64,000 nt of DNA, taken from the sequence record NC_101837.1, one strand, 5' to 3'. The notes below the pieces were generated by a model. It was not told the DNA's origin and did no database searches. It was given only the letters and a program-made list of their open reading frames with translations. This stretch comes from a phage. Below are positions 1 through 64,000 of the stretch, piece after piece. Position 1 is the stretch's first letter, and each line of letters starts with the position of its first letter. Both the position numbers and the translations under genes were made by a program.

Positions 1-945
1 GGTTTTTGCCGTCTCCAGTTCTGCAACAACTTCTGCCCCGCGAAGACGTATACCTTCTTTGACAAAGGCCTCCAGGCGATCCTGGAATCCACCGTCGTCA
101 TGGCCCTCTATGGTCCATTCACGCCCAGGGTTAATATTGCAATCCCCAATAGGAATTTCCACGCAGATTGCAGGATAATCGGTCAATGTCTCCAGGAACT
201 TAGAGCGGTAAGGTTGGTGACCCATCACAACACGGCTCTCATCAGAGCTGGTATAACCTTTCAGGATAGTCATTTTCCAACCATCTTTCTCGTAGCGATA
301 CTGCGCCTCAACCTTGTCACCTTCCAGCATCTTACTGGTCATAGGGTCGGTAACGGTAAACGGAAACTTTGCATAGCGTAGGCATGACGCAATAGCAGTG
401 CGATATTTCAGAACATGCTCTTTCTTAACATGGAACTGAACTTTTACCCCGTTGTGCTCTTCAGTCTTCCGCTCGCGGATCTTGGTAACGTTTGGGATAC
501 CCTGATCCAAGAACAATAGATATGTGCTTTCAACACCGTTGTGCACACTGATCACATCGAAAGTGTCCACCATGCTGAACGGGGCCTTTGAACCTACACC
601 TTTATTACCTACCAGGGCGTTGCTGTTGCGCTTGGTTGACTCCCCGAGGTTCATGAAAGTGTTGCGGACCATCTCTTCTGACATACCCAATCCAACGTCC
701 TGCACAAAGAAGTATGGTTCAAGGTCTGTAGGGGAGTGAATGATGATCGGTACATCACCCCGTCCAGACTCAACATGGGAGTCCACAGCATTGAAGATTG
801 GTTCACGGCAGCTTGCCAGCACCTTATCTTCGTAAATCCCTTTAATGATTAGCCCAAAAGTCTCTTTGTTCAGAGAAATTGAGCCCCTGGTGACCTCCAT
901 ATTTCCGGTTAGTACTGCTTTAGTTTCATTACTGTTTACAATCAT
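1..945 (-). CDS. rIIA: rIIA-like protein, N-terminal GHKL (histidine-kinase-like) ATPase domain; partial, gene continues beyond window start
   Basis: ATG 943-945 overlaps TGA of upstream gene (ATGA); open minus-strand frame to position 1; translation MIVNSNETKAVLTGN... has GHKL N-box (REPIFNAVDSH), G1 box (QDVGLGMS), G2 box (GNKGVGSKAPF); N-terminal pattern resembles T4 rIIA as recalled from memory. Confidence 0.55.
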   Translation of the reverse strand, partial: MIVNSNETKAVLTGNMEVTRGSISLNKETFGLIIKGIYEDKVLASCREPIFNAVDSHVESGRGDVPIIIHSPTDLEPYFFVQDVGLGMSEEMVRNTFMNLGESTKRNSNALVGNKGVGSKAPFSMVDTFDVISVHNGVESTYLLFLDQGIPNVTKIRERKTEEHNGVKVQFHVKKEHVLKYRTAIASCLRYAKFPFTVTDPMTSKMLEGDKVEAQYRYEKDGWKMTILKGYTSSDESRVVMGHQPYRSKFLETLTDYPAICVEIPIGDCNINPGREWTIEGHDDGGFQDRLEAFVKEGIRLRGAEVVAELETAKT

Positions 946-1442
946 TTATTGCGCTCCTTGTAGTAGATATGACTCCCGAATTGAGCTGTCCTCTGCATCT
1001 TTTTTGCCCATTTCGGTCGTACTTTGGTTGTATGGTAGTGTGTTGCTCCACCTGTTATGTCCATAGCCATGTATGCAACATGGTTGTTATTATAGACCTT
1101 TAGAAGCATCTTTGCAAGACTTTTAGCGTGATCCCATGAATCTTTTTCTGTCACCTTAAAAGTTTTGCCGTGGTTTGTCCACGAAAACTGGTTAGGTTGG
1201 TAGACAATCTTTCTTATAGTGTCTGGGTATTTGGGGTGAGATTTCCTGTTTAGTGTGGCAAACCCTGATGCCAGCATACCCATCGTGCCATCCCCTCTAG
1301 CCTCCCTGTAGATATTGCATGCCAGAATGTTTTCCTTAGTATCTGAGGGCTTGCAAGTATGATATACTTTTTGTTTTGGTGCTGCAACAACAGGCAGCGA
1401 TAAAAATGCGCTCAAAATAATAGCAAAGATCTTAATTTTCAC
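942..1442 (-). CDS. secreted cell-wall hydrolase, SleB/CwlJ-like domain; candidate endolysin
   Basis: 166 aa; GTG start preceded by TGGAG; N-terminal signal peptide MKIKIFAIILSAFLSLPVVA; motif NIYREARGD...ATLNRKSHPKYPDTIRKIVYQPNQFSW typical of SleB-type lytic hydrolases. Confidence 0.55.
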   Translation of the reverse strand: MKIKIFAIILSAFLSLPVVAAPKQKVYHTCKPSDTKENILACNIYREARGDGTMGMLASGFATLNRKSHPKYPDTIRKIVYQPNQFSWTNHGKTFKVTEKDSWDHAKSLAKMLLKVYNNNHVAYMAMDITGGATHYHTTKVRPKWAKKMQRTAQFGSHIYYKERNK

Positions 1443-1449
1443 AATAACT

Positions 1450-1479
1450 CCAAATAGAAAATCCCCGCCGAAGCGGGGG
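1450..1479 (-). terminator. rho-independent terminator (stem CCCCGC/GCGGGG, UUCG loop on the transcript, U-tract)
   Basis: hairpin 1463-1478 followed on minus strand by AUUUUCUAUUU; lies just after stop of 1491..1871. Confidence 0.5.
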
Positions 1480-1490
1480 TGTCTTAGAAA

Positions 1491-1871
1491 TTAATCGTAG
1501 TGTGCCAAAATCTCTCCATCGTTGCAAGTTCCCTCTACAAAGTTATGAAGATTCATGCACTCATCTTGATAGAAGAATTTACCGCTTTTCAGCCGTAGGC
1601 CAAACAACTCCGCATCTCCACGATGGCAAGCCTCTACAAGTTCATAGATTTCATACGGCAACTCTCCGTCGTCATGGAAGAACCCAGCCTTATCGTTGAC
1701 ATAGATGAAGAAATAATCACTACTGTCGCAAGCGTCCAATATTTTAAACCAGATTTCATCTACATCTTTTTCTCGGATATCGATCACGCAAGTGGAGCTG
1801 CATTCGTACTCCTTCTCCGGCTCCTCGGTCAATACCACCAGGTAGTTTCCCCGCTTACCTACTTTAGCCAT
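1491..1871 (-). CDS. hypothetical acidic protein
   Basis: ORF track 1491..1919; preferred start ATG 1869-1871 preceded by AAGGGGGG, which avoids a 38-nt overlap with the MoxR gene. Confidence 0.4.
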   Translation of the reverse strand: MAKVGKRGNYLVVLTEEPEKEYECSSTCVIDIREKDVDEIWFKILDACDSSDYFFIYVNDKAGFFHDDGELPYEIYELVEACHRGDAELFGLRLKSGKFFYQDECMNLHNFVEGTCNDGEILAHYD

Positions 1872-1881
1872 ACAACCCCCC

Positions 1882-3066
1882 TTAAGCTTTAGCCAAAATG
1901 GCGCTAAACTCTTCACCAAACTCTTTTACAATCTTCATCAGGTTTGGGTATGCTTTGATCAGCTGAGCAACAATCTTGTCACGCCCTTTACCGATAAGCA
2001 AGGCATTTCCTAAGGCATTAGGTTTCATCATCGCCATAAAGACTGAGAATACAAAATCTCGGTTCTCGTCCTTGAAGTTTTCCCAAAGGAAATCGAGGAA
2101 GTTTGCCACGCAGCTGACAAGATCTTCGTCTGAGATACTTGCATTTTCCATCATATTACGAATAGCGATACAACCTTCAGATCCAAGAATCCACAAAATG
2201 TCTGGCTGCTTAGGACCTACGTATTCTTTGCAGCCACCTGCCATAATCCTACCGATTTCCGGTAAATTGCGTTTCTTGGTGTGGTATGTCCAGATCTCTA
2301 CCGCTGCAGTGTGACCAATAGCACCTTGCAGAAGAACACGGGCCATAGCGTCAGAAATAATACCACTGTCAAAATCGTGCAAGATGTCAGATGCAGCAAC
2401 CCAAGATCGTGGTGTGGCAAAAGATGGACAATTAATCTCAGCCATAGCCTCATAATTATCAATAGCTGATGGAACTCTTTTCAGATACCCAATTACAGAG
2501 GAGTGAACCCCGTTGAGGAATGCGTAGTCCTCAATAAACACCTCTGCATTGCTTGTAACCTCTACAATGATAAAACGGTTAGCCAGAGGGGCTTCGAGCG
2601 CCGAAAGAACCGCACCATCTGTAGAACGGTTACCCGCAGCCACAAAAACAGAACCCTTAGGGAATGCATAGGTGCCGCACTTGTGGTCAAGCATAATTTG
2701 CATTGCAACCTTTTGCAGGTAGTTATCTGCATGAGTGAGCTCATCCAGAAAGATAATTCCGCTCCAGTCAGGATCCGCAGGCCAAAATTCTGGAATTGCA
2801 AACACTGTACGTGTAGTTCCATCCGCTTCTACAGGGATAGGTAGCCCAGATAAGTCGGCAGGATCTTTATCTGACAGTCGCACGTCAACAAGGTTGTCAT
2901 CTCGCTCACCGAACATATTATCAGCGATCTGCTTCATCACCTGGCTTTTACCCACACCCATTGGTCCCAAAATTAGGACAGATCGGCTATGACGTTGGGC
3001 AAACTGAATGATAGCTGGCAACTCACGGACAGTGATTTGACCACTTTCAAATACGTTTCTTGACAT
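1882..3066 (-). CDS. MoxR-like AAA+ ATPase (CobS/RavA-type)
   Basis: 394 aa; Walker A LILGPMGVGKS, Walker B IIFLDELTHA, sensor AAGNRS; start overlaps stop of upstream gene. Confidence 0.65.
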   Translation of the reverse strand: MSRNVFESGQITVRELPAIIQFAQRHSRSVLILGPMGVGKSQVMKQIADNMFGERDDNLVDVRLSDKDPADLSGLPIPVEADGTTRTVFAIPEFWPADPDWSGIIFLDELTHADNYLQKVAMQIMLDHKCGTYAFPKGSVFVAAGNRSTDGAVLSALEAPLANRFIIVEVTSNAEVFIEDYAFLNGVHSSVIGYLKRVPSAIDNYEAMAEINCPSFATPRSWVAASDILHDFDSGIISDAMARVLLQGAIGHTAAVEIWTYHTKKRNLPEIGRIMAGGCKEYVGPKQPDILWILGSEGCIAIRNMMENASISDEDLVSCVANFLDFLWENFKDENRDFVFSVFMAMMKPNALGNALLIGKGRDKIVAQLIKAYPNLMKIVKEFGEEFSAILAKA

Positions 3067-3371
3067 TAGTAAAAATCCTCTACTTGTGTGTAAGTGTTTT
3101 CAAAGTTTTCCAAAACAGATGTCACATCGGATCTGTCAATATCGTACACAACTTCCCAGTTGTATGCAACCCTTTCTGCTGTTGCTTCTTCAGGACTTAG
3201 CCGCCTGCTGGGGTGAAAGAATGCTGTAGTGCACCTTCTTAGTTGTCTTCCGGTTTTCCCATAACAATATCTGTGGATAACTTTGTCAAAATTTAACTCT
3301 TTTTCTGCACAAAGTTCGTGTTTCTGGTATAACATGTTTATTACTCTTTTAAGTGGCATCCTTGCCACCAC
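3066..3371 (-). CDS. hypothetical protein
   Basis: 101-aa ORF, tightly packed in minus-strand operon. Confidence 0.4.
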   Translation of the reverse strand: MVARMPLKRVINMLYQKHELCAEKELNFDKVIHRYCYGKTGRQLRRCTTAFFHPSRRLSPEEATAERVAYNWEVVYDIDRSDVTSVLENFENTYTQVEDFY

Positions 3372-3374
3372 CCG

Positions 3375-3755
3375 CTAGAATGCAGTCCGAATCCAGACAA
3401 GGTTCTTATCTGCCCAATCATAGAGGCAAGTCATTGCGCTATTAAATTGCTCGCACGGAGGATAATCTTCTTCCATCTGGCGCATAGCAGAGCCTTGGGG
3501 GTAAAGCTCCCGTGCTGCAAACCACGCATCGTAGTCATCCACGGTATCGAAGTAGTATACAACATCCTCCAACTCAGGATCGAACTTTGAATTATCAGGA
3601 TCCAGTTGTTCAGGGAACTTGGAGCGTAACTTGCCAGCCACAATACTTGCCAACTCGCTAACATGCTTATTGTCCCACTCTACTAGTTTCCCGTCTTCAG
3701 TGATGCGTCCTAACCACTGATCATGCAGGTCAACCGTTGTCTTCCACCGGGTCAT
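3375..3755 (-). CDS. hypothetical protein
   Basis: 126-aa ORF in operon, acidic. Confidence 0.4.
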   Translation of the reverse strand: MTRWKTTVDLHDQWLGRITEDGKLVEWDNKHVSELASIVAGKLRSKFPEQLDPDNSKFDPELEDVVYYFDTVDDYDAWFAARELYPQGSAMRQMEEDYPPCEQFNSAMTCLYDWADKNLVWIRTAF

Positions 3756-3757
3756 TA

Positions 3758-4015
3758 TCAGTCCACCTCTTCTTCTCGTTGTAGTTCAAGATACCCGTAG
3801 GTCTGGATATCTTCAAAAGTGTGGAACTCCCCATCTGCCGCTAAGGCACGAACAACTTGGCACAAAACCTTATGAGGAACTTCATCCAGACCCAGATTCA
3901 GTGCAGGGAACACCTTATCTAAGTCAACAAAATAAACGAACTGTAGCTCACCAGCTTCAAAAGGTGTATCTTCAATAAACATCTTCTCGGCATTAGTCAA
4001 GATCTGAACTTTCAT
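3758..4015 (-). CDS. hypothetical protein
   Basis: 85-aa ORF in operon. Confidence 0.4.
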   Translation of the reverse strand: MKVQILTNAEKMFIEDTPFEAGELQFVYFVDLDKVFPALNLGLDEVPHKVLCQVVRALAADGEFHTFEDIQTYGYLELQREEEVD

Positions 4016-4392
4016 TATTCTACCTCCTCTTCTTTTTCTTCGACATTAGTTTCAGAGCTACCCCACTCTGGAGTTTCAACCTCGATAGTAAACTCACGCA
4101 CTACACGGTAATTGCCCATGAAGCGCTCCACTTCGTCAAGGTTTATGGGGAGGCCATTGGCAACCAGGTCTGCAGCACCCTCTTCTACCAGGTAGTCCAG
4201 ATTGGCTTCCAAAGCTTCAGGCTCAAACCCTGTCAATGCAATCAGATAACCTTTCCCTTCATCAGGGAGGACAATACAGCCCAACTGATTTTCTTTAAAA
4301 AGACAGTGACCATCATTATTGATTGGGTGTTCATTGCAGTAAATAGCTGCACGATAAGTAACTTTAGACATCGGTAAGGCCTCCTTAGGCAA
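4015..4392 (-). CDS. hypothetical protein
   Basis: 125-aa ORF, start overlaps upstream stop. Confidence 0.4.
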   Translation of the reverse strand: MPKEALPMSKVTYRAAIYCNEHPINNDGHCLFKENQLGCIVLPDEGKGYLIALTGFEPEALEANLDYLVEEGAADLVANGLPINLDEVERFMGNYRVVREFTIEVETPEWGSSETNVEEKEEEVE

Positions 4393-4663
4393 TTGTCATT
4401 TTACATTCTTGAAATTTTAACACAAGACGGTGATTGTGTCTAGTGTCTAAAAAGATTTTTTCAACCATCAGGCACACGGTATAACCGTCCATCTTGTTAA
4501 CAACAAAATCTCCAGGGTGAGGGAGGATGTCTCCAGGGTTGGGGAAACATAGTCCACTCAGAAAGGCATCGTCAGTGGTGGACTTAATAGATTTCCACAC
4601 ACTGTCTGCCTGAACATGTTCACCGACGTAATATACATTACCACATGCCTTCATCATAGTCAA
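4385..4663 (-). CDS. hypothetical protein
   Basis: 92-aa ORF, overlapping neighbours by a few nt. Confidence 0.4.
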   Translation of the reverse strand: MTMMKACGNVYYVGEHVQADSVWKSIKSTTDDAFLSGLCFPNPGDILPHPGDFVVNKMDGYTVCLMVEKIFLDTRHNHRLVLKFQECKMTIA

Positions 4664-5559
4664 ATCCCCGCATAAATTAAACTTGTATCAGTATACTTCT
4701 TTAATGGGTAAATATCCTGTCCATAGATGCAGTCATTAAACACCTCATCTACCCAAAGGCTACACTTATATCCCATCATTTCTAAAACACCCATCTCTTC
4801 TTCGGTAAACTTATCACCGCTCTTGCAAGATGTCAATACCTCATTCTGTACTCTTGCTACCTCGAAGCGGTTATTGGCAATATCGCTATTGGCGATCAAA
4901 TACTCACCTAAAGGGTGTGCGGCATTAAAGATGCACAGTGGGCGGTTGACGTAATAGTCTCCAGGTGTATAAAAATTATTGAGGTCTTTCACTAGAACAT
5001 TCTTATCAGTCACTTCATTTATAACATCATGCATATCGCACATCTTTATATGTTTGAGGATTCCATCCCCCATCACAAAATAAAAACTTGCTGAGGCACT
5101 TTCGGCATAGATCTTACTAGATCCGTTGTAGTTGTATTTTACTCGGATGCTAACGGGGGTTTTTCCTGTCGCGTTAGCCATCATCCAAAGAAATGGCAGC
5201 TCATACTTCTCCTCTGAGGAAACAAAAGGTGAGGTAGCCAGAGATCGAAAACCTCCAGAGAAGTTGAAAGTTACAGAACCGCTCCGGCGGTATGATACCG
5301 CGTATTCTACTTTTATATCGACGTACCCGTTGGAATAGGTGTGTCCTTCATTATCTAAATATGTCCACTTATCAGACCCAGATACCAATCTACGCTCAAT
5401 AACCTTCATCACTACAGGAATTAGTGGGTTGGTACAAACCGCTTTTGAAGTAGCTTTATCATCTAAAGCCTCGTAAATTGCAGAAAGGATGTCCCCAGCT
5501 GAAAGATTGGTTGTTATGTCCTGTTTCCACCGCGTACTAAAACTGTTAAGATTTGCCAT
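4660..5559 (-). CDS. hypothetical protein (first gene of minus-strand early operon)
   Basis: 299-aa ORF; AGGAG upstream of ATG; immediately downstream of a sigma70-like promoter. Confidence 0.45.
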   Translation of the reverse strand: MANLNSFSTRWKQDITTNLSAGDILSAIYEALDDKATSKAVCTNPLIPVVMKVIERRLVSGSDKWTYLDNEGHTYSNGYVDIKVEYAVSYRRSGSVTFNFSGGFRSLATSPFVSSEEKYELPFLWMMANATGKTPVSIRVKYNYNGSSKIYAESASASFYFVMGDGILKHIKMCDMHDVINEVTDKNVLVKDLNNFYTPGDYYVNRPLCIFNAAHPLGEYLIANSDIANNRFEVARVQNEVLTSCKSGDKFTEEEMGVLEMMGYKCSLWVDEVFNDCIYGQDIYPLKKYTDTSLIYAGI

Positions 5560-5599
5560 AAGTAAGTGCTCCTATGTTAGTTTTCTTTCGAATGGGTGC

Positions 5600-5628
5600 A
5601 CTATATTGTGGAGTTAGAGTAAAGTCAA
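5600..5628 (-). promoter_or_regulatory. sigma70-like promoter (TTGACT-17-TATAGT) for minus-strand operon
   Basis: -35 at 5623-5628 and -10 at 5600-5605 read on minus strand, 17-bp spacer. Confidence 0.45.
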
Positions 5629-5641
5629 CACGTTTTTGATG

Positions 5642-5670
5642 TTGACATCTGTTGAGACAATTGATACGAT
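5642..5670 (+). promoter_or_regulatory. sigma70-like promoter (TTGACA-17-TACGAT), divergent from the minus-strand promoter
   Basis: -35 5642-5647, -10 5665-5670; the two -35 hexamers form an inverted repeat GTCAACA-N9-TGTTGAC (5624-5646). Confidence 0.4.
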
Positions 5671-5701
5671 TTCTTCACTTACAGAGCACGAGAGACGACT
5701 C

Positions 5702-6679
5702 ATGAATCTTGAAAAATATTATACACCAGAAGAGTTAGAGCGCTTGCTCAAAAAATATAGACGCAAACAGAATAACGCACGGAAACGAGATATAGAGTTC
5801 GACCTGTCATGGGAAGAATACCTCCTATTTGGTAAAAAACTTTTAGGGGAGGGGGTATGCGACTACACCCTTATACCTTTCGACATGCACACAGATGAAA
5901 ACGGACTGGGAAATCCTTTCTACCCATCTCTGGAGCGGATAGATGATGAAGGTCCTTACGCAATTGATAATTGTTGTGTGGTAGGGTTGAGGTGCAATGC
6001 TCTGAAAGACTGTCTGGTAGATAAAAAGACTGCAATCCTGATTAAAGACAAAACTGATCGAAAAATTGTCCAGCAGATGATGCTCCACCTGAGCGAAGAG
6101 CGTATGGAGAAATTGAAAGGTGATTATACTTTTGAAGATTTCATCTTGCAATACGGGACAGAAGAAGATAAACTAGCACTATTTGACGAAGAGGAGGAAG
6201 ATATGTCACCAATGCAGGACTTTAAAAATTTCATGGCTGATCGTGCAGCCAACAAACACATTTCAGACATCGTAAACGAGACTGTGGCAGAAGAAATTGA
6301 AGAACAGAACTCTGAAGAGGAAAAAGATCCTCAGGAGGTCGAAGAGGAGATTGCAGAAGAAGTTCCTGCACTGCCTGATGATGTTGAGATTGCTAAGGCT
6401 TACACTTTCTATTGTCAAACGTTCTACGATGCAGGTATGAAAGTTGATCTGTCGTTCAGCCAATTTAAGAGTTCGTATATTCGCAAATGCTGTGCTTTAA
6501 CTGGTGAACGTCTCGGAGCTGGACTTAAACCCCTGTTGGTGACCGACTGGAATAAAGGTTTCACTAAAGGAAACTTTATGGTAGTATCTCCAATTATGGA
6601 GAAAGCTATGACAGATCTTATGAAGACCACCCGCATGACAATGACCGAGTTGGCAGGTATTTTCAAACACGTTAAATAA
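5702..6679 (+). CDS. hypothetical protein with two repeated HNH_3-like modules and an acidic linker
   Basis: ORF track 5636..6679 begins at a TTG inside the promoter; first ATG after the promoter is 5702; repeated segments CDYTLIPFD...SLERIDDEGPYAIDNCCVVGLRCNALK and CALTGERL...LLVTDWNKGFTKGN; Glu/Asp-rich linker. Confidence 0.4.
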   Translation: MNLEKYYTPEELERLLKKYRRKQNNARKRDIEFDLSWEEYLLFGKKLLGEGVCDYTLIPFDMHTDENGLGNPFYPSLERIDDEGPYAIDNCCVVGLRCNALKDCLVDKKTAILIKDKTDRKIVQQMMLHLSEERMEKLKGDYTFEDFILQYGTEEDKLALFDEEEEDMSPMQDFKNFMADRAANKHISDIVNETVAEEIEEQNSEEEKDPQEVEEEIAEEVPALPDDVEIAKAYTFYCQTFYDAGMKVDLSFSQFKSSYIRKCCALTGERLGAGLKPLLVTDWNKGFTKGNFMVVSPIMEKAMTDLMKTTRMTMTELAGIFKHVK

Positions 6680-6712
6680 TGACAGGGGCCAATGGCCCCT
6701 TCTGGAGTTTTA

Positions 6713-8173
6713 ATGGATAGCAGAAGTTCAGAAATCATTGCCTCACAGAAAGATGATGCCCTGAGAATGTTGCAGGCTGCACGTATGTATCTCCTTGAAA
6801 AGCTGCCGTTTTATGGCACACTGCTGTCAGGGTTGCAGTTCGTAGAAAACCACACATGGTGCTCCACCATGGCAACCGACCATAAACGCATTTATTACAG
6901 CCCTGAGTTCATTATGGGATTGGCTGATGAACGCAAGGCTATTCTTAAGGCTTCTCTAACTGACGAGCAGTTTGAGATGGCTGAAGTTTTCTATTCCCCA
7001 AAATCTGTGAAAGAGGTGGCCTTCCTTCTGTCACATGAGGTGGGGCATATTATCTGTGATCACCTGGTCCGTGGTAAAAGCTTTGAGCCGGAACTGTTCA
7101 ATATTGCTTGTGATCACGTTATCAACACAGGTCTTGTGGTTGACTTTAGCAAGCCTCCTTGTGTTTTCTTCCCGAAGGGGAAAAGCACTACGTTCGTGAA
7201 AGGCAAGCCTTTTGGCTTCTTAGCTAACTGCTACTGCGACATGAAGTTTCATGGATGGATTGCTGAGAACGTCTATGCAGTTCTTGATAAGCAAAGAGAT
7301 CAGAATAACGGTAAAAGTAAGAGCGGTAAAGGTGAGAACTCTCAAGGAGATAAGCGACAAACCGATGATCACATGAGTGGGAACGGTGGCACCAGTGATG
7401 ATCTTGGAAAGGCTATGGGGTATGATCAGCCACAACCTGTAATCAGCCAATCTGATAAAGATCAGGCCATGCAGGACTCTGGTGACATGCTTGAGGCAGC
7501 AATGCAAGCTTCCGGAGGTCGTTGCCCTGAGGCGGTTCGTGAGTTTGTCAAGAATAGAGGTAAGCCTGTAATCAATTATATAGACATCATCAAGCAGCGT
7601 ATGTTGTCTAAAAGAAAGGCCGAACTGACCTACAGAAAACCTGGTCGCCGATCTGGGTCTTTGACCAGCACAATGCGAAAAGTCGGAGCTATAAACAAGA
7701 ACCAGCACGTTATTGTTCCTGGTCGTAATCCGGAAAACACTATAGATATTGTGGTGGCTTTAGACGTTTCTGGCTCGATCTCTCAAAGAACTTTAAAGAA
7801 AATGTTCAATGAAATCACCGGATTGTGCAATCTGTATAAAGAATTTAAGGTTACAATGTTCTGTTGGTCAACTGAGGTTGGAGAGGTTAAAGTATACACT
7901 CGCGGCAACATAGACGAAATGATCAACTATGAGGTCCACTCAACATGGGGAACAACAGCTGCTTGCGTGTTCGAGTATCTGGATGCCAACATACCAAATG
8001 CAAAAGATGTCATCGTCCTGACCGACCTATACTTTGAGCATAACTTTGAACAAAAGGCTGTTGACAACAAGTGGAAAAAGTACGATACTTTATGGGTTCT
8101 AACCGAAGGGTATAATAAAAATTATATCCCTAGCTTTGGTAAAACTGTGGAATTAATCGAGTACGCTAAGTAA
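6713..8173 (+). CDS. von Willebrand factor A domain protein with N-terminal HExxH metallopeptidase-like domain (DUF2201/CobT-like; usual MoxR partner)
   Basis: HEVGH motif; MIDAS motif ALDVSGSIS in C-terminal half; ATG 6713 preceded by TGGAG; upstream ATG 6692 sits in loop of hairpin 6685-6699. Confidence 0.6.
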   Translation: MDSRSSEIIASQKDDALRMLQAARMYLLEKLPFYGTLLSGLQFVENHTWCSTMATDHKRIYYSPEFIMGLADERKAILKASLTDEQFEMAEVFYSPKSVKEVAFLLSHEVGHIICDHLVRGKSFEPELFNIACDHVINTGLVVDFSKPPCVFFPKGKSTTFVKGKPFGFLANCYCDMKFHGWIAENVYAVLDKQRDQNNGKSKSGKGENSQGDKRQTDDHMSGNGGTSDDLGKAMGYDQPQPVISQSDKDQAMQDSGDMLEAAMQASGGRCPEAVREFVKNRGKPVINYIDIIKQRMLSKRKAELTYRKPGRRSGSLTSTMRKVGAINKNQHVIVPGRNPENTIDIVVALDVSGSISQRTLKKMFNEITGLCNLYKEFKVTMFCWSTEVGEVKVYTRGNIDEMINYEVHSTWGTTAACVFEYLDANIPNAKDVIVLTDLYFEHNFEQKAVDNKWKKYDTLWVLTEGYNKNYIPSFGKTVELIEYAK

Positions 8174-8188
8174 GAGAGGATGTTATTT

Positions 8189-8446
8189 ATGGCAACAGAG
8201 GTAGTAATTAAAGCTGAACGCCCAGTTAAAAAAGCTATCAACACGTTCCCTGTGGGAACCATTGTGAGCATGATCACAGAGTCAGGTCGTGTATCTACGC
8301 TGCTGATTGTGAAATCTGCATGTTCTTCTTGTGTGTGGGCTTACGATCTGGACGAGAAAGAACTAAAATATTTTGTTGGGGAGCTGAAAGCAACCGAGCT
8401 CGATGCTCGTATCGAAGTATTTGGTGAAACTATGGAGGAAGAGTAA
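8189..8446 (+). CDS. hypothetical protein
   Basis: ORF track 8180..8446; ATG 8189 has GAGAGGA 8 nt upstream. Confidence 0.4.
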   Translation: MATEVVIKAERPVKKAINTFPVGTIVSMITESGRVSTLLIVKSACSSCVWAYDLDEKELKYFVGELKATELDARIEVFGETMEEE

Positions 8447-8709
8447 TGACCACGAAAATCACTATCGCAGAACCGAAAGCTAACACTCAACCTATCGAAA
8501 AGTTTAAGTGCGGCGAGGTGGTAACATTCACACCAGATAATGAAGATGCTAAGATTTTCGCAATGGTCACAGCTGAGTGGATGTGTGACAATACCACACA
8601 AGTACTACGTTTCGATACCTACCTCACAGATGAGATCCGAAACGATAAGATCGTGACAGGTGTGGACACTGAAATTATTTTCTACAAGAGCTTTTTAGAG
8701 GGTTTCTGA
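8446..8709 (+). CDS. hypothetical protein
   Basis: 87-aa ORF, start overlaps upstream stop. Confidence 0.4.
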   Translation: MTTKITIAEPKANTQPIEKFKCGEVVTFTPDNEDAKIFAMVTAEWMCDNTTQVLRFDTYLTDEIRNDKIVTGVDTEIIFYKSFLEGF

Positions 8710-8710
8710 T

Positions 8711-8944
8711 ATGGCAAAAATTCGTAAATTATCCAGCAATCAGGTTGTGAAAGACTTTGAATCTGGAGAGATTCTGTATGTTCGTGATGCAGATGACGAA
8801 GGTGAAGATCTTGTTATGTTGGTGGGGCACGCTGAGGACGGATGCATCCAAGCTGTTTTTCTTGAAACAGCTATGGTGCACTGGATAGAGCTGGACCTGA
8901 AAGCACGAAAACCTAAAGCAGAAATCCTGATTTACGAAGATTAA
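8711..8944 (+). CDS. hypothetical protein
   Basis: 77-aa ORF in compact plus-strand cluster. Confidence 0.4.
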   Translation: MAKIRKLSSNQVVKDFESGEILYVRDADDEGEDLVMLVGHAEDGCIQAVFLETAMVHWIELDLKARKPKAEILIYED

Positions 8945-8960
8945 CAAAAAGGAGAGAGCC

Positions 8961-9410
8961 GTGTTGAGCAAACGTGAATGCGACAGCATTAGCCTGAATT
9001 CTTATAAGAAACAATGGTTTGGGGTAGAAGTTTGCCGACTGCGGCTAGGCTCCTACCTGAACTTCGTTTATTATGAGAGCGACAGCCGTATCGTTTCTTA
9101 TGAAGTGTTCTACACTAAGAACACCTTCGAACTACGCCGTAAAGTGGATGGCGGGAGAACTACCACCCAGAATAATTGGGAAACTATCCTCCCTACAGAT
9201 GTTATAGGAAGTCCCCTGAATGTATCTGAAGATGAAAATCTTATGGTTCATGCTATGATGGGACTTGACAGCTTAGAGCTGGCGATCTATGATATGTCCA
9301 TCGAAGCAGTTAAGCTGGACTACATCGAAAACACTTTAGAGGAAGGTATCAAGAGGTTTCTCAGTGAGAAATTAAAAGACTACTTTCATAAGGAGCTATA
9401 CCTATTATGA
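8961..9410 (+). CDS. hypothetical protein
   Basis: 149-aa ORF, GTG start preceded by AAAGGAGAGAG. Confidence 0.4.
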   Translation: MLSKRECDSISLNSYKKQWFGVEVCRLRLGSYLNFVYYESDSRIVSYEVFYTKNTFELRRKVDGGRTTTQNNWETILPTDVIGSPLNVSEDENLMVHAMMGLDSLELAIYDMSIEAVKLDYIENTLEEGIKRFLSEKLKDYFHKELYLL

Positions 9411-9652
9411 AGACCCGTAAAGAACGTAACAAAATTTTACCTGGAGCTCTCGAACACCTGATGAAGTGCAGATCTATTTGGCACTCTGCCAAGGAAGGGC
9501 AGAAGGTGGTTGTGGTTAGTGACAATACCAACCCGTTTGGAGATTATACCACCATGATGGCCCCATATGTCCGTGATGGCGTTGTAGAAGTGGTCCCTTA
9601 CAACGGTCTGCATGAACGGCACTTTGAAAGCACTTTGTTAGTGGAGCTATAG
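9407..9652 (+). CDS. hypothetical protein
   Basis: 81-aa ORF overlapping upstream stop by 4 nt. Confidence 0.4.
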   Translation: MKTRKERNKILPGALEHLMKCRSIWHSAKEGQKVVVVSDNTNPFGDYTTMMAPYVRDGVVEVVPYNGLHERHFESTLLVEL

Positions 9653-9654
9653 TC

Positions 9655-10221
9655 ATGGCGGTCAATGTGGCTTACAACACAGGAAAGCTTGACAGAGACA
9701 TTGGGTGTCTTGTCCTTTCAGATACAGAAGAGTATTGGGGTTATGGGTTGCTGTCAGACCCACACCCGAGCAACCTTGTATCAACAGTGCTATACCGCTA
9801 CGACCCTGTGCCAACGGTACACGACAAAGACATTCACGACCTTCGGATCAAGTGTCTGGAAGATCTGCTGAACAATGGTTGCAACGATCTGCGGGTAGCC
9901 AAAGAGAAGCTTACAAACATTCACAAAGAGGAAGTGATGAGCACTCTCAGTAAGAGATCAGTGCACAAAAAGATGATGCTGAACTTTGCAATGGGTATCT
10001 ACATGGACGGGTATAAGGGAGGTGATCCGATTCTCAAGCTTCGCTGCCCAACACTGTGGGAAAGAGTGGTTGACAGTAAGGACGGTACTGCCCTGCTTGA
10101 GCTACACACTGCAGGTTGGATTTGGCGGTATGTAGACGGATACCCTCTGTGGGCATGTGGACCTGGGGAATTTGTTGACAGACCTAGCGCGGTGGTGGAC
10201 TTACTATTGCAGTTTGAATAA
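9655..10221 (+). CDS. hypothetical protein
   Basis: 188-aa ORF. Confidence 0.4.
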   Translation: MAVNVAYNTGKLDRDIGCLVLSDTEEYWGYGLLSDPHPSNLVSTVLYRYDPVPTVHDKDIHDLRIKCLEDLLNNGCNDLRVAKEKLTNIHKEEVMSTLSKRSVHKKMMLNFAMGIYMDGYKGGDPILKLRCPTLWERVVDSKDGTALLELHTAGWIWRYVDGYPLWACGPGEFVDRPSAVVDLLLQFE

Positions 10222-10276
10222 AAGTGAGATATAAGGTGTTCATGCACCTACCAACAATACAACAAGAGAGACTGAG

Positions 10277-10552
10277 ATGACGAAAGAAGAAGCTGACGTA
10301 TTAGACTTTGCACTGGAGGCTACGCAAGAGGCTCTGGTGTTAGCTTGGAAAATGAACCAGCGTGCTGCAGAATGCAACCGCCGAATCAATGAGATTCTTG
10401 GCATGTCTATGTATGATTTCACTATGCATGCCGGAGAGATTCCTGAATTAACTGCTGAGATGAATGATCTTGACGATAAAATTAATATTATTCTGAAGAC
10501 AGCAGAAACAACTCACCAAACCGCCCGTAAATTTATCAACGAGAAGGTGTGA
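10277..10552 (+). CDS. hypothetical protein
   Basis: 91-aa ORF. Confidence 0.4.
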   Translation: MTKEEADVLDFALEATQEALVLAWKMNQRAAECNRRINEILGMSMYDFTMHAGEIPELTAEMNDLDDKINIILKTAETTHQTARKFINEKV

Positions 10553-11028
10553 ATATGGACTATAGCTACTGCGGGGAAGAGGTCCCTTTTAACTACAGCA
10601 ATCTTACCACAAGCAATCCATATGAGACTCACCACGGCACGCACATCATTGCCATTGACTTTGATGGAACGTTTAATGCGAGCCCTTTCATCTTCTCCCG
10701 CCTGATCAGGGACCTGAAGAAGGAGGGGTGGACAGTATACCTTGTGACTTTCCGATTCATTACTCAAGACAATGTGGACATTGAGTATTGGCGCAAGGAG
10801 CTCGATGTTGGTGTGTTTTATACTGGCGGTGTTCAGAAGGCAGCCTACCTGGCGCAGTTTGATATCTACCCAGATATCTGGGTTGATGATTCTCCGGCAT
10901 GTATTCCGGCTAAAAATCAGTTAGAGTTTGCAATGAAGGAGATTGAGTACAAGTCTGAGGCTAAGCGGAACGGATGGCCCTTTATTATTGAAGATTACCC
11001 AGATCCTGAACCGGAGAAAGAGCCATGA
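10549..11028 (+). CDS. HAD-superfamily phosphatase-like protein
   Basis: motif I IIAIDFDGT, motif II VYLVT, motif IV IWVDDSP. Confidence 0.5.
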   Translation: MNMDYSYCGEEVPFNYSNLTTSNPYETHHGTHIIAIDFDGTFNASPFIFSRLIRDLKKEGWTVYLVTFRFITQDNVDIEYWRKELDVGVFYTGGVQKAAYLAQFDIYPDIWVDDSPACIPAKNQLEFAMKEIEYKSEAKRNGWPFIIEDYPDPEPEKEP

Positions 11029-11195
11029 GGCGAAGATATCATTACCTGATGTGGAAGTTATATCATGGTGCTGCTAAAGCTTACCGCACCGTGTTTGGTA
11101 ATGACAATCACTGCATTATGTTACACCTTACCGCCATTGAACATCACAATGAGTGGATTCGTGCAATCGTAATAGGTGACAAAGATTTTAAGTAA
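11025..11195 (+). CDS. small hypothetical protein (56 aa)
   Basis: not in ORF track (under 60 aa); ATG overlaps upstream TGA (ATGA); open frame MRRRYHYLMWKLYHG... to TAA 11193-11195. Confidence 0.3.
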   Translation: MRRRYHYLMWKLYHGAAKAYRTVFGNDNHCIMLHLTAIEHHNEWIRAIVIGDKDFK

Positions 11196-11225
11196 AGTAT
11201 TGCTTTCTAGATGGAGACTGATTAA

Positions 11226-11606
11226 ATGTGCAAGTGTAAATCCTATAATTGGAAAGTGAAAGGTGCCAAGCATCAAAATGTTATCGTTGATGTGCCTAAA
11301 AAGCTCCGTGACGGCAAAAAACGTGTGTGCCTTGATAAGTGCATGGCTAAGCCTATCATGAGTCTATGGGCGGCAGGATTGAAAACTATAAACTGCTGCT
11401 GTGGCCATAACAAAGATGTTCCAAGTATCATTATCCCAGAAGATGCAGACCCTAAAGCTTATGCCAAAATACTGACCCGCTACCCCAGCACCTTCCTGAT
11501 CGGAAAATGGTGTCACGATGAACTTCAATGGTGGGTAGCATACGGTAGTATAGGTACTGCTTTTGGCTTTCCAGCTCTGTCAGAGCGCTACGTCAAAGTG
11601 TCATAA
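11226..11606 (+). CDS. hypothetical Cys-rich protein
   Basis: 126-aa ORF; GGAG upstream; multiple Cys including CCCGH. Confidence 0.4.
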   Translation: MCKCKSYNWKVKGAKHQNVIVDVPKKLRDGKKRVCLDKCMAKPIMSLWAAGLKTINCCCGHNKDVPSIIIPEDADPKAYAKILTRYPSTFLIGKWCHDELQWWVAYGSIGTAFGFPALSERYVKVS

Positions 11607-11711
11607 TCGATTTTAAGGCCTCAAAAGAGGCCTGTGCCTTCAATAACTCCACCCTCTCTTGTGATTACACCCACCTTTCAAAAAACTTCCCCAAAACGCT
11701 TAAAAATGTTG

Positions 11712-11741
11712 TTGACAGCACACACCCCAGTTTGCTATTCT
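11712..11741 (+). promoter_or_regulatory. sigma70-like promoter (TTGACA-18-TATTCT)
   Basis: consensus -35 at 11712-11717, -10 at 11736-11741, upstream of gene at 11776. Confidence 0.35.
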
Positions 11742-11775
11742 CATTATCACAGATACAGAACGGAGTAACAAAAAA

Positions 11776-12105
11776 ATGGCACATGTGAATATTAAACTAC
11801 ATTATCATGGTAGAAAACCAAAATATCCAATGCATAAAGTATTTTGGGGATTGCATATCCAAGAAAAAGAAGGTATTGGTTACTGGTTTTGTGACCACGA
11901 TAGACAATGGCATACCCATGAAGAAGTGTGCACTATGATGGAGCAGGGTATTAAATTTAATTTCTCAAACTATGATCATGGTGTTAATTGCATTCGAAAA
12001 TTGAAACGATTTCTTAGAAAGAATCCTGAACTTAAAGGGCTTACATTCTTTATGTCTCATAACTACATGGGGTATAGCGCTACTGTAACTGCAAGGATTA
12101 AGTAA
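11776..12105 (+). CDS. hypothetical protein
   Basis: 109-aa ORF. Confidence 0.4.
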   Translation: MAHVNIKLHYHGRKPKYPMHKVFWGLHIQEKEGIGYWFCDHDRQWHTHEEVCTMMEQGIKFNFSNYDHGVNCIRKLKRFLRKNPELKGLTFFMSHNYMGYSATVTARIK

Positions 12106-12106
12106 T

Positions 12107-12325
12107 ATGAGCAAAGTAAAATTTGTTAAATTTAAAAATCCTAATGGAATAACAGCCCTTATGATGGGTGTACACTTTACACCGGGCAAAGAGTATGAGG
12201 CAGATGTATACAATGGGATAGATGGTAAAGTTGGGATAGGTGTGTGGACAAACCGTGGAGAAAGATACTTTATCAAGGATATAGATGCTCACTGGGGTAT
12301 TTGGGAAGTTGTTGGAGATCTGTGA
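12107..12325 (+). CDS. hypothetical protein
   Basis: 72-aa ORF. Confidence 0.35.
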   Translation: MSKVKFVKFKNPNGITALMMGVHFTPGKEYEADVYNGIDGKVGIGVWTNRGERYFIKDIDAHWGIWEVVGDL

Positions 12326-12394
12326 TAATGAAATGAAATACTGTTTCTTCGGCAATATGTAATATAGATTGGTTAAATATGGAGACTGATAGAG

Positions 12395-12595
12395 ATGGCT
12401 GATTTTTGTAAAGACTGTTCTGAAGAGTTGTTTGGTCGTGACTGCGGAGATCTGAAAGGATTGATCACTGAGGATCAGTGGAAGGAAGGCTATGCAGCAC
12501 CTGTTATTTGTGAAGGTTGTGGCTATACCTATGTTGACCATAAAGGTAAGCGCGTCAAGCCGTCTGAAGATGGGTCGTGTTGGGAATATTACTAA
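12395..12595 (+). CDS. small zinc-ribbon-like protein (two CxxC pairs)
   Basis: 66 aa, CKDC...CEGC; GGAG upstream. Confidence 0.4.
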   Translation: MADFCKDCSEELFGRDCGDLKGLITEDQWKEGYAAPVICEGCGYTYVDHKGKRVKPSEDGSCWEYY

Positions 12596-12602
12596 TTATA
12601 AA

Positions 12603-12633
12603 AAGAAAGGGGCCGTCTGGCCCCTTTTTATTT
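12603..12633. terminator. bidirectional rho-independent terminator between convergent transcription units
   Basis: stem GGGGCC/GGCCCC 12609-12624 flanked by A-tract on one side and TTTTTATTT on the other. Confidence 0.55.
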
Positions 12634-12641
12634 GCCTCCTG

Positions 12642-15600
12642 TTAACTAGGGAAGTTTGTATAAGCTTCGAGATGGTATTGCTGGTTACCAGGTAGCATAA
12701 CACCTATGCTTGCAACACCTAATGTTCTACCACCAGGGTTCCACTGAAACTTAAATCCAATCCAACCCGAGCTTCTGGCTGCATCAATGTTGTCACTGTA
12801 CCCAAAAGTGGCTAGACCATCAACACCTGCTCCGAAAAGCAGTTGTATCTGGTTCCTTGGTAGGCCAATAATTTCAGGTATGTAAGCACCAAAAAATGTA
12901 GGGTTGGTGGTTGTGGTCGGATTGTTCATGACCGGACCGGTAAAGACCCTCATATTGGACGTTCCTGCAGGTCTAGGGTAAGCCCCGTCAAGAGGATTTC
13001 CTTCCCAAATAAACCACTGAGGTGCCATCTGTCTGACAGTAAACGATGTTGAAGACGTTTTGCGGCCTGCATCATCTCTAACTACAAACTTTATGGTGAC
13101 ATTCCCAGTAGCTTTAAATGTTACCAGCCCTGTGGTGGCATCCACTGTTGCAATGTTGGTATTACTACTTTCCCAAGTCTTTCTAATCCCGGATACGTTG
13201 GAAGGGGTGATAGAAGGTTCCTGCATCTGCAGTTTACCGCCCACAATCCCTATGCCGTTGCCCGGATTATACAGCACACCGACCTCGTCTATAATGTTCC
13301 CTGCTTTGAGACTATACTTCCTTGAGAAGTTGTAAGTTCCGTTATAAGTGTGTGTCCCTGAGAATGTGACATCTGCCTTCCCGTAAGAGATGCAAACCAA
13401 CGCATACTTCCTGTCAGGCAACGTTTCTCCAGTCTCTGGGTGAGTTTTACCTACCTGGAACACACTCGGGTCAGTAGAGTCGTGACTATCACTAACGGAG
13501 CTTGGACCGCCCATCAACTGTGACAAACAATTCCTTACCCATGTCCAGTTATTATCGCTGGAGAAGTCCACAGTCAAATCAAACACAACCCACTCATTTG
13601 GCTTCCACACAGGTGTTGCAATGGACTTGCCTACACCGCCTCCTTGGAGTGTTGCCGACTGTTCGGTGATCAGTGCCGCATAGGCCAGAGTTCCTAAACT
13701 CAGAGTCTGGCTTGCTGTCCTCACTACCTTAGAATCAGCATCTGTGAAGTTGTTGATGATTTGGAATGTGCCATAAGTGTTTTTACAGGTAATTCTGGCG
13801 TTCAGCGTGTCAATCTTCCTCACATCTGCCATAGCAGTGTTAGACACAGAGAAGTCAGAAGCTTTAGCTGAGTTTGCCGCAACAGCAGGATCAACGTTAA
13901 GAGTTGCGTTGAACTGACAGGCAGGGGTAACCAGCAGCTTGTTATCACCTATTTGCTTCCATGAAATACTTTGGACAGGTAGATTCCATTTAATACCTGA
14001 GAAAACTTTAGCAACCCTTGGCCCCAGAGCTCCAGTTCTGTTGTCTTTACAGCACATAGACATGGTGATTGTTGACGGAGTAGCCTGTCCGAACAATTGC
14101 TGTGCTTTTGCAGAGGACATGGTGTAGAAATTGTCCTTAACAAACTCATCAGCGGCTAAAGATCCGTCAGCCCTCCACCATTGAACCTGATACCCTGTTT
14201 TGTCCCAACCACCGACCTGCTTCAGGTCTTCCCAGGAGATTTCTAGATCCCCAGTGGTAGGGTTGATTGCAGCAGCTCCTGGTGTTCCAGAGGACCATAA
14301 TGGGATATCGAACCACGCTGGTTTAGCAGACTGCACTGCACTAGGACCTATTGCAGCAGCAAGTTGCTGGCCCATCAATACACGAGCATCTTTCACCAGA
14401 CCCCACTCGATCATGGACCCGGAGTAACCTTCTTTCTTGTAGGCTGAGGATCCGTTCAAATGGATGAGTCGGCTTGTGCCAAAGTTATATGCTCCACCAC
14501 CGTTGTCGTCTGCAAAATTGTATATAACCCTATCTCTGATATCTTTCCATGCTCTACCGCCAATCTCGTAGTCATGGTCATAACATCTTTGCAATGTTGT
14601 CCAGCAAATGATCGCCATCCTTCTGCCGTCACTAAAGCCAAAGGCCTGATCGTTAAGCTCTCTCCACAAGTAGCAGTTAGTGGTCCACATAGCTCTGTGA
14701 ATGTTGAACCAATTTATAGACCTGGCTGCATTGTTGTAGGCGGTGCCTTCTAGCGTAGGCCACACTGCATTAACCAGCATGTCCTCTGTCCCTGCGTCTA
14801 TCAGGAATCCTCTCACTTTCTTACCCATTCCTACCCTATCCTTGGCAATCCATGAGCCGAACAATTTCAGTTTAGGACCGATTACGGCATCCTCTGGATG
14901 CTCAAGAGAGACATACTTCAAGTATACTGTAGGATCACCGTAGGTGCCATCACAAACAGCTTTGTGCATGTTTTCACCAAGGTCCAGACGGATACCTGTG
15001 AGAGTTTTGGTATCATCTGTGAACTTATCTGTCAAATCAAACTCGTACCACCACCACCCGGCTCCAAGTAAAACTTTCTTACAGCGCTTAGAGTCTGTGT
15101 CGGAGATTCTTTTATCTCCCGCATATGGTGAGTCTGCAAACTGGTAGTGCAGAGCAACTTCAAAAGGATGTGTGGATGTTCCGTTTTCTGCAAGAACTTG
15201 CTTTCCGATCAGATCGCATTTAATAATCATCACGACACGTCTGTACCCATTGGCAACTGGAACGTCGAACGGATACCTTGCACCATCCATATTCGCATGC
15301 AAAGCTGCGAAATTTATGTATGGGTCAACAGCGTTACCTAAAGTTTCAGGCCCTGGGATCATCTTGTACTTCTTGACCTGTCCCATGATATAGTCGCTGC
15401 CGTAGGTTGCAGCCTCGAAGCAAGAACCGCTGTCAGGCAGTTCAGCAGGCCCCCAAAAGTATGCCCCGTAACAATTATAGAACCACTTGTTAGGGTCATA
15501 GTTATTCTTGAAGGTCTGAACCTCGTTTGCCTGTTTTGTCAAGAAAACCTGAGTATCTGTAAAGATTGCAGGATTTACCCTTGCCTGACGCGGAGGGTAA

Positions 15601-18269
15601 CCTGTAGTTTGGTTAAACCACAGATTGCAAGAGTAATCCCTCATATAGTCATAATCAGAGTATTTGTTTACATCTTCGTTCCAACACATGTTCAGGTTGG
15701 TACCGCCCATGCATACAATATATTCTGCGACATACTTATCACTTCTGGTAGGAATACCTATGAACCATCTGTTAACAGGCTCATCCCAAGCTGTGCGCTC
15801 ATCTTTAACGCAGATAGCAATCCAGTCATGTGTTCCTGTTTTCTTGCACACATCTCGCTTCATACCATAGTAGAACTCTTTAGTATTCGGCTCAGGTGCA
15901 TTTATCAGGTAACTCCATGCCTGATTTGCATAAGTCCCATTGGTGCGCGGATCATGATCAAAGGCATACATGATGATCCTTTCCCCACCAAGATGTTCGC
16001 CAAGAGTAACTTTGACATTCACATCGCCGTAACCGTTGCGAACAACATCCATATTGTCAATAGAGATGCCTCTAGGAGTGTAGGCAATTTTCAGTGAGTT
16101 ATTCTCATTAGCGCCACCAAGAGTGACCCCTATGTTGTTTGTTGTCCCGTCGGCATATCTTACTGTGGCTTCCCAGCGTATTCCGAAATATCCTGCATCA
16201 TGACTAACAATTTTCAGTGTACGAGCACCAGAGTTAGGTTTTCCAGGATCAGGCCAAGGATCTGGATGTTCATGGACAGTCAACGATGTTCCGTTTTGCT
16301 CGTTGACCTGCAACATTTTACCGCCTCTGCCGTTAGGGTTGAACTCCCACAAGGCTTGTGTTTTCACAACATTGTCATACGTAGTACGTCTCTGATCGTA
16401 GATCTCTTGAGTCACATCGTAGGTTACAGACCCGGCATCCATTCTACAGAGTCGTACCATATACGATGTATCGCCTTCTACAGCAGGTTGAGCTGCGTTA
16501 AGCCCGAAGTATACAGTATCGTTGACATGGAACTGTTTGTTTCTACCGACAGTATGCCACTTGCCGTTGGACGGATACGCAGGAACTATGGTGTTCCAGT
16601 TCAAAGTTCTTGTCGTATGGGTTCTGCCTGTGCCATGCTTGTCATGATAGGTTATTTTTACAGAGTACAGGCCACGTCTGTTAACATTTCTGTTATACTG
16701 GGTAACAACAACTTCGTTGGCCCCACCGTGGTTCCAGTTGGTGGAGAATTGGTAATTTGCATCTGTAACAACCGTACCTGCAGCATTTACCAACTCAATC
16801 TTGTCAATAATGAACGTAGCCCCCTCTGGCTGAGGCTTCAATTTCATCTTGACCGTGTCACCAATGTAGATATTGCTAACACTACTAACACCATTAACGT
16901 CGAAAATATCATCAACGCCCCAACTGTCTACTGGGACATTTTTATACCAATTCTCAGGAACCTCTGTGAACCCCTGACTATTAAGTCTGCCGCCAAACAG
17001 GTTATTAGAGCCTGCAAAACTTCCCCTTGGGATGCCTGACCACCAAAGTTTGCCATTAACAACAGTAAAGGTCCCTAAGAAACCTTCTCTGTGGATACCC
17101 TGGAAATAAACACTTTCTGTCCAGCTTACTGGCATCCGTTGCTCGACGTATTTAGCCGTAGCCAGAGCCTGATAGTGAATAAAATTAGCCCTAGGACTGT
17201 TGTTTGCAGATTGTGCACCAATATCATTGCACAGATTGCGAGAGAAGCCACGATACTGTTTGGTGCCATTATTGAAGAAAATGCCACTTGTGCCGTATCC
17301 ACGAGCCATTATCACCTCATGGGTGTAGGTGATATTTAAGGAACGCCATGTGTCATCTCCCCAGACGTCTTGCCCGTAGAATACGTTAACAAGCTGTTGG
17401 TCATCAGGTTTGTGCATCCTTTCTGTGGCTATAATTGCACCATTAGGTCCACACATGAACCCTTTCCATGTCTCGCCCACCGGGATGCCTTTAAACTGGT
17501 CAAGAGTCACATGCTCGGCTGGATAAACTAGTGTGTTTTTGCTGTTATTTCTTAAGAAATCGTAACCTGCAATCCAGAATCCGTTAGGACCACCAAAAAT
17601 AACCGAGTTGTCATGAACTTCACAATTAATTCTTGGATTTTTCCAAGGACCTGTCTCTGGACTTTCAGATGTTTCACCGATCTTAACTGGAGTAGCGTGT
17701 TGACTTTTGTCAACATGAAGAGAGCCGTAAGTATTATTGCCAGAGCCGTACAGGTGAAGCATACCATCAGCCTCTGGTGCAGCAATTACCCACACTGTAT
17801 TGTTTACGCCACCCATTACTTCAACAAGTCTCTCAGGATGGGTGTCCAAATGCAACCCTGTTACGATCTGTTCCGGCAAAGGTGTCCACTCTCTGACACA
17901 AACATCGTTTCCACCTGCTGCCTCCGATCCGATAAGACCAGCTGTGCAACCAATATAGAAAAATTTATTATCGAATGTGCGGATTACAAATGCACGGTCA
18001 GCTCTCCAAACATGGTCTACGTTCCAAGCTGCCTCATTAGGATAGTTTATTGTATCAAGATCTCCAGTCCGACACTCTCCGAACCTATTATAGCCAGTAA
18101 TATTAAGCTGACCATCATCAAAAAGTATAGCTAAGCTATTTACATAGGATACTGTGTTGCTTGTACCATCACTGTTGTCTATTGGGTATGACAGAACAGC
18201 AAGTTCCTTAATTCCACCCCTCTTATCGAGGAAATGACGACCAAGTTTTAGCAAAGGGATTGGAAGCAT
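12642..18269 (-). CDS. giant tail fibre/tailspike-like structural protein (1875 aa)
   Basis: single uninterrupted ORF at distal end of tail-fibre block; Gly/Asn/Trp/Thr-rich composition typical of beta-rich fibre proteins; no catalytic motif confirmed. Confidence 0.45.
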   Translation of the reverse strand: MLPIPLLKLGRHFLDKRGGIKELAVLSYPIDNSDGTSNTVSYVNSLAILFDDGQLNITGYNRFGECRTGDLDTINYPNEAAWNVDHVWRADRAFVIRTFDNKFFYIGCTAGLIGSEAAGGNDVCVREWTPLPEQIVTGLHLDTHPERLVEVMGGVNNTVWVIAAPEADGMLHLYGSGNNTYGSLHVDKSQHATPVKIGETSESPETGPWKNPRINCEVHDNSVIFGGPNGFWIAGYDFLRNNSKNTLVYPAEHVTLDQFKGIPVGETWKGFMCGPNGAIIATERMHKPDDQQLVNVFYGQDVWGDDTWRSLNITYTHEVIMARGYGTSGIFFNNGTKQYRGFSRNLCNDIGAQSANNSPRANFIHYQALATAKYVEQRMPVSWTESVYFQGIHREGFLGTFTVVNGKLWWSGIPRGSFAGSNNLFGGRLNSQGFTEVPENWYKNVPVDSWGVDDIFDVNGVSSVSNIYIGDTVKMKLKPQPEGATFIIDKIELVNAAGTVVTDANYQFSTNWNHGGANEVVVTQYNRNVNRRGLYSVKITYHDKHGTGRTHTTRTLNWNTIVPAYPSNGKWHTVGRNKQFHVNDTVYFGLNAAQPAVEGDTSYMVRLCRMDAGSVTYDVTQEIYDQRRTTYDNVVKTQALWEFNPNGRGGKMLQVNEQNGTSLTVHEHPDPWPDPGKPNSGARTLKIVSHDAGYFGIRWEATVRYADGTTNNIGVTLGGANENNSLKIAYTPRGISIDNMDVVRNGYGDVNVKVTLGEHLGGERIIMYAFDHDPRTNGTYANQAWSYLINAPEPNTKEFYYGMKRDVCKKTGTHDWIAICVKDERTAWDEPVNRWFIGIPTRSDKYVAEYIVCMGGTNLNMCWNEDVNKYSDYDYMRDYSCNLWFNQTTGYPPRQARVNPAIFTDTQVFLTKQANEVQTFKNNYDPNKWFYNCYGAYFWGPAELPDSGSCFEAATYGSDYIMGQVKKYKMIPGPETLGNAVDPYINFAALHANMDGARYPFDVPVANGYRRVVMIIKCDLIGKQVLAENGTSTHPFEVALHYQFADSPYAGDKRISDTDSKRCKKVLLGAGWWWYEFDLTDKFTDDTKTLTGIRLDLGENMHKAVCDGTYGDPTVYLKYVSLEHPEDAVIGPKLKLFGSWIAKDRVGMGKKVRGFLIDAGTEDMLVNAVWPTLEGTAYNNAARSINWFNIHRAMWTTNCYLWRELNDQAFGFSDGRRMAIICWTTLQRCYDHDYEIGGRAWKDIRDRVIYNFADDNGGGAYNFGTSRLIHLNGSSAYKKEGYSGSMIEWGLVKDARVLMGQQLAAAIGPSAVQSAKPAWFDIPLWSSGTPGAAAINPTTGDLEISWEDLKQVGGWDKTGYQVQWWRADGSLAADEFVKDNFYTMSSAKAQQLFGQATPSTITMSMCCKDNRTGALGPRVAKVFSGIKWNLPVQSISWKQIGDNKLLVTPACQFNATLNVDPAVAANSAKASDFSVSNTAMADVRKIDTLNARITCKNTYGTFQIINNFTDADSKVVRTASQTLSLGTLAYAALITEQSATLQGGGVGKSIATPVWKPNEWVVFDLTVDFSSDNNWTWVRNCLSQLMGGPSSVSDSHDSTDPSVFQVGKTHPETGETLPDRKYALVCISYGKADVTFSGTHTYNGTYNFSRKYSLKAGNIIDEVGVLYNPGNGIGIVGGKLQMQEPSITPSNVSGIRKTWESSNTNIATVDATTGLVTFKATGNVTIKFVVRDDAGRKTSSTSFTVRQMAPQWFIWEGNPLDGAYPRPAGTSNMRVFTGPVMNNPTTTTNPTFFGAYIPEIIGLPRNQIQLLFGAGVDGLATFGYSDNIDAARSSGWIGFKFQWNPGGRTLGVASIGVMLPGNQQYHLEAYTNFPS

Positions 18270-18317
18270 TGTGTTCTCCAGATAAGAAAACCGCCCCGTC
18301 AGGAGCGGTTAGATATA

Positions 18318-20063
18318 TTAACGTTGTGCAATTACTACGTCTACAATATCACCAACACCACAATACGTTAATTGCAGCAAGGTAACACTGTTAGCCTTGT
18401 TGTTAATAACAGGTGTTGCCGACAGGATAGCATACTTATCGTGCAAAGTCACGTTGTGACCTACAGCATCCTGAATGACATAGATAACTGCAGTGAATGG
18501 ATAAGGTTTATCTTCCGCTGATGTCCCAGGCCACTGTCCTATTGTAAAATCCCCTTTCGCGTGGACAACATACATGCTGGCCTGCCCGTTAGGTGTCCAT
18601 GTCCCACTGGACGCGTCAACCTCCTCTAAGTCAAAATCTACCTTTCCTGCGTGGAAAGTAGGGGCAGTAATGGTTTTACCCGCCTCAATTTCTTGAGAGG
18701 TGGTTATCTTACCACTGGAGTTAATGCCATTACAGACAAAGTTGACATTAGAGAAGTCTGGCAGCCACCCGGTCACTGTGCCGGATATTTCAAGGTTGTG
18801 AAGGTGGGTGGTGCCAGTCCCTGCGGCGTTTAAACTAACATCTCCATTTACCTGCAAGTTTCTGGTAATGTTGCAGTTTTCAGAGTTTGCAGTTGTTGCA
18901 GTTAAAGTGGTGGTGGTTAGCTCGGTAATTGTACCTTTATTGGCTGTAAGCCCTTCTCCTTCAAAAGTTGCACGCTCATTGACTCTTAGAGTATTCAGAG
19001 CTATATTTTGGATAGAGGCTGTACCTCGAATAACTACAGACCCGCCAACCTCCAAATCGCCATTTATCAATGCATCACCCGTGCTTTCAATATAGCTAGG
19101 GTAGATCATGGTGCCATCGACAGAGTATGTTATCCCTGTAACGGTACCTGTCACCTCAAGGTTCTTAACCCTGGTGGTCCCATCGACCTGCAATGTCGGT
19201 TCGGTTGCTGCCTTCATGGCATTACCACGAATGTACACGTAGTCAAAAAAGTTATTACCCAGACCATCAAAATGCACATCGTTATTATTAGCCACTGGTT
19301 TCCCAGAAGTTATAGTGTCAGCTATAACCCTGTGGGTGGACACTTCATGAGGTTGCAGCTCTGTACTTCTCCAGTCTGCATGCTTAGGATCGCTCCACGC
19401 AAAAGTAAGTGTAGAAGTATTTGCCGTGAGGATTAGATTCCTAAAGCGTGCAGTAGAATCTGCCCCATTAACAGGTCCATGTAAGGTAAGGGTGCCACCA
19501 ACTATAGTGTTAGCGAGTTCTGTAAGACCTTTTACCACCAAAGACCCTACAGTAACTTTCATCCCCTCCATGGCTTTAAATATGCTATCAACATAGTCAA
19601 CAACAAACTCTGTGTTTGCTATGGACTCTGACTTATCGTCCATTGGAGGTGTAGGTACTCGTGGGTCACCTTCGAACCTCGGGCTGTTAAGTTTTGCGTA
19701 GTATTTTGCCATTACTGCAGAGTCGGTATATAATCTCCAGTTTGGAGATTGTGAAGGATCTGCTGGCATTCTAACCGGGTTAGATTTTGATGCTGCGGGA
19801 GCGTACCACCACTGAGGGCCTGTGTCCCCTTTAAACTCGTACAGCTGGTTAAAAACTGTTGTGGATGCACCATACGCCCAAGGGATCGGTGGCGTTTTAA
19901 AATAAAGGTTGTCAAGCATGGCTTTTCGTACCGTAGGGATGGTGGTCCCATCCTCTACGACAACTTCATCCACAGCGTTACCGTTGACAACCAAGTGCAA
20001 ACGTTCAGAATCAACAATTACTTGATCTACCGCCTGCTCAAAGCTTGTCATGTCTTGCGCCAT
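18318..20063 (-). CDS. tail fibre protein (581 aa)
   Basis: in fibre gene block; Thr/Gly/Asn-rich repeats. Confidence 0.45.
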   Translation of the reverse strand: MAQDMTSFEQAVDQVIVDSERLHLVVNGNAVDEVVVEDGTTIPTVRKAMLDNLYFKTPPIPWAYGASTTVFNQLYEFKGDTGPQWWYAPAASKSNPVRMPADPSQSPNWRLYTDSAVMAKYYAKLNSPRFEGDPRVPTPPMDDKSESIANTEFVVDYVDSIFKAMEGMKVTVGSLVVKGLTELANTIVGGTLTLHGPVNGADSTARFRNLILTANTSTLTFAWSDPKHADWRSTELQPHEVSTHRVIADTITSGKPVANNNDVHFDGLGNNFFDYVYIRGNAMKAATEPTLQVDGTTRVKNLEVTGTVTGITYSVDGTMIYPSYIESTGDALINGDLEVGGSVVIRGTASIQNIALNTLRVNERATFEGEGLTANKGTITELTTTTLTATTANSENCNITRNLQVNGDVSLNAAGTGTTHLHNLEISGTVTGWLPDFSNVNFVCNGINSSGKITTSQEIEAGKTITAPTFHAGKVDFDLEEVDASSGTWTPNGQASMYVVHAKGDFTIGQWPGTSAEDKPYPFTAVIYVIQDAVGHNVTLHDKYAILSATPVINNKANSVTLLQLTYCGVGDIVDVVIAQR

Positions 20064-20072
20064 GATTTCTCC

Positions 20073-20339
20073 TTAAGCTTTTTGCTCTTCGTTTTTAACG
20101 TGGTCAGGGTGCTGGCAACCCCACCGGAGCGAGATGAATTTGCTAATAAGCTGGGGGCAAGCTACTGAAGGCGCGTATATCCACGCATACCATTCAGGAA
20201 GCGTATCATTATACCCCATATGAATAAACACCCCAGTCATCACCGCCATGCCTATGTTCGACCATAGCTTAGTTTGGGACACTTTCGTAGGGTCATCAGA
20301 TGCCGCAACCAGTCCCCATAAAAACTGAGTTAGTTTCAT
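20073..20339 (-). CDS. small protein with hydrophobic segments (possible membrane protein)
   Basis: 88-aa ORF between fibre genes. Confidence 0.3.
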   Translation of the reverse strand: MKLTQFLWGLVAASDDPTKVSQTKLWSNIGMAVMTGVFIHMGYNDTLPEWYAWIYAPSVACPQLISKFISLRWGCQHPDHVKNEEQKA

Positions 20340-20350
20340 TTACCCTCTTT

Positions 20351-21397
20351 TTAAGCATAAGATATAGTGATCCATTGACCATTTACAAGTTTTTGGATAG
20401 CACCTGTCCAGTAATCACCTTGATAAGGGTGTTTATAAGCGTAGTTACCAGAGCACATCACATGTCCAGGGTAGACTCTTGACTCTCTGTAGGTGGTTTT
20501 GAAACGGTTTGCTATCCTTACATCATCAACCCCTCTGCTGGGCATAGGGATAGTAAGGTTACCACTACTGTCTGCGCCGTTACCATTTACCCTGCGGACC
20601 ACGTTTCTTCCACCAACTGTTGCATATTGACCCCTGACTGTTTCATCGTTACAATCAACTCTTCCACCTATTTGAGCGCTTCCGCAGGATTGTTGTCCGT
20701 TAACAGTGGCTCTTGGTATCGTGACCGCATTGGCATTTGCAGAGGAACTTTTTGCATCGTTGCATTCAAGATTTCCTTGGATGGCCAGTCTTGCACGGTT
20801 GGCAGTTATAGCATTGAGCTTCATAGCCGAAAACACAGGCTGCCCACCAGAAGGTTGAAATCTCCAACGGAACCCGTCTATTTGGTGAGAAGGATCATCA
20901 AGGTCTGTGCCGTCAGCACCACCGATGTTGTCCATAATCCAGAAATCCATCGTCGTCTTGTCTGGAGTTATGGTGGTATATATTGCCGCATTGTCTGTTG
21001 ACGCAGATGCAAACTCGATTCTTTGAAGACCTAAAGTTTGAGTCTGAGTCATTATGTCTCCAGACTTGTCAACATACAGATCGTCCATTTCTTCAGGCGA
21101 GTATACATTGAGAACTTGACGTGCAGCAGCTTTGTCTGGAACGTCTGCTAGATTATTAGTGACCCTTAAGAATCTATTATCCCATCCCGGGACAACATCT
21201 TCTGTTAAATGCTTTAACCACGCAGAAAGCATGTGAAGTTCAAAGTTAACAACTTCACATGCCACTCTTTGTGTCATATCCCAACCTTTCAATCTCTCTT
21301 CTTTTTTTGGTTGAGACTTATTCAACTCTCCCGTATTTTCAAGCACAACATCCTGATTGGCCCAAATATCAAGAGGGATAACTGGTTTAGTCATCAC
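20351..21397 (-). CDS. tail fibre protein, paralogue B
   Basis: 348 aa; N- and C-termini closely similar to 22409..23449 (PLDIWANQD.../...LVNGQWITISYA). Confidence 0.5.
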   Translation of the reverse strand: MMTKPVIPLDIWANQDVVLENTGELNKSQPKKEERLKGWDMTQRVACEVVNFELHMLSAWLKHLTEDVVPGWDNRFLRVTNNLADVPDKAAARQVLNVYSPEEMDDLYVDKSGDIMTQTQTLGLQRIEFASASTDNAAIYTTITPDKTTMDFWIMDNIGGADGTDLDDPSHQIDGFRWRFQPSGGQPVFSAMKLNAITANRARLAIQGNLECNDAKSSSANANAVTIPRATVNGQQSCGSAQIGGRVDCNDETVRGQYATVGGRNVVRRVNGNGADSSGNLTIPMPSRGVDDVRIANRFKTTYRESRVYPGHVMCSGNYAYKHPYQGDYWTGAIQKLVNGQWITISYA

Positions 21398-21483
21398 GTT
21401 CTCCTGAGAAAATTCCTTAGGACTATTTTAACACTTTAGGGAACAAAATGCAAGAACGGAGTCCTTTCCGTTCTGACCTTTGT

Positions 21484-21798
21484 TTACCTTTTACTATGCT
21501 CTACGAGCATGTGCAAAATCTTTTGTACATCAGCTCGGATACCGGAGACATCTGTCCTGACATCCTGCTTAAGGTCGTTAATATCGGCCTCTAGCTTACT
21601 TAACCGGGTCTCGATAACGGAATCAAGTTTATCTTTTGTAACCATACTGTTTTTCACTAAGATGAGGTCTTTCTCCAGTTCATCCAACCTCTTGGAAATG
21701 CCTTTCCATTTGGTGTGCCACTGGTTGAAAGCCCATACACAGATCGGGACAACGGTACCCATGCAGATACCGTACAATGCCGCCAAATCCAACTCCAC
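21484..21798 (-). CDS. small membrane-anchored coiled-coil protein
   Basis: 104 aa; N-terminal hydrophobic segment then heptad-like charged region. Confidence 0.3.
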   Translation of the reverse strand: MELDLAALYGICMGTVVPICVWAFNQWHTKWKGISKRLDELEKDLILVKNSMVTKDKLDSVIETRLSKLEADINDLKQDVRTDVSGIRADVQKILHMLVEHSKR

Positions 21799-21809
21799 AA
21801 CACCTCCTC

Positions 21810-22394
21810 TTAGAGGGTAGGTCGCTCCGGGAAGAAAATGTCAGGGGCTTTAGATGTATCTATTTCAAGAAGTTTTACCCTGTACATTTTCAAATCTCTG
21901 ATGTTACGTTTCTGGTCATCAGTAAGATCATATTCAAGGTCAATCATGTCTTGATAGGCACCAATTCTAGCAGTAGCCCAAGCAAGTTCTGTCTCTATGA
22001 CACCCTCTGCCTGTTGAACAAAGAATTCATTGTCTGTGACAAATTCATCACCAACTAAACGCAAAGCGTCGTGGTGAAGCATAATGTTTTCTGGTACCTC
22101 TTCTTTTTTGGCGATAACCACACGAAGACCTGGAGCAGGCCATAAGGCATCAGGTTCTTCTGTAGATGTCTTAAGAATTCCCTTCTCGTCAACAAGTAGG
22201 AAGATACACCCCGGATTTTCTTGTCGTAATGTTCGTGACTGCACATACCAATCGCCATCATCATTACGTAAAAAATACCCAGTGTATGCTGTGTAATCCT
22301 CAACCTCTTGAGGGGTCAGCTCCTTGGTTTCCTTGTTGGTGCGGTATTCGCCAGATCCCGGTTGGTAAAGTTTAAACTCTTGAAGTATTTTCAT
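21810..22394 (-). CDS. tail fibre assembly protein (lambda Tfa-like)
   Basis: 194 aa; C-terminal ...QDMIDLEYDL...YRVKLLEIDTSKAPDIFFP matches the lambda Tfa C-terminal signature (...YRVLLNRVDTSTAPDIEWP) as recalled. Confidence 0.65.
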   Translation of the reverse strand: MKILQEFKLYQPGSGEYRTNKETKELTPQEVEDYTAYTGYFLRNDDGDWYVQSRTLRQENPGCIFLLVDEKGILKTSTEEPDALWPAPGLRVVIAKKEEVPENIMLHHDALRLVGDEFVTDNEFFVQQAEGVIETELAWATARIGAYQDMIDLEYDLTDDQKRNIRDLKMYRVKLLEIDTSKAPDIFFPERPTL

Positions 22395-22408
22395 GCTAGT
22401 CCTCCGAT

Positions 22409-23449
22409 CTATGCATAATTAACAGTGATCCATTGACCATTTACAAGTTTTTGTAAAGGTCCTGCCCAGTAGGTTGAACCACGCATCTCTTTTTTGTCAC
22501 CGAAATGCCAGCCTGTGACAACGTAGCCGTTGCGGATTGGAGATTCAGAAACTCCGTCCACAAGTCTTGCACCGATTCTGATGTCTTGCACACCTGTCTG
22601 CGGGATAGTGATCGTTACATCACCGTTACCGTTAGCCGTCACTCCGTTCACAGAGCGAACCACATTTCTGTTACCTACAACACAGTGCTGGCTTCTTACA
22701 ACCATACTGTCACAACTTGCACCACCATTAACATATACTGACCCAGCCGTCAACTGACTGGCCACATTACAGTTGGTGAATGTTGCGGTATTGCTGATAG
22801 TAAGGTTATTGCACCTCATGTTATCGACAACTTCAACATTGCCTACCACTTTCAACAGCGCACGGTTAGCCGTGATCGCGTTAAGGTACATCAAAGTGAA
22901 CTCCGGATTAATATCCGGCTGAGTTGGCTGGAATCTCCAACGAAACGCATCTATTGTAGATGTGCCACCATCATCAAACGCCCCAGTATTATCACTTAAC
23001 CCAAAGTCGAGAGTTGTCTTATCTGGGCCAATAGTTGTCTCTATCCAAGCCTTATCTGTCTCGGCAGCTTTAAAGTTGATACGTTGCAAACCCAATGGGC
23101 CTGTCATTGTATCACCTGTAACTTTTACATACCTGGCGTCTGCCTCTTCCTTAGTAATAATCCCAAGGTTTCTACGGGCAACAGGAATGTTCAAAAGATC
23201 ACTCAAGTTATTATCACGTACCAGATAACGGCCTTCTTGAGCGGGGATCTGCTCGTCAGCAATGTATTTTGCCCAAGTTCCGAGCATATTGAAAATATAG
23301 TTAAGTTCTTCACATGAGGGCTTTTGACCAAGATCCCAACCTTTTCTCCACAAATCATCAATCGGGCGTAGCCTGTTCTGTCTGTGGGTGTTAGGCAGAA
23401 CCTGATCCTCCTCTGCCCAAATCTCTAATGGAAAACTAGGTTTTGACAT
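22409..23449 (-). CDS. tail fibre protein, paralogue A
   Basis: 346 aa; conserved termini shared with 20351..21397; followed by the Tfa-like gene. Confidence 0.5.
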   Translation of the reverse strand: MSKPSFPLEIWAEEDQVLPNTHRQNRLRPIDDLWRKGWDLGQKPSCEELNYIFNMLGTWAKYIADEQIPAQEGRYLVRDNNLSDLLNIPVARRNLGIITKEEADARYVKVTGDTMTGPLGLQRINFKAAETDKAWIETTIGPDKTTLDFGLSDNTGAFDDGGTSTIDAFRWRFQPTQPDINPEFTLMYLNAITANRALLKVVGNVEVVDNMRCNNLTISNTATFTNCNVASQLTAGSVYVNGGASCDSMVVRSQHCVVGNRNVVRSVNGVTANGNGDVTITIPQTGVQDIRIGARLVDGVSESPIRNGYVVTGWHFGDKKEMRGSTYWAGPLQKLVNGQWITVNYA

Positions 23450-23461
23450 TTTATCTCCTGA

Positions 23462-25534
23462 TTATGAGAAGTCTGGCGGGACAACATCTTCTACATACCC
23501 TTTCAGAGCAACCTGCCCCATATGAAGCACGGTAGAATCTCTAGCGGTAACAGTGATGCTGTCAGACATTACTTGCGGATATGCCCATACATACTGTTTT
23601 ACCTCAGGGTATCTATACTCTATAGTTGCCATGTTTCCGCAAATACATCTCCATAAAAATTCTTGGTAATTCCTAGTTGGGTCGTAGCCATATACCGGAG
23701 CAAGCTCTTTACTAGGAACGAACCCTGCAAGGTATTGTATTTCAGACGGTTGCCAACCTAACTTAACGATAGGTATGTTTACAGACTCTTTTGCCTTTTC
23801 AATACCTCCCTGCATCACCCAATCGTAGCACTCAGTGCAGAAGAAATCAAGAGCACCTGCTTCCTTTTTATATTGGTCAGCAAGGTTCAGCTTTTGCGTA
23901 AGCTCGGTTTCCATAATGGTTGGGAAAAACAGCAAAGCTGTCATCTGAGCTGATGCAGCGTGTGCCTTTACTGCCTTTGAAATAGCCGCAATACGAGCGC
24001 CAAGCTTACCACGACAAAATGCTACATACTTGTCGTAAACACCGCCAGTTTTAGGATCGTCAATAGTCCCAATATCTAATGCATACTCACCTGTCTCATC
24101 ATAAAACGCCTGCTTTGTAGGGTAATCATAAATACAAGGTCTACGAGTATCGGTATTGTACCACCACCACGGTTCACCAACCTGCATAATCACTGGCAGG
24201 TTGTTTCTCATAGCGGCTGATGCAAAATTCTTAAATACTGCAGTAAGGAAATTCATACCCTCTTCAATGGTTGGAGACAGGAGGTAGCTACAAGGTGTAT
24301 ACCCTGTTTTAGCGTAGTTATCGTTCCAGTCTCTTTGGGTCCATTCCAACGGGCAGGCATCGCTGAAAAGCTCAAAACTTACAGATTGCATAACGTCGAA
24401 GTTATGTCGTTTGGCATTGTACATAAAATCATCATGCCATTTATAAGCTGCAGCGTTTAGCGCTCCTGTTCTGTTTATAGACCATTGAGTTCCTGACCAT
24501 GTGTAGTCATAATAATGACTCATACCAACATAATGGTTTATGGTTCCGGTATAGCCCAGACGCTTGATATTGTTCAACACCCTTAAAGGAGACACGTTCC
24601 ACATATCGTCATATGCTGTGCAGATCCCAACGTCGTGTTCTTTCACCTGAATATTGTTAAGTTGCATCATTTTCCAGCCTGTGTCTGGCTGAAGCAGATC
24701 TAGGCGCAACTCACACTCTACATTTTCCGTTCTTGGATCTGTGCTATTACTTACCCAGTCTTTAGGCATAAGTGGTATTAAAATCCTTCTCACCTGCCGA
24801 GGATCAACACCCATCATGTTGTTGTTCTGGTCCATCCCGACGCAGTCCTCAAAATCAATATGAATTTCTGCAACATTTTTATCCTCTGAGATGCTGACAG
24901 CATATTGAGCTAAAGGAACATAGATGATTGTGCCATCAACAAGGTCTACAGTCATAATCATCTTTTCAGGAGTGGAGAAGTTGCTGGCGTTGGTTATTGA
25001 CATTCTGAACCAAAGCTTGGTGTTTCTCATCTCATAGTGATCATCAAACCCAATACCGAAATGGTCATACTTGTCAACTGTTTCCCAAATGCACCCAGCC
25101 ATACCTCCATATGTTCTTGACACTAAACGGTTAATACAACAGTTGTTATCTGCAACAATACAGGTACTTTCAGTCTGCTGAGTGGTTGTAACCCAATATC
25201 TTGGGTGAAACATTCTCTCCTCAACAGTATCCCAAGATATCCTGTCAAGATTCTCATCTGAAACTATTGTACATTTCGCCCTTTGTGTTCCAATCATCAC
25301 TCCTTGAGATTTTGATGAAAACTCCATAAAGAAGCTTCTTGGCAACCTGTTGGGTAATTTGTCAACAATTTCCACTGGGATCTCAATACTGGTTGCCCCA
25401 ACTGGGATAGTTACATCGCCCTCAACATGATCATAATCTCTACCAGGAACGGCAGTATCCTGAACTGTGCGGTAATGAAACTGTGCAGCCATTGTAGAGT
25501 AATCACGGTAAGGTTTAAAAACAGCTGTTGCCAT
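23462..25534 (-). CDS. tail fibre/baseplate-associated protein (690 aa)
   Basis: sits in the P2 gpH position after the J- and I-like genes. Confidence 0.4.
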   Translation of the reverse strand: MATAVFKPYRDYSTMAAQFHYRTVQDTAVPGRDYDHVEGDVTIPVGATSIEIPVEIVDKLPNRLPRSFFMEFSSKSQGVMIGTQRAKCTIVSDENLDRISWDTVEERMFHPRYWVTTTQQTESTCIVADNNCCINRLVSRTYGGMAGCIWETVDKYDHFGIGFDDHYEMRNTKLWFRMSITNASNFSTPEKMIMTVDLVDGTIIYVPLAQYAVSISEDKNVAEIHIDFEDCVGMDQNNNMMGVDPRQVRRILIPLMPKDWVSNSTDPRTENVECELRLDLLQPDTGWKMMQLNNIQVKEHDVGICTAYDDMWNVSPLRVLNNIKRLGYTGTINHYVGMSHYYDYTWSGTQWSINRTGALNAAAYKWHDDFMYNAKRHNFDVMQSVSFELFSDACPLEWTQRDWNDNYAKTGYTPCSYLLSPTIEEGMNFLTAVFKNFASAAMRNNLPVIMQVGEPWWWYNTDTRRPCIYDYPTKQAFYDETGEYALDIGTIDDPKTGGVYDKYVAFCRGKLGARIAAISKAVKAHAASAQMTALLFFPTIMETELTQKLNLADQYKKEAGALDFFCTECYDWVMQGGIEKAKESVNIPIVKLGWQPSEIQYLAGFVPSKELAPVYGYDPTRNYQEFLWRCICGNMATIEYRYPEVKQYVWAYPQVMSDSITVTARDSTVLHMGQVALKGYVEDVVPPDFS

Positions 25535-26220
25535 TAACCCTCCTGTCTAGTTGCGTTTACTGTAATACTTTCACAATAAATGGTTGTGGTGTCCCAATCA
25601 GGTCTTACGTCAGGAACATATAGCAAAGTAGCCAGCCCACCAACTCCGAATTGGTTTTCTTCCCACACTGATCCGAAGCCCAGAGCTGTAGAGTCCCCTT
25701 CAAAACCAAAAGCTTGCCCTTGCGATTCCGTAAGACGCAAATGACAAGGCAATGGTAGCATATCTAAGATCTGATCGATAGACTGCAATATGTCAAAGCA
25801 AGTTTTTCTAATATTTATGTCAAACCTGAAGTTGTCTCCTTTCCACGTATCGAAATTGTCTCTTCCGAACAATTGTCGCAAGGTGGAGATGACATCTTCG
25901 CGAGTCCCGCCCCTTGATGCTGCGGCCTGCTGAATAATTAGTGTGGCACGAAAATCAGCATCTGAAAGTCCATTCCTAAGAATACCAAGTTGATTACCAA
26001 CTTCGTCAAGGTATCTTCCGCTGGCATTGTTAAGCAATCTTCCTTCAGCCAAACCTACCAGCATCTTATCAACATCCTCCAACCTTTTAAGGTATACGGT
26101 TAAGAATGTGACTAAATTAACCTTCTCAGCCAGAAAATCTCCAGGTAGGTAGTCAAGACCTCCCTGAACAAAATCTGGCAGAGTGTGGATGTGGTTAACA
26201 TCCGACTTAATCTCTGCCAT
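25534..26220 (-). CDS. baseplate protein (P2 gpI-like position)
   Basis: 228 aa, immediately after the baseplate J-like gene. Confidence 0.35.
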   Translation of the reverse strand: MAEIKSDVNHIHTLPDFVQGGLDYLPGDFLAEKVNLVTFLTVYLKRLEDVDKMLVGLAEGRLLNNASGRYLDEVGNQLGILRNGLSDADFRATLIIQQAAASRGGTREDVISTLRQLFGRDNFDTWKGDNFRFDINIRKTCFDILQSIDQILDMLPLPCHLRLTESQGQAFGFEGDSTALGFGSVWEENQFGVGGLATLLYVPDVRPDWDTTTIYCESITVNATRQEG

Positions 26221-26231
26221 ATCTCGCCGCC

Positions 26232-27722
26232 TTAAATAGTTTGTTGGAAAGTTATATTACTTTCGTCGAGGTCAAACACCTCGGTCATGTTCGCAACAAT
26301 ATCGTTTGTAGTGTAAGCTTCATCAGAAGCCTCTACTGGTTTAACTTGAATTACCAGTCTATTAAATCTACCTATTGACACAGCAGCAGATGCAGCACCT
26401 ACCAATTGGATATTATACAACGTATCTGCAACATCCAGTCCGTTAACAACCTGCAAAAGAGCCTCTACAATGGCATCTTTTTCGGTTGTAGAAAGCGCAG
26501 CACCGGAGTAGGTAATTCTTACATCTAGGCGGTAGGTATTTGCCTTGGAGTAATAAATTCTTTCAGTTTGACCGTCAGATGTAGTGACATCGTAGAAAAT
26601 ATTACCATAAGTCCTGTTCGTACAAGCTATAGTTTGGTAAAGTGCCTGGCAAATGTCCTCCGTTGCACCACCAAACACAACCACTTGGAACTTGTAAGGA
26701 GGTATACCTTTAGCATCAGTTTTATCGGTGTTGTTGGAGAACACTCTCACTTTCTCAACACCTTTCACCTCGCTTACAGCGCTAAGGATTGCAGGACGGG
26801 TAGCCTTAGATGTTAACTGTTTTGTGCTGGAAGCTCTTAAGCGATACTCTGAGTCTTTCTCAACATCCCTGCCCTCATTGAATCTTTCTCTGTTGGTAAG
26901 CTTGATAAATCCACTAGGAGTAGGTGACATTGTTGTCACGGTTTCTGCCTCTCTTGACAGCTCACCAGCCTCGTTAGCGATAACATCCAGTGTGATAGTT
27001 CTTTCCCCTACAATCGGGGATACTCTGAAATCTACCCTGCTGTTAAGTCCAACTTGATCAAGATTCGAATTGTACCCTATCCACAACGTTCCTGTCAACA
27101 TATCGATCTGAATCAAATCGTCGTTCAACAGGGTTGTATTATCGACAATGAATTGCTTAATCTCTCCGTAAAAGCTTGGCAAATCAGAAGAGTCCAGAGA
27201 CTTATCTGTTAAAACCAGGCTTTTTGTTTTGATACTTCCATCTGTCTGGTTGGTAATTTGGAAGTTGTATTTCCCAATCCTTAGGTCTGGAGCATTTATT
27301 CTGTGAGCAATAAGATTCCCTGCTACTTGCACATCGTTGCTAAGAACAAAGTTGCCACTGTCTAGCGTATAAGTTTTGGAATCATAAATCATATTGTACG
27401 GCACAGTTGTGTTGATTGTCAACTGGCAGGTACCTGATGATTTAGAACGGCCTCTTCGGTAAATACCCTGTCTTCCAAGAAGCTCATCCAGGTAAATACC
27501 TTCTGCCCCATACAGCGTCTGTGATGCGTATACAGATGCTGCCATAAGAATAAGTTGATACTCTCGCTCGTTGAAAATAGTGGTCAGCTTATCTGCAACG
27601 GAGTTACTTTGTACGTTGAAGTTTTCGCCAAAAGCACGGATCAGGCTTTGCTTAGTTTCAACGATTAGGTCATTTAGGGTTGGTATAACGAAACCAGCCT
27701 CTGTCAATCCATACTTAGCCAC
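26232..27722 (-). CDS. baseplate J-like protein
   Basis: 496 aa; N-terminal region (...GAEGIYLDELLGRQGIYRRGR...) resembles the Baseplate_J family. Confidence 0.5.
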   Translation of the reverse strand: MAKYGLTEAGFVIPTLNDLIVETKQSLIRAFGENFNVQSNSVADKLTTIFNEREYQLILMAASVYASQTLYGAEGIYLDELLGRQGIYRRGRSKSSGTCQLTINTTVPYNMIYDSKTYTLDSGNFVLSNDVQVAGNLIAHRINAPDLRIGKYNFQITNQTDGSIKTKSLVLTDKSLDSSDLPSFYGEIKQFIVDNTTLLNDDLIQIDMLTGTLWIGYNSNLDQVGLNSRVDFRVSPIVGERTITLDVIANEAGELSREAETVTTMSPTPSGFIKLTNRERFNEGRDVEKDSEYRLRASSTKQLTSKATRPAILSAVSEVKGVEKVRVFSNNTDKTDAKGIPPYKFQVVVFGGATEDICQALYQTIACTNRTYGNIFYDVTTSDGQTERIYYSKANTYRLDVRITYSGAALSTTEKDAIVEALLQVVNGLDVADTLYNIQLVGAASAAVSIGRFNRLVIQVKPVEASDEAYTTNDIVANMTEVFDLDESNITFQQTI

Positions 27723-27789
27723 GTCACTCCTCCGGTATGAAAATCTCTACAAGGTATTTTACCAAATTTTGTAACAATAGTCAATCTGA

Positions 27790-27819
27790 GCATAAAAATA
27801 AACCCCGCCGAAGCGGGGC
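27790..27819 (-). terminator. rho-independent terminator (same CCCCGC/GCGGGG UUCG hairpin as at 1463)
   Basis: hairpin 27803-27818, minus-strand U-tract UUUAUUUUUAU, just after stop of 27828..31427. Confidence 0.5.
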
Positions 27820-27827
27820 TTTAAAGG

Positions 27828-30800
27828 TTAGTCGTGAGACTCGTTCCAAGGTCCCTGGAAGCTAGAGTTTGAACGACTTACTATCACAGTAGGACAGGAG
27901 ATTGTGACACCTGTCACGCTCGACGTTGACCACGGTGTGTAAATCTCGATAACAATGTCTATAGTTTGTTCACCCAGACCTGTTATCCCTACCGCACACA
28001 TGCCGTTGTTGTCGTTAAAATACTTCTTGCCAGCAAGGATCTGATGACCAGCTATCCATGCATTCAGTTGGGAGCTGGCAAGAGTACCATTCAGTTTAAA
28101 GAAGAATGTTACGTTCTTACCCTGACCTGAAACGTTATCTACGTATCTCCACCTCCAACGGCAAACCCTTTGCTGGGAGTTATATACTGGAGCACAATCT
28201 CCGTAAGTCCTGTGTGCAACAATCGCACCTTCGAACTGGTTAGCACGGATAACAGAAGCTTCTACACGACCACGGAAGGTACCTCCGGTTGCATCTATGG
28301 TGCCTCTAAAGCTACCATTATTGGCATAAACATCACCACGGAAGGTACCACTGGTGGCGTTAACTGCCCCTGTGAAGTTACCAGAACTGGCGTTGATGTT
28401 GCCTTTCACCCACACATCCATAAATTGGGCGTGCCCGTTCTTGTTAATGTACCAACCGTATTTATGGTACCCGTTGCCATCGTAGTTGTTTGACGAAATT
28501 TCTTGTGCGATCTTGGCAGAGGAGATCGTGCCATTCTCTATAAAAGCGTCTTTCAAGAACGCTTGGTTGTTCTTGATTGCGAAAGCAAGGGTTGCTGTTC
28601 CATTTCCAGGGTTGTATACCGCAAAATTGTTTGCACTAACCATGAAGTAGGATTGAACTTGTCCTCCAGACCCCTCCATGCCCAGCTGGATACCTGCAAC
28701 ATACTTATTCCCTGCAGAGTCTACCTGAATCTTAGCTCCCCACTGAGCATCTATTTTACCCTCAAGTGTTGTTACAGCTTTAGAGGTATTAGATACTGTA
28801 GCCCTGAGCTCATCAATATTACCCATTTCGTCAACAATTTCTTGTTTTGCAGAGGTAAGTTCTTGACGGATCGCTGTGGCTGTATTATTAACAAGATCAA
28901 CTGTTGTACTATTAGTTTCTTGAATAGATGCTTGCAGATTGGCAACCTCTTTCTGCACATCATCTTCCAGCTTGGTGATCTTCCCTGTAGCTGCCACCAG
29001 ATCCTGCTTAATAGCTTCCGTTGTCTTATTTAGCAGATCGGTTGTTGCCTTGTTGGTTTCTTGAATAGAGGAGTTAAGTTTGCTCTCAGTGTTCTTCAAC
29101 TCTTCCCGCAGAGTACCTTGAGTTGCAGTTATTTGCTCACTCAATGCTTGAGTTTTACGATTAACAAGATCAACGGTTGATCTATTTGTTGTCTCGATTA
29201 GTGACCCAAGCCTACCAGACTCTGCTGCAAGTTTATCGTCAAAGGATTGCTGAGCTGCTACCAGCTTACTGTTAAGGGCAGAAATTTCTCCATTAACCCC
29301 TGTAAATTTTTCTGTCGTCTCTCTGACAACACCCTCTATTGTATCCCCAAGCTCTTCAAAAATGCTAGTAACACGGTCATTGACTGCACCAACATTTTTA
29401 TCCATTTCCTTGACTGCATTATCGAGATTGGCGGTAAGCTCTTTATAAGTCTCTGTCTTTTTGAACTCAGCATCAATCTGTGGCATAAGATCTTCTATAG
29501 ATGTGTAACAGTGGGCTGCACACTCCACAAAAGCAGATGAACCAAAAGCATTTGTTGTCCTGATATACCAATAATAAATCTTATCGTTCTGCAGACCTTC
29601 AGATGTCCAAGTTGAACCAACACCCATACGAGTGGCTTTTGAAGTAACGGTTGCATCACTGGTATCTGGCAATCTTGTCATCCCAGATGTCCAAAAGTCA
29701 TATTGGGTGCTTACACTGGCCAAGTCTCTGCTGTGCGGGATCAGGGTAATAGCAAAGTATCCCTGTTTAACTTCTACAGAAACCGGAGCCTCAGGTGCCT
29801 GAATGTTAAACTCACAGTATGCTTCTGGAGATACACCACCTTTATAAGATGTTGCAACAACAGTGGCTGTGTAGGAACCTTTAGTCAGACCTTCAACACG
29901 GACAAACTGCTCAACTGTCTGCGCTGTCCAGACAATCTCTCCGTTTTTCCTGACCTGCACAATGTTTTGAGCATAAGTCCCAACGTTGTCCCAAGCCAAA
30001 ACACCGTGAGTTACTTCTCCAGCTTGGAGAACGGAATATCTGAAGTTTTGCGGTTGAGCTACACCAGATGGAGATATCGGAATATCTACATCGCCAGAAT
30101 CCGGAAGTTGCCCTGTGGCATCATTCCACTCTTTAGCATCTTGACGAAGTTTTACCTTGACACCCCCCTTTTTGGTAAACTCCCATTCAAGAACTCTCAT
30201 TTCTTGGCCCACTATACCAATACTTGGGAGGTCCATTGTAACGTAACGACCAGGTTTAAATTTGAAACCTCGCATATTGCAGGTGACTTCAATAATCCTG
30301 CCAGCTCTGGCACGTCTTAGGAAGATTGCAGAAACACGCTGAGCTTGATAAGGGCTGGTAACAAAGCGATAATCTATATCGATTATCTTTCTTTCTCCAT
30401 CCTTCTCTACCCACTCTGGGACAAACACTGATGGAAAATCTGTTTCAGAATACCCTTTGGTCGGACTAGTGAATCTGCCAGTTATTGTGTTGGATCTTTT
30501 GTCAAATGAGGCTTCCGGATAGATCTTGACCTCACCACAGACACAATCCTCACTCAGTGTCATTGTTGCCGGGCCATAGTATGCACCAACCAACAAACCA
30601 TACTTACCAGCTACATAACTAAGATCTGCACCGCAAGCTTTCAGCATTTCTGCCATAATACTTGCTGGGGCCTCATCCATGTCAAACTCACCGTTAATGG
30701 TGTAACGGCGCTCACTGGTTCCGTCTGCGTTTTTTACCGCCTCGTCGCATATGTTGGCAGCCTCCTTGAAGGACTCCCAGTTGATGGTTTCGTCAGGACA

Positions 30801-31427
30801 TTTAAGGTACGTTCTTAAATAGTCTAGGATCACCAAGGCAGCGTTATTGGTATACACCTCTTTACTGATACGAGGATCATAGCATTTTTTACCAACCTTG
30901 ACGAGTGTAACGTTTGGCAACCCAAAAGGAAACTTGTCAGGGTCAAACCTGAAGCTGGCACGTAGCCAACTGATCCCTCTACCTATCATGTCAGGTGACC
31001 ATGATGGGCAGTGTGTGCCCATGAAAGGATCAGATGTTTTTCTGTCGTTATGTAGCTCCCACGATACCAAATCCCCATACGAGGAAATAGGATTACCGTC
31101 GATAAGTATATCTTCTACACCTTCCAGAGGGTGATTGGCAAGAACAATAGCACAGTGGAGAGTTCTGTCTCTATCCTGCTCCAAAAACGCAAGCAATCCG
31201 GATGTGCGTGTCTTCCCATACACTACAGAGCAAGGTGCAGCAGAAGATCTGAGAAGCTTTTGTCTATCTTGCTGACTTCTGTAAGATTTGTTGCCCTCAA
31301 AAATCTTATCCAGAGTTCTGGTGGTAACAGTGTTCAGGCTGTCAGCCAGAGCTGCCTTGGATGCGTTCCAGTCATAACTTGAAGATCTTGCAGAAGCAAC
31401 GATGTTATCAATCATTGCAATTGGCAT
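27828..31427 (-). CDS. large tail/host-specificity-like protein (1199 aa) with central coiled-coil repeats
   Basis: N-terminal ~400 aa globular, long heptad-like Thr/Asn/Leu-rich segment, C-terminal Gly/Asn-rich region. Confidence 0.4.
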   Translation of the reverse strand: MPIAMIDNIVASARSSSYDWNASKAALADSLNTVTTRTLDKIFEGNKSYRSQQDRQKLLRSSAAPCSVVYGKTRTSGLLAFLEQDRDRTLHCAIVLANHPLEGVEDILIDGNPISSYGDLVSWELHNDRKTSDPFMGTHCPSWSPDMIGRGISWLRASFRFDPDKFPFGLPNVTLVKVGKKCYDPRISKEVYTNNAALVILDYLRTYLKCPDETINWESFKEAANICDEAVKNADGTSERRYTINGEFDMDEAPASIMAEMLKACGADLSYVAGKYGLLVGAYYGPATMTLSEDCVCGEVKIYPEASFDKRSNTITGRFTSPTKGYSETDFPSVFVPEWVEKDGERKIIDIDYRFVTSPYQAQRVSAIFLRRARAGRIIEVTCNMRGFKFKPGRYVTMDLPSIGIVGQEMRVLEWEFTKKGGVKVKLRQDAKEWNDATGQLPDSGDVDIPISPSGVAQPQNFRYSVLQAGEVTHGVLAWDNVGTYAQNIVQVRKNGEIVWTAQTVEQFVRVEGLTKGSYTATVVATSYKGGVSPEAYCEFNIQAPEAPVSVEVKQGYFAITLIPHSRDLASVSTQYDFWTSGMTRLPDTSDATVTSKATRMGVGSTWTSEGLQNDKIYYWYIRTTNAFGSSAFVECAAHCYTSIEDLMPQIDAEFKKTETYKELTANLDNAVKEMDKNVGAVNDRVTSIFEELGDTIEGVVRETTEKFTGVNGEISALNSKLVAAQQSFDDKLAAESGRLGSLIETTNRSTVDLVNRKTQALSEQITATQGTLREELKNTESKLNSSIQETNKATTDLLNKTTEAIKQDLVAATGKITKLEDDVQKEVANLQASIQETNSTTVDLVNNTATAIRQELTSAKQEIVDEMGNIDELRATVSNTSKAVTTLEGKIDAQWGAKIQVDSAGNKYVAGIQLGMEGSGGQVQSYFMVSANNFAVYNPGNGTATLAFAIKNNQAFLKDAFIENGTISSAKIAQEISSNNYDGNGYHKYGWYINKNGHAQFMDVWVKGNINASSGNFTGAVNATSGTFRGDVYANNGSFRGTIDATGGTFRGRVEASVIRANQFEGAIVAHRTYGDCAPVYNSQQRVCRWRWRYVDNVSGQGKNVTFFFKLNGTLASSQLNAWIAGHQILAGKKYFNDNNGMCAVGITGLGEQTIDIVIEIYTPWSTSSVTGVTISCPTVIVSRSNSSFQGPWNESHD

Positions 31428-31864
31428 TAATACCTCCAGACATCAACAACGATAGAATCTTTCATGTCGAACATAAAGACCCCTTTATCACCTTTCGCCC
31501 AAATCTGGTTGTTCCAGAACACACCAGCGGTGAGCCCGTTCAGACCTTCGAAAATGACAATATCTCCACGCTGAACCTGTTTAGGAGTATCCAGCCGAGT
31601 CAGAAAGAGATCAAAAATAGTAGGCAGGTGTGTGGTTTTGAAACGAAGCATGCACCATCTTTTGCTTTCCAACTCTGTTTTATACGTTCCTTCGAAGTTA
31701 GAAAGAAAATCTGTTCCGTATTGGGCATCAACACACTTAGCTGCAAAGGTGCAACAATCGTGGAATCCCCATTCAAAAGGTATGGTGGCCTCTTCGTCAA
31801 ATACTTTCCACAATCTTTCTTGCCAGTCCACTAGACGAGGATGTGTGCTCATTAAACCTCCCAA
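31427..31864 (-). CDS. tail/baseplate assembly protein
   Basis: 145-aa ORF translationally coupled to the 1199-aa gene. Confidence 0.3.
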   Translation of the reverse strand: MGGLMSTHPRLVDWQERLWKVFDEEATIPFEWGFHDCCTFAAKCVDAQYGTDFLSNFEGTYKTELESKRWCMLRFKTTHLPTIFDLFLTRLDTPKQVQRGDIVIFEGLNGLTAGVFWNNQIWAKGDKGVFMFDMKDSIVVDVWRY

Positions 31865-32418
31865 ATGATCGGGCGGCTCGCCACCTGATCCACATATTTA
31901 AAAAATCTGTCATTATCGTTTCTTGAGCTGTGGCTTTCCTCCGTGTACCGATAAGGAAAACCTCTTAACCAACTGTTGAAGATGGAAGAGATGGATATGG
32001 ACAAAGCACTATTCTCCCCTGTCTGAATAGCCATATCTGTTATAAGGCCGTCAAACAAGCCATTAGTTGTGACAGGCAGACCATTCTCCATAGCGGTAAT
32101 GTACAACGTGGCACGACAACCGGAATACTCCGTCTTCAGAAGATCACCCACATACTTAGGATCAAACCCGTTCAATGTCGCTACCACAGATCCGAAGTTG
32201 GTGGCATCTTTCTCAGACACAGCAGTTAACGTTGCTGATCCACCTATCCCTATAAAATGTTGCCCCTCAATTACTACAACACCAGTGCCTGAGCACACCC
32301 TGACAGTTCCTGTCGGTAGCTCCAGCTTTGCAGCAATTAAGATCTCAACACCATCAAGCTCCAGCTTTTCAAGAAATAAATTATCTAATGGCGCTCTGAT
32401 CATCTTAGAAATCCTCAA
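31852..32418 (-). CDS. tail/baseplate protein
   Basis: 188-aa ORF in structural operon. Confidence 0.3.
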   Translation of the reverse strand: MRISKMIRAPLDNLFLEKLELDGVEILIAAKLELPTGTVRVCSGTGVVVIEGQHFIGIGGSATLTAVSEKDATNFGSVVATLNGFDPKYVGDLLKTEYSGCRATLYITAMENGLPVTTNGLFDGLITDMAIQTGENSALSISISSIFNSWLRGFPYRYTEESHSSRNDNDRFFKYVDQVASRPIIWEV

Positions 32419-32995
32419 AGAGGTTGATAACTATATTATCACCTTTTTGCATAGCATCGACTTTTTGCTTAATTTTATGAATATCTCTGATATGAAACCT
32501 ACCCTTCGGGGATTGAGTTATTATCTTCATAGTGTCCCCTGCGGCAATAGGTTTTCTAAGTCTTGGAGATATGCTTATAACAGCAGCCCCAACACCATCG
32601 CTGCGCACTGGAGCTGTTACCACTTTCAACTCATCATTGACAGATATTTTATCGCCAGCTCTAGCTATGTCTCTGTTTGGCTCCCACCCAACCGTCTTCA
32701 AAAAATCGTCGTTACCAGTAGGCCCCAGGGCGATTGGCTCATTAGCTGTTACTGAGTGACCGTAAGTTTTAATAAGAAAGATGTTTCCATCTTTATACAC
32801 CTGATCAACAAAGCTCTTAAGCTCTAACAACTGTGACTCGCTGATATTGGAAACCGTCAAAGTGCCTTTCCAATTAGGTGTGGCATAGGTTACTTTTTGC
32901 GTTTTACCTGTAAACGGACTTTTAAACGTAACAATATCTGCCAGCAGCTCCAATCTAATATCTGGAAGGTATCTAGGCCTTTCCCATAAAAACAT
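32405..32995 (-). CDS. tail/baseplate protein
   Basis: 196-aa ORF in structural operon. Confidence 0.3.
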   Translation of the reverse strand: MFLWERPRYLPDIRLELLADIVTFKSPFTGKTQKVTYATPNWKGTLTVSNISESQLLELKSFVDQVYKDGNIFLIKTYGHSVTANEPIALGPTGNDDFLKTVGWEPNRDIARAGDKISVNDELKVVTAPVRSDGVGAAVISISPRLRKPIAAGDTMKIITQSPKGRFHIRDIHKIKQKVDAMQKGDNIVINLFEDF

Positions 32996-33054
32996 TGTGC
33001 CTCCGGGTTAAACAATCATGATAGTTATTTTACCAGATTTTGAGTTAATACGCA

Positions 33055-33087
33055 ATACAAACAAAAAGCCCCCGCCGAAGCGAGGGC
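33055..33087 (-). terminator. rho-independent terminator (variant of the same UUCG hairpin)
   Basis: hairpin 33068-33087 with one G-U pair on the transcript, followed by UUUUUGUUUGU. Confidence 0.45.
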
Positions 33088-33094
33088 AAAACAG

Positions 33095-36000
33095 TTACTT
33101 CAATTTCTCTTGCAACCCAGTAACAACCTCTGTCAATTTTTTAACCTGCTCCTCAAGGGCGGTTATTTTATCATCCTGTTCCCTGCAAACCTGGACAAGC
33201 AAGCCTGTTACAGCTGCGTAATCCACGCTGTAGAATCTTTCCTCTGTTATCAAAGGAGTTCCATCTTGATCAGGGTTTGGGATTTCCTTTCTTTGCACGA
33301 AAGAGCTAACCGCTTCCGGCAGAGCTTCAAGCACTTCTTGTGCTATAACACCTGCATAAGGCATACCGTTCTCTTTAAGAGTGTAAGTATAACCCTTCAT
33401 CTTCCGGATAGCTTCTAACGCATCAGGAATAACAGCTATGTTATCTTTCAGGTCTCTGTCAGAACTCTGATTGACAGATGTGCAATTCACAGCGCCGTTT
33501 ACAGAAAGATATCTTGATTTATCCGGCAAGGTACCGCAATGCCATACCCAATTTGATTGAGACTCGTCAAGAACCTTAAACTCTAACACGTTTGGACGAT
33601 CTCCTGTGCTGCCGTTACCCCAATAATACATATGGGCGGCATTAGCAGGCATGTTGCCACCGTTATTAGTAACATGGCTTCCAGAAATATACACCTTTAA
33701 CTCTGGGGTTGGTATTTCCCCTTCTGGGGTTGTTCCTCCATACCTGAAGCTAACACCATTACCACCTGTTTGGGTCCACGGGCCCCAAGTGAAGACCTGT
33801 TTCACCATATTCCCATAACGTGTGAATCTATCGCCATGGTAGGTAATATACTCTTGAACACACCCATTACCGTTATTGGCGTTATTTTGCAACACAATAA
33901 GTGTTCCGGCCTCATTTACGGGATAATGACGATCATATGTTGCATCATTATTTGCAGGCTGATGGTAAATACCTTCCCACAATCCGTGATAGGTGTTAAG
34001 GTCTGAAGAACCAAGACCTTGACCCCTGTGTTGCATGGCCTTATTCCAGGGATGGTGATTACCACCTTCTATAGACCTGGTGTATAAGTTACTTTGTCTG
34101 CCAGCAATCTGGAAAGCGTAGTTTCCCGAGAATCCTACAGATAACCCGCCTACAACCATGGTATCTTGTGGGCCGTTAACATTACCAGCTATTATTTTTG
34201 ACGGGTTGTTAGGCCCAAACTGGTTGTTCCAGTCTGCACCCGTGTGGCATACAAAACCGCCCGGAGCTGAGAAAGTGCCATCTTTGTTGAAGTTGTAGAA
34301 TCTATGAGCTGTGCCTACAACATCACGAACAATAACTTGAGCAGCTTCTGGAGTAGATCTGAACTCTGCCTGACCTTGGAGACCAGCACCATTACCGCAT
34401 TTAGAGGTAAACGTACCGTTAGTCAGATCACCTGTCCCATCTGATGCACACTGGAATCCTGCATTAGAGAATAACGCCTTTCTAGGACTGCCGTAGCACA
34501 AATAGTCAAGACCGTCTGCCCATAGCTCGACTTTTGGCATATTCATTTTGCTCATCACAGCATAGCGTTCAGCAGTGCCTATATAGTGCCACTGTGTGCC
34601 GCCACCAGTGTAGAACCCTGAAGTACCTTTGAAGTCAACAATAGGTCTGGTATTGGTGTTATTATCTCCAAGAATAGCAAGATTCAAATCTGCTGACTGA
34701 AGAGGTGCAACGAACTTAACCCCATCCTGATTGTCTGTTACAGCCCCAACCTGGTAATCTTGCTCTCTGGTAAACACTTCGACAACATTTCTACTTGCGT
34801 ATATGCTGACAGGGAAAGCACGAGCCTCCACATAGAAAGCAACATACTCTTGTTTACCCCTTGTTGGAGCAATCATCCCAAGAAGTGCTTTTTCATTCTG
34901 GTAGAAATTTACTACCCCGTAGAAAGAGTCTCCCCTGTCCGTCCAGCCGCCAGTTCTATAGTGACACTGCAGGGTGGCACAGTTCATAGGGTCATTTCCA
35001 GATGAAGACCTGGTGACTATAGTAATATCTGTACCTGTCGAAGGGGCGTAATACGGATCTGTTCTAACGATGATTGGGTAGTATTTCCCATCTTCCATCC
35101 CTGCGGTTCTTGGCAGTGTTAAGAAGTCTTTTACACCTGCTGCTATAGGAACTTTGAACAGATTCTGAGCATCTGCTAAAGTTGTAGCCCCAGTACCACC
35201 TGCGGCTTGAGGTAAAGGTTCCCACTTGGCCTTCCGGTTGTTATAAACACCCCATTCCAGAGTGCCGTTACCGGATTCGTCCATTCCTCCATCCCAGACC
35301 ACCATCTTGGCGGCTTTCTTGGACCCCCAAAAGCCTCTTTCTGCTCCTGAACTACGGATCCATTCTCCAAGTCCCCAGTTTGTCAGCTGACCAGTAAGAT
35401 CCCCAACCTGCATATATTTAGGGCAGTCTAATACGCCGTCTTCGCGGAAACCTAAATATCTGTGAGTTTCAGATCCTTTTGCACCTTTGTGCAGGTGGAT
35501 TGTCAACCAAGCCTTATTGTCGTTTCTTACCTCAGAATAGATCCTATATCCATGCTCAAGGACACCGTCAGCGCTGTATTTGTCCCCGTTAACAATACCC
35601 GAGGCTGACTTAACATCAGCAGAACTTTGAGACAGGTAAATGTGCCCGAAGGTAGGGGTATTTCTAGGCCCAAGACCGATGTGCGCTCTAAAGGTATCAT
35701 CGTTACGAGGTCTGACCATCGGCTGCCATGCAGTCCACTGGTTTGTGTTGGCCTGATAGGTTCTCAAATACCAAACATCTACGTTAGAGAATGGGTAGTA
35801 TTCCTGACGACAACCTGTACCGCCGTTAGCATTGTTCTGCCAAACAATCAAGTGACCAGCACCAGAACCTGCAGGGTAACCATTTGCCTCAGTTGCATAA
35901 GCAGTCATCGGCTGGTAGTATACACCATCCTGATTACCAGTCAAGTTATTGATATTGAAATTTGGCTCAAGGGCTGCACGTTGCTTATAGAAAGCCCCGA

Positions 36001-36907
36001 TATTGATACGGACTCCAGCGGCATCTCTGGCCCCTGTACCGCCTTGCTCTATAGCAAGAGGTTGCCACGAGGCTGTTTGTTGGTTCCACATACCCCAACG
36101 GCCTGTTGCGTCAAGCTGCAAGTACCCTGCCGTGTTTAAATCATCTCCAGCACGGATAACTGTTCTTGTTGGGTTGTTTGCCTCCAGGCGTTTAAATTCA
36201 TCACGAAGTGCTATTCTTTTTGTTGTTGCTACACCGTTGGTTACTGCGATGGTATACATGGCTCCGGATGTAGCGCCACGGAAAATACCATCAACAGTTG
36301 TAGTATCACGACGAGATACCACACCGTTCAGAAATTTTTCACCAGCTGCTACAGAAGGGTAGTTGGTGGTTCTTCCCTCTTCAATAACTGCAGGACCCAC
36401 AAAGTTATCAAGGTGAATAACATCACCTACAGTGTGCACCGTACCAAAATCTACACGCTGTGCAAGTGCTTTAGCATCGTTAGCTGTCTGAACAGTAACA
36501 TCCATTACATCCTGGACAGACTGCCCTTCGGCTGTCATGATCATAGATGCGCCAATGGTAGATTCCAGCTCCTCCCTTAGGGACGGGTCAGTATATACCA
36601 TCCATGCAGCGTCAGTAATCCCACCATCTGAGTACGGTGAAGATAGTGCAGGAACAGTGTGTGGAAATTCGCCTTTCCAACGCAGGTAGAGATCTTCCTC
36701 TTCGAAATAGGCAAAATCCATTGGGCCGTTTAACTTACCACCTTCCTTAAAGGAGATTACATGAGAAACAGTCCCATCCACATGGACAACATCGCCAATT
36801 TTTACACGACGGGTCAGGTCTGGTTGTTGAACAACCAGGTAATCATCCTCTGTCACTGCGGTAGTGGCAGGAAGAGATTCAATTCTGACAACTTTAATAT
36901 CAGCCAT
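33095..36907 (-). CDS. tail fibre with C-terminal self-cleaving intramolecular chaperone (peptidase S74-like) domain
   Basis: 1270 aa; C-terminal SDRDLKDNIAVIP...GVIAQEVLEALPEAV matches the S74 chaperone motif; N-terminal ~100 aa similar to 39542..40210. Confidence 0.6.
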   Translation of the reverse strand: MADIKVVRIESLPATTAVTEDDYLVVQQPDLTRRVKIGDVVHVDGTVSHVISFKEGGKLNGPMDFAYFEEEDLYLRWKGEFPHTVPALSSPYSDGGITDAAWMVYTDPSLREELESTIGASMIMTAEGQSVQDVMDVTVQTANDAKALAQRVDFGTVHTVGDVIHLDNFVGPAVIEEGRTTNYPSVAAGEKFLNGVVSRRDTTTVDGIFRGATSGAMYTIAVTNGVATTKRIALRDEFKRLEANNPTRTVIRAGDDLNTAGYLQLDATGRWGMWNQQTASWQPLAIEQGGTGARDAAGVRINIGAFYKQRAALEPNFNINNLTGNQDGVYYQPMTAYATEANGYPAGSGAGHLIVWQNNANGGTGCRQEYYPFSNVDVWYLRTYQANTNQWTAWQPMVRPRNDDTFRAHIGLGPRNTPTFGHIYLSQSSADVKSASGIVNGDKYSADGVLEHGYRIYSEVRNDNKAWLTIHLHKGAKGSETHRYLGFREDGVLDCPKYMQVGDLTGQLTNWGLGEWIRSSGAERGFWGSKKAAKMVVWDGGMDESGNGTLEWGVYNNRKAKWEPLPQAAGGTGATTLADAQNLFKVPIAAGVKDFLTLPRTAGMEDGKYYPIIVRTDPYYAPSTGTDITIVTRSSSGNDPMNCATLQCHYRTGGWTDRGDSFYGVVNFYQNEKALLGMIAPTRGKQEYVAFYVEARAFPVSIYASRNVVEVFTREQDYQVGAVTDNQDGVKFVAPLQSADLNLAILGDNNTNTRPIVDFKGTSGFYTGGGTQWHYIGTAERYAVMSKMNMPKVELWADGLDYLCYGSPRKALFSNAGFQCASDGTGDLTNGTFTSKCGNGAGLQGQAEFRSTPEAAQVIVRDVVGTAHRFYNFNKDGTFSAPGGFVCHTGADWNNQFGPNNPSKIIAGNVNGPQDTMVVGGLSVGFSGNYAFQIAGRQSNLYTRSIEGGNHHPWNKAMQHRGQGLGSSDLNTYHGLWEGIYHQPANNDATYDRHYPVNEAGTLIVLQNNANNGNGCVQEYITYHGDRFTRYGNMVKQVFTWGPWTQTGGNGVSFRYGGTTPEGEIPTPELKVYISGSHVTNNGGNMPANAAHMYYWGNGSTGDRPNVLEFKVLDESQSNWVWHCGTLPDKSRYLSVNGAVNCTSVNQSSDRDLKDNIAVIPDALEAIRKMKGYTYTLKENGMPYAGVIAQEVLEALPEAVSSFVQRKEIPNPDQDGTPLITEERFYSVDYAAVTGLLVQVCREQDDKITALEEQVKKLTEVVTGLQEKLK

Positions 36908-36942
36908 TCTTTCTCCTGAAAGGGGGCAAACAGCCCCCTATG

Positions 36943-39540
36943 TTAAAGGTACAATCCACGGTATTGAGCATAAAGGCCCAGACCGCGAAGGATTTCGCCA
37001 GAGTGATAGCCCACCGGATCAGAAACTGCCCAGCAGCCGTTTAAAACATTATCCCCATTGATGAAGTGGTGCTTTTGCAGTAGCTTCATACAGGCTTCTA
37101 CAACAATGTCTATTTGAGGTATTGTCTCTGAATACCCGCACAGACCTAGCCAGCAGCAACCTGCAAGCCATTCACCTACCACCCACATCCTGTCCCCTCT
37201 GTCTTGATAAGAATATCCCCCAGAGGTGTTAAAGTCTGTAGGCAGATTTCCTGAATGAGATGACTGGAATCTGTTGAGGAACCATGCCCATTTCTGGCAG
37301 AACAGGAATAATCTTTCATCAACAGGTTCTTTATGTTTCTTGAGCTCATAGATTGTGCGGCACGCAGCAACAAAAGATCTTGACTGGAGCTTAGAGTTAT
37401 CTACCATCTCCCACCAACCAGTCAGCCCTTCATTACCTCTCTGCCATACATAACGCGAGGCAACTGGACCCTCTGTCTTAAATGTATTATTATACCAGAC
37501 TTGAGCGTCATACAGAAAGCCTATTGTATTTGACAATCTATGGCGATCTATGTTTTCTGCACCCATGCAGTATACTGCTGGGTATTGCATGCCAGGGTAG
37601 GGCCAATTTGGCTTTTCCTCTAAGAGATAGTTTTCCTTATCTATCACCTTTCCGGCAGGGAACACACCTGGTGTGTGCCTGTATGCACCTTGCTTGTAGT
37701 TTCTGACATAGCAATCACCAACCTTAGCGGTTGATTCTGTCTTGCTTGCCATCCATACGCTAAACCATATTAGATAAGCATCCCTATCTGCAATATAGAA
37801 CTGCGGCAGCGTGTTTACGCAGTACAGATCAAACAAGCCATTACCTATCTGCCTGTCGCTTAGGCTGAAATCTACAGAGGTGAGCCCCTTAGGATTAGCA
37901 AAGAAAGGTTTAATCTCTTCTTCTGTGTGATGAGGTTGTGTCGGATCTAGTTTGAAATCTCCTAGAGTAAGAGTTTCTGTTATCCATTGTCCATTAGTGG
38001 CATATAGATCAGCATACCATAACCACCTATCTTTGTCAAGAAATTTGACCCTTACCATCTCATCATCTGATCGATAAGTTACTGAGTTTAAAGAAATCTC
38101 TCTCCCAAAATTGAAAGTTACTTTACCTCTTGCTATATTACAACGGGTGAAGTTGTCAGAGTGGTTGTAAATGTCGGTATCATACTGCATACTAACACTA
38201 GCGCCACCGCTTACGACAATGTTTTCCTCTTTAGGTAAGAGATACGGATTACCGTCTTTACCAACTACCTCTACGAAATCAGTGACCTTGGCAACTATTT
38301 CTGTTACCTCTGCCCCTCCAAAAGGAACCCCTATCCTGTACTGTTTTTTGTTATTGTTGCCATCATTAAGGATGAAATGTGGCTGGAACAGAACCCCTTC
38401 TCCTCCGAAATTCATAACAATTTCAGCATCTCTGCCTATTTTGTATGTAGTCCCTTTTTGAATTATTTCGCAAGGCTGGCGTGCGTTCATTCTAAAATTG
38501 ATATACCCGTCACTGTCCCTGCTCATGGCAGGAACTGTTCCTGCAACAAGGCAAGTACCATCTGTAAACGGTGCCTTAATCAACGTGGTCTTCCTAAACA
38601 GTTTGTCGTAGGCGTTTATATCACTGAAATTAAGCAATTTGTTGTAAGACTGTTTAAACGCGGTGTAATACTTTTCCTCACCTGTCAAGGTGTAGAGTTG
38701 ATAACAAGCGTCACACCACATTTCTTCCCCGTCCAACTCTGGGGCCTGATTATCTGCAACCACGTTTATAGGATTTACAATTACAGGGGATCCTGCAGGT
38801 ATCACCGATCCGCCCTGCTCTTGAGGTAATCTTACACAATAGGTCACCTTGTGGCTGCCTGTAACACCCTTATCTTGTAATTGGATTGTGCCGAACTCTA
38901 CAGACGTATGACCACTGTCGGCTATGCTACCGTTAGCCCAATAGCGGTTACCATCCCATGCTATGTACCACTCAACCCACCAACTTAATCCGGATGTTGT
39001 CCAATCTGGGTTAGCATCTGTGCCACCGTAAACATCAGAGTCTACAGTGTTTCTTCCTAACACACCGTTATACGCTTGGAATGCCTTGTCAAGGTATTCT
39101 CCCCATGTCGGAGATCCAGCTGGGATTTTTCCTCTACCGTTGGTAAAAGACACCACCACATCTTTAAACCCACCATGTGATGGAACCCCATCTGTGGATA
39201 GGGGGTAGTGGGACAATCTTTGCATTTTACTTTCTACTGCATATGCACCCAGAAGATGGCTATTGTAAGCTTCCCAAGCATCTTTTGCCCTACCCAGATA
39301 GAAATCGCTTTTCGATGCCCTGTATGCTTCAATGTATCCCAGAATCAACACAGCTTGGGACTCATGCATTGCCCAATCATTATTTATCTTATCACCTGCC
39401 CACCCTGCAGCTATAAGACCATCAGGGTTTACTAGCTTATTTTGTGTAGGGGTGTTGGTAATACCTGTGTTGTTATCGAGGCACTTCCTGTGCCCCTCAA
39501 TCATCTGAAATACGTTATCAATGTTATGTTGAATACGCAT
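36943..39540 (-). CDS. large tailspike-like protein (865 aa), possible carbohydrate-active domain
   Basis: Trp/Tyr/Gly-rich ORF directly downstream of an anchor-domain gene; enzymatic role is conjecture. Confidence 0.35.
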   Translation of the reverse strand: MRIQHNIDNVFQMIEGHRKCLDNNTGITNTPTQNKLVNPDGLIAAGWAGDKINNDWAMHESQAVLILGYIEAYRASKSDFYLGRAKDAWEAYNSHLLGAYAVESKMQRLSHYPLSTDGVPSHGGFKDVVVSFTNGRGKIPAGSPTWGEYLDKAFQAYNGVLGRNTVDSDVYGGTDANPDWTTSGLSWWVEWYIAWDGNRYWANGSIADSGHTSVEFGTIQLQDKGVTGSHKVTYCVRLPQEQGGSVIPAGSPVIVNPINVVADNQAPELDGEEMWCDACYQLYTLTGEEKYYTAFKQSYNKLLNFSDINAYDKLFRKTTLIKAPFTDGTCLVAGTVPAMSRDSDGYINFRMNARQPCEIIQKGTTYKIGRDAEIVMNFGGEGVLFQPHFILNDGNNNKKQYRIGVPFGGAEVTEIVAKVTDFVEVVGKDGNPYLLPKEENIVVSGGASVSMQYDTDIYNHSDNFTRCNIARGKVTFNFGREISLNSVTYRSDDEMVRVKFLDKDRWLWYADLYATNGQWITETLTLGDFKLDPTQPHHTEEEIKPFFANPKGLTSVDFSLSDRQIGNGLFDLYCVNTLPQFYIADRDAYLIWFSVWMASKTESTAKVGDCYVRNYKQGAYRHTPGVFPAGKVIDKENYLLEEKPNWPYPGMQYPAVYCMGAENIDRHRLSNTIGFLYDAQVWYNNTFKTEGPVASRYVWQRGNEGLTGWWEMVDNSKLQSRSFVAACRTIYELKKHKEPVDERLFLFCQKWAWFLNRFQSSHSGNLPTDFNTSGGYSYQDRGDRMWVVGEWLAGCCWLGLCGYSETIPQIDIVVEACMKLLQKHHFINGDNVLNGCWAVSDPVGYHSGEILRGLGLYAQYRGLYL

Positions 39541-39541
39541 C

Positions 39542-40210
39542 TTAGATAGCTCCTGCGATAATCAGTGCCCCGTACCAAGTTAACCCGTTGTCGTAGGTTT
39601 CCAACTTGAAAATATCTGTTGCACCAGCTGTAAATGTTAGGATAGGATCTCTTCCGTAGGACCATTTAACATTACCAGGCCAATATACTTTGTTGCCGCC
39701 AGAGGTCTGAGTAATGCATACGGTTATAGTTCTCGCCACTCCTTCAAGACCTTCTGTTTGATTTTCAAAAGAGATTGTGGTATTTGAAGTTAGTCGAACC
39801 TTAAAGGTATCCGCAACTTCAAGATCCATATCAAGCTGACCACCGATAGATCCGTAATCAACTATTCTGCCAGAAGAAGTTGCAGCAAGCTCACCAAAAA
39901 CAGACCAGGCATTTGCAGACACACCCCCAGCACCCTCTACAGTAGAGTCTGGGAGGATTATTTTAGGATAATCCCCGTTCCACGTGTAGTAGCGCTTAGT
40001 TTCTGGGTCATAAGCAAAGTCCTTCTTGCTCTTAAGATAACCACCCTCTGTGAAATAGACTATCTTAGTAATGCTAAGATCGTTGACAACATCGTCAATC
40101 TTAGCCTTTCTTGTCCCATCAGTCTGGTTGACAACCAAGAAGTCATCACTCAAGACTGTTTCTGCATCTTCAAGATCTGGAATTGGTATTGTAGGATAAG
40201 CTACAGCCAT
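39542..40210 (-). CDS. fibre/spike N-terminal anchor-domain protein
   Basis: 222 aa; N-terminus (...DDFLVVNQTDGTRKAKIDDVV...KDFAY...) paralogous to N-terminus of 33095..36907. Confidence 0.4.
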   Translation of the reverse strand: MAVAYPTIPIPDLEDAETVLSDDFLVVNQTDGTRKAKIDDVVNDLSITKIVYFTEGGYLKSKKDFAYDPETKRYYTWNGDYPKIILPDSTVEGAGGVSANAWSVFGELAATSSGRIVDYGSIGGQLDMDLEVADTFKVRLTSNTTISFENQTEGLEGVARTITVCITQTSGGNKVYWPGNVKWSYGRDPILTFTAGATDIFKLETYDNGLTWYGALIIAGAI

Positions 40211-40219
40211 GATTTCTCC

Positions 40220-40936
40220 TTAGTTAACATCAATAGCACGACCAGACTGGTTGGCAATAGCCTCATCATTGGAGGTAGCAATAACACCAGAGTATTCGCG
40301 CTCATCTGGAGCAAGCGTCCAGGTATTGCGGTTAATGGTTTGTTCTGCCTCAGTCATCAGCAGATCTTTATCCTGAGTCAACAGAGAGCCTACAGGGATC
40401 GGGTTTTCCATCTCAGGGCCAGCATACTGGTTCCACCATGTGGCATCTCCTGTTCTAGGCAATCTGAAGTTGATCAGATAGTACAGTTTATTAGCCCACT
40501 TAATCCAACCCTCATCATCACAGAGAGAGGTTGTCCCAGAATCAGGCTGTGGGTAGGTGAACTGATCAAGACCTACGAAAGCCAGCCTTACAATCTCGTT
40601 CTCTTTGGTAACAACCTCGAAGAACGCTTGGTATGTTCTCGATCTTCGGTCCATGGTAGACTGGAAGTTTATGATGTTTAGCACATCCGGCTCTTGTCTT
40701 GCCACTTCCATGATCTTGTTATCAAGAACAGTCTTCATGACCTTCTTGCTGAGAAAGTCCATATAAGGGAAGCCAAACAGCTCGTCAAAGTACCAGCTCC
40801 CCTTCCACGTATTAAACCTCATCCACAAGCGCTGGCGCAGACTTACCTGGTTTGAATCTATCAACTCAAGACCTTTGTCTATCGCCAAATCGCCTGTCTG
40901 CGGGTCCATCAATATATCACTATAAAGCGTAGCCAT
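40220..40936 (-). CDS. baseplate wedge protein (gp25/W-like)
   Basis: 238 aa; N-terminal segment weakly resembles the gp25/W family; position next to the spike gene. Confidence 0.4.
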   Translation of the reverse strand: MATLYSDILMDPQTGDLAIDKGLELIDSNQVSLRQRLWMRFNTWKGSWYFDELFGFPYMDFLSKKVMKTVLDNKIMEVARQEPDVLNIINFQSTMDRRSRTYQAFFEVVTKENEIVRLAFVGLDQFTYPQPDSGTTSLCDDEGWIKWANKLYYLINFRLPRTGDATWWNQYAGPEMENPIPVGSLLTQDKDLLMTEAEQTINRNTWTLAPDEREYSGVIATSNDEAIANQSGRAIDVN

Positions 40937-40948
40937 GAAAGCCCTCTA

Positions 40949-41626
40949 TTAGTGCGGTCCACTTGTCTCGCCATCAGGGCAAGAGTGGGTATGACCTTTA
41001 TATTCTGCATAGAATGAATCCAAATCCACACCTGCAGCAGTTATAATTCTACCAGATGGGTCTATTGTAGCACCATTCATTCTGATATTCCCATCCACAG
41101 CAGCTCGCAAATTGGCAGCCCCGTTAGTGAAAGAAAACTCCCCGCTGCTGTCGCACCGTAATGTCCCACCAGGTGTTTGAAGCTCAAAATCGCCAGAAGG
41201 TGTCAGTTTAAAATAAACTCTATCGTTCCATAACTCTACGTTATCAGGATCGATCTGTAAGGCGTTTGAGTCTGAATGAACAGAGGTGATTGCCCACCCT
41301 GGAAACAGGCCGTGAGTTTGTTGATCGTCGTTATTGTTTTCATTTCTCTCTGAAAACTGCAATCCTACAACATCTCCAGCCTTAATAGGGAGTGTTAACC
41401 TTGCCTTTCCGCTGTTTGCAGACATCACCTGAATTGGAACGTCATAGATAAGAGGGTATCTCTCCACATCTCCGTCATCAAACGTAGTTTCAGCTATTGG
41501 CTGCACGGCTGCAGAAGGTATACTGTAGTCTACACTGACAACTCTGGCCCTGATACTGGTGTGGTAGTCCCTCATTATTTTTTCTATAAAAGATCTTACA
41601 GCAGCATCTTTCCTATTTATTGCCAT
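40949..41626 (-). CDS. baseplate central spike protein (gpV-like)
   Basis: 225 aa; C-terminal His/Cys-rich tip (...YKGHTHSCPDGETSGPH) resembles metal-binding spike apex. Confidence 0.45.
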   Translation of the reverse strand: MAINRKDAAVRSFIEKIMRDYHTSIRARVVSVDYSIPSAAVQPIAETTFDDGDVERYPLIYDVPIQVMSANSGKARLTLPIKAGDVVGLQFSERNENNNDDQQTHGLFPGWAITSVHSDSNALQIDPDNVELWNDRVYFKLTPSGDFELQTPGGTLRCDSSGEFSFTNGAANLRAAVDGNIRMNGATIDPSGRIITAAGVDLDSFYAEYKGHTHSCPDGETSGPH

Positions 41627-42630
41627 TATACCTCCTCAGTTTTGTCAACAACTCCACCCACTGTTTCCCCAAGGCCAAGCTCTGTAGTGTAATCACCACC
41701 TTCTATGGTGCCCTTATGATGCACCGTGATCACCTTATAGAAGCCTGTATATTGCTTGCTTTTAAGATAAATAGTGGACTCTGGGAGGATAGCTCCGTTA
41801 AGGCATGTGGTTACAGTAAGGCCAACATCCTCTCTCGGGTTTTTCTTTTTCTTTTTAGATGTCGAACCACCTTTGGCAGCAGCTTTAGCTTTTCGTTTTT
41901 TAGCAGGTTCTGGGTTTTTAGGGGTAGGAGATCCGTGCATCCCAGACTCTGCACTTATTTCAAACACAGAGTCTTTGAACCTTTTTCCAACCTTGGTCCA
42001 ATACAAAGCCCCATCCTGAACGCTAAATGTTGAGTTGGTCAGCCTTGCAAACCTGCGGAGGTTCTCTGCAGTGTTTCCAGAGAAAGCCATAGAGTATTGC
42101 AAAGTCTGGTTTCCAAAACCAACAACCCTACCTTTTGGCAAGTTCATATCCTTCAGTAGGTCATTAAGCACAGAGTTCAGAGGTGTACCTTTCTGATAAG
42201 ATCTTGTGCTTTGGCACTTAATGATGTTCTCAGTGCCATCCCCAAAGATGAACTTAGTTTTTCTGGTCGGACCTTCCCACCTGTCTTCAACAAACTCCAC
42301 AGTTCCGGAGAATATCAACTGGTTCTCATTATCATAGCCAGCTTCAAACATAACTGCAAGGGCATCAGCCTGATGCATATCCAGATAGTTAACTGTATCG
42401 TCAGACAGGTTGTAAACTGTCACATAACCTTTGTTTGGCTCTTTGGTATTGTCCTTTTGTATGTCAAACTCTATATTGGCAGCACCAGTGTCTGAGCTAA
42501 CTTCATAAACTCCGGAATCACTCTCCCCTTTCTTTTCAACAGATTTTGGGATATTGGTTTTTGATTTACCGCCATGTTCTACAGGACGACCAAACAATAA
42601 TCGCCATGTTCTACGTCTGTACTCTGCCAT
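41626..42630 (-). CDS. baseplate/tail protein with Lys-rich linker
   Basis: 334-aa ORF; KKRKAKAAAKGGSTSKKKKK segment. Confidence 0.3.
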   Translation of the reverse strand: MAEYRRRTWRLLFGRPVEHGGKSKTNIPKSVEKKGESDSGVYEVSSDTGAANIEFDIQKDNTKEPNKGYVTVYNLSDDTVNYLDMHQADALAVMFEAGYDNENQLIFSGTVEFVEDRWEGPTRKTKFIFGDGTENIIKCQSTRSYQKGTPLNSVLNDLLKDMNLPKGRVVGFGNQTLQYSMAFSGNTAENLRRFARLTNSTFSVQDGALYWTKVGKRFKDSVFEISAESGMHGSPTPKNPEPAKKRKAKAAAKGGSTSKKKKKNPREDVGLTVTTCLNGAILPESTIYLKSKQYTGFYKVITVHHKGTIEGGDYTTELGLGETVGGVVDKTEEV

Positions 42631-43010
42631 TATTCTAACCCTTGCTGTTCCTTGTAAAGATCAACCGGGGTGCCGTATACAAGTTGTAGCTCAGATCTCG
42701 CCCCAAGGTTATATCTTCCAACCCTGCCCCAATATTGATCGTCTTTAAACGACAGCGCCATCAATCTACCTTTCGGTAAATCGTCTCTGTAATGCAATCC
42801 GTCTAAAATATCTTGACAAGCTGTTACTTTTCTGGTTACTAAAGGGCTGTCACCTACCGGACCAAGAGATAACCACCAGGACTCATCCCTCTCATTCCAT
42901 TGCATACGCATTTCATACGTCTCATTGTCTAAAACAACACGCATGGTTTGATCAGGAAAGCCGTCAATGTCCCACACAAAGGTGATTATGCACCAATCTT
43001 TAAGTTCCAT
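42630..43010 (-). CDS. tail/baseplate protein
   Basis: 126-aa ORF translationally coupled. Confidence 0.3.
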   Translation of the reverse strand: MELKDWCIITFVWDIDGFPDQTMRVVLDNETYEMRMQWNERDESWWLSLGPVGDSPLVTRKVTACQDILDGLHYRDDLPKGRLMALSFKDDQYWGRVGRYNLGARSELQLVYGTPVDLYKEQQGLE

Positions 43011-43022
43011 TACACGCTCCCC

Positions 43023-43934
43023 TTATTTTCCGTTAACTTTGTTGTAGTTTCCCTGCTCAGATGGGACTATGGTAGAAGGTCTTCCATATTCCTGATAATA
43101 CCAATCCGCAGCAGATTGAGTAACACCGTTTTCATCCGTCCACATCATAGATTTGTAGGGCTGCCACTCTTCTGCGGCATTTGTGGATGCAGTGTCTGCA
43201 AATGCCCCTGTGTCCCTCTTGTTACCTACGTTACTGCCATTCTTACAGTCGTTGACAGCACCTTTTTGCTGGGTCTTGCCTACTTTCTTAGGGTTGCTGT
43301 ATACAGTTGCATTAACAACCTTGTTCAAGTAGAATGTGCGGAACTCTGTAAGTTCTACATCAAACACCATCGCAGCACCTTCACCAACAGACTTGTTGGC
43401 AGAAAGGCTGGTTATGATGTAGTTCTCAAGGAGTCTCTCCTCGGTAACCAAAGAAACCAACTGGCGCTTATTAATGATCTCAGTCAAAGCCTCCAGTGCA
43501 GCGCCTGGTCGCATAGACGCTGCAGGGTTTTTAGAGTCAGTATTCCTGTCAATGTAGTTTTGCTCATAGATTATATGTGGTGATGTATTTACCCTACCAG
43601 TAAAAGAAAATACACCATCTTTAATTACAGCGTGGTCTGACAGGGTAGATTTATCTTCCACCGCAAACCCAGTCTTATCAACAGAATGTTTGAAAGAGTA
43701 ATTCTCAACCTGATCGAAGATGATGGCAAGATCGTTAGTAAAGTTTTTACCCTTCATCTCCGTATTGCGACCACCATAGTTAAGACCGCTGACAAACATA
43801 GTGTACTTTACATCGCTTTCAGTTTGCTGTTCTGCCTTTTCAGCCTTTGGAGATTTAACCTCTTGAGGCTTGTACAGGTCTTTTTCATCAACTATATTGC
43901 TTGGCATAACCTCTCCAGGACACTCCGATACCAT
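43023..43934 (-). CDS. tail protein
   Basis: 303-aa ORF directly downstream of the tape measure gene. Confidence 0.3.
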   Translation of the reverse strand: MVSECPGEVMPSNIVDEKDLYKPQEVKSPKAEKAEQQTESDVKYTMFVSGLNYGGRNTEMKGKNFTNDLAIIFDQVENYSFKHSVDKTGFAVEDKSTLSDHAVIKDGVFSFTGRVNTSPHIIYEQNYIDRNTDSKNPAASMRPGAALEALTEIINKRQLVSLVTEERLLENYIITSLSANKSVGEGAAMVFDVELTEFRTFYLNKVVNATVYSNPKKVGKTQQKGAVNDCKNGSNVGNKRDTGAFADTASTNAAEEWQPYKSMMWTDENGVTQSAADWYYQEYGRPSTIVPSEQGNYNKVNGK

Positions 43935-43970
43935 CTAGATATTGTATCATAAAATAGCCGTTTTTACAAC

Positions 43971-44000
43971 ACCGATAAAATAAAGGGGGCCGGAGCCCCC
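43971..44000 (-). terminator. rho-independent terminator after tape measure gene
   Basis: stem GGGGGC/GCCCCC 43985-44000, minus-strand U-tract UUUAUUUUAUC. Confidence 0.4.
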
Positions 44001-44011
44001 TGCACAGTTTA

Positions 44012-46348
44012 TTACCAAAGGTCGGTAGACATGAAGTTGATATCTTTATTGTTCTCCCACTCAAGTTTTGCATCAAATATTTTGTTAAACTCACCCTCAT
44101 CTATTGAAATCGTGATTTTCCCATCACTGATCTCTAAAGGTAGCATTTCCATAGTTCTTAATTGAGAGGCAAAACCAGGGCCACCTGGCAACGGAAGAGT
44201 CCCGCCCGGTAAGGTGTCCAAAGGATTAACAAATCCGTTACCTCCCGATATGATATCTTTGCGAATCATATCGCTGATAGTATCCAGCTGCTGATTTCTT
44301 TCACTTAGTGGGTTGTAACGGTCATTAAATAATTCCCCGGCGCTTAGTATTGTACCGATAATGCCCAGCTTACCGAGCAGACCAACTTTGCCACCAGGTG
44401 TCTTGAGGCCACCCCCACCTTTTCCTGCCGGAGCTCCACCACCAGATCCTTCTGTAGTAGCGGCACCTGCTACTCCAGCTGCACCCCTTAGAGAGCTAAG
44501 GAATTTAAAGGTTTTTACAAGCATAGATGCCATGACAAAACCTTTTGTTAGGGCGTTGACGACCAGCATGATGGCAGCAGCAAACCCTGCCCATTTAGCA
44601 TAGCTAAAGGTGTCATGAAGCTCTTCAGAATATTCCTTCGTCTTAGCTGTTATGAACCCCCATTTAATCCCCCATTCAAGGAAAAACATGCGGATCTTGA
44701 CTATAGTGTTGTTCAGTTCACCAACTACCCAGTTAAGGCCTCTCACAAACCCGCTAACAAAATCACCAGAGGCATCCCACACAAATTGCAGAGTCTCACC
44801 AGTGCGGATTAGTGTATAATAGAACTCTGTTAGTTCGTCAGACCAACGGGTGAACAGTTTCTGACGAGTCAGTTCGATAAAGGTTTTCAGTCTGTTTTCT
44901 GCCAGCACGTTAGACTTCTGCATTCTTTCATAACCAGCTGCAGATGCCTCGTTCATGTACTTAGCCACATACTTCATGATCTTGGCTGTTTTAACCTCAC
45001 CTTTCTTCATCATGTCCATGAACTGATCCATGGAGAGTTCAGAAAGACCAAAAGCCTCTTTGGTGGCCTTAATAAAAGGTTCGTATGCACCAGGCAATGC
45101 TTCAGCAAGTTGTTGCTTCAGTTCTTCGGACATTACCTGTCCTTTCCCGAGCATCTGTTGGATTGCCATAATACCGCGCTGGTATTTTACCTCATCGGCA
45201 CCATAAGCAGCAGCATACTGGGAGTATGCAGAAAACAGCTCATGCACTTCCTGATTTGTCATCTGGTTTTTGGCGTTTACCGACATCTGGGCGTAACCTT
45301 GAAGACCAGATTTGAGATCAAAACCAAGACGCATAGCCTCTTGCTGGACAAACGCAACCTCACTGTTGGCTTTGTTTGGATCTCCAGTGACAGCAGTAAG
45401 AGCAGCACTTGCCCCCTCCATCATGTGACCGGATCTGTTAACCGCAGCAAATCCAGAAAAAGCTGTATACGCAGCTGTTGCATTAATAACAGATCTACGT
45501 AAGTCTCTCATGGCATCGCCTAGTGTAAGCGTTTGGCTGGTGGCGCTTTTAAACCCAGACTGCAGCGCTGACAGGTGGGCGTTAAAGGTTGACTTCTTCA
45601 TCTCCCCGCGAGCAAACCTGGACTCTAACTCTGAGTATCCTGGCAAGCTTCCACGGAATCCGGCCCCATACTTGGCAGAAAGTCTTATCGCGGAGTTGTA
45701 GAGGTGGGTTCTCCTTGCCTCACGATCCGACATAAGCCTATTATCCATACCAGCTTTACTGTCTCTTCTTAGCTGTCTATGATAACGATTCATAGCGGCT
45801 GTCTGAGCTTTCACAAGGTTAGGGTCGGAAGCCACACCACCCATATTAGGGTTACCTGGGATATATTTGAAAGATTTGGCATTAGCCAAAACTCTTGCCT
45901 TAGGTGCCTTATAACCGCCGTAAGACACTGGTGCAGATTTGGCAGCCTTTTTGGCCTCTTTAGCTTGCTGCTGGTAGAACTTACGCATCCTAGCCATTTC
46001 TGGATTTTTAGCGGTAAGATTACCTACAGCTTGTTTACGTCTCGCATTCTCCCTACGTTCTATTGCAGCCCTTACTGCAGCCTCTTTCTTGGCCTGTGCT
46101 ACGCTCTCTCTGTGCAGTTTAGCATTTGCCTGAGATTGCTGTCTGGCAACCCGCTGCATTGTCTGCTGGGTTTTAACAGCTACCGCCTGCCATCTACTCA
46201 TGGGGTTGGCTGAGTTAAAATCCTCGCCCAGTTTCCTGAACTCCCTCCCAATACTGCGAATTTTCTCTACAGCTTTTTTGTAGGAGGAGTTCTCTATCTC
46301 AAAGCCAATCTTGTTGACTGTTGTGGCAACTATTTTGTTTGTAGCCAT
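44012..46348 (-). CDS. tail tape measure protein
   Basis: 778 aa, largely helical Ala/Lys/Gln-rich with Gly-rich C-terminal segment; preceded by chaperone pair. Confidence 0.6.
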   Translation of the reverse strand: MATNKIVATTVNKIGFEIENSSYKKAVEKIRSIGREFRKLGEDFNSANPMSRWQAVAVKTQQTMQRVARQQSQANAKLHRESVAQAKKEAAVRAAIERRENARRKQAVGNLTAKNPEMARMRKFYQQQAKEAKKAAKSAPVSYGGYKAPKARVLANAKSFKYIPGNPNMGGVASDPNLVKAQTAAMNRYHRQLRRDSKAGMDNRLMSDREARRTHLYNSAIRLSAKYGAGFRGSLPGYSELESRFARGEMKKSTFNAHLSALQSGFKSATSQTLTLGDAMRDLRRSVINATAAYTAFSGFAAVNRSGHMMEGASAALTAVTGDPNKANSEVAFVQQEAMRLGFDLKSGLQGYAQMSVNAKNQMTNQEVHELFSAYSQYAAAYGADEVKYQRGIMAIQQMLGKGQVMSEELKQQLAEALPGAYEPFIKATKEAFGLSELSMDQFMDMMKKGEVKTAKIMKYVAKYMNEASAAGYERMQKSNVLAENRLKTFIELTRQKLFTRWSDELTEFYYTLIRTGETLQFVWDASGDFVSGFVRGLNWVVGELNNTIVKIRMFFLEWGIKWGFITAKTKEYSEELHDTFSYAKWAGFAAAIMLVVNALTKGFVMASMLVKTFKFLSSLRGAAGVAGAATTEGSGGGAPAGKGGGGLKTPGGKVGLLGKLGIIGTILSAGELFNDRYNPLSERNQQLDTISDMIRKDIISGGNGFVNPLDTLPGGTLPLPGGPGFASQLRTMEMLPLEISDGKITISIDEGEFNKIFDAKLEWENNKDINFMSTDLW

Positions 46349-46402
46349 GGTTTCCTCATAATAAAAAGGGCCAGATCCCAGAAAAGGAATCCGGCCCTTA
46401 GA

Positions 46403-46768
46403 TTATCCTCTCCTGCGCTTAGCTTTCGCAGCAGCTGCGGCAGCCTTCTGCTCCCGCTCCATTTCCCTGTTTTGGACGGTATCTAGGAATTCTTCGATAT
46501 CAAGATACTCACAGAGCTTCAGGAAATACGCCATATCTGCAAGATTTAGCGATTCAAAATTTTCCCCTTTGAAATTCTTGAGCACCCTACACCAAAGAAA
46601 GTCGAACCAGTTGAGTGAACTGTTCTTGGCTGCCCACTCACTGGCCCTCACAACAACCTTGCTTATTCCTGCTCTTCCGGAGTCTGATCCAGGTTGTTCA
46701 CCTGCTGAATCATACCCATCTGCTGTAACATCTCCAGAAGGCTTCCTAAACCGTCTTGTGTGAAAAAA
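46403..46768 (-). CDS. tail assembly chaperone, -1 frameshift extension (GT-like product)
   Basis: slippery heptamer UUUUUUC (plus 46762-46768) within 46663..47136; -1 frame open from there through ORF 46403..46651. Confidence 0.45.
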   Translation of the reverse strand, partial: FFHTRRFRKPSGDVTADGYDSAGEQPGSDSGRAGISKVVVRASEWAAKNSSLNWFDFLWCRVLKNFKGENFESLNLADMAYFLKLCEYLDIEEFLDTVQNREMEREQKAAAAAAKAKRRRG

Positions 46769-47136
46769 CAGCCGTAGTTAACCTCCAGAACCTTACCTGC
46801 CAGCTTAATCATCTCCAGCAGATGCCCTGCAAACACAACATCTGGGTTAAGCTTATCCACACCATCTACGGTAATATCTTCGAACAAGATTTTAAATAAC
46901 TCTTCAATAGAGCTATCATCAAGTTCTTGGAACAGGTAAGCCAGAGCAGTAGGAAGGACCTCTGCCATATTCTGACCACCAGAGATAATAGATCCACCGA
47001 TAGCACCTAGCGGGACAGCCACAATCTTACCGATTTTAGGCATGTTTTTCATTGCTTTCATCGGTCCCCAGTGGGTGATCACAAAGTTGTGCCCTGCTAA
47101 ATCAATCTCTGTTGTAGGTCTAAAGTTTATAGCCAT
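46663..47136 (-). CDS. tail assembly chaperone (G-like)
   Basis: 157-aa acidic ORF between tube and tape measure genes. Confidence 0.45.
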   Translation of the reverse strand: MAINFRPTTEIDLAGHNFVITHWGPMKAMKNMPKIGKIVAVPLGAIGGSIISGGQNMAEVLPTALAYLFQELDDSSIEELFKILFEDITVDGVDKLNPDVVFAGHLLEMIKLAGKVLEVNYGCFFTQDGLGSLLEMLQQMGMIQQVNNLDQTPEEQE

Positions 47137-47240
47137 TTTATAGCATCCTTATTAGTCATGTTGTGCACCATATTTGTGTATTTTACCATGATTATGGTGC
47201 ATTGTCAATTTAACCTTTCAAGCAATTCAAGAACGTGTGT

Positions 47241-47280
47241 CAAAACCATAAAAGCAAAAAGCCTCACCCGAAGGTGAGGC
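47241..47280 (-). terminator. rho-independent terminator after tail tube gene
   Basis: stem GCCUCACC/GGUGAGGC with UUCG loop 47261-47280, U-tract UUUUUGCUUUU. Confidence 0.55.
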
Positions 47281-47298
47281 TTATGCTAAAGTGTGCCC

Positions 47299-47772
47299 TT
47301 AGATAATACCTGCAAGACCTGCGAGGCCAGTAAGAGCACCAGTGATGTTATCACGGTTGAGCCATGCATCCAGAATACCGATATCCCAGTCCAGCTGACC
47401 TACTTCGGTTCCGTAAGTCAGGTCAGGCTGTTTCTGGATCCAACCAATTGTGGAAATACCAGGACCCTGGCTACCTTCCAGCAGAACTGGGAAGAATACC
47501 AGACCAGTAATCGATGCCTGTTTCTGCCAGTCAGAAAGGTAAGCGTTCCATACAGAAGTGTTCTGCAAAGATACAGTCATAACACCAGATTGGTTACGAG
47601 ACAGGGCCGCAGACATTTCGCCATCCACACCAACGTGAGGGTAGATGTTGTCTTCGTTTCTTGAAACAACGATCTTGGTGTCAGCAGCGAAGCCAGTGAC
47701 ACGCTGCTGCATCAGGTACAGTTTGACCTTTTTAGGGTCATACGCATAAGGAGTTAAAATTTGAGTTTCCAT
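47299..47772 (-). CDS. tail tube protein
   Basis: 157 aa, between sheath-size gene and chaperones, followed by strong terminator. Confidence 0.45.
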   Translation of the reverse strand: METQILTPYAYDPKKVKLYLMQQRVTGFAADTKIVVSRNEDNIYPHVGVDGEMSAALSRNQSGVMTVSLQNTSVWNAYLSDWQKQASITGLVFFPVLLEGSQGPGISTIGWIQKQPDLTYGTEVGQLDWDIGILDAWLNRDNITGALTGLAGLAGII

Positions 47773-47782
47773 CTAGTCTTCC

Positions 47783-49159
47783 TTATTCAGTCATTGCAAC
47801 AGCATTGGTGGATTTAGAACCAACTTTGTCCAGAAGGACGTTGATCCGGATACGAACGAAGTGCAGGGCGTTGTTATACACCAGTTCTACTTTCACACCT
47901 TCCAGAACACGAGCAGCCAACTGATTGGTTGGGATTTCTGCACGTTTAGGAACTGTGATGATCGGGTCGTAGAATACATTATTGTCTTCGTCAAAACCTG
48001 TCAGGATCGCACCATTCTTAATGCCAGTATTGATCGGGTTGTTCATCAGAACAGACTTGATAACCGGAAGATCATCATCAGACATCTTCATGCTTAAACC
48101 CATGTTGGAGCGACGATGCATGTACCCAAACATAGATTCTTCAGATCTGAACTTGATCCAGTGTGCAAAACGAATAGCGTCTGCATACTGACCTGAAGCA
48201 CACTTACCTTCCCAGAAAGCGCCAACACCGTTAATCATTCTGTAGAAGTTAACGTGGTTTTCCCAAATAGCCATACGCTGAGTTAAAGTCAGAGACGGTG
48301 CAATCACACCTGGCATCTGTTTTAAGTGCAAGCTGTCGCCGTAAGACGGATCGTTGGATGCCATAGCACCTATGATACCACCCTCCGGGAAGTCCTTATC
48401 TGCACGAGGATCGTACATGCCGACACTGTCATATTGTGCAGCTTTCAGTTTGGTGGCGATGTTATTATCTTTACCAGTCACATCTTCTGCAGTAGAGTAG
48501 ACATGCAGCTTGTAGTTAGCCTGAGCCCACTTAGCACATGCTTCAATGTCGGTGTGGTCTTCATGGCACAGGAAGTACCAATTGTCACGCTCAGCATTGA
48601 TCTTATCAACTACTGTAGAAGGTTTTTCAGCATTGGCGATATTTTTGATTGTATAGTTACCAGTATGGTAACCAACAGTACAGTCACCAGTGATGGTGAT
48701 AACACCATCAGCAGCCTCTACAGTGATATCGTCCAAGTTATCATCTGCTTCGATTTTAGTCTTCATTGACTCTGCAATCTGAGTTGCAGCTGTTCCACCA
48801 GAGATAGGGACTATCAAAGAGGTATTGTAGCTACCTTTTGCAATAGTCATTACGACATCGGTATCAGCTGCGGCAGCAATACCTTTAAAATCTACAGTGG
48901 TCTTTTCTTTGGCCTGTCTGCCGATCATAACGTATTGTGGAGGGAATACACCACCAAAAGCTTTTGCTGCAAACTCATACGCTGCAGAGCCTTGTGCGAA
49001 ACCATCTTCCACCATCTGATCCAGCTCTGCATATACGCGAGCTCGCTCAGTAAAGTTGTTGTGGATAGCGATGAACAGGGGAGTTTCGAAACCTACAGTG
49101 TCAATAGGCTGGGTTCCGAGGTTAACTGTAACATCTACCACTTTATCTAAATATGGCAT
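47783..49159 (-). CDS. tail sheath protein
   Basis: 458 aa, directly upstream of tube gene; AAGAGGAAACA before ATG; gene order sheath-tube-chaperone-tape measure. Confidence 0.45.
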   Translation of the reverse strand: MPYLDKVVDVTVNLGTQPIDTVGFETPLFIAIHNNFTERARVYAELDQMVEDGFAQGSAAYEFAAKAFGGVFPPQYVMIGRQAKEKTTVDFKGIAAAADTDVVMTIAKGSYNTSLIVPISGGTAATQIAESMKTKIEADDNLDDITVEAADGVITITGDCTVGYHTGNYTIKNIANAEKPSTVVDKINAERDNWYFLCHEDHTDIEACAKWAQANYKLHVYSTAEDVTGKDNNIATKLKAAQYDSVGMYDPRADKDFPEGGIIGAMASNDPSYGDSLHLKQMPGVIAPSLTLTQRMAIWENHVNFYRMINGVGAFWEGKCASGQYADAIRFAHWIKFRSEESMFGYMHRRSNMGLSMKMSDDDLPVIKSVLMNNPINTGIKNGAILTGFDEDNNVFYDPIITVPKRAEIPTNQLAARVLEGVKVELVYNNALHFVRIRINVLLDKVGSKSTNAVAMTE

Positions 49160-49231
49160 TTGTTTCCTCTTAATATCTGTGCACGGATATCAAACACGCA
49201 GTGTAATCATTACACTACACAATTATAACGA

Positions 49232-49783
49232 TTACTGACCACTGTCTGTAACCGCTTTACCAGAATTGGGTGAAGGGAAGTGTGTGGTTATTTCAGCCTT
49301 AATTCCCTGAAGATCCTCAAAAGCCCCAATGTCTGTTTCAACAAACCTTACGTTAAATGTCAGCATCACAGTGGCTCTATTTTCATACGTCTGCTTATTC
49401 AACGGCACTCTTTGAGGTGAGATTGTTGAATTGTTAGAGTAGGCAAAGCACGATCCCAGAGGGAAATACTTGTCATAAAACATTGGAAGGTTTATTGCTT
49501 GCAATACTCTGCTAAGTGCAGCATATGCCCTGCCACGATAAGCTGTTAACAGATAAGTAACAGTGTAGCTGTGGGTGACGTAAGCATTACCCTCCGCATC
49601 TTGAAACTCATTATCTTCCCAAGTGGTGGGATTGATCGCCAAGGTTTGTAAAAGCACAAACTCACCTTCCGGCTTCGGTATGGTAGAGCTTTCTGCCAGA
49701 ACTACAGTTCTTCCTGTGGCAACCTTGACAAGCTTAGCAATGGTTGTTTCAAGATCAGAAAAAACTTTTTCGAAAGCTTCCAT
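49232..49783 (-). CDS. neck/tail completion protein
   Basis: 183-aa ORF between head and tail modules. Confidence 0.3.
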   Translation of the reverse strand: MEAFEKVFSDLETTIAKLVKVATGRTVVLAESSTIPKPEGEFVLLQTLAINPTTWEDNEFQDAEGNAYVTHSYTVTYLLTAYRGRAYAALSRVLQAINLPMFYDKYFPLGSCFAYSNNSTISPQRVPLNKQTYENRATVMLTFNVRFVETDIGAFEDLQGIKAEITTHFPSPNSGKAVTDSGQ

Positions 49784-50208
49784 CAGTCTTCTCCTTCAGG
49801 CTCTTCTACCACAAAAAATCTATATCTCCCACCACCAGAGGTAACATATGCATCGCATTTTAAAACGGTAAACCATTTCAAGTCACCACGGATGTCAGGC
49901 AGCTGAATTTGATCAGCCATTGCATATGTTCCTTCATCTGGACTATACAACTTGGTTGAGGAGTAGACTGTAAAAGCCTCGTACTGTCTGTCACCTTCTG
50001 GATTTATTTGAGAGGAGTAATCTTTAGCTGCCCTTCCTGTCAACGGCTGCACAACACACTCTAAGACATCAAACTCTTCATACTCAAGTTCTAACCCCTC
50101 GTTAGCAAAAGGACCACCAACTGTTTTGTTATACACTCTGTGGCGACCTTTGAATGTTTTACGGGGTATTAGCCTGTTCTTTCCTATCAGCTTATAACCT
50201 GCTGCCAC
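49783..50208 (-). CDS. neck/head-tail joining protein
   Basis: 141-aa ORF. Confidence 0.3.
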   Translation of the reverse strand: MAAGYKLIGKNRLIPRKTFKGRHRVYNKTVGGPFANEGLELEYEEFDVLECVVQPLTGRAAKDYSSQINPEGDRQYEAFTVYSSTKLYSPDEGTYAMADQIQLPDIRGDLKWFTVLKCDAYVTSGGGRYRFFVVEEPEGED

Positions 50209-50217
50209 TCAACCCCC

Positions 50218-50694
50218 TTATTTTTGCTGTCCAATTTTAAAGGTTGCAGATTCCAGCAGCACATCGTAATGCCGCATAGCCTCGTTGAAGCCCTTCTCTT
50301 GTGCCCACTGCTCACTAACAGTAGGGTTACTAAACTGACCAGCCTCAATAACAAACTGGATAGCTTTGGCCCCTGTGTCCCCCATCTGCTTAAGAATAGC
50401 CTCTGCACTTGATCCTCTAGCCATAGCTCTCAACAATTTTTCTGTCAAGGTCTGTAGTTGAGTGCTGTGAAATGCAAAAGCTGTCTCCATGAAATTGCGA
50501 ACAGGCAGCCCGTTCCAACCGAAGTTGTGAATGGCTGCCAATGTTGCCATATTTAAGCCTGACGGGTGAGGTTCGTCATAAAAGCCGTAGGTTATTGTTT
50601 TACTTTCAAGTCTCACAAGTTCTTTGTAGAAGCGATCTAAACGCTTTAGGTTGAACCTTGTTTGACATTTAACCTTTAGCATTATATCCCTCAC
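50218..50694 (-). CDS. neck/head completion protein
   Basis: 158-aa ORF. Confidence 0.3.
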   Translation of the reverse strand: MRDIMLKVKCQTRFNLKRLDRFYKELVRLESKTITYGFYDEPHPSGLNMATLAAIHNFGWNGLPVRNFMETAFAFHSTQLQTLTEKLLRAMARGSSAEAILKQMGDTGAKAIQFVIEAGQFSNPTVSEQWAQEKGFNEAMRHYDVLLESATFKIGQQK

Positions 50695-50735
50695 TAATGT
50701 ATTTTACCACAAAGATACATCAAAAGCAACAATTT

Positions 50736-51413
50736 TTAAAAACTGCGTTTGCGTCTTGGGTGGCGAGGAGGTTGGTTATTTAGACCGCTGATAGGTGTAA
50801 TCCCCTGGACATCGAACGGTCCGTTGCTGTTTTCATTAAATTTAACCCGAATTCCTTCGTCTACACGAACACCACCAATGATAATCATTCTGCTGTAAGC
50901 ATCTAGCTCAGAATCTACATAGTCTGGGTGTGCCAGCAGCCAATCAAGGAAATCCTTCCATTGGGCGTAGGAAGATCCACCACGAATCTCTATGGTCTCA
51001 TCACCTATTTTTTCCAGACGGGAAGTTATACTTGCATTACCGCTGGACACTTCCTGCATCATCAGCCACCGCACAAGCTGCACAAGCACATTGTACTTAA
51101 GTAGAGGTAGCTTATCAGGATCTGCCGGATAATTTAGTTTCAACTTCTCCATGTCAAGGAATGTTTTAATTACCTCATCAGGGAGGGTTTCCTCATCAAC
51201 ATTGCCAAGCAACAACCTCATAATATTAATAAGAGGTTGGTCTGGATCAGGTTCCGGAGGTACAGGATCTTCTTTTGGTGGTTCTTCTGGGGTATCGACT
51301 ACACCATCATGGTTAGGCGGTGACGGGATAATCTCTTCATCTTCATACCATGCCATTTGAAAATACCTCGTAAAAATAAAGCCCCATTCCTGATTTGGAA
51401 GGGGCCTTAACAA
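50736..51413 (-). CDS. structural protein with Pro/Glu-rich N-terminal linker
   Basis: 225-aa ORF. Confidence 0.3.
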   Translation of the reverse strand: MLRPLPNQEWGFIFTRYFQMAWYEDEEIIPSPPNHDGVVDTPEEPPKEDPVPPEPDPDQPLINIMRLLLGNVDEETLPDEVIKTFLDMEKLKLNYPADPDKLPLLKYNVLVQLVRWLMMQEVSSGNASITSRLEKIGDETIEIRGGSSYAQWKDFLDWLLAHPDYVDSELDAYSRMIIIGGVRVDEGIRVKFNENSNGPFDVQGITPISGLNNQPPRHPRRKRSF

Positions 51414-51415
51414 AA

Positions 51416-52261
51416 TTATGCCAGTGCAGCCTCAAAATCTTTCATCATATTTTGGAAAGTTTTTGCCTTACTTAAGATAACACCGTGCTCTTTGGCGAAG
51501 GTTTGGAGTGCATCTTTTGAACCACTTTTGTCATCTTCGTTGTTAAGAGCTGCGGCCTGCTGCAGTATGGCATCAACATCACTGCGAGAAGATCTTGATT
51601 CTTGTGCCTGTTCAGGATCCTGCTCAGTGCCTCCCGGTGCAGCCGGATCTGGGGATTCTTCACCGCCACCACCTGGTTCAGTAGGACCTACAGGTGGCTC
51701 CGGCTCTGGTTCAGGCAGTGGAGCTACCGTAGAAACCAGCCCAAGATTTACAACCTGAGAACGTTTCTTAGGCCACTCGATGGTGAAAGTTTGGGTATCT
51801 TCTTCATAAACAATGTTGCATTGCTCATCGTTTATGGTCACTTTTTTAGGCATACCTTCAGGGTCCCACAGATGGCCCTCTGCCACGGAAACTTTGAAAG
51901 CAGCATCTACCTCTTTAAACACTGACGGAGTGAGTGTAATATTGACATCCCCGCTTTGCAGTGTTAAAGTGCTTTCATCAAGGTTCTCTGTGAAGAACAG
52001 AAGAATAACACCCATACGGATAGTTGAAATACCAGTATCAATTGGCAGGCCTGTGTGTTTTGCAATCTTCTCGAAGAAGTCTACAATCGTTCTGCATGGA
52101 TAGTGAACACTGCCAATAACGAACTCTGTTGGTGGCAGCAGGGCTGATAAACCAACATTGATTTCTGGATTATATTGTGCTAAAAATTGATAAAAACTTA
52201 ACTGATTGTTGAAAACTCTTAATAGAGGATCATACTCAACTGGATATACGGCTCTCTTCAC
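51416..52261 (-). CDS. structural protein with Pro/Gly-rich linker
   Basis: 281 aa; PEPEPEPPVGPTEPGGGGEESPDPAAPGG segment. Confidence 0.3.
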   Translation of the reverse strand: MKRAVYPVEYDPLLRVFNNQLSFYQFLAQYNPEINVGLSALLPPTEFVIGSVHYPCRTIVDFFEKIAKHTGLPIDTGISTIRMGVILLFFTENLDESTLTLQSGDVNITLTPSVFKEVDAAFKVSVAEGHLWDPEGMPKKVTINDEQCNIVYEEDTQTFTIEWPKKRSQVVNLGLVSTVAPLPEPEPEPPVGPTEPGGGGEESPDPAAPGGTEQDPEQAQESRSSRSDVDAILQQAAALNNEDDKSGSKDALQTFAKEHGVILSKAKTFQNMMKDFEAALA

Positions 52262-52280
52262 GGGACACTCCTGTTAAACC

Positions 52281-52317
52281 CTAATAAATAAAAAGGGGAG
52301 GGGAGAACCCCCTCCCC
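52281..52317 (-). terminator. strong rho-independent terminator after putative capsid gene
   Basis: 9-bp GC stem GGGGAGGGG/CCCCUCCCC 52295-52317 then UUUUUAUUUAUU. Confidence 0.55.
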
Positions 52318-52341
52318 ATATGGGATGAATCACCTTAGTGA

Positions 52342-53349
52342 TTATTCACCTTTCAGAGTTGCTTTAACAACCAGCTCTGGACGGGTGTTAACTGCCAGCA
52401 TGGAAGTTTCAGATTCAATCTTCTCTTCACGCAGGTATGCAGAGTGTTTATACCACATGTACAGTTCCTGTGCTGGAGTGTTTGCTTCGTTAACATCGTC
52501 TGCCGGAGCAAAGTGCAGCTGGAACATCTGATCAATACCCATCGGCAGAATGCGAGCTTCTTTCTTAGGAATATTGCCAGAGATATCTTCGATAAAGGTG
52601 ATACCTTTATGCTCAAACACACGGTATACGCTGTCTTGACCGCCAGCACCCAGACGGCGACGCAGAGGTTCCTGAGCAGAGCCGTAATAGGTGTATGCCA
52701 GTTCTACCAGCGGGTGATGAGTAACAGCACTGAAGAACTCCGGTGAGCACAGAGCTACAATGCGATAGCCAGCTGCGTTATCACCAGCTTGCAGTGCGAT
52801 GTGCAGACGAGCTTCTTCCAGAACCTCCATAGGATCCTGATCTGCTTTTGCAGGGTCGATCTCAACAGACTTCTGAGACACACCCCACAGAGTGTAGTAA
52901 TCATACTGACAGGTGGTGTCACCAGGTGCATAGGATTTACCCAGAATAGCCTGGAACAGCGCTTTCTCACGCAGTGCTTCATGAGAAACACGGATACGGC
53001 GAACAACGCGGGTTACTACGTCCTGAACAGTTTTCGGAGCATCAGGAGTGAAGTAACGACGGAAGTTCTGAACATCTGCGGCAGTGATGCCTTTGTCCAG
53101 AGGGAAGAACGGGATGTTCAGGTTTTTAACCTGAGCACGTTCACTACCAACGTAGTTACGCTCACCACCACGACGGCGTGCCGGAATGTCGGTTACAACT
53201 TCATCAACACGCTCAATCTGAGCAATTGTTGAGGTGCCGAGACGGGTTTCGAACAGATCCATACCAGTAATCAGGCGGAATTGACGTGGAACAAGGTCCA
53301 GAGTAGCACCTAAATCAACAATGCCAAATTCATCTTTACGAGTAATCAT
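52342..53349 (-). CDS. major capsid protein (putative)
   Basis: 335 aa; after scaffold-like gene, followed by strongest terminator in window. Confidence 0.45.
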   Translation of the reverse strand: MITRKDEFGIVDLGATLDLVPRQFRLITGMDLFETRLGTSTIAQIERVDEVVTDIPARRRGGERNYVGSERAQVKNLNIPFFPLDKGITAADVQNFRRYFTPDAPKTVQDVVTRVVRRIRVSHEALREKALFQAILGKSYAPGDTTCQYDYYTLWGVSQKSVEIDPAKADQDPMEVLEEARLHIALQAGDNAAGYRIVALCSPEFFSAVTHHPLVELAYTYYGSAQEPLRRRLGAGGQDSVYRVFEHKGITFIEDISGNIPKKEARILPMGIDQMFQLHFAPADDVNEANTPAQELYMWYKHSAYLREEKIESETSMLAVNTRPELVVKATLKGE

Positions 53350-53397
53350 TTATTTCTCCAAAGTAAAACTTAAATATTTTCCCGAACAATTTAGGAC

Positions 53398-53787
53398 TTA
53401 CTCTTCACCAAGAGTCTGGACGTGAACTTTGTTACCCAGAGCTTCCAGCTTTTCAAGAACAGCCTGCTTAGCTGCTTCACCGTTAGACCCCAGCAGCTTA
53501 TCTTTTGCAAAGGTAACACCGTGAACTGCAACAACCAGTTTATATTTCTGACCTGTTTGCAGAGGCTCAGCAAGATGAACTTTTCCTGCATCTTTTACCA
53601 AAGCTCGGTCTACAAGAACACCATAAACGTCTGAGCCATCATCGTTAGCGATAGTGCCAGTTTTTGTTACAACAGTACCCGCATGGTGGTGCTCTGTCAG
53701 TGTAATTTCCATCTCTTTAAAATTGTAGCCAGCATCGCTAGAATCAACTTTGCCGAGCACGATATCAGAATATTGAGCGGTAATCAT
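53398..53787 (-). CDS. head-associated protein (possible decoration)
   Basis: 129-aa ORF between scaffold-like and capsid genes. Confidence 0.3.
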   Translation of the reverse strand: MITAQYSDIVLGKVDSSDAGYNFKEMEITLTEHHHAGTVVTKTGTIANDDGSDVYGVLVDRALVKDAGKVHLAEPLQTGQKYKLVVAVHGVTFAKDKLLGSNGEAAKQAVLEKLEALGNKVHVQTLGEE

Positions 53788-53807
53788 TTATTTCCCCCGT
53801 TAATGTC

Positions 53808-54785
53808 TTATTTGTTAGATTCTGCACGTGCACGAGCAAGTGCTTTTGCAACGTTTTCAGCAAGAATTTCTTCTGCGGATTTCGCAATATCATCCACAAC
53901 AGGTTCGCCATCATTACCATGTTCAGTGGTGGCAAACTCTTCTTTAGTTTTATGCACCTCTGCTTCCAGCTCTTCAATTTTTGCTTGAGCTTTCTCCAGC
54001 ATAGCTACGATAGGTTCGTTAGCTTTTTCCAGCATGAAGTTAACCAGGGTTGCGTGATCTTCTTCACCAACAAAGCTTAAAGCTTGAGCCTTAGTCAGCA
54101 TTTTAGCTTTTTCAACTTCAACCTGGGCCTTGATGATTTCTTCAGCTTTACTCTGGGTTGCTTTCAGCTCTTCTACTTGCTTCAGCAGATCCAGATACTC
54201 TTTAGTTTTGGTTACGTCCACCGGATTCTCCTCGGTATTTGCGGATTTTGCAACATCATCCACCTCGGTAGTTTTATCCACCTCAGCAGGTTCCTGTACC
54301 GCCTTGATCAGGTTCCCTTCTTTATCGAAGAGATCAGCGGTTACTTGTTCAAAAATCTGTTGTGTTTTTAACAGGCTGTATTGATCTACCACACTAAGCT
54401 GCTTGCCTTCTTTTGCAGCTTTATGAATGGTCACGTTATCACAACGCTCTTCCAGCCATGCAATACAAGACTCTGCGTCAGCTTGCGCCCATTCCCAATC
54501 AGGATGCTCTTTAGCCCAAGCCTCCTCTTCAATCTCAAAACCAAGCATGTGTGCAAGTGCTTTAGCATCATCATACCACATATCGAAGAAACGACGCAGG
54601 TATTCTTCAAAACTAAGCTCCACAGTAACTTGGCGAAGTGCCTTAACAATGTCGTCTGTTAACTGCTCAGGCTTAAGATCACTCTTCATTAAAAGAGATA
54701 CAGGTCTGTTGTTAGCGCTATAGCCTTGCGCCTTATGGCACAGGGCAATCCCCTTCTCTTTAATAGTAATCGTTTTTTCAGACAT
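53808..54785 (-). CDS. scaffolding-like protein
   Basis: 325 aa, acidic with long Glu/Lys/Ala-rich helical stretch. Confidence 0.4.
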   Translation of the reverse strand: MSEKTITIKEKGIALCHKAQGYSANNRPVSLLMKSDLKPEQLTDDIVKALRQVTVELSFEEYLRRFFDMWYDDAKALAHMLGFEIEEEAWAKEHPDWEWAQADAESCIAWLEERCDNVTIHKAAKEGKQLSVVDQYSLLKTQQIFEQVTADLFDKEGNLIKAVQEPAEVDKTTEVDDVAKSANTEENPVDVTKTKEYLDLLKQVEELKATQSKAEEIIKAQVEVEKAKMLTKAQALSFVGEEDHATLVNFMLEKANEPIVAMLEKAQAKIEELEAEVHKTKEEFATTEHGNDGEPVVDDIAKSAEEILAENVAKALARARAESNK

Positions 54786-55216
54786 TATTCATTGCCCTCT
54801 TCTACAACACTGATCCCGAAGTTTACGTTGGTAATTTCACCAGTTTCTTCATCAACATTACCTGTTGCCTGAATGCTTAGGCCACCAACAATGCCAGCCT
54901 TCTTAGCTTCCCATAGTTCAGGATTATTGTATTTAACTTTAGCAACCCAAGAGCCAGCCTTGATGACCTGCTCAGTGCCAATTACTACAACATCAAACTC
55001 TTCTTGAATCCACGTCTTTTCAATAGTGAAAGCATCTGTAGAGGTCAAGTGAAAAAGGTTTTCAGAAACTAGGCCTGCGGCGTATGCTGCGTCCCAGTTA
55101 TCTTTAGCCTTTTTGATGGTGTCTTTACTCATCCACTCACCGTGAGCATCTTTAGTGTCAGGCTCGTAGATGATTTCGTAGGAAATCATTTCTTCCTGTG
55201 GCATCTTATTCCCCAT
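54785..55216 (-). CDS. head morphogenesis protein (possible prohead protease)
   Basis: ORF track 54785..55360 overlaps portal 3-prime end by ~89 nt; first ATG after portal stop is 55216. Confidence 0.3.
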   Translation of the reverse strand: MGNKMPQEEMISYEIIYEPDTKDAHGEWMSKDTIKKAKDNWDAAYAAGLVSENLFHLTSTDAFTIEKTWIQEEFDVVVIGTEQVIKAGSWVAKVKYNNPELWEAKKAGIVGGLSIQATGNVDEETGEITNVNFGISVVEEGNE

Positions 55217-55271
55217 GTGGATTATTTTATCACGCCAAAGGAGGTTTTGCAACCCCCTGTGTTGATAATTT

Positions 55272-56828
55272 TTAATTTTCCATGTTGGATATGGAATTAT
55301 CTCTGGTTGATGACATCTTAGAAGTGCCGTTACCAGTGGATCCTGCAGCCATTCCATCACCAGCCCTACTGATGTCCTGGCCCAAGAGCTTCATCAGCTC
55401 TTCCTGATCCATGTCCTCGTCAAATCTTTCATCAAACCCGCCTACTTCAAGAATCTTATTAATTACTGCAGGAGTTTTTGGCAAGTAACCTACAGCACCG
55501 ATCCTCTGGACAAATTTGGAGAAGCTCTCCATGTCCACCTCTTCAATCAGACCAGGTTTCAGTTTAGGCATATCATCATCTTCAAGGATGATACCATTCA
55601 ATGCCAGAAGCTGTGGAATAAGATCCTTATTGAAGGCTTCAGTGATAATATCTATATCACGCTGAACAAAATGACCATGGATAGACTGTTTTGACTCAGA
55701 CAGAGAGAAGGATCCAACGTTATCGTTACCGAGGTTAATAAAGCCAGCACCGAAACGGTCAAGAATCGCCTTCTTACGGGCATCAATCAAATCTTTAGTC
55801 GAATACTGCTTACCCATACCATCAACCCCCTTCAGGGTCATGGAGTAAAGCTCTTTACCAGACTTATCTCTATCAGACGGAAGTATAAAGAAACTTTGCT
55901 CACCACTATGGGCGTTTGCTGCGTCAAGCATAAGGTCTGCAACCATTCTCCCTTCCATTGAATTCGGGTCAATGCTGGCCTTGTTCAAAATATTGGAAGG
56001 AATTTTCAGCTCAAGCACGCCACCAAGGTCTTTGGAACAGCCAACAACCTCAAGGTTTTCAATCAGAACTTTCTCACGGAAAGATCTGTAGCAACCTATC
56101 ATCGGTGACACACCTGCAGGGTTAGATTCTGTTCCTGACAGGGTCATGAGCATAAGCTTTTTAGCAGGGATGAAAATTTCAGGCTCATTAAAGCCTTTTG
56201 AAGGCATTGCAGCAAGAGGTCCAGCCCAGCGTGCATTCTGAGTGTTTAGAAATGCATTAGGTGACTGATAAATACCTGTCAGTGTTCTACTATTCTTGTC
56301 AAAAACAAACGGCTCTGATCTGGACAGGCTGGCCTGAGGTCGGAATGCAATTTTATCAATAAGAAGCATCCCGGCATATTTACCTTCTTTCTCTCTGCGG
56401 TATACTTTCTCAAACAGTGAAAAACCATACTCGTTAAAGGTAGCTGCGCTTCTTGCAATATCTCGAAGAGTTTGTTGGTTTGCCAAATTACGCAAAGAAT
56501 ACTCTATAAGCTCGGCAGCTTTCTTAGAGTCTTCACTTTTAACATTATAAAGGATCTTAAAATCATTGAATGCTTTCGTGATGAAAACATATTTTGTATC
56601 TAAGGCAGTAGCAACTGTGGAATCACATTTCATAGTCTCCACTGTGGCAATCAGCTGAGGCCAACGCAATTCCTCAACCATCATAGATTGCGATTCTGCC
56701 ATAATTTGGGAAAGTGCGCCAGAACCGATCTCACTCATACGAACATTATGAGTTGGTGCGCCTGCGTTCCCAGATTTATTCACAGTTTTGGCTGTGGCGT
56801 TGTGTTTCCTGCGGTTCTTTTTGGACAC
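55272..56828 (-). CDS. portal protein (putative)
   Basis: 518 aa, immediately downstream of terminase large subunit; GAGGGG before ATG. Confidence 0.5.
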   Translation of the reverse strand: MSKKNRRKHNATAKTVNKSGNAGAPTHNVRMSEIGSGALSQIMAESQSMMVEELRWPQLIATVETMKCDSTVATALDTKYVFITKAFNDFKILYNVKSEDSKKAAELIEYSLRNLANQQTLRDIARSAATFNEYGFSLFEKVYRREKEGKYAGMLLIDKIAFRPQASLSRSEPFVFDKNSRTLTGIYQSPNAFLNTQNARWAGPLAAMPSKGFNEPEIFIPAKKLMLMTLSGTESNPAGVSPMIGCYRSFREKVLIENLEVVGCSKDLGGVLELKIPSNILNKASIDPNSMEGRMVADLMLDAANAHSGEQSFFILPSDRDKSGKELYSMTLKGVDGMGKQYSTKDLIDARKKAILDRFGAGFINLGNDNVGSFSLSESKQSIHGHFVQRDIDIITEAFNKDLIPQLLALNGIILEDDDMPKLKPGLIEEVDMESFSKFVQRIGAVGYLPKTPAVINKILEVGGFDERFDEDMDQEELMKLLGQDISRAGDGMAAGSTGNGTSKMSSTRDNSISNMEN

Positions 56829-56840
56829 AAGCTTTACCCC

Positions 56841-56878
56841 TCAAAACAGTATAACAAAATAGCCCTCGTCAGAGGGCT
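56841..56878 (-). terminator. terminator-like hairpin between terminase and portal genes
   Basis: stem AGCCCUC/GAGGGCU 56861-56878 then AUUUUGUUAUACUGUUUUG. Confidence 0.35.
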
Positions 56879-56928
56879 AGTATCTCCAATTACTTTATTG
56901 TACCACATCTAATTAAGATTGGCAACAC

Positions 56929-58476
56929 TTAGATAAAACGCTTGAACATAGAAGGTGATGAGATTGATGGAATCACACAAGGAAGTGCTACCTCCTCTTT
57001 CTCCAGGAAATTAATCGCAGAAGCTACGCAGTCGGCCCAGTCGTCTTTTCTGTTAAATGTTGATCTTTCCCCGTTGAATTTTTCAAGTTCAGTCAGAAAT
57101 GCTTCCAGAGTATCAGGATGGAAACTGGATTTTACAATCCTCACCATTCCTTGTTGGGCAAGATTGGCAAAAGGTGAGAACCTTGTCAGTTTAGACTTGT
57201 TGGAAGGCATTGGGTCTTCTTCAACCCTGAACCCTTCGGCAAGCAAGGATCTGGAGGAGGTTAAGAACTCACTCTTACCTGCCTGCCCTGGGTCCACAGA
57301 GAAGACGATTATGCAATCATCACCATCGAACTGCGCCTGTTTCCTGATGATCACATCTCGTTCACCAGCCTTTTTACAGAACTTGCCTTCCAGACCTGTG
57401 GAATATCTCCCGTCATCCACGTTCTCAGGACAATAATCGCCGGACAGGTAATAAAAGCCGTCGCTATCTTTACTTACCTTAATACTGGCAGTAAAGTCAG
57501 GAAATTTATTACCGGAAGTTCTCTCGGTTCCTGCCTTATCCCATGCCCTGCAAGATACTGATCCAAGAGGTACTCTATCGGCATCACGAAGGAAAGATCT
57601 TTGAAAATAGTTTGCACCCTCAGGCTTTGCAAACCAGTTACCATGGAGAAGCTGAGCTTTTTCCAGCTCTGGTAGACCTTCGAGGAAAGCAAGGTATTCT
57701 GGGTTGTCTCTCAAACAGACAGGATTATCGAATATTGTTGCGCCTATGAACGAGAATGACAACGGTCTTGGCTTGATCTCTACACCAAGTCCGTTAACCG
57801 TGGTGTATTTCTCTATCAACTCTTCTTTAGAATCTCCCCAGATAAATTCACCGTCGCGTCGGATAAAATATCTTTTCTTACCGCATTTCTCCGGATCTGG
57901 ATACCCTTCATCGTCCAACCACCATCTAACCAGTTTGGCAAGCATGTGTTCTGAATCGGGGTTACAGCTGATAACCATTCTTGATGGATACTTTGACTGA
58001 GATCGCAGACGAGACATCAGGTAGTCTATCTGCTCCCATTCGAACTGCGTGCCCTCATCGAAGCAAACCATGGTGTACTCAAGCCCCTGATGGTTAAGCT
58101 TATCTTGTACATACTCCATATGGCAGTATTTTACAACAGCTCCCTTTTTGCTTCTATCCCACTTACCAGTGTTCGGATCAAACCGTGGAAAAATGAACTT
58201 ATGATCCTTCTCTCTGAACTTTGGCTTAATGTTTTCAGGCAGATCACTATAAATAGCTACTGCTTTAGGCCATAGTCCACCCTCACCTTCCAACTGTGGG
58301 GTTGTTCTTCGGAACATAACCACAGAGCTGTGGGGGTCATCAATAATTTTAAGTGGCATCAACTGCAAGAGGAACGACTTGCCAGACCCTGCTGCACCGC
58401 CGATTACCAAGATATCTGCATCGTTTTCGAGGATCATCTTCTGCTTTTCAGAACACGGTCCGTAAATCTTAGACAT
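56929..58476 (-). CDS. terminase large subunit
   Basis: 515 aa; Walker A VIGGAAGSGKS near N-terminus; acidic nuclease-like C-terminal half; AAGGAGAGAGG before ATG. Confidence 0.7.
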   Translation of the reverse strand: MSKIYGPCSEKQKMILENDADILVIGGAAGSGKSFLLQLMPLKIIDDPHSSVVMFRRTTPQLEGEGGLWPKAVAIYSDLPENIKPKFREKDHKFIFPRFDPNTGKWDRSKKGAVVKYCHMEYVQDKLNHQGLEYTMVCFDEGTQFEWEQIDYLMSRLRSQSKYPSRMVISCNPDSEHMLAKLVRWWLDDEGYPDPEKCGKKRYFIRRDGEFIWGDSKEELIEKYTTVNGLGVEIKPRPLSFSFIGATIFDNPVCLRDNPEYLAFLEGLPELEKAQLLHGNWFAKPEGANYFQRSFLRDADRVPLGSVSCRAWDKAGTERTSGNKFPDFTASIKVSKDSDGFYYLSGDYCPENVDDGRYSTGLEGKFCKKAGERDVIIRKQAQFDGDDCIIVFSVDPGQAGKSEFLTSSRSLLAEGFRVEEDPMPSNKSKLTRFSPFANLAQQGMVRIVKSSFHPDTLEAFLTELEKFNGERSTFNRKDDWADCVASAINFLEKEEVALPCVIPSISSPSMFKRFI

Positions 58477-58763
58477 TAACCTCTCTCCTTTGGAAACAGT
58501 GTTCTAATATAGTCTTGCAAAATGATCAATTTAGCTCTATCATTGCTACAAGACAGATTATTATCCCTCATAATGCCAGAATTCACTGCATCTGGCGCAC
58601 CTTTCTTCAAAGGCATAGCTTTAGCAGGTGGTTTCATGGCACCTTCCGGGGGTTTAACAATCAACCTTCCTACATCCGGAGGGTCAATCTTGTATTCTCT
58701 CTCAACGCTGGTTGCACACCCACATAATAACAAGCACGCAATAAACAGTGTGGCAACTCTCAT
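58476..58763 (-). CDS. o-spanin (Rz1-like outer-membrane lipoprotein)
   Basis: 95 aa; lipoprotein signal with LLLCGC lipobox, Pro-rich body; overlaps i-spanin 3-prime end. Confidence 0.5.
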   Translation of the reverse strand: MRVATLFIACLLLCGCATSVEREYKIDPPDVGRLIVKPPEGAMKPPAKAMPLKKGAPDAVNSGIMRDNNLSCSNDRAKLIILQDYIRTLFPKERG

Positions 58764-59158
58764 CGATCCTCCTGATTGATACTCTCATTATAAATATCTA
58801 TAAGCTGATCAGGAAGTGTTGACTTCTTACCTTCAGGTGATTGGAGGTAGATAATCTGCTTTTCTCTACCTGCCCTCTCAGCTATATTTAATTTATCCTG
58901 TAGATCAGAAAGGGATTTTTCAAGGTTTTTAACCTCCTCTGCGTGGCCCATTTTAATTTTGTCGGCCTGCTTTTGTTGCTGATCAAGGATCCGTTCCCAC
59001 TTCAACTCTGTTGCTAACACACCTTCTTGGTAGGCTTCATTAAGCTTAGAGTTAAACCAATACACGGCCCCAAGATAAGCTGTACCTATAGCCGCTGCAA
59101 AAACTAAACCTTTTATGATCCCTCTATACCTACTCAGCCATGTTAAACCTGAAATCAT
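58760..59158 (-). CDS. i-spanin (Rz-like)
   Basis: 132 aa; N-terminal transmembrane segment then coiled-coil region. Confidence 0.5.
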   Translation of the reverse strand: MISGLTWLSRYRGIIKGLVFAAAIGTAYLGAVYWFNSKLNEAYQEGVLATELKWERILDQQQKQADKIKMGHAEEVKNLEKSLSDLQDKLNIAERAGREKQIIYLQSPEGKKSTLPDQLIDIYNESINQEDR

Positions 59159-59263
59159 TTTAAGGCTCCAGAAACGAAAAAACCCCGCAGCTATACAGCT
59201 AACGGGGCGGGTTAAAATTGAGTAACCTAAATAGATTGAAACTAACTAAAAGGAGACTAATAC

Positions 59264-59533
59264 TTATCGAGGCACTCGGTGGATGATTCTAACAGTAACT
59301 GCGTTTTCATTCATCAAGTATGCATCTACATCTCTGTAAATATAAAACTTCTGCTCACTATCAACAACACAAGCTACCGCCCCTTCAGAGTTGTCTTCAA
59401 AAAAGACCACCACTGCATCGCAGCTGAGTTCATGATATGACTCTCGAAGATTTACAGCCAGAGGATTGAAATCGTCACGAAAATCTACGGTATGGGTTGG
59501 ATTTACACGCTCTACAATTTTAAGTGTATACAT
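59264..59533 (-). CDS. hypothetical protein
   Basis: 89-aa ORF followed by hairpin/U-tract at ~59170-59210. Confidence 0.35.
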   Translation of the reverse strand: MYTLKIVERVNPTHTVDFRDDFNPLAVNLRESYHELSCDAVVVFFEDNSEGAVACVVDSEQKFYIYRDVDAYLMNENAVTVRIIHRVPR

Positions 59534-59579
59534 TTTAAAGGTTCCTTTTGTCTATATATGTTTAAAGTATAACTGAAAG

Positions 59580-59656
59580 TGGTCTCCACGGAGTGATTCG
59601 AACACTCGACCTCCTGATCCCAAATCAGGCGCTCTACCAAGCTGAGCTACGCGGAG
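59580..59656 (-). tRNA. tRNA-Pro (anticodon UGG), CCA encoded
   Basis: by-eye cloverleaf: acceptor CUCCGCG/CGUGGAG (C1-G72), D-stem GCUC/GAGC, anticodon loop UUUGGGA, T-arm GAGUG-UUCGAAU-CACUC. Confidence 0.75.
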
Positions 59657-59667
59657 TATTTACTATT

Positions 59668-59742
59668 TGGTGGCCCTGGGTGGAATTGAACCACCGTCTG
59701 GCGATTATGAGTCGCTTGCTTGAACCTTCCAGCTACAGGGCC
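59668..59742 (-). tRNA. tRNA-Met or Ile2 (anticodon CAU), CCA encoded
   Basis: acceptor GGCCCUG/CAGGGCC, anticodon loop CUCAUAA, T-arm GGUGG-UUCAAUU-CCACC; D-stem has one mismatch. Confidence 0.65.
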
Positions 59743-59743
59743 T

Positions 59744-59819
59744 TGGTGCTGATGGCAGGACTTGAACCTACAACCTATTGATTACAAATCAATTGCACTA
59801 CCGATTGTGCTACATCAGC
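59744..59819 (-). tRNA. tRNA-Thr (anticodon UGU), CCA encoded
   Basis: acceptor GCUGAUG/CAUCAGC, D-stem GCAC/GUGC, anticodon stem AUUGA/UCAAU, loop UUUGUAA, T-loop UUCAAGU. Confidence 0.8.
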
Positions 59820-59824
59820 AAAAA

Positions 59825-59923
59825 GGTGCTAGGCGATGGAATCGAACCACCTATGTATTCAACGACTACCTCGTCTATTTTCAGGATTAAAAATCCTCGC
59901 CCTTGCCAAAGGGCTTACCTAGC
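59825..59923 (-). tRNA. atypical tRNA-like gene (possible anticodon UUU; ~30-nt extra arm)
   Basis: canonical T-arm GGUGG-UUCGAUU-CCAUC and 7-bp acceptor GCUAGGU/GCCUAGC, D-arm GCCC-UUUGGCAA-GGGC, anticodon region AGGAUUUUUAAUCCU, but ~97 nt long. Confidence 0.4.
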
Positions 59924-60021
59924 TCAGTATGTTGACCATGTTGCTAGTCGGCGATGACGACTGTAACATTTGATAATCCGGTTCTGCTTCCGGCTTTCGC
60001 TTAATTACAAGGTCAACAATG

Positions 60022-60112
60022 TGGCGGAGAGTAATGGAATCGAACCATCATCGAGTCATCCTCAACGGGACGGTTTTCAAGACCGCTTGAGCACCATTGC
60101 TCCCTACCCTCC
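60022..60112 (-). tRNA. tRNA-Ser (anticodon UGA), type II, CCA encoded
   Basis: acceptor GGAGGGU/ACUCUCC, anticodon arm GCGGU-CUUGAAA-ACCGU, extra arm UUGAG-GAUGA-CUCGA, T-loop UUCGAUU; D-arm spacing non-canonical in my parse. Confidence 0.55.
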
Positions 60113-60226
60113 TTTATAAATTATACTGATAATGACACTGATTTTCGAGCAGTTAGTGACTAGTATAAACGACGATAAATATCAATGCCATTATCTGTAT
60201 TATTTATGCATCTAAAAATATAAATT

Positions 60227-60313
60227 TGGTGGGGAGTGGTGGAGTCGAACCACCCGAGTCGCAATGACAATAGATTTACAGTCTACACCGCTACCTCTAC
60301 GGGATAACTCCCC
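60227..60313 (-). tRNA. tRNA-Tyr (anticodon GUA), type II, CCA encoded
   Basis: acceptor GGGGAGU/ACUCCCC, anticodon arm GUAGA-CUGUAAA-UCUAU, T-arm GGUGG-UUCGACU-CCACC; D-arm spacing non-canonical. Confidence 0.6.
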
Positions 60314-60317
60314 AATT

Positions 60318-60392
60318 TGGCACCCCGTACTGGACTCGAACCAGTGTCAACGGCTTAGAAGGCCGCTGCTTTATCCACTAAGCTAACAGGGC
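60318..60392 (-). tRNA. tRNA-Arg (anticodon UCU), CCA encoded
   Basis: acceptor GCCCUGU/ACGGGGU, D-arm GCUU-AGUGGAUA-AAGC, anticodon arm GCGGC-CUUCUAA-GCCGU, T-arm ACUGG-UUCGAGU-CCAGU. Confidence 0.7.
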
Positions 60393-60492
60393 ACTGGGTG
60401 GCTTTCTTTTACACCTTAGCCGCCAGAAAAGGTGGGAGACCATGTTTACAATATTACACTGTTAAGCAAAGTTTGTCAAGAAAATATTTTAG

Positions 60493-60828
60493 CTATTTGC
60501 TAACAGGCTGTATTTCTGTAGTAAATGGCATAAAAGGTGCTGGTTTTTCAGCCTCTTCCACTACCACCTCTTCCTCTTCACCAAACATCTCATCATATTC
60601 TTCCTGCATTCGGTCTGCCTTATCAAGAACATACTCTGCAATGCTTTGACGAATATTTTGTTTGGTTTTCGGGTCCAACATCAGCTCTCTTAAAACTTTG
60701 TGAGCTTCTGGAACCATCGCTATAAAAGATTCCTTCATATCAAGGATGTTCTTCTCTAGCTGAATGGCGTTGGACTCCTCTTTCAGAGGTCTGCCTCTAC
60801 GGCGACGCTTTTTAGTTGTATCCGCCAT
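60493..60828 (-). CDS. AT-hook-containing DNA-binding protein
   Basis: ORF track 60493..60948; ATG 60826-60828 (MADTTKKRRRRGRPLK...) preceded by GGAGGAAAC and by a consensus promoter; upstream open frame starts at TTG inside that promoter. Confidence 0.45.
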   Translation of the reverse strand: MADTTKKRRRRGRPLKEESNAIQLEKNILDMKESFIAMVPEAHKVLRELMLDPKTKQNIRQSIAEYVLDKADRMQEEYDEMFGEEEEVVVEEAEKPAPFMPFTTEIQPVSK

Positions 60829-60856
60829 GTTTCCTCCATTATCACGTGATAGGTGG

Positions 60857-60885
60857 ATTTTATCATAGCAAATACTGATTGTCAA
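60857..60885 (-). promoter_or_regulatory. sigma70-like promoter (TTGACA-17-TAAAAT)
   Basis: -35 at 60880-60885 and -10 at 60857-62 read on minus strand, 17-bp spacer, ~25 nt upstream of ATG 60828. Confidence 0.5.
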
Positions 60886-61174
60886 GTTCGCCGCAGGGTG
60901 GTATTCCCTGCGACTTGTCCAGCGTCCTGGACCAGCAAGACCCAACAAGTGGGTTACCAGAGGCCTATTACCCGCGCTTCGGCTCGACCTTGTTACAGGT
61001 TGGCTGGGGTCACATCGTCATGTGCTGGCTGCCCCTACCATTTTAAGTGTGGTGCACTATCAAGCCCTCTAAGGGGAACTCAGCCTTCTCCGAACCCTGT
61101 TTCAAAGCATCCAGAGATAAAGCCATCAAATTCATCTTTAAATTGGATATTCATCATGATACACGAAAACAACC

Positions 61175-61417
61175 TCATTGTAAAGCACAAATAAATAAAA
61201 CATACTTAATTTGTTTGTTATCAGGCTCAGGGTAGAAGTAGAAGATCTTGCTATCACCGATCTGAACACCACCATCCCAACAACATAGCCCATAACCTGT
61301 ATTCATACAAGCTAAGTCGTTGGCAAAATCTATTGCATCATCCAGTGCACGAAATTCACCTTCATCTTCTAAATAATCCTCATTCATGGAACGAAAAACG
61401 AGCTTAACCTTAAACAT
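61175..61417 (-). CDS. hypothetical protein
   Basis: 80-aa ORF. Confidence 0.35.
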   Translation of the reverse strand: MFKVKLVFRSMNEDYLEDEGEFRALDDAIDFANDLACMNTGYGLCCWDGGVQIGDSKIFYFYPEPDNKQIKYVLFICALQ

Positions 61418-61493
61418 AGCATTACCTGTAGACCTCGTAAGTTAAAATTGCATCACATCATATTGCAGATCTTATCAGGTAACACTATTTTTG

Positions 61494-61703
61494 TCAACAG
61501 ATTCCGGCCTTATCCTTCCTGTCTGCGTATTCTTTAATCGCAACCTCATCTGCATTAGTGACCAGGTCTTCAAAGTAACTCTCAAGCTCCTCGTCAATGT
61601 CAGGAGACCAGCCCTTTTTCCTGTCAGTGTGAATCGCAGACTTGTTAAACTTAGTACAGTTCTTTGCTACCGGATTGTTCATTAAGCACCCCTCAGCGTT
61701 CAT
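61494..61703 (-). CDS. hypothetical protein
   Basis: 69-aa ORF overlapping upstream gene by 11 nt. Confidence 0.3.
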   Translation of the reverse strand: MNAEGCLMNNPVAKNCTKFNKSAIHTDRKKGWSPDIDEELESYFEDLVTNADEVAIKEYADRKDKAGIC

Positions 61704-62271
61704 AGTAAATCTTATTTAACATTACCTCATCCTTTGCAGAAAGGATATCTAGATATGCATCACCGAATCTACCTGCAACAACCTCTGCATGATACATCAC
61801 TTCGTTAATATCGTCAAGAGTGATAACTGGATGACCGTATCTCTCTGAGTATTGTCTCAGAGTGCGATGTAGGGAGTCATCATCATAGGCAGACTTTTTA
61901 ATATCGCAAACACGACGAATAGCCTTGATGTCGAAAAACCCTGTACGATACCAACCAAGAAAAAGGTTTCGTGCAGTGTCAACATCTACATCAATACCAT
62001 TAAGAACCTTATCTACAAGATAGCTGTCATCCTTTGGACCAGCTTCCTTAGTGCGAATGTAGTTGCCATCTTTTCCAGGTGACATCTCCTTCTCATCACC
62101 AACCTGCATGCCATCATTTGGCGGTGTTAGCCACTTATCCGGATGCTTACGATCACGAGCGTTAGAATGATTACGCTGGAAACCGGGCTTCCACTTGAAA
62201 GTTTTCTCCATCTGTTCTTCATTCTGATAACGTTTTGCAATCTTTTCACGGTCATCTTTGCGTGAACCCAT
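61693..62271 (-). CDS. hypothetical protein
   Basis: 192-aa ORF; GAGGAGG 5 nt before ATG. Confidence 0.45.
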   Translation of the reverse strand: MGSRKDDREKIAKRYQNEEQMEKTFKWKPGFQRNHSNARDRKHPDKWLTPPNDGMQVGDEKEMSPGKDGNYIRTKEAGPKDDSYLVDKVLNGIDVDVDTARNLFLGWYRTGFFDIKAIRRVCDIKKSAYDDDSLHRTLRQYSERYGHPVITLDDINEVMYHAEVVAGRFGDAYLDILSAKDEVMLNKIYYER

Positions 62272-62640
62272 AGCTGCCTCCTCTTCAAGTTATAGAAAAA
62301 CTCACTGTATCGCTTTGTAACGAGCTTTTCTATCAAACTGGTGCGATTGCATTACCTGGTATAGTTTATATAGCTGTGGAGCGATTTAGGGGCCTTCTTG
62401 TCAGTTTCCACACATAAACTTCATCCAAGCTCGCGCGGGAGACTCTCAACCGACTCCTTACGGCGCTGGCAAGCTTTCGTCGGTGGTCCACATCAGTGCT
62501 CGGCCTTTGGCCTGCGCTATCGCTTCGCTCCCACACATGTTAACAGACCTGCATGTATGAACTTCTGTTATTGTGTGCACCAAGGAGGCCCGGCATCTCG
62601 CCCCTCGTAGGCGAGTGCCAATGAAGGGCCGACACTGCCC

Positions 62641-62775
62641 ATAGTAAGTAATAAATTTAAAACATGGTACTTAGGATCTAGTATATTCTACATAAGTTAA
62701 GTATATGTACTTAGTACCATAAGTACTAGATCTTTTATTTTTTATTATTTAGTTATTTTAGTTATATTCTTTATG
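62641..62775. other. AT-rich region with nested inverted repeats (candidate DNA-unwinding element)
   Basis: inverted repeats TAGTAC-N5-GTACTA (62712-62728), GTACTTAGTAC; long A/T runs 62731-62770. Confidence 0.35.
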
Positions 62776-62856
62776 TGTCCGTATCACGGACAGTTAGTGT
62801 CCGTATTACGGGCAGATGTGTCCGCGTGACGGACAGTAGTGTCCGTATCACGGACA
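62776..62856. repeat. four tandem 17-bp palindromes TGTCCGTnnnACGGACA at 21-22 bp spacing (iteron/operator array)
   Basis: copies at 62776, 62798, 62819, 62840; copies 1 and 4 identical, 2 and 3 one mismatch each; degenerate half-site at 62865-62880. Confidence 0.6.
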
Positions 62857-62931
62857 GTTAATAGTATCCGTTCCATGACGAACATAAAACATACGAATCC
62901 TTATAGTACAGATATTTAAGTTTTTACTGGT

Positions 62932-63282
62932 CTAACCAGTTGTTGACATCCGAATAACTTCTTCTGGTGGCAAAACTTTGGAAAATGTGCATCTTTTACC
63001 TCTCCCTTGTGTGGATGTTTCAACCACTCCTGCACATTCTAAAGTTTTAACGCACGCTGCTGCTTTTGTTTTCTTTATCCCAACATCTGCTGCAATTTTC
63101 CTTGTGCTTGGTGTGAAGCGTGAATTTCCTCCAAGCTTATACCAGTTGTGCAGGTAGCAGTATACGATCTTGTCATACAAGTCAAGAACAACAACCTCTC
63201 CAGTTGTGTCATTCAAAACTTTTGACATAGATAGTATTTCAAGGGGGACTTTAAGATATAGCAGCTTATCCCCATCTTTCAT
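62932..63282 (-). CDS. putative DNA-binding protein (winged-helix/HTH-like)
   Basis: 116 aa; segment STRKIAADVGIKKTKAAACVKTLECAGVVE resembles HTH recognition region; gene directly precedes the palindrome array. Confidence 0.35.
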   Translation of the reverse strand: MKDGDKLLYLKVPLEILSMSKVLNDTTGEVVVLDLYDKIVYCYLHNWYKLGGNSRFTPSTRKIAADVGIKKTKAAACVKTLECAGVVETSTQGRGKRCTFSKVLPPEEVIRMSTTG

Positions 63283-63329
63283 ATCTCCTGATTCTCCTTG
63301 TGTGGCAATTTTCTTTAAAATAGCAGGGA

Positions 63330-63884
63330 TTACTCCCTGCTGTCAATATCAAAACTCATTGCAATACGGTATGCCTCTTCTAATGGTAAGAGTCTTCCCC
63401 ACACATCCCAACCGACATCAAGCTGCCTGCCAAACAACTGTTGTGTGGTTCCGTGAGCATGACCGAACAGTTGGACTGATCCGTGAGGCTTTCTGTTCCA
63501 CTTTGCAAACTGGTAATGGCTCATACAGATCAAATTCTTGTTGTGGCGAAGCTCGTAATAATCTACAACCTCATGACCGAACTCTTTCACAATTCTGACA
63601 GTCGTCCTTGTGTCATGGTTGCCACGAACAAGAATAATATGTCCGTTCAACATATTTAGAATATCTGGAAGTAAGTTGTTGATATTCTTATCATTAGTGC
63701 ACGCAATATCTCCCAAGTGGAACACAGTGTCTGCAGGTGACACAACAGAGTTCCACTCGGCGATGATTCCCGCATTCATACTGTCAAGATTGTGATCATA
63801 CTGAGATCTGTGTTTTTGACATGAATCAAACTCCATGACCCGCTGGTGGAGAAAGTGTGTGTCGCTTGTTACAAAGTATTTCAT
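63330..63884 (-). CDS. metallophosphoesterase (calcineurin-like phosphatase)
   Basis: motifs SDTHF, HLGDIA, VRGNHD, GHAHG; ATG 63884 preceded by GAGGAA; ORF track start 63989 is a TTG in an upstream open frame; stop codon lies in loop of hairpin 63323-63340. Confidence 0.55.
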   Translation of the reverse strand: MKYFVTSDTHFLHQRVMEFDSCQKHRSQYDHNLDSMNAGIIAEWNSVVSPADTVFHLGDIACTNDKNINNLLPDILNMLNGHIILVRGNHDTRTTVRIVKEFGHEVVDYYELRHNKNLICMSHYQFAKWNRKPHGSVQLFGHAHGTTQQLFGRQLDVGWDVWGRLLPLEEAYRIAMSFDIDSRE

Positions 63885-64000
63885 ACATTCCTCATTTAAG
63901 TTTAATGCAGTTTTTAAGCTGGCGTTCCATACGATCCACAACCTTGTCTGGAACATCATGAATGCTTTTATTACCGTGGCGGTTTTCAACCACGATCACG

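Follow-up and report, generated by a model that had tools for sequence, protein, structure and literature searches.

Coliphage rV5 (NC_011041) harbors six tRNA genes and a sigma-70 promoter, P(tRNA), which were described in 2013 together with an argument based on codon usage (Kropinski et al., PMC3606486). The published description is limited to these six tRNAs, designates the CAU tRNA as Met, and contains no mention of a seventh gene, of a hairpin, or of a lambda-like spacer element. RNA ligase, polynucleotide kinase, and CCA-adding enzyme are not mentioned in that paper either (PMC3606486). The tRNA operon of phage T4 has five specificities in common with the rV5-type cluster (Arg-UCU, Ile-CAU, Thr-UGU, Ser-UGA, and Pro-UGG), but it lacks a Tyr tRNA and is interrupted by the homing endonuclease gene segB. 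The T4 region also holds stable RNAs that are not tRNAs, designated species 1 and 2 (rnaC and rnaD), rnaC terminating in the T-arm-like CCGGGTTCGAATCCCGG. In phage T5, a strong sigma-70 promoter drives expression of the tRNAs; tRNA-Lys, tRNA-Thr, and tRNA-Asn act against PARIS, and tRNA-Tyr acts against retron-Eco7 (PMC12409363, PMC11555353). The specificities of these anti-defence tRNAs overlap with those of the rV5-type cluster (Thr-UGU, Tyr-GUA, and a Lys-like loop).

We analyzed a stretch of 64,000 nucleotides of phage DNA (NC_101837.1), hereafter referred to as the window. ARAGORN identified exactly seven genes in the whole window, all on the minus strand and none outside the cluster (Table 1). 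This agrees with the seven tRNA genes of the initial annotation, except that the seventh, although real, is not a canonical tRNA. Over positions 59300-60700, the DNA is 99.8% identical to that of coliphage rV5 (NC_011041). We assign this tRNA operon to an rV5-like coliphage (Vequintavirus); it corresponds to the published rV5 cluster and adds nothing new in itself. The real point of interest is the seventh gene. We hold it to be very probable that the locus is an rV5-type operon with a single upstream promoter, composed mainly of codon-supply tRNAs, and that the seventh gene encodes a non-decoding tRNA-like RNA.

Table 1. Features of the tRNA cluster, in order of window coordinates.
Feature	Coordinates	Strand	Evidence
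tRNA-Pro (UGG), CCA encoded	59580-59656	minus	ARAGORN; RF00005 66.4 bits
tRNA-Ile2 type (CAU), CCA encoded	59668-59742	minus	ARAGORN; RF00005 60 bits
tRNA-Thr (UGU), CCA encoded	59744-59819	minus	ARAGORN; RF00005 76.8 bits
tRNA-like RNA ('atypical tRNA')	59825-59923	minus	ARAGORN '???'; RF00005 29.4 bits
Spacer A, structured element	59924-60021	minus	Sequence shared with lambda and D6; closing helix
tRNA-Ser (UGA), discriminator G, CCA encoded	60022-60112	minus	ARAGORN; 41.5 bits on tRNA-Sec model
Spacer B long hairpin	60116-60207	minus	RNAfold z = -4.45
TATAAT hexamer, within 3' arm of spacer B hairpin	60120-60125	minus	Position confirmed
Promoter-like site ATGGCA-18-TATACT, weak candidate, spacer B	60162-60191	minus	9/12 consensus match
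tRNA-Tyr (GUA), long variable arm, CCA encoded	60227-60313	minus	ARAGORN; RF00005 29.9 bits
tRNA-Arg (UCU), CCA encoded	60318-60392	minus	ARAGORN; RF00005 67.8 bits
58-nt leader, P(tRNA) to tRNA-Arg	60393-60450	minus	No significant fold
Operon promoter P(tRNA), TTGACA-17 nt-TAATAT	60451-60479	minus	10/12 match; annotated in rV5 NC_011041

The intergenic spacers are, in the order of transcription, of 4, 114, 98, 5, 1, and 11 nt. At Rfam gathering thresholds (29 bits for RF00005), five genes (Arg, Tyr, Thr, CAU, and Pro) were assigned to RF00005, and tRNA-Ser scored 41.5 bits on the clan-related tRNA-Sec model in a local search. Six genes (Arg, Tyr, Ser, Thr, Ile2, and Pro) fold into a canonical cloverleaf and combine a 7-nt anticodon loop (CUUCUAA, CUGUAAA, CUUGAAA, UUUGUAA, CUCAUAA, and UUUGGGA, respectively) containing U33 and a purine at position 37 with an encoded 3' CCA. 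The identity to the T4 counterpart is 82% for tRNA-Pro and 70% for tRNA-Ser, and pair 1-72 of the latter covaries among relatives (G-C, U-A, and A-U). The ORFs located upstream of the cluster belong to PHROGs of unknown function and those located downstream to a PHROG of unknown function followed by Rz-like spanins; neither side provided a functional lead.

The CAU tRNA, left as Met or Ile by the initial annotation, resolves to Ile2. All the E. coli matches listed are annotated as tRNA-Ile, the full-length ones displaying 76-82% identity; the first 12 nucleotides are those of T4 tRNA-Ile, and BASEL records name the gene tRNA-Ile/ATA. It is not an initiator tRNA since the G1-C72 pair is present and the three G-C pairs of the anticodon stem are absent. 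From its sequence, this tRNA is assigned to the Ile2 type, predicted to read AUA following lysidine modification.

Codon usage was compared to an E. coli reference limited to 41 ORFs from one 50-kb K-12 segment. The seven cognate codons displayed a mean log2 enrichment of 1.31 (permutation p = 0.0036), and AGA, AUA, ACA, CCA, and UCA ranked 1, 3, 5, 11, and 16, respectively, among 59 codons. Enrichment was 13.4-fold for AGA, 11.4-fold for AGG, 5.1-fold for AUA, 3.5-fold for ACA, 3.7-fold for CCU, 1.8-fold for CCA and UCU, and 1.6-fold for UCA; UAC (1.07-fold), UAU (0.94-fold), and AAA (0.79-fold) were not enriched. The whole-genome codon figures of rV5 agree with the enrichment found here (PMC3606486). 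It had been proposed in the initial annotation that the tRNAs compensate for the codon bias of the phage, with codon usage as the means of refuting the proposal. The comparison provided no refutation (p = 0.0036), and compensation stood for the strongly enriched AGA, AUA, and ACA codons, but not for UAC and AAA. The tRNAs would read codons overused by this phage of 44% G+C content, chiefly AGA/AGG, AUA, and ACA, and to a lesser extent CCN and UCN. Codon bias does not explain tRNA-Tyr and the Lys-like gene because UAC and AAA are not enriched. CUU (3.1-fold) and GGA (2.4-fold) are enriched, yet the cluster contains no matching tRNA, indicating that codon bias alone does not predict the gene set. 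Codon supply is the main demonstrable role of the tRNAs and is partly supported.

The natural deletion variant V18 retains only the Arg, Thr, and CAU tRNAs, i.e. the three with the strongest codon enrichment. In this isolate, which is viable, tRNA-Tyr is truncated and the 5' half of the tRNA-like gene is deleted. As V18 demonstrates, plaques form on a laboratory host without Tyr, Ser, the spacer element, or the tRNA-like RNA. It provides a natural experiment that separates core codon-supply tRNAs (Arg, Ile2, and Thr) from accessory RNAs (Tyr, Ser, Pro, and the tRNA-like RNA).

The cluster might instead mainly counter host defences directed against tRNAs, the phage copies replacing or outnumbering the tRNAs cut by PARIS/AriB (Lys-UUU, Thr-UGU, and weakly Pro-UGG), PrrC (Lys), and the PtuAB component of retron-Eco7 (Tyr). 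This explanation would accommodate tRNA-Tyr and the Lys-like loop, which have no codon-usage rationale, and the published targets of the nucleases overlap with the specificities of the cluster. AriB most efficiently cuts tRNA-Lys(UUU) as well as tRNA-Thr(UGU), with probable cleavage products of tRNA-Pro(UGG) (PMC12409363); T5 tRNA-Tyr rescues infection from retron-Eco7 and tRNA-Lys rescues T1 and T7 from PrrC170 (PMC11555353). However, a term search of these papers (PMC12409363, PMC11555353) revealed no test of rV5-like phages, and the strongest signal in the cluster is the enrichment of Arg, Ile, and Thr codons, the corresponding tRNAs being kept by V18, which has lost tRNA-Tyr. Furthermore, the Lys-like gene departs structurally from a canonical tRNA-Lys, in contrast to the T5 tRNAs, which are canonical with point changes near the cleavage site. 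We therefore regard defence as a possible but rather doubtful main function. It is only the analogy with T5 (PMC11555353, PMC12409363) that makes an anti-defence role of the cluster plausible, and tRNA-Tyr may, on the same analogy, provide an insurance against host nucleases that deplete tRNA-Tyr. The explanations based on defence and on codon bias are not mutually exclusive.

P(tRNA) matches the consensus at 10 of 12 positions and is annotated as 'Sigma70-type promoter; P(tRNA)' in the rV5 record (NC_011041). It was recovered by promoter scans in the relatives L129 and L131. Among 8 Vequintavirus sequences, it contains a single variable column, located in the spacer, and both hexamers are invariant. 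The match to the consensus, the 17-nt spacing, and the conservation are those expected of a sigma-70 promoter. The leader that follows contains 2 variable columns out of 58 in the 8 Vequintavirus sequences (fold z = +0.86). The search for intrinsic terminators detected none within or downstream of the cluster, the terminator-like calls inside it all falling in arms of the tRNAs or of the tRNA-like RNA. Since no terminator follows the cluster, transcription probably continues downstream, and read-through into the small ORF and the spanin genes is probable. Most likely, one host-type sigma-70 promoter upstream of tRNA-Arg (60479-60451) drives the synthesis of a single precursor comprising, in order, Arg-UCU, Tyr-GUA, a long AU-rich hairpin, Ser-UGA, a closed element of about 95 nt, the tRNA-like RNA, Thr-UGU, Ile2-CAU, and Pro-UGG. 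Host enzymes would cut this precursor, RNase P at the 5' ends and endo- and exonucleases at the 3' ends.

A dedicated promoter for tRNA-Ser had been proposed in the initial annotation on the basis of a TATAAT hexamer located 7 nt before G1 of this tRNA. The position of the hexamer on the minus strand (60125-60120) was confirmed. According to this proposal, tRNA-Ser and the downstream genes would have their own sigma-70 promoter and transcription would start at, or just before, the mature 5' end. A consensus scan returned the site TCGAAA-17-TATAAT (60148-60120) as a 10/12 match, with a perfect -10 and a 4/6 match for the -35, and the AT-rich 114-nt spacer gives room for a promoter. Comparison with relatives did not support a dedicated promoter, the consensus match being confined to this lineage. 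The -10 hexamer is altered in six of the seven relatives compared (TGTAAT in L131, L132, and L106; TATTGT in L129 and L130; TGTTGT in L123), including replacement by G of the critical A at -11 in 4 of the 7. The site was absent from the promoter scans of L129 and L131, which both contained P(tRNA), and the inspected stretch of the rV5 record contains no such promoter among its annotations (PMC3606486). TATAAT is not more frequent in the window than expected by chance (28 copies versus 34.7 ± 5.7 in shuffles). Finally, the hexamer is located in the 3' arm of the spacer B hairpin, and each change detected in relatives keeps the hairpin paired, the substitutions preserving the pairing and not the hexamer. 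A promoter specific to tRNA-Ser thus appears distinctly improbable, although TCGAAA-17-TATAAT could fire in this window in spite of its lack of conservation. Another site in spacer B, ATGGCA-18-TATACT (60191-60162), matches the consensus at 9 of 12 positions here and in L129, and at 10 of 12 in L131 (ATGACA). This conserved site, ATGRCA-18-TATACT, could be a real internal promoter, and is a weak candidate as a consensus match only.

The spacer B hairpin comprises 25 bp in three stacked segments and a loop of about 38 nt. None of 200 shuffles was as stable (RNAfold z = -4.45). The 25 pairs were 100% paired in 5 distinct sequences, and the pairing survives 7 substitutions, which include one compensatory G-C to A-U change and 5 single changes compatible with wobble pairing. 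The argument for pairing rests on the direction of the substitutions since the shuffle control, with only five distinct sequences, was not significant on its own (89/500). The hairpin was detected in 113 records, all from Vequintavirus, and Rfam returned no family for spacer B of the window at permissive thresholds. It is a plausible site for RNase III.

The seventh gene had been designated as an atypical tRNA. It is indeed atypical and a real gene, but it is not a normal tRNA, as its anticodon-position arm is of 15 nt and its variable region of 31 nt. The RNA consists, in order, of a 7-bp acceptor stem, a D arm, a 5-bp stem with the 5-nt loop UUUUA, the linker GAAAAUA, an extra hairpin, the linker GAAUACAUA, a canonical T arm, and the 3' end A-CC-U, a complete CCA being absent in the window. 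The sole Rfam match of the window copy is RF00005, at 29.4 bits for a cut-off of 29. With a covariance model of the family, the window copy scored 107.6 bits and the members 88-115 bits, versus at most 29 bits for true tRNAs. Among 23 distinct sequences, 99.4% of the cells of the 22 scored pairs contained standard pairs, and none of 500 shuffles was as good. Compensatory changes were detected at 12 pairs, including the tertiary pair between the D-loop and the T-loop, G19-C56 being replaced by U19-A56 in 7 of the 23 sequences. Pairing reaches 100% in the acceptor, D, and T helices, where compensatory changes occur, and the T-loop is UUCGAUU. The seventh gene therefore has the helices, T-loop, and G19-C56 pair of the L shape of a canonical tRNA, whereas its anticodon-position arm departs from the canonical 17 nt. 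The fifth pair of the first hairpin covaries (C-G in 10 sequences, U-A in 10, and other in 3), indicating that the stem contains 5 bp and leaves a loop of 5-6 nt. The sequence of this loop depends upon the genus: UUAUA in Avunavirus, CNNCCA in Seuna/Mydo-like phages, and AUCAA in Henuna-like phages. The variable region (a 15-nt hairpin between linkers of 7 and 9 nt) fits neither class I (4-5 nt) nor class II (flanks of 1-2 nt), and both linkers are nearly invariant across genera. Two other pairings were considered and rejected. The fold proposed by ARAGORN (stem AUUUU/AAAAU, 8-nt loop, 4-base anticodon 'atcc') is broken by a U-to-A change in Avunavirus, and its stem was rejected since the stem AGGAU/AUCCU is kept and covaries. 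Pairing between the linkers (AUGUG/UACAU), suggested by the tRNA-Sec model in Hena1, fails in members from Vequintavirus and Seunavirus.

Members of the family are present in phages of at least seven host genera, under the public names tRNA-Lys, tRNA-OTHER, tRNA-TERM, '???', or 'hypothetical protein', or without any name. No match was found in 5,426 complete E. coli genomes, giving no indication of an origin in the host or a prophage. A literature search for tRNA-like RNAs in Vequintavirinae and for suppressor or pseudo-tRNAs in Hena1 or PVP-SE1 returned nothing relevant. The seventh gene belongs to an apparently undescribed family of tRNA-shaped RNAs that extends across the Vequintavirinae. 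In members outside E. coli phages, the best Rfam model is tRNA-Sec (RF01852), in agreement with a possible 6-bp D stem, a 4-nt loop, and a long extra arm; in members from Erwinia phages, the loop CAUCAAA (UCA) is as in tRNA-Sec. However, the members of other genera score 23-39 bits on RF01852 for a cut-off of 47, the acceptor and T stems are of 7+5 bp instead of 8+5, the discriminator is U and not G, and UCA is found only in Henuna-like members and is missing in the other genera, including the window. Comparison of T4 rnaC and rnaD with the tRNA-like RNA and both spacers gave a global identity of 0.48-0.53, which is the background obtained with unrelated tRNAs. The tRNA-like RNA resembles the T4 species 1 and 2 RNAs only in kind and location; after these RNAs, the family provides a second tractable example of tRNA-shaped RNAs kept in phage tRNA operons.

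Records of the BASEL collection, with annotation based on tRNAscan-SE, designate the seventh gene as tRNA-Lys/AAA. A functional tRNA-Lys (UUU) with an unusually long variable arm would be consistent with the loop, similar to the anticodon loop of tRNA-Lys and bearing a purine at position 37, and with the RF00005 alignment, which places a UUUUUAA loop on a 4-bp stem (29.4 bits). This assignment is very improbable, considering that the arm is of 15 nt, not 17, and that covariation of the fifth pair favors a 5-bp stem and a 5-6-nt loop. In addition, the loop sequence changes with the genus, the discriminator varies (A, C, or U), the CCA is incomplete in the window, the single-stranded flanks of the extra arm (7 nt and 9 nt) are unlike those of any class II tRNA, and AAA is not enriched (0.79-fold). 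The covariation indicates that studies of codon usage or anti-defence should not count the seventh gene among the lysine tRNAs. The gene could also be a functionless relic, decaying in the E. coli-phage lineage from an ancestor with U73-CCA and a CC-A loop, and kept by linkage. In keeping with decay, the U73+CCA end present in 16 of 16 variants of the other genera is replaced in Vequintavirus and Avunavirus (ACC-U, CACA, UACA, or ACAU, with U/C-ACA in Avunavirus), U-rich loops take the place of the conserved NNCCA loop, and V18 lacks the 5' half of the gene and is still a viable isolate. However, only 4 of 99 columns are variable among 8 Vequintaviruses versus 21% in both adjacent spacers, of all parts of the cluster, the gene differs least between Vequintavirus and Avunavirus (93-94% identity versus 78% for Tyr), and the helix changes that occur are compensatory. 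We consider a relic unlikely. The incomplete CCA ends could be repaired by a CCA-adding enzyme of the host.

We favor an RNA that is probably processed like a tRNA yet does not decode: according to this non-decoding reading, the RNA cannot decode because its loop is limited to 5-6 nt and because invariant linkers accompany its large extra arm. In most genera, the family combines U73-CCA, G1-C72, C2-G71, and a (U/G)CC-A loop, which we take to resemble the identity set of glycyl-tRNA synthetase. This apparent identity set raises the possibility of an extra-translational role, either in carrying an aminoacyl group or in diverting, as a decoy or sponge, host nucleases directed against tRNAs. Staphylococcus produces non-proteinogenic tRNA-Gly species that serve as glycine donors for cell-wall cross-bridges. 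The parallel with these tRNAs would be conceptual only and limited to Seuna/Mydo-type members, which combine the GlyRS-like set with features expected to be poor for decoding; the E. coli-phage members, including that of the window, lack U73, the CC loop, and the complete CCA. The most complete proposal, which we advance as tentative and do not hold to be the probable one, combines an undescribed Vequintavirinae tRNA-like RNA (L-shaped, excised like a tRNA, non-decoding, and acting as an aminoacyl carrier or nuclease decoy) with a new structured RNA of rV5-like, P1-like, and lambda phages encoded by the spacer A element. If the proposal were true, the E. coli-phage lineage would owe its U-rich, Lys-like loop to an adaptation to nucleases specific for tRNA-Lys, such as PrrC and PARIS.

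The core of the spacer A element (approximately 60006-59942) is 87% identical to positions 44866-44934 of lambda and 7056-7121 of D6, and it is flanked by a closing helix formed by 60018-60011 and 59937-59930. A helix of at least 7 bp closes 125 of 127 copies, which belong to at least five unrelated sequence classes, and the inner hairpin displays a compensatory change. The element lies directly 3' of tRNA-Ser in both D6 and rV5. It matched no Rfam family at permissive thresholds in the window, lambda, or D6, and is without annotation in 426 E. coli genomes; searching the literature for its core sequence gave no result. The only hit in the vicinity, an STnc100-like match below threshold, lies just 3' of the D6 copy and not over the element. 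The possibility of a small ORF in spacer A was dismissed since a 1-nt indel between lambda and the window shifts its only ATG-initiated frame. Matches in species-representative genomes were also discarded, as they were located in contigs of about 48.4-48.5 kb or in low-coverage fragments from unrelated taxa and look like contamination by lambda control DNA; these matches therefore provide no taxonomic breadth for the element.

The lambda copy is located between orf-64 and S, where ARAGORN detected no tRNA. Stx-converting lambdoid phages carry the tRNA genes ileZ-argN-argO between Q/tR' and the lysis genes. The lambda element occupies the same genomic slot as these genes, although it is not a tRNA. 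In the tentative proposal of a new structured RNA, the lambda copy would be part of the leader of the late operon. The structurally closed core of about 70 nt, unannotated and shared with lambda, is worth examining at the transcript level in this phage, the best studied of all.

The entire 64 kb was scanned with ARAGORN, which detected exactly seven genes, all on the minus strand and none elsewhere, matching in position and strand the seven tRNA genes of the initial annotation. The intergenic gaps are 4, 114, 98, 5, 1, and 11 nt in transcription order. In a local Rfam search, the related tRNA-Sec model gave 41.5 bits for tRNA-Ser, and the tRNA model gave 29.4 bits (cut-off of 29) for the seventh gene, described as atypical in the initial annotation. 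The tRNA region is 99.8-99.9% identical to that of coliphage rV5 and many other Vequintavirus genomes. Six of the seven genes are annotated as tRNAs in the rV5 record, and the six tRNAs and the codon-usage argument were already presented in the 2013 rV5 paper (PMC3606486), so that the operon as such was known. Thus, the finding as first stated is an ordinary, previously described phage tRNA operon. Its added interest lies in a conserved family of tRNA-like RNAs, to which the seventh gene belongs, and in an element shared with phage lambda (element A); the searches made returned no prior description of either.

Coordinates of the tRNA genes and spacer features (window positions).
Feature	Position	Strand	Detection or location
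tRNA-Pro (UGG)	59580-59656	-	ARAGORN; Rfam, curated threshold
CAU tRNA	59668-59742	-	ARAGORN; Rfam, curated threshold
tRNA-Thr (UGU)	59744-59819	-	ARAGORN; Rfam, curated threshold
Seventh gene, without assigned specificity	59825-59923	-	ARAGORN
Spacer A, with a core of ~65 nt inside	59924-60021	-	tRNA-Ser to tRNA-like RNA
tRNA-Ser (UGA)	60022-60112	-	ARAGORN
AU-rich 25-bp hairpin	60116-60207	-	Between tRNA-Tyr and tRNA-Ser; Vequintavirus only
tRNA-Tyr (GUA)	60227-60313	-	ARAGORN; Rfam, curated threshold
tRNA-Arg (UCU)	60318-60392	-	ARAGORN; Rfam, curated threshold

Several database records of this region deserve comment. The trnR feature of RefSeq rV5 (NC_011041) is 175 nt long (positions 3519-3693 of our comparison sequence L001) and extends over the leader and the promoter P(tRNA) into ORF 74; this annotation is erroneous, as tRNA-Arg is actually 75 nt long. 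About 18 GenBank 'Campylobacter phage' records (MG0656xx, host C. jejuni) match this rV5-type E. coli phage region, with 99.6-99.9% identity among the matches listed, and were probably mislabelled or are contaminants. Escherichia phage navn (MN850642, 39718-41463) contains ~345 additional bases and an additional 'hypothetical protein' inside the tRNA cluster, and tRNA-Pro is absent from the feature names listed; the extra DNA may be an insertion, by analogy with segB in T4.

A consensus scan identified two promoter-like sequences, each matching 10 of 12 positions. P(tRNA), upstream of tRNA-Arg (TTGACA-17-TAATAT, 60479-60451), coincides with the 'Sigma70-type promoter; P(tRNA)' of the rV5 record. 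The internal site (TCGAAA-17-TATAAT, 60148-60120) contains the TATAAT that the initial annotation had linked to a possible dedicated promoter; the hexamer is indeed located at 60125-60120, 7 nt before tRNA-Ser. TATAAT is not over-represented (28 copies versus 34.7 ± 5.7 in shuffles). In an alignment of eight Vequintavirus clusters (91.7-99.8% identity), both P(tRNA) hexamers were unchanged throughout. The internal -10 was modified in six of seven relatives (TGTAAT in three, TATTGT in two, and TGTTGT in one), TATAAT being kept in rV5 only, and the key A at -11 was missing in four of the seven. Consensus scans of the relatives L129 and L131 reported P(tRNA) in both and the internal site in neither. 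The dedicated promoter, which was the only new claim of the initial annotation, is therefore unsupported. A weaker sequence, ATGRCA-18-TATACT (60191-60162, minus strand; ATGGCA in the window, ATGACA in L131), appeared in all three scans (window, L129, and L131) and is, on sequence grounds, the better-conserved candidate for an internal promoter. No intrinsic terminator was found inside or after the cluster, all terminator-like calls falling within tRNA arms.

Codon usage was compared between the window ORFs of at least 100 aa (52 ORFs, 53 kb) and 50 kb of E. coli K-12 (41 ORFs, called identically). Enrichment was highest for AGA (13.4x), AGG (11.4x), and AUA (5.1x), followed by CCU (3.7x), ACA (3.5x), CCA and UCU (1.8x each), and UCA (1.6x). 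For the seven cognate codons, the mean log2 ratio was 1.31 (permutation p = 0.0036). The lack of enrichment that would have refuted the compensation proposed initially was thus not observed, although the support is limited to Arg, Ile, Thr, Pro, and Ser codons, UAC (1.07x) and AAA (0.79x) not being enriched. CUU (3.1x) and GGA (2.4x) are enriched, yet the cluster has no matching tRNA. The CAU tRNA, which is of the Ile2 type and as such would read the strongly enriched AUA, is labelled Ile/ATA in BASEL records; among the E. coli matches listed, all are annotated as tRNA-Ile, the full-length ones displaying 76-82% identity. Its first 12 nt are those of T4 tRNA-Ile, tRNA-Pro is 82% identical to its T4 counterpart, and the T4 operon has five tRNA specificities in common with the cluster. 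In Vequintavirus V18 (KY683736; positions 1150-1480 of L158), a natural deletion has removed the tRNA-Tyr/tRNA-Ser spacer (spacer B, 60113-60226), tRNA-Ser, and spacer A, so that tRNA-Tyr is cut short after its 5' half and continues into the final 42 nt of the seventh gene. tRNA-Pro is degenerate, and only the Arg, Thr, and CAU tRNA genes are intact. Codon enrichment is highest for these three, in support of codon supply as the core function and of an accessory status for the other genes.

The seventh gene is labelled tRNA-Lys, tRNA-OTHER, tRNA-TERM, or '???' in other phage records, or omitted. Its arm at the anticodon position comprises 15 nt (AGGAU-UUUUA-AUCCU) and is followed by GAAAAUA, a 15-nt hairpin, GAAUACAUA, and a canonical T arm. 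The loop, UUUUA in Vequintavirus, is UUAUA in Avunavirus, in which compensatory changes occur in the acceptor and extra-arm stems and the discriminator differs. A Seunavirus copy (71% identity) in turn led to full-length family members in phages infecting Salmonella, Cronobacter, Enterobacter, Klebsiella, Proteus, and Erwinia. The loop is CAUCCA, CUUCCA, CCUCCA, or CAGCCA in Seuna- and Mydo-like phages and AUCAA in Henuna-like phages. The family has 170 matching phage records, most without annotation at that position, and a single copy at each locus. A covariance model built on 11 members gave 88-115 bits for the family versus at most 29 bits for true tRNAs. ARAGORN missed the family outside Vequintavirus, Rfam returned only sub-threshold tRNA-Sec matches, and none of the 5,426 E. 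coli genomes searched contained it.

Covariation was assessed on 23 distinct sequences, including metagenomic ones, in an alignment fitted to the model. The 22 pairs were formed in 99.4% of cells, versus 30-45% in register-shifted controls; 12 pairs changed on both sides, and none of 500 shuffles equalled the observed score. An independent MAFFT alignment of 11 sequences agreed (10 compensatory pairs, 0/500 shuffles). The tertiary D-loop/T-loop pair G19-C56 was replaced by U19-A56 in seven of the 23 sequences. The fifth pair of the first hairpin was C-G in 10, U-A in 10, and unpaired in three; its formation leaves a loop of 5-6 nt. Outside E. coli phages, the gene lies 2 nt past the CCA of a tRNA in 15 of 16 variants, and U73-CCA is encoded in all 16. 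U73, G1-C72, C2-G71, and a (U/G)CC-A loop resemble what we take, from textbook rules, to be the GlyRS identity set, a likeness that excludes the window copy, which ends in A-CC-U. In Salmonella phage GE_vB_MG (MG969411, 'UNVERIFIED'; positions 1197-1297 of L157), single-C deletions relative to PVP-SE1 (loop CATCA versus CATCCA; 3' end TCAAAC versus TCCAAAC) are probably homopolymer sequencing errors, and this copy was left out of the family alignment for that reason. In Seuna-, Mydo-, and Henunavirus (L160-L167, about 606-800), ~170-210 largely unannotated nt, with small hypothetical ORFs in some records, separate the tRNA-like gene from the following tRNA, Leu-UAA, and may hold further structured RNAs.

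The explanation best supported by the data, which we consider probable, is that the cluster is expressed as a single sigma-70-driven precursor. P(tRNA) would generate one transcript, probably reading on into the downstream small ORF and spanin genes; host enzymes would process it, and the tRNAs would mainly supply decoding of AGA/AGG, AUA, and ACA. An additional promoter specific to tRNA-Ser is unlikely, the matching TATAAT being poorly kept among relatives. An anti-defence role, suggested by analogy with T5 (PMC11555353, PMC12409363), is plausible for tRNA-Tyr and tRNA-Thr, if tentative, and compatible with codon supply.

Sequence comparison indicates that the seventh gene is a selected tRNA-shaped RNA, unlikely to participate in decoding. 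Among eight Vequintaviruses, 4 of its 99 columns are variable, versus 21% in the flanking spacers; between Vequintavirus and Avunavirus, no other part of the cluster is as well conserved. This conservation disfavours a relic devoid of function, an outside possibility. That it is a true tRNA-Lys, as some records have it, is very improbable.

Spacer B contains a 25-bp hairpin (z = -4.45; 0/200 shuffles equally stable), the 3' arm of which includes the TATAAT of the internal site. Standard pairs occupied every one of the 125 pair cells across five distinct sequences, the changes comprising one G-C to A-U exchange and five single, wobble-compatible substitutions. The shuffle control by itself was not significant (89/500); it is weak owing to low variation, and the evidence for pairing is suggestive rather than proof. 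A long AU-rich duplex without a trailing U-tract would be more in keeping with processing by RNase III than with termination.

The core of spacer A, element A, shares 87% identity with an unannotated segment of the lambda orf-64/S interval (NC_001416, 44866-44934; L003, 601-669). It is equally similar to a sequence located directly 3' of tRNA-Ser in the P1-like phage D6 (MF356679, 7056-7121). At least 120 viral contigs and 426 of 5,426 E. coli genomes carried the core, which was unannotated throughout and in the transcribed orientation in every case; Rfam and literature searches returned no matching family or paper. A helix of 7-15 bp encloses the element in 125 of 127 copies. This helix belongs to at least five unrelated sequence classes and is completely different between lineages. 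The inner hairpin displays a U-A to G-C exchange, and the z-score of the fold is modest (-2.57). Recent transfer and selection are not separable, given the narrow host range and high identity. Element A may be a structured RNA freed from the precursor. Alternatively, it may be a small module, mobile or recombinogenic, that has inserted into the loops of hairpins. A sub-threshold match to the STnc100 prophage sRNA family (39.6 bits, cut-off of 47) lies immediately 3' of the D6 copy (L004, 1697-1817); it opens with UGCGGUGAAU...UAAGCG, bases similar to those at the start of the lambda-type element. Exact matches to this element in assemblies of Pseudomonas, Shewanella, Bacillus relatives, Veillonella, and others (L134-L155) lie on ~48.4-48.5-kb contigs or low-coverage fragments and look like contamination of public assemblies by lambda control DNA.

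Follow-up and report, generated by a model that had tools for sequence, protein, structure and literature searches.

What is the nature of a tRNA-shaped gene with one arm too many inside a phage tRNA operon, and what could it do? The question was raised by a gene in the stretch of DNA analysed here (64,000 nt of sequence record NC_101837.1, referred to as the window), for which an earlier note had left four options: a non-canonical decoder, an insertion-containing tRNA, a pseudogene or a tRNA-derived regulatory RNA. The gene runs on the minus strand from 59923 to 59825, comprises 97 nt plus an encoded CC, and lies in the tRNA operon of an rV5-type Vequintavirus. ARAGORN predicted seven genes on this strand, namely Arg(UCU), Tyr, Ser(UGA), a 'tRNA-??? 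(atcc)' at exactly 59825-59923, Thr(UGU), a CAU tRNA and Pro(UGG), which places the odd gene fourth and adjoining tRNA-Thr(UGU). The promoter of the operon and the parts of the RNA, numbered from nt 1 at window position 59923, are given below; the family is the set of homologues described later.

60451-60479, minus strand: sigma-70-type promoter of the tRNA operon, TTGACA-17-TAATAT, found by a consensus scan upstream of tRNA-Arg and annotated as P(tRNA) in NC_011041 (rV5)
59917-59923, minus strand: 5′ strand of the acceptor stem, nt 1-7, GCUAGGU, paired with 59828-59834; in the family 100% of alignment cells are paired and 5/7 pairs are changed on both sides
59915-59916, minus strand: nt 8-9, AA; the family has A8 throughout, in place of the U8 of canonical tRNAs
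59899-59914, minus strand: D arm, nt 10-25, a 6-bp stem GCCCUU/AAGGGC with the tetraloop UGGC (minimum free energy (MFE) fold); 3/6 pairs compensatory, 100% of cells paired
59898, minus strand: G26, invariant in the family alignment columns
59883-59897, minus strand: anticodon-position hairpin, nt 27-41, AGGA-UUUUUAA-UCCU, with further closure to 5-6 bp possible (sensitive Rfam scan and MFE fold); the stem co-varies
59876-59882, minus strand: 5′ junction strand, nt 42-48, GAAAAUA; the G and the A-run are nearly invariant in the family
59861-59875, minus strand: extra (variable-position) hairpin, nt 49-63, GACGA-GGUAG-UCGUU (MFE fold); a compensatory change from A-U to G-C occurs in Av-05
59852-59860, minus strand: 3′ junction strand, nt 64-72, GAAUACAUA; AAUACAUA is invariant in 28/28 members
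59835-59851, minus strand: T arm, nt 73-89, GGUGG-UUCGAUU-CCAUC (sensitive Rfam scan, MFE fold and family covariation)
59828-59834, minus strand: 3′ strand of the acceptor stem, nt 90-96, GCCUAGC (family covariation)
59825-59827, minus strand: A73, the discriminator, at 59827, then the encoded CC at 59826-59825, followed by U instead of A

P(tRNA) is the likely source of the transcript of the odd gene. The MFE structure of the RNA was a cloverleaf with an extra hairpin (-34.4 kcal/mol, z = -3.4), and 1 of 200 shuffled sequences folded as well, indicating that the fold exceeds chance. A tRNA-like gene of about 97 nt with an extra arm inside a tRNA cluster, as first described, was thus borne out by the minus-strand sequence, by the fold and by homologues carrying compensatory changes. 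The 7-bp acceptor stem is present, with a U7-G66 wobble in the window's copy, as are the T arm and the encoded CC. The two alternative foldings of the anticodon region were also recovered, AGGA-UUUUUAA-UCCU and AGGAU-UUUUA-AUCCU, and so was the 5-bp hairpin GACGA/UCGUU in the region of about 30 nt that precedes the T stem, whose exact length is 31 nt. The D arm had been called canonical and is not, since it consists of a 6-bp stem and a 4-nt loop and follows an A rather than a U at position 8.

Standard tools detected the gene marginally. The Rfam tRNA model RF00005 gave 29.4 bits against a cut-off of 29, in sensitive mode only, with model position 27 deleted and an insertion of 26 nt, and the default gathering scan of Rfam did not list the gene. 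Among all other Rfam families, only tRNA-Sec joined tRNA in giving a borderline or sub-threshold match. Annotation of the locus differs between GenBank records: none in rV5, tRNA-Lys (AAA) in the BASEL phages, elsewhere tRNA-OTHER, tRNA-Stop(tta) or tRNA-???(atcc), and tRNA-sup(tca) in Hena1. The rV5 genome paper counted six tRNAs and did not mention the odd RNA. Papers on phage tRNA-like RNAs, on the tRNAs of Vequintavirinae, on suppressor tRNAs and on PARIS were searched, and no description of the five-armed RNA came to light.

Low-stringency BLAST recovered the RNA in Avunavirus Av-05 at 93.8% identity, with both flanks lost, and in Seunavirus KE22 at 74%. When the Av-05 and KE22 copies were used as queries, about 180 enterobacterial phage records were matched, from which representatives were taken in Seunavirus (PVP-SE1, GAP31, 4MG and KE22), Mydovirus (BIS47, Ro1 and AV124), Henunavirus (Hena1), Avunavirus and the N4-like Schitoviridae (UTK0002); further members came from motif scans of viral and metagenomic contigs. 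A covariance model, R1, was built from 17 variants. It scored 28 distinct members at 97-120 bits, including the window's copy at 104.8 bits (E ~1e-25), compared with about 30 bits for the top-scoring ordinary tRNA among 224 kb of phage DNA rich in tRNAs and 35 bits for a chimeric gene of phage V18. The window's copy has all the traits by which R1 members are recognised: five helices, AAUACAUA before the T stem, G26, G43-AAA and A8. The family extends over five genera of Vequintavirinae, one N4-like phage and metagenomic phages, and its members always lie inside a tRNA operon, usually 2-6 nt after another tRNA. Members found by BLAST, which had not been picked by the AAUACAUA motif, carry AAUACAUA too, and two independent motifs from the region of the anticodon arm recovered only members that were already known. 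A loose gapped motif scan of viral contigs gave 120 loci, all of them chance matches. The family motif had no match in 185,579 bacterial and archaeal species, represented by one genome each, and BLAST found nothing in 5,426 E. coli genomes; a host origin was ruled out on these two grounds, and the family appears to be restricted to phages. By these comparisons the odd gene belongs to a distinct, conserved family of tRNA-shaped RNAs that was previously uncharacterised in the literature searched.

The helices were then examined for covariation. In the model-guided alignment, which was fitted to the model it is scored against, 98.4% of cells held standard pairs and 11/22 pairs were changed on both sides; the same substitutions are visible in a plain MAFFT alignment. 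None of 500 shuffles reached the observed score, and sliding the partners lowered the paired fraction to 32-49%. At pair 31:39 ten cells count as 'unpaired' through an artefact of register, the stem of these sequences being AGGUC/GACCU. The third nucleotide of the D loop co-varies with the third nucleotide of the T loop: D loops UGGC, UGGU and GGGU go with the T loop UUCGAYU (G with C, 20 sequences) and UGUC goes with UUAGAUU (U with A, 8 sequences). This switch is the 19:56 elbow pair changing from G19:C56 to U19:A56, probably in a single event, but one of exactly the compensatory kind. Co-variation of the elbow pair argues that the RNA is L-shaped with a tRNA-like elbow. Between the rV5 clade and Av-05 two compensatory changes were seen, each from A:U to G:C, one at A4:U69 and the other in the extra arm, and the RNA is the only part that remains alignable between them, which points to purifying selection on the rV5-clade RNA. 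As judged from these substitutions, all helices of the five-armed RNA are maintained by selection.

Several other interpretations of the structure were considered and set aside. The RNA could have been two unrelated elements or a tRNA with an insertion, and the earlier note had named a split into two elements, or a clear pseudogene, as what would speak against it; the tools used gave neither outcome, and a unit of 97-110 nt is conserved and co-varies as one cloverleaf plus arm. Pairing between the two junction strands is possible in the Hena1 type and is used by the Sec model, but it is not kept in rV5, UTK0002 or the type represented by contig L008. A hammerhead-like core (CUGA...GAAA) was judged by eye to lack the essential G of CUGANGA. 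For an antisense regulator, the complement of the invariant strand was no commoner in the window than chance would give, with 3 sites against 1.1 expected, one of the 3 being the gene itself.

The family departs from the ordinary tRNA plan in a consistent manner. The acceptor and T helices are 7/5 in 28/28 members. The D arm has a 6-bp stem and a tetraloop, and G19 is replaced by U in 8 members, with the compensating A56. Conservation peaks in the junction strands round the extra arm, which measure 7-8 nt and 9-10 nt; the 5′ strand, with G43-AAA, begins with a near-invariant single-stranded GAAAA, and AAUACAUA lies directly 5′ of the T stem in 28/28 members. The extra arm itself is a helix in almost every member and is built from unrelated sequences, for example GACGA/UCGUU, CUCCCAC/GUGGAGAG, CCCUCC/GGGAGG and GUAUG..UC/GA..CAUAC. 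In a second type of extra arm (V2) the loop GAACUAACAGUAC is conserved and the base of the hairpin co-varies (GCC/GGC, GUC/GAC or AGCG/CGCU). The rV5 type has the shortest extra arm of the family. Given that the extra arm and its invariant flanks are ancestral to the whole family, with a longer arm in other genera, the option of a tRNA containing an insertion was abandoned. At the 3′ end, UCCA is encoded in 21/28 members; the rV5 clade has ACCU or ACAU, and UACA or CACA also occur in the rV5/Av-05 clade, whose 3′ ends would need CCA repair. The discriminator is U73 in 22/28 members, A73 in the rV5 clade only, and U73 or C73 in all others. In Seunavirus, about 190 nt downstream of the odd RNA are conserved between phages (...AGUGCAUUAGCUCAGAUUAUUUGA...CGGACUGAUCAUCUGUG...; contigs L135 ~297-487, L140 ~290-480 and L005 ~2302-2492, the last on the minus strand). 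This stretch gave no tRNA call and no Rfam match and could be another non-coding element.

The arm at the anticodon position is never 5 bp with a 7-nt loop; it is 4 bp with 7 nt or 5 bp with 6 nt. Its stem co-varies, with A-U or G-C at 27:42, and its loop differs in sequence and size among lineages, even between related phages. Nine loop variants were found, including CAUCAAA, UAUCAAA, CAUCCA, CUUCCA, CCUCCA, CAGCCA, UUUUUAA and UUUAUAA. Decoding tRNAs almost always have U33; most members instead carry A or C there. The conservation pattern is the opposite of what decoding predicts, because the elbow, the acceptor stem and the junction strands stay constant and the anticodon-position loop is free to change. 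Moreover, clusters with a UCC-like-loop RNA also encode a canonical tRNA-Gly(UCC), and a canonical tRNA-Lys(UUU) is present in the clusters of contigs L164, L152 and L172; in clusters with either tRNA the five-armed RNA would be redundant as a decoder.

We consider tRNA mimicry more likely than ordinary decoding as the function of the five-armed RNA, and give about an even chance to the specific proposal that it is a processed, CCA-ended, non-decoding tRNA mimic that engages a tRNA-binding protein. The RNA would be co-transcribed with the phage tRNAs from the operon promoter and freed by RNase P at G1, and its 3′ end would be trimmed and completed to CCA; in the rV5-type copy, which encodes CC, the A must be added. 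It adopts an L shape with a normal elbow between the D and T loops and a rebuilt core, in which the 6-bp D stem with its tetraloop and A8 are combined with long, invariant junction strands that flank the extra arm. The acceptor/T-elbow half may permit entry into tRNA-binding sites, and the family-specific core and the extra arm may provide specificity. The most likely partner would be a host enzyme that acts on tRNAs, for instance a defence nuclease or toxin that targets them or an aminoacyl-tRNA synthetase, and the RNA would decoy or block this enzyme. A non-decoding role is suggested because the anticodon arm is 1-2 nt short, usually lacks U33 and carries a loop that varies between related phages. 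Of the four options with which the analysis began, a tRNA-derived or tRNA-like RNA is the best supported.

A counter-defence role can be put on this proposal. In PARIS, the nuclease AriB is directed against the tRNAs Lys(UUU), Thr(UGU) and Asn(GUU); tRNA variants of phage T5 neutralise PARIS and rescue growth (PMC12409363). Since tRNA cleavage is a common antiphage mechanism and T5 offers a precedent, a decoy or inhibitor role would be plausible by analogy. The mimic might then be retuned in its loop per lineage, to Lys(UUU) in the rV5 type and to a Gly(UCC) or UCA type elsewhere, and titrate or block tRNA-targeting nucleases or toxins; in the rV5 clade it might alternatively be a nuclease-proof, chargeable lysine tRNA on a non-tRNA scaffold. 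We regard this extended version as speculative and rather unlikely as a whole.

The strongest competitor of a non-decoding mimic is a chargeable, non-canonical elongator or suppressor tRNA, similar to the allo-tRNAs, which would read AAA as a lysine tRNA in the rV5 type and GGA or UGA in other genera. Its body would escape recognition by anticodon nucleases (PrrC, RloC and PARIS AriB), so that it could rescue translation after cleavage of host tRNA-Lys. We hold this explanation to be possible but doubtful. It is favoured by the canonical acceptor and T arms, by the encoded CC or CCA and by tRNAscan-based annotations, which call the gene tRNA-Lys, or tRNA-sup(tca) in Hena1. Only the rV5 clade joins the loop UUUUUAA (U33, UUU, A37 and A38) with A73, and rV5 has no canonical tRNA-Lys; UUU and A73 are identity elements of E. 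coli LysRS. Members of other lineages combine UCC or UCA with U73, a hint that aminoacylation identity may matter, and the UCC-type members have U73, G1:C72 and C2:G71, which we take to be most of the GlyRS identity set. These Lys-like and Gly-like coincidences suggest either that charging matters or that specific host tRNAs are imitated. The neighbouring tRNA-Thr(UGU) is also a target of PARIS AriB (PMC12409363), and translation in E. coli accepts odd-shaped tRNAs that have a Sec-like D arm and a long V arm (PMC5389517). On the other hand, the anticodon stem is either a 4-bp one, with G43 unpaired, or, in the MFE fold, one of 5-6 bp whose loop has 5 or 3 nt; most members have A or C at position 33 and a loop 6 or 8 nt long. 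In Av-05, the closest relative, UAU goes together with U73, an incoherent identity; the UCC-like-loop members sit beside canonical tRNA-Gly(UCC); and the strongest conservation is found in the junction strands, which decoding does not need. The decoder option thus stands as a live rival, weakened by an anticodon arm that is non-canonical in every member and variable between lineages.

Two explanations that assign the mature RNA no role were also weighed. The RNA could be a processing 'punctuation' module of the polycistronic tRNA precursor, recruiting RNase P and the 3′ enzymes and serving no purpose once released. Its constant position within tRNA operons, abutting tRNAs, would agree with such a module, as would the fact that the acceptor/T half, which RNase P recognises, is its most tRNA-like part. 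However, the neighbouring tRNAs carry their own RNase P determinants, and the invariant junction strands, the V2 loop, the maintained extra arm and the encoded CCA would be left unexplained, which makes the module improbable. A decaying tRNA pseudogene, or a tRNA broken by a chance insertion, is less probable again and in our view hardly credible. The borderline generic tRNA score (29.4 bits), the loss of the encoded CCA and the shortest extra arm in the rV5/Av-05 clade and the deletion of the gene in V18 would fit decay, but every helix shows compensatory substitutions, over five genera or more, the elbow pair co-varies, the RNA is conserved where its flanks have diverged (about 94% identity between rV5 and Av-05, though the flanks are unalignable) and the extra arm is ancestral. 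The pseudogene option was discarded for these reasons, and the mimic is retained as the preferred reading.

Phage V18 provides a natural loss of the gene. In this phage (contig L006 1205-1277) a deletion begins within tRNA-Tyr, of which the 5′ half is left, and ends within the odd RNA, of which the 3′ part is left; the two remnants are fused at a short shared GUCGUUG/UUGUC stretch. Lost between them are tRNA-Ser, the spacer and two-thirds of the odd RNA, from its 5′ side. Because V18 lost the gene in this way, it is dispensable under some conditions and not essential on the isolation host. The loss fits an accessory or counter-defence role, and a weak function would fit too.

A protein partner of the five-armed RNA was sought by gene neighbourhood, and no candidate was found. 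The flanking ORFs at 59267-59533 and 60496-60948, both on the minus strand, matched only PHROGs with no assigned function and gave no Pfam match. A Ro-like DUF2828 protein, encoded beside the related tRNA cluster of Klebsiella phage KP2025, was rejected as a partner: it is common in unrelated phages and not co-distributed with the RNA, no vequintavirus was among the DUF2828 matches listed, and the RNA was absent from the 4-kb stretch of KP2025 that was searched. The KP2025 DUF2828/DUF7788 protein has weak similarity to the Ro60 vWA domain, and its start is overlapped by a 432-nt 'tRNA-Arg-TCT' (contig L178 3088-3519), which is a mis-annotation or an interrupted tRNA. Clusters of the ~150-kb Klebsiella-type phages also contain a tRNA with the anticodon CUA, of the amber-suppressor type (L159 7862-7934, L172 2791-2865 and, in KP2025, L178 2695-2766), which is labelled tRNA-Pyl by ARAGORN and tRNA-Sup-CTA in GenBank.

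Some further observations concern the surroundings of the gene in the window. Over the 951 bases round it (59500-60450), identity is 100% to MG065646.1 and MG065647.1, which were submitted under the name 'Campylobacter phage D1/D#', and 99.8% to Escherichia phage V5 (rV5, Vequintavirus). About 19 'Campylobacter jejuni' phage records are unannotated rV5-type coliphage genomes, and their host label appears to be wrong or due to contamination. The spacer between tRNA-Ser and the odd gene (~59935-60003, minus-strand RNA) contains a core of about 65 nt with 83-88% identity to lambda 44866-44952, which lies between orf-64 and the lysis genes in late-gene orientation; further matches to the core were seen within the tRNA region of P7/D6 (P1-like) and in one Salmonella siphovirus. 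The core contains two hairpins, one with a compensatory change (GUCG..CGAC in the window, GGCG..CGCC in lambda and P7), with a fold z of -2.6 and no Rfam family match. The CAU-anticodon tRNA (59668-59742, minus strand) is annotated as tRNA-Met in rV5 and most records and as tRNA-Ile (ATA, i.e. lysidine-modified) in the BASEL phages. The tRNA-Ser(UGA) at 60022-60112 (minus strand) was missing from the gathering scan and scored 41.5 bits with the tRNA-Sec model, and the tRNA-Tyr at 60227-60313 (minus strand) scored 29.9 bits with the generic Rfam tRNA model and 33.7 bits with tRNA-Sec; such weak generic scores indicate that long-arm phage tRNAs are easily overlooked.

The family bears on both annotation and experiment. 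The gene is present in some 180 deposited genomes from phages of therapeutic relevance (rV5, PVP-SE1, the BASEL vequintaviruses and Klebsiella mydoviruses), without annotation in some and labelled tRNA-Lys, tRNA-Stop, tRNA-sup or tRNA-OTHER elsewhere. Given these conflicting labels, inferences on codon usage and "suppressor tRNAs" drawn from them are unsafe, and a dedicated covariance model would mend the annotation. The family also illustrates how far a tRNA core can be rebuilt with the L shape retained. As cleavage of tRNAs comes to be recognised as a widespread antiphage strategy, the family offers a concrete and genetically tractable candidate for a phage tRNA mimic, for which V18 supplies a natural deletion. 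The species 1 and 2 RNAs of phage T4 illustrate that cluster-encoded RNAs may remain unexplained for decades; the five-armed family is diverse enough to guide experiments.

Finally, the family was compared with known systems. Of the traits of a canonical elongator tRNA, the 7-bp acceptor stem, the 5-bp T stem and the UUCRANY T loop are present, and the anticodon arm of 5 bp and 7 nt with U33 and purine 37, U8, the D stem of 3-4 bp and G18 G19 are not. Type II tRNAs (Leu, Ser and Tyr), to which the neighbouring tRNA-Ser and tRNA-Tyr belong, share a cloverleaf with a helical extra arm. Type II tRNAs combine extra-arm linkers of 1-3 nt per side with a D stem of 3-4 bp and an anticodon arm of 5 bp and 7 nt; in the five-armed RNA, in contrast, the linkers are 7 and 9 nt long and invariant. 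The T4 species 1 and 2 RNAs (rnaC and rnaD) are likewise small stable RNAs in a phage tRNA cluster, and rnaC ends in a module resembling a T arm and acceptor, but they are 119-139 nt long and form no cloverleaf. R1 gave no match to rnaC or rnaD at E <= 1, and in the T4 region it matched only ordinary tRNAs, at about 25 bits. With no function known for them to our knowledge, the T4 species 1 and 2 RNAs are counted as analogues in position and kind. The T5 tRNA-Lys, tRNA-Thr and tRNA-Asn that act against PARIS (PMC11464382, PMC12409363) are also phage RNAs in tRNA clusters, and the rV5 copy has a tRNA-Lys-like loop and adjoins tRNA-Thr(UGU); the T5 RNAs differ in being canonical tRNAs with few point changes, and any charging or protection by the five-armed RNA is purely putative.

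The closest resemblances were found elsewhere. Bacterial tRNA-Sec (RF01852) shares the 6-bp D stem with a 4-nt loop, the absence of U8 and a long extra arm, and one lineage of the family has UCA. For members outside the rV5 clade tRNA-Sec is the best Rfam model, at 22-39 bits against a cut-off of 47, and for the window's copy the best is the generic tRNA. The Sec model forces mismatched terminal pairs on family members, which have 7/5 acceptor/T helices rather than the 8/5 (13-bp) of Sec and U or A rather than G as discriminator; moreover, their anticodon arm is shorter, the UCA lineage has A33 and the junction strands are far longer. The allo-tRNAs and SelC*-like tRNAs (Mukai et al., 2017, PMC5389517) have a Sec-like D stem-loop with a tetraloop, a long V arm, U73 in many cases and diverse anticodons; some lie in phage tRNA clusters, and a role as suppressor and/or regulatory RNA has been proposed for them. 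Their trait of G73 or U73 is shared by most members, with the window's copy having A73. The acceptor/T helices that define allo-tRNAs are 8/4 or 9/3, and their anticodon stems are longer; the family has 7/5 helices, a shortened anticodon arm and long invariant single strands. Thus, the core of the family lies closest to tRNA-Sec and the allo-tRNAs, and its setting resembles that of the T4 cluster RNAs.

Follow-up and report, generated by a model that had tools for sequence, protein, structure and literature searches.

A GC-rich non-coding stretch in the window (the whole 64,000-nt piece of phage DNA analysed, from NC_101837.1) very probably encodes a functional structured RNA, and would represent the rV5-lineage version of a structured non-coding RNA that is widespread in virulent phages of Gammaproteobacteria. 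The finding is larger than this stretch, which we call island A (60886–61086, minus strand), as it concerns a near-invariant motif present in about 1,000 phage genomes, including that of T4. We favour, at a probability of roughly 55%, a stable RNA acting in trans that would come from tRNA-region transcripts and offer an invariant junction to a conserved partner.

The window belongs to an rV5-like Vequintavirus (the region is 95–99.7% identical to 119 phage records), and the genes in this part of it are carried on the minus strand. An 80-aa ORF (61417–61175, minus) is followed by a 290-nt gap that reaches to a near-consensus promoter (TTGACA-17-TAAAAT, 60885–60857, minus; 11/12 in our scan, with an extended TG). 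This promoter, which carries a promoter annotation in phage Gotham, forms the 3′ edge of island A and drives a 112-aa gene (60831–60493, minus) located between it and the tRNA genes. The seven tRNA genes identified by ARAGORN and Rfam (Arg, Tyr, Ser, an odd 99-nt tRNA-like gene, Thr, Met/Ile2 and Pro; 59580–60392, minus) lie on the same strand, 570 nt downstream of the conserved core of island A in the RNA sense. The original prediction had described a GC-rich non-coding spacer between the 80-aa ORF and a promoter directly after it, about 0.5 kb from the tRNA cluster, with stops in every minus-strand frame and two strong hairpins, and this description held throughout: the GC content of 60886–61080 is 56.9% against a window mean of 44.2% (sd 3.6%, 195-nt windows), all three minus-strand frames contain four stops each, tRNA-Arg ends at 60392 (494 nt away), and both hairpins lie where they had been placed (60932–60917 and 60911–60893). 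Just 0.1% of 195-nt windows reach this GC content, namely island A itself, a second non-coding island (62421–62646) and one ORF-internal stretch. We set the limits of island A from GC content, conservation and bracketing in a diverged relative (L042), running from the position that matches the predicted L042 transcript start to the −35 box of the next promoter. In rV5-like contigs it measures 189–198 nt and hardly varies. The folding energy is unexceptional (z = −1.6 for the minus strand, with 17 of 200 shuffles as good, and z = −1.0 for the plus strand); as judged from the sequences, the case for island A beyond chance is the comparison across phages, not thermodynamics.

A sensitive blastn search with island A returned the rV5-likes together with 458 T4-like records that match only 44 nt (60964–61007), the T4 copy being located just past the denV stop codon. 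The conserved core is 42 nt long (60963–61004, minus) as defined by a covariance model (R1), compensatory changes in its closing helix Px and sharing across families, and reads CCAACCU-GUAAYA-AGGUCGAGCC-N5-GCGGUAAUGGG in the RNA sense. Queries containing the core match 980–1,077 of 50,697 phage records. Members that we inspected come from Vequintavirus, Tequatrovirus, Jiaodavirus, Moonvirus, Kanagawavirus, Karamvirus, Dhakavirus, Phapecoctavirus and Pylasvirus (an N4-like podovirus), so that T4 is joined by about six to seven further T4-like genera. Exact-pattern scans of IMG/VR, metagenomes and genomes, plus further blastn searches, also recovered copies in unclassified viral and metagenome contigs, one of them related to Pseudoalteromonas phages. 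Phage families with unrelated flanks have the core in common. Pattern scans in which any one of the three core blocks was freed gave the same true loci plus chance matches in coding DNA, indicating that the three blocks travel as a unit. Looser pattern scans for variants of the Py and Pz hairpins (see below) yielded only chance matches in coding DNA.

We found no true copy of the core in 185,579 bacterial and archaeal species genomes by two exact-pattern scans, the first with no match and the second with two chance matches that do not continue into GGTAA, and no blastn match of island A in 5,426 complete E. coli genomes; a host origin of island A was rejected on these grounds. As far as exact-pattern and blastn searches reach, the core looks confined to virulent phages. 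Model R1 scores 57.1 bits (E = 5e-18) at 60960–61006 (minus), the sole credible copy in the window, where its other match reaches 8.9 bits (E = 4.1). The second non-coding island, island B (62400–62640), was considered as another copy and dismissed, given a weak pairwise alignment, no R1 match and an occurrence in Vequintavirus only. Against the consensus, the core of the window has an additional G in the Pz loop and an A, not a G, at the bulge of Px; all sequence variation noted within the family sits in the Py loop, in the N5 loop and just 3′ of Px. Mosaic core variants occur among the rV5-likes, one of them the same as that of the T4-likes, and this suggests that phages infecting the same cell have exchanged it. 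Part of the near-identity across families could stem from recent horizontal transfer rather than from constraint.

We also considered the core as coding sequence (PTCNKVEPKRG), a reading in which the differences between T4 and rV5 looked synonymous. It was rejected because both T4 and rV5 have stops just upstream and no start codon, while other members change non-synonymously and the invariant blocks are without third-position variation. In RefSeq T4, the vs.8 reading frame has been extended across the motif, which sits between denV and vs.8. Given that this long frame is closed in a relative (L015) and that other annotations start vs.8 further downstream, the RefSeq extension is probably an annotation error.

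To describe the structure, we used a covariation alignment of 32 distinct cores, from which the one extra G of the window type was removed to match columns. The closing helix Px pairs G61004-C-C-A61001 with U60967 and G60965-G-C60963, leaving A60966 bulged (minus strand), and its family form, N0-C-C-A : U-(bulged G)-G-G-N10, is maintained in all 32 cores. All four pairs change on both sides (C-G to G-C, U-A and A-U; A-U to U-A, C-G and U-G), none of the 32 sequences leaves any of the three inner pairs open, slid registers are all far worse, and the covariation score was reached by no shuffle. A bulge-free register of Px, which appears in many minimum-free-energy folds, was discarded as it is broken in the Pylas-type cores, L042, L050 and Karamvirus, all of which keep the bulged-G register. 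Directly 5′ of the core is the hairpin P1 (GGGG 61035–61032 with CCCC 61009–61006, minus), a helix present in every lineage, which in the window encloses CAGCCAG and an inner hairpin, CACAU-GACG-AUGUG (61024–61011). Across the family the P1 arms form 12 different complementary pairs (for example GGGAA/UUCCC, GGAAC/GUUCC, GUGG/CCAC, UGAGG/CCUCA, GAAUG/CAUUC and AAAGC/GCUUU); with arms chosen by eye, 90.8% of cells are paired compared to 54% in shuffles, and five of five pairs vary on both sides. Compensatory changes, which a comparative alignment had been proposed to look for, are present in both Px and P1. An extension of P1 in rV5 (UGGU:GCCA) was tried and dropped, being uncompensated in L042 whereas Px is compensated there.

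Inside Px lies an invariant stretch, UCGAGCC-N5-GCGGUAA, which for the purposes of the Pz model is read as CGA-GCC-N7-GGU-AA. Two local hairpins are placed within Px: Py, invariant across the family as ACCU-GUAAYA-AGGU (ACCU 61000–60997 with AGGU 60990–60987, closing the hexaloop GUAACA 60996–60991; minus) and, tentatively, Pz (GCC 60983–60981 with GGU 60972–60970 and an 8-nt loop; minus), linked by the modelled junction strands CGA (60986–60984) and AA (60969–60968). Py and Pz do not vary across the family, making covariation uninformative for both, apart from a diverged tandem copy in Edwardsiella phage PEi20 where a Py pair changes from A-U to G-C. Taken together, Px, Py and Pz are modelled as a compact three-way junction, with Pz as the weakest helix. 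By nearest-neighbour energies, the proposed junction has −1 to −7 kcal/mol versus −6 to −12 kcal/mol for alternative folds, the core with P1 folds at z = +0.3, and RNAalifold, run on the rV5 group, favours pairing GGCUUG with CGAGCC instead, in which an upstream GGCUUG takes up the UCGAGCC stretch.

The strand that folds can be told from G-U pairs (N0:N10, a U-G at columns 6:39, and G24:U36 in the modelled Pz), as these become C-A mismatches on the opposite strand; it is the minus strand of the window, and in every phage it is the sense strand of the neighbouring genes and tRNAs. These strand-specific pairs, along with the compensatory changes, indicate a folded single strand and bear directly on the barely credible alternative that the conservation has nothing to do with RNA, reflecting instead a feature of the DNA (a target of recombination or homing, or a site bound by a protein) or a stretch of a plus-strand gene. 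Such a reading would draw on the mosaic rV5-like cores with one identical to the T4-like version, and on the one plus-strand frame of the window that is open across island A (a 113-aa ORF with a GTG start, 60853–61194). However, length differences of 1, 2 and 8 nt among rV5-likes shift the frame of the N-terminal half of this ORF, and L042 has stops in all three frames there, from which we conclude that island A is non-coding. Nor does the motif mark a target within some conserved gene, as its flanks are unrelated from one family to the next.

Apart from P1 and the core, all parts of island A belong to the rV5 lineage only. At the 5′ end, a hairpin CCCC-UUAGA-GGG followed by CUUGAUAGUGC (61065–61076, minus) is kept in the window and L042, and a similar unit of hairpin plus CUUG is seen again 3′ of the core. 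The sequence 3′ of the core contains the hairpin ACCCA-CUUGU-UGGGU (60940–60954, minus), which is deleted in L034 and has CCCCCAUAGAGGG in its place in L042. The two hairpins stressed in the original prediction, both supported by sequence and folding, come next: GUCCAG-GACG-CUGGAC (60917–60932, minus), with a one-sided U-A to U-G change in some rV5-likes, and GCAGGG-AAUACCA-CCCUGC (60893–60911, minus), with no U-tract after it. In L042, one different hairpin (GCUGG-GGACGGA-CCAGC), located at the place of the former, stands for both, and the latter is absent. The earlier idea of a small RNA or binding platform tied to the tRNA region has thus gained a folded minus-strand RNA with an invariant core, compensated helices, and co-location and co-orientation with tRNAs, but the deep conservation is at 61035–60963 and not at the two lineage-specific hairpins. 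Upstream of island A, a 21-nt block, AAAGATGAATTTGATGGCTTT (61119–61139, minus), is 100% identical between the window and L042, whose genes flanking this block are about 75% identical.

The L042 homologue of island A measures 173 nt and is bracketed by two near-consensus promoters, the upstream one (TTGACA-17-TATACT, 11/12) ending a few bases before the element. Our consensus scan found no such promoter directly upstream of island A in the window. The candidate promoter for an island RNA there is a promoter-like site (TTTACA-17-TATCAT, 61156–61184, minus; 10/12 in the scan) that overlaps the stop of the 80-aa ORF about 70 nt upstream of island A and is deleted in L042. A scan for intrinsic terminators (a GC-rich hairpin with a U-tract) found none in 60886–61080, the two 3′ hairpins running into AAGUCG and GGCGAAC, not U-tracts. 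Lacking a direct upstream promoter and a downstream terminator in the window, the element could be a mere part of a longer mRNA.

When tRNA genes occur within about 0.7 kb of the motif, both are on the same strand in all cases (11 of 11 loci). This in-cluster, co-oriented placement, at distances of 0.04–0.7 kb, applies to Phapecoctavirus, the loci L037 and L008, the Pylas-like contigs and the rV5-likes. In Phapecoctavirus the motif is between tRNA-Thr and tRNA-Gly; in L037 it follows a tRNA by 43 nt and precedes a tRNA-like sequence by about 30 nt; in the Pylas-like contigs it is 0.2–0.7 kb from tRNAs, which in Pylasvirus lie about 700 nt upstream of it; in L008 it closes a 1.7-kb tRNA region free of ORFs, ahead of a strong intrinsic terminator with an 11-bp stem; and in the window and L042 it is about 0.5 kb upstream of the tRNA cluster. 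The T4-likes are the exception, having the motif about 6 kb from the tRNA cluster and always just upstream of vs.8, 60–110 nt before its start codon. In the Phapecoctavirus/Pylas type, the motif lies inside its own 8-bp closing stem (GUUGUGAC/GUCACAAC), with neighbouring units inside 12–20-bp stems that resemble processing stems. The proteins encoded next to the motif are unrelated and of unknown function (vs.8 is PHROG 1488 and the rV5 neighbours are PHROGs 3330 and 5676), and a Pfam search with vs.8 and the rV5 neighbour proteins gave no significant match. Since the neighbours differ in this way from family to family, we ruled out a conserved protein partner encoded beside the motif.

These contexts also speak to a possible, if rather unlikely, role in cis, in which the motif would enable expression of downstream tRNAs or genes as an antitermination element in the style of HK022 put, or as a site of RNase entry, blocking or processing. 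The put RNA of HK022 is a short cis-acting antiterminator with a sequence constrained by contact with a conserved host enzyme, and invariance of the present motif would likewise be expected if it contacted such an enzyme, for example RNA polymerase. In agreement with a cis element, the motif is always within transcription units on the sense strand, precedes a gene and the tRNA cluster in the window and L042 (in L042 right after a strong promoter and with no terminator before the next gene), and always comes ahead of vs.8 in T4-likes. But the position about 700 nt downstream of the tRNAs in Pylasvirus speaks against it, as does that in L008, last before the terminator that ends the unit; enclosure in a separate 8-bp stem in the Phapecoctavirus/Pylas type does not fit antitermination, and neither does the end of an operon. 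By description, put consists of two stem-loops and is found in one phage group.

Other structured RNAs are known from phage tRNA regions. HDV-like ‘theta’ ribozymes are small, embedded in such regions and involved in transcript processing, and a new class of self-cleaving ribozyme that cuts tRNA-region transcripts in a similar role would account for a small RNA with variable P1 and Px around invariant junction and loop nucleotides, repeatedly placed among tRNAs. We consider this improbable. The supported helices (P1, and Px around two local hairpins) are incompatible with the HDV-like nested double pseudoknot (P1, P1.1, P2, P3 and P4), island A has no match to an Rfam HDV family or any other Rfam ribozyme even at E ≤ 10, and the T4-like copies are away from tRNAs. 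The hammerhead and the purine riboswitch aptamer likewise have two hairpins inside a closing helix, and conserved nucleotides at the junction; however, the junction strands of the motif have 0, 3 (CGA) and 2 (AA) nucleotides plus the bulged G, in contrast to 7, 3 and 1 in the hammerhead and about 8, 8 and 3 in the purine aptamer. Neither of the strands of the hammerhead core (CUGANGA...GAAA) occurs in the 197-nt island sequence, and purine-aptamer signatures are also absent from it. The highly conserved junction nucleotides and the location of the T4-like motif 60–110 nt ahead of the vs.8 start might be invoked for an aptamer of the riboswitch kind, with a small-molecule ligand and control over the gene that follows. 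This seems very improbable: a promoter separates the motif from the next gene in the window, tRNAs rather than ORFs come after it in tRNA arrays, and the family shares no downstream protein and no conserved expression platform.

No known family accounts for the motif. Among the 4,227 covariance models of Rfam 15, searched as the original prediction had proposed, none matched island A: the 351 nt around it gave five chance snoRNA-like matches at E ≤ 10 (10–16.5 bits), all in the AT-rich leader, searches of a 6-kb region and of the whole window gave nothing in island A, and homologous loci of other phages returned no family for the motif. The tRNA model RF00005 has no match at island A even at E ≤ 10, and ARAGORN predicted no tRNA in island A (seven elsewhere in the window) or at the motif in at least 20 other loci. 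Open-access literature searched by sequence strings, T4 gene names and topic gave no description of the motif. The motif may bear a passing resemblance, from which we draw no claim, to the 530 loop of 16S rRNA (GCGGUAAU), RNase P (GUGCGGUAA), the GUAAUA hexaloop of the L11-binding region of 23S rRNA and the UGUAAU motif of the SRP Alu domain. GOLLD and ROOL are structured RNAs of unknown function often found beside phage tRNA genes; they are 500–800 nt long compared to the 42-nt core here, occur in prophages whereas the motif was found in no bacterial genome searched, and neither Rfam family matches the window. The closest analogue in genomic logic, and likely in biogenesis, is the pair of T4 RNAs rnaC and rnaD (species 1 and 2 RNAs), non-coding RNAs of about 120–140 nt that are co-transcribed and processed with tRNAs and whose function is still unknown (PMC9697503). 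Neither their sequence nor their structure is related to the motif, however. Over T4 63.5–74.5 kb, R1 matches only 1357–1402, downstream of denV, and not rnaC/rnaD at 7409–7672, about 6 kb from T4's own copy of the motif; rnaC has a tRNA-like 3′ part which the motif is without; and by eye just a short GAGUAGC word is common to them and some motif versions. We rate the motif as a family of its own, new among the small structured RNAs that phage tRNA operons carry.

For the reading that we favour, a trans-acting stable RNA, the RNA would be made within tRNA-region transcripts, and the host RNases that release the tRNAs would also trim it to a stable product of about 100–200 nt. The separate 8-bp closing stem of the Phapecoctavirus/Pylas type is as expected of an excised stand-alone RNA. 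Fixation of about 30 nt across unrelated families and host genera implies a precise molecular partner, and the invariant junction may serve as the binding surface for one that is conserved across host genera. This partner could be a protein of the host or one of its RNA-protein machines, plausibly with a role in handling tRNAs. A more specific and doubtful version is that the junction is an RNA decoy in phage tRNA operons, trapping a host enzyme that acts on tRNA such as a defence anticodon nuclease or the queuine-inserting TGT. In the Py hairpin, C-U-G-U-A-A are the same six letters as positions 32–37 of tRNA-Tyr (from the tRNA-Tyr gene of the window itself), and the three Py loop letters spell GUA or GUG, the Tyr and His anticodons, in 30 of 32 sequences. 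This match of letters is a weak lead for the decoy.

If real, this is an RNA family that has been overlooked in phages among the best studied and most often sequenced, namely T4, the rV5-likes and the phAPEC8-likes, with about 30 nt fixed in phages of host genera from Escherichia to those of a relative of Pseudoalteromonas phages. It would correct the start of vs.8 and remove spurious ORFs called over island A from current annotations. Being short, clearly modelled and present in genetically tractable phages, the motif lends itself to direct tests of function. The decoy, if true, would be the first RNA-based counter-defence of that kind, and present in T4. Placement among tRNA genes bears on why virulent phages carry tRNA operons and on the role of the extra ‘small stable RNAs’ within them, a question that has stood for rnaC and rnaD of T4 since the 1970s.

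In T4-like phages the RNA motif lies directly 5' of vs.8, and the annotated start of that gene differs among records. In T4 itself, the RefSeq gene (positions 754-1413 of our T4 locus; NC_000866.4, 64253..64912) is lengthened at its N-terminal end by roughly 40 codons, which cover the RNA motif, while in other T4-like records vs.8 starts with MRTFLTG, and in one contig (L015) the extended frame is closed. The long RefSeq N-terminus is probably a misannotation. In the T4-like versions, a further conserved hairpin, GCCA-NGGAA-UGGC (1450-1480 of locus L002 and homologous T4-like loci), separates the motif from the start codon of vs.8; the GGA of its loop resembles a CsrA-type binding site. Edwardsiella phage PEi20 contains a diverged tandem second copy of the whole element (L063, 508-551; 17.4 bits), about 110 nt after the first, in which an A-U pair of the inner helix Py is replaced by G-C, a compensatory change, and the loop of the tentative helix Pz is shorter.

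Upstream of island A, a 21-nt block, AAAGATGAATTTGATGGCTTT (61119-61139, minus strand), is identical in the diverged relative L042, in which the flanking genes are only ~75% identical. The block falls within a mini-ORF, of 25 codons in the window and reading MKDEFDGF* in L042, where it closely precedes the island promoter's -35 box.

The window has a second GC-rich non-coding island (62400-62640; 57% GC), upstream of the minus-strand gene for a 192-aa protein (61693..62271). It was found in Vequintavirus only (118 records, 88-100% identity) and had no match in Rfam; it does not represent a further copy of the motif in island A. In the neighboring region (62650-62870), GTGTCCGTATCACGGACAG is directly repeated about five times (62770-62870) beside a 21%-GC stretch with the palindrome GGTACTTAG...CTAAGTACC; together these look like an iteron/origin array or several binding sites for a regulator. 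Separately, 18 phage records (MG0656xx) named 'Campylobacter phage' share ~99% identity with rV5-like phages of E. coli over the region around island A, and their host label looks doubtful.

Within the window's tRNA cluster, ARAGORN and the Rfam tRNA model both identify a 99-nt tRNA-like gene (59825-59923, minus strand), to which ARAGORN assigns a four-base anticodon (atcc) and which scores 29.4 bits with the Rfam model, at about the threshold. Its homologue in phage Gotham is annotated as a 97-nt tRNA-Lys-TTT; the gene may be an unusual tRNA or a tRNA with an insertion. In Pylasvirus and Phapecoctavirus, the tRNA regions include tandemly arrayed units, each closed by a 12-20-bp stem (ACAGGUAAGAGCAUUG ... 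CAGUGCUCUUUCCGUUGUG; L039, 2396-2720 and L040, 2430-2940). ARAGORN made no call for these units, and their cargo is tRNA-like, for example in the T-arm GCGGUUCGAUUCCGC. By their appearance, these would be processing stems formed by leader and trailer, with additional small RNAs inside.
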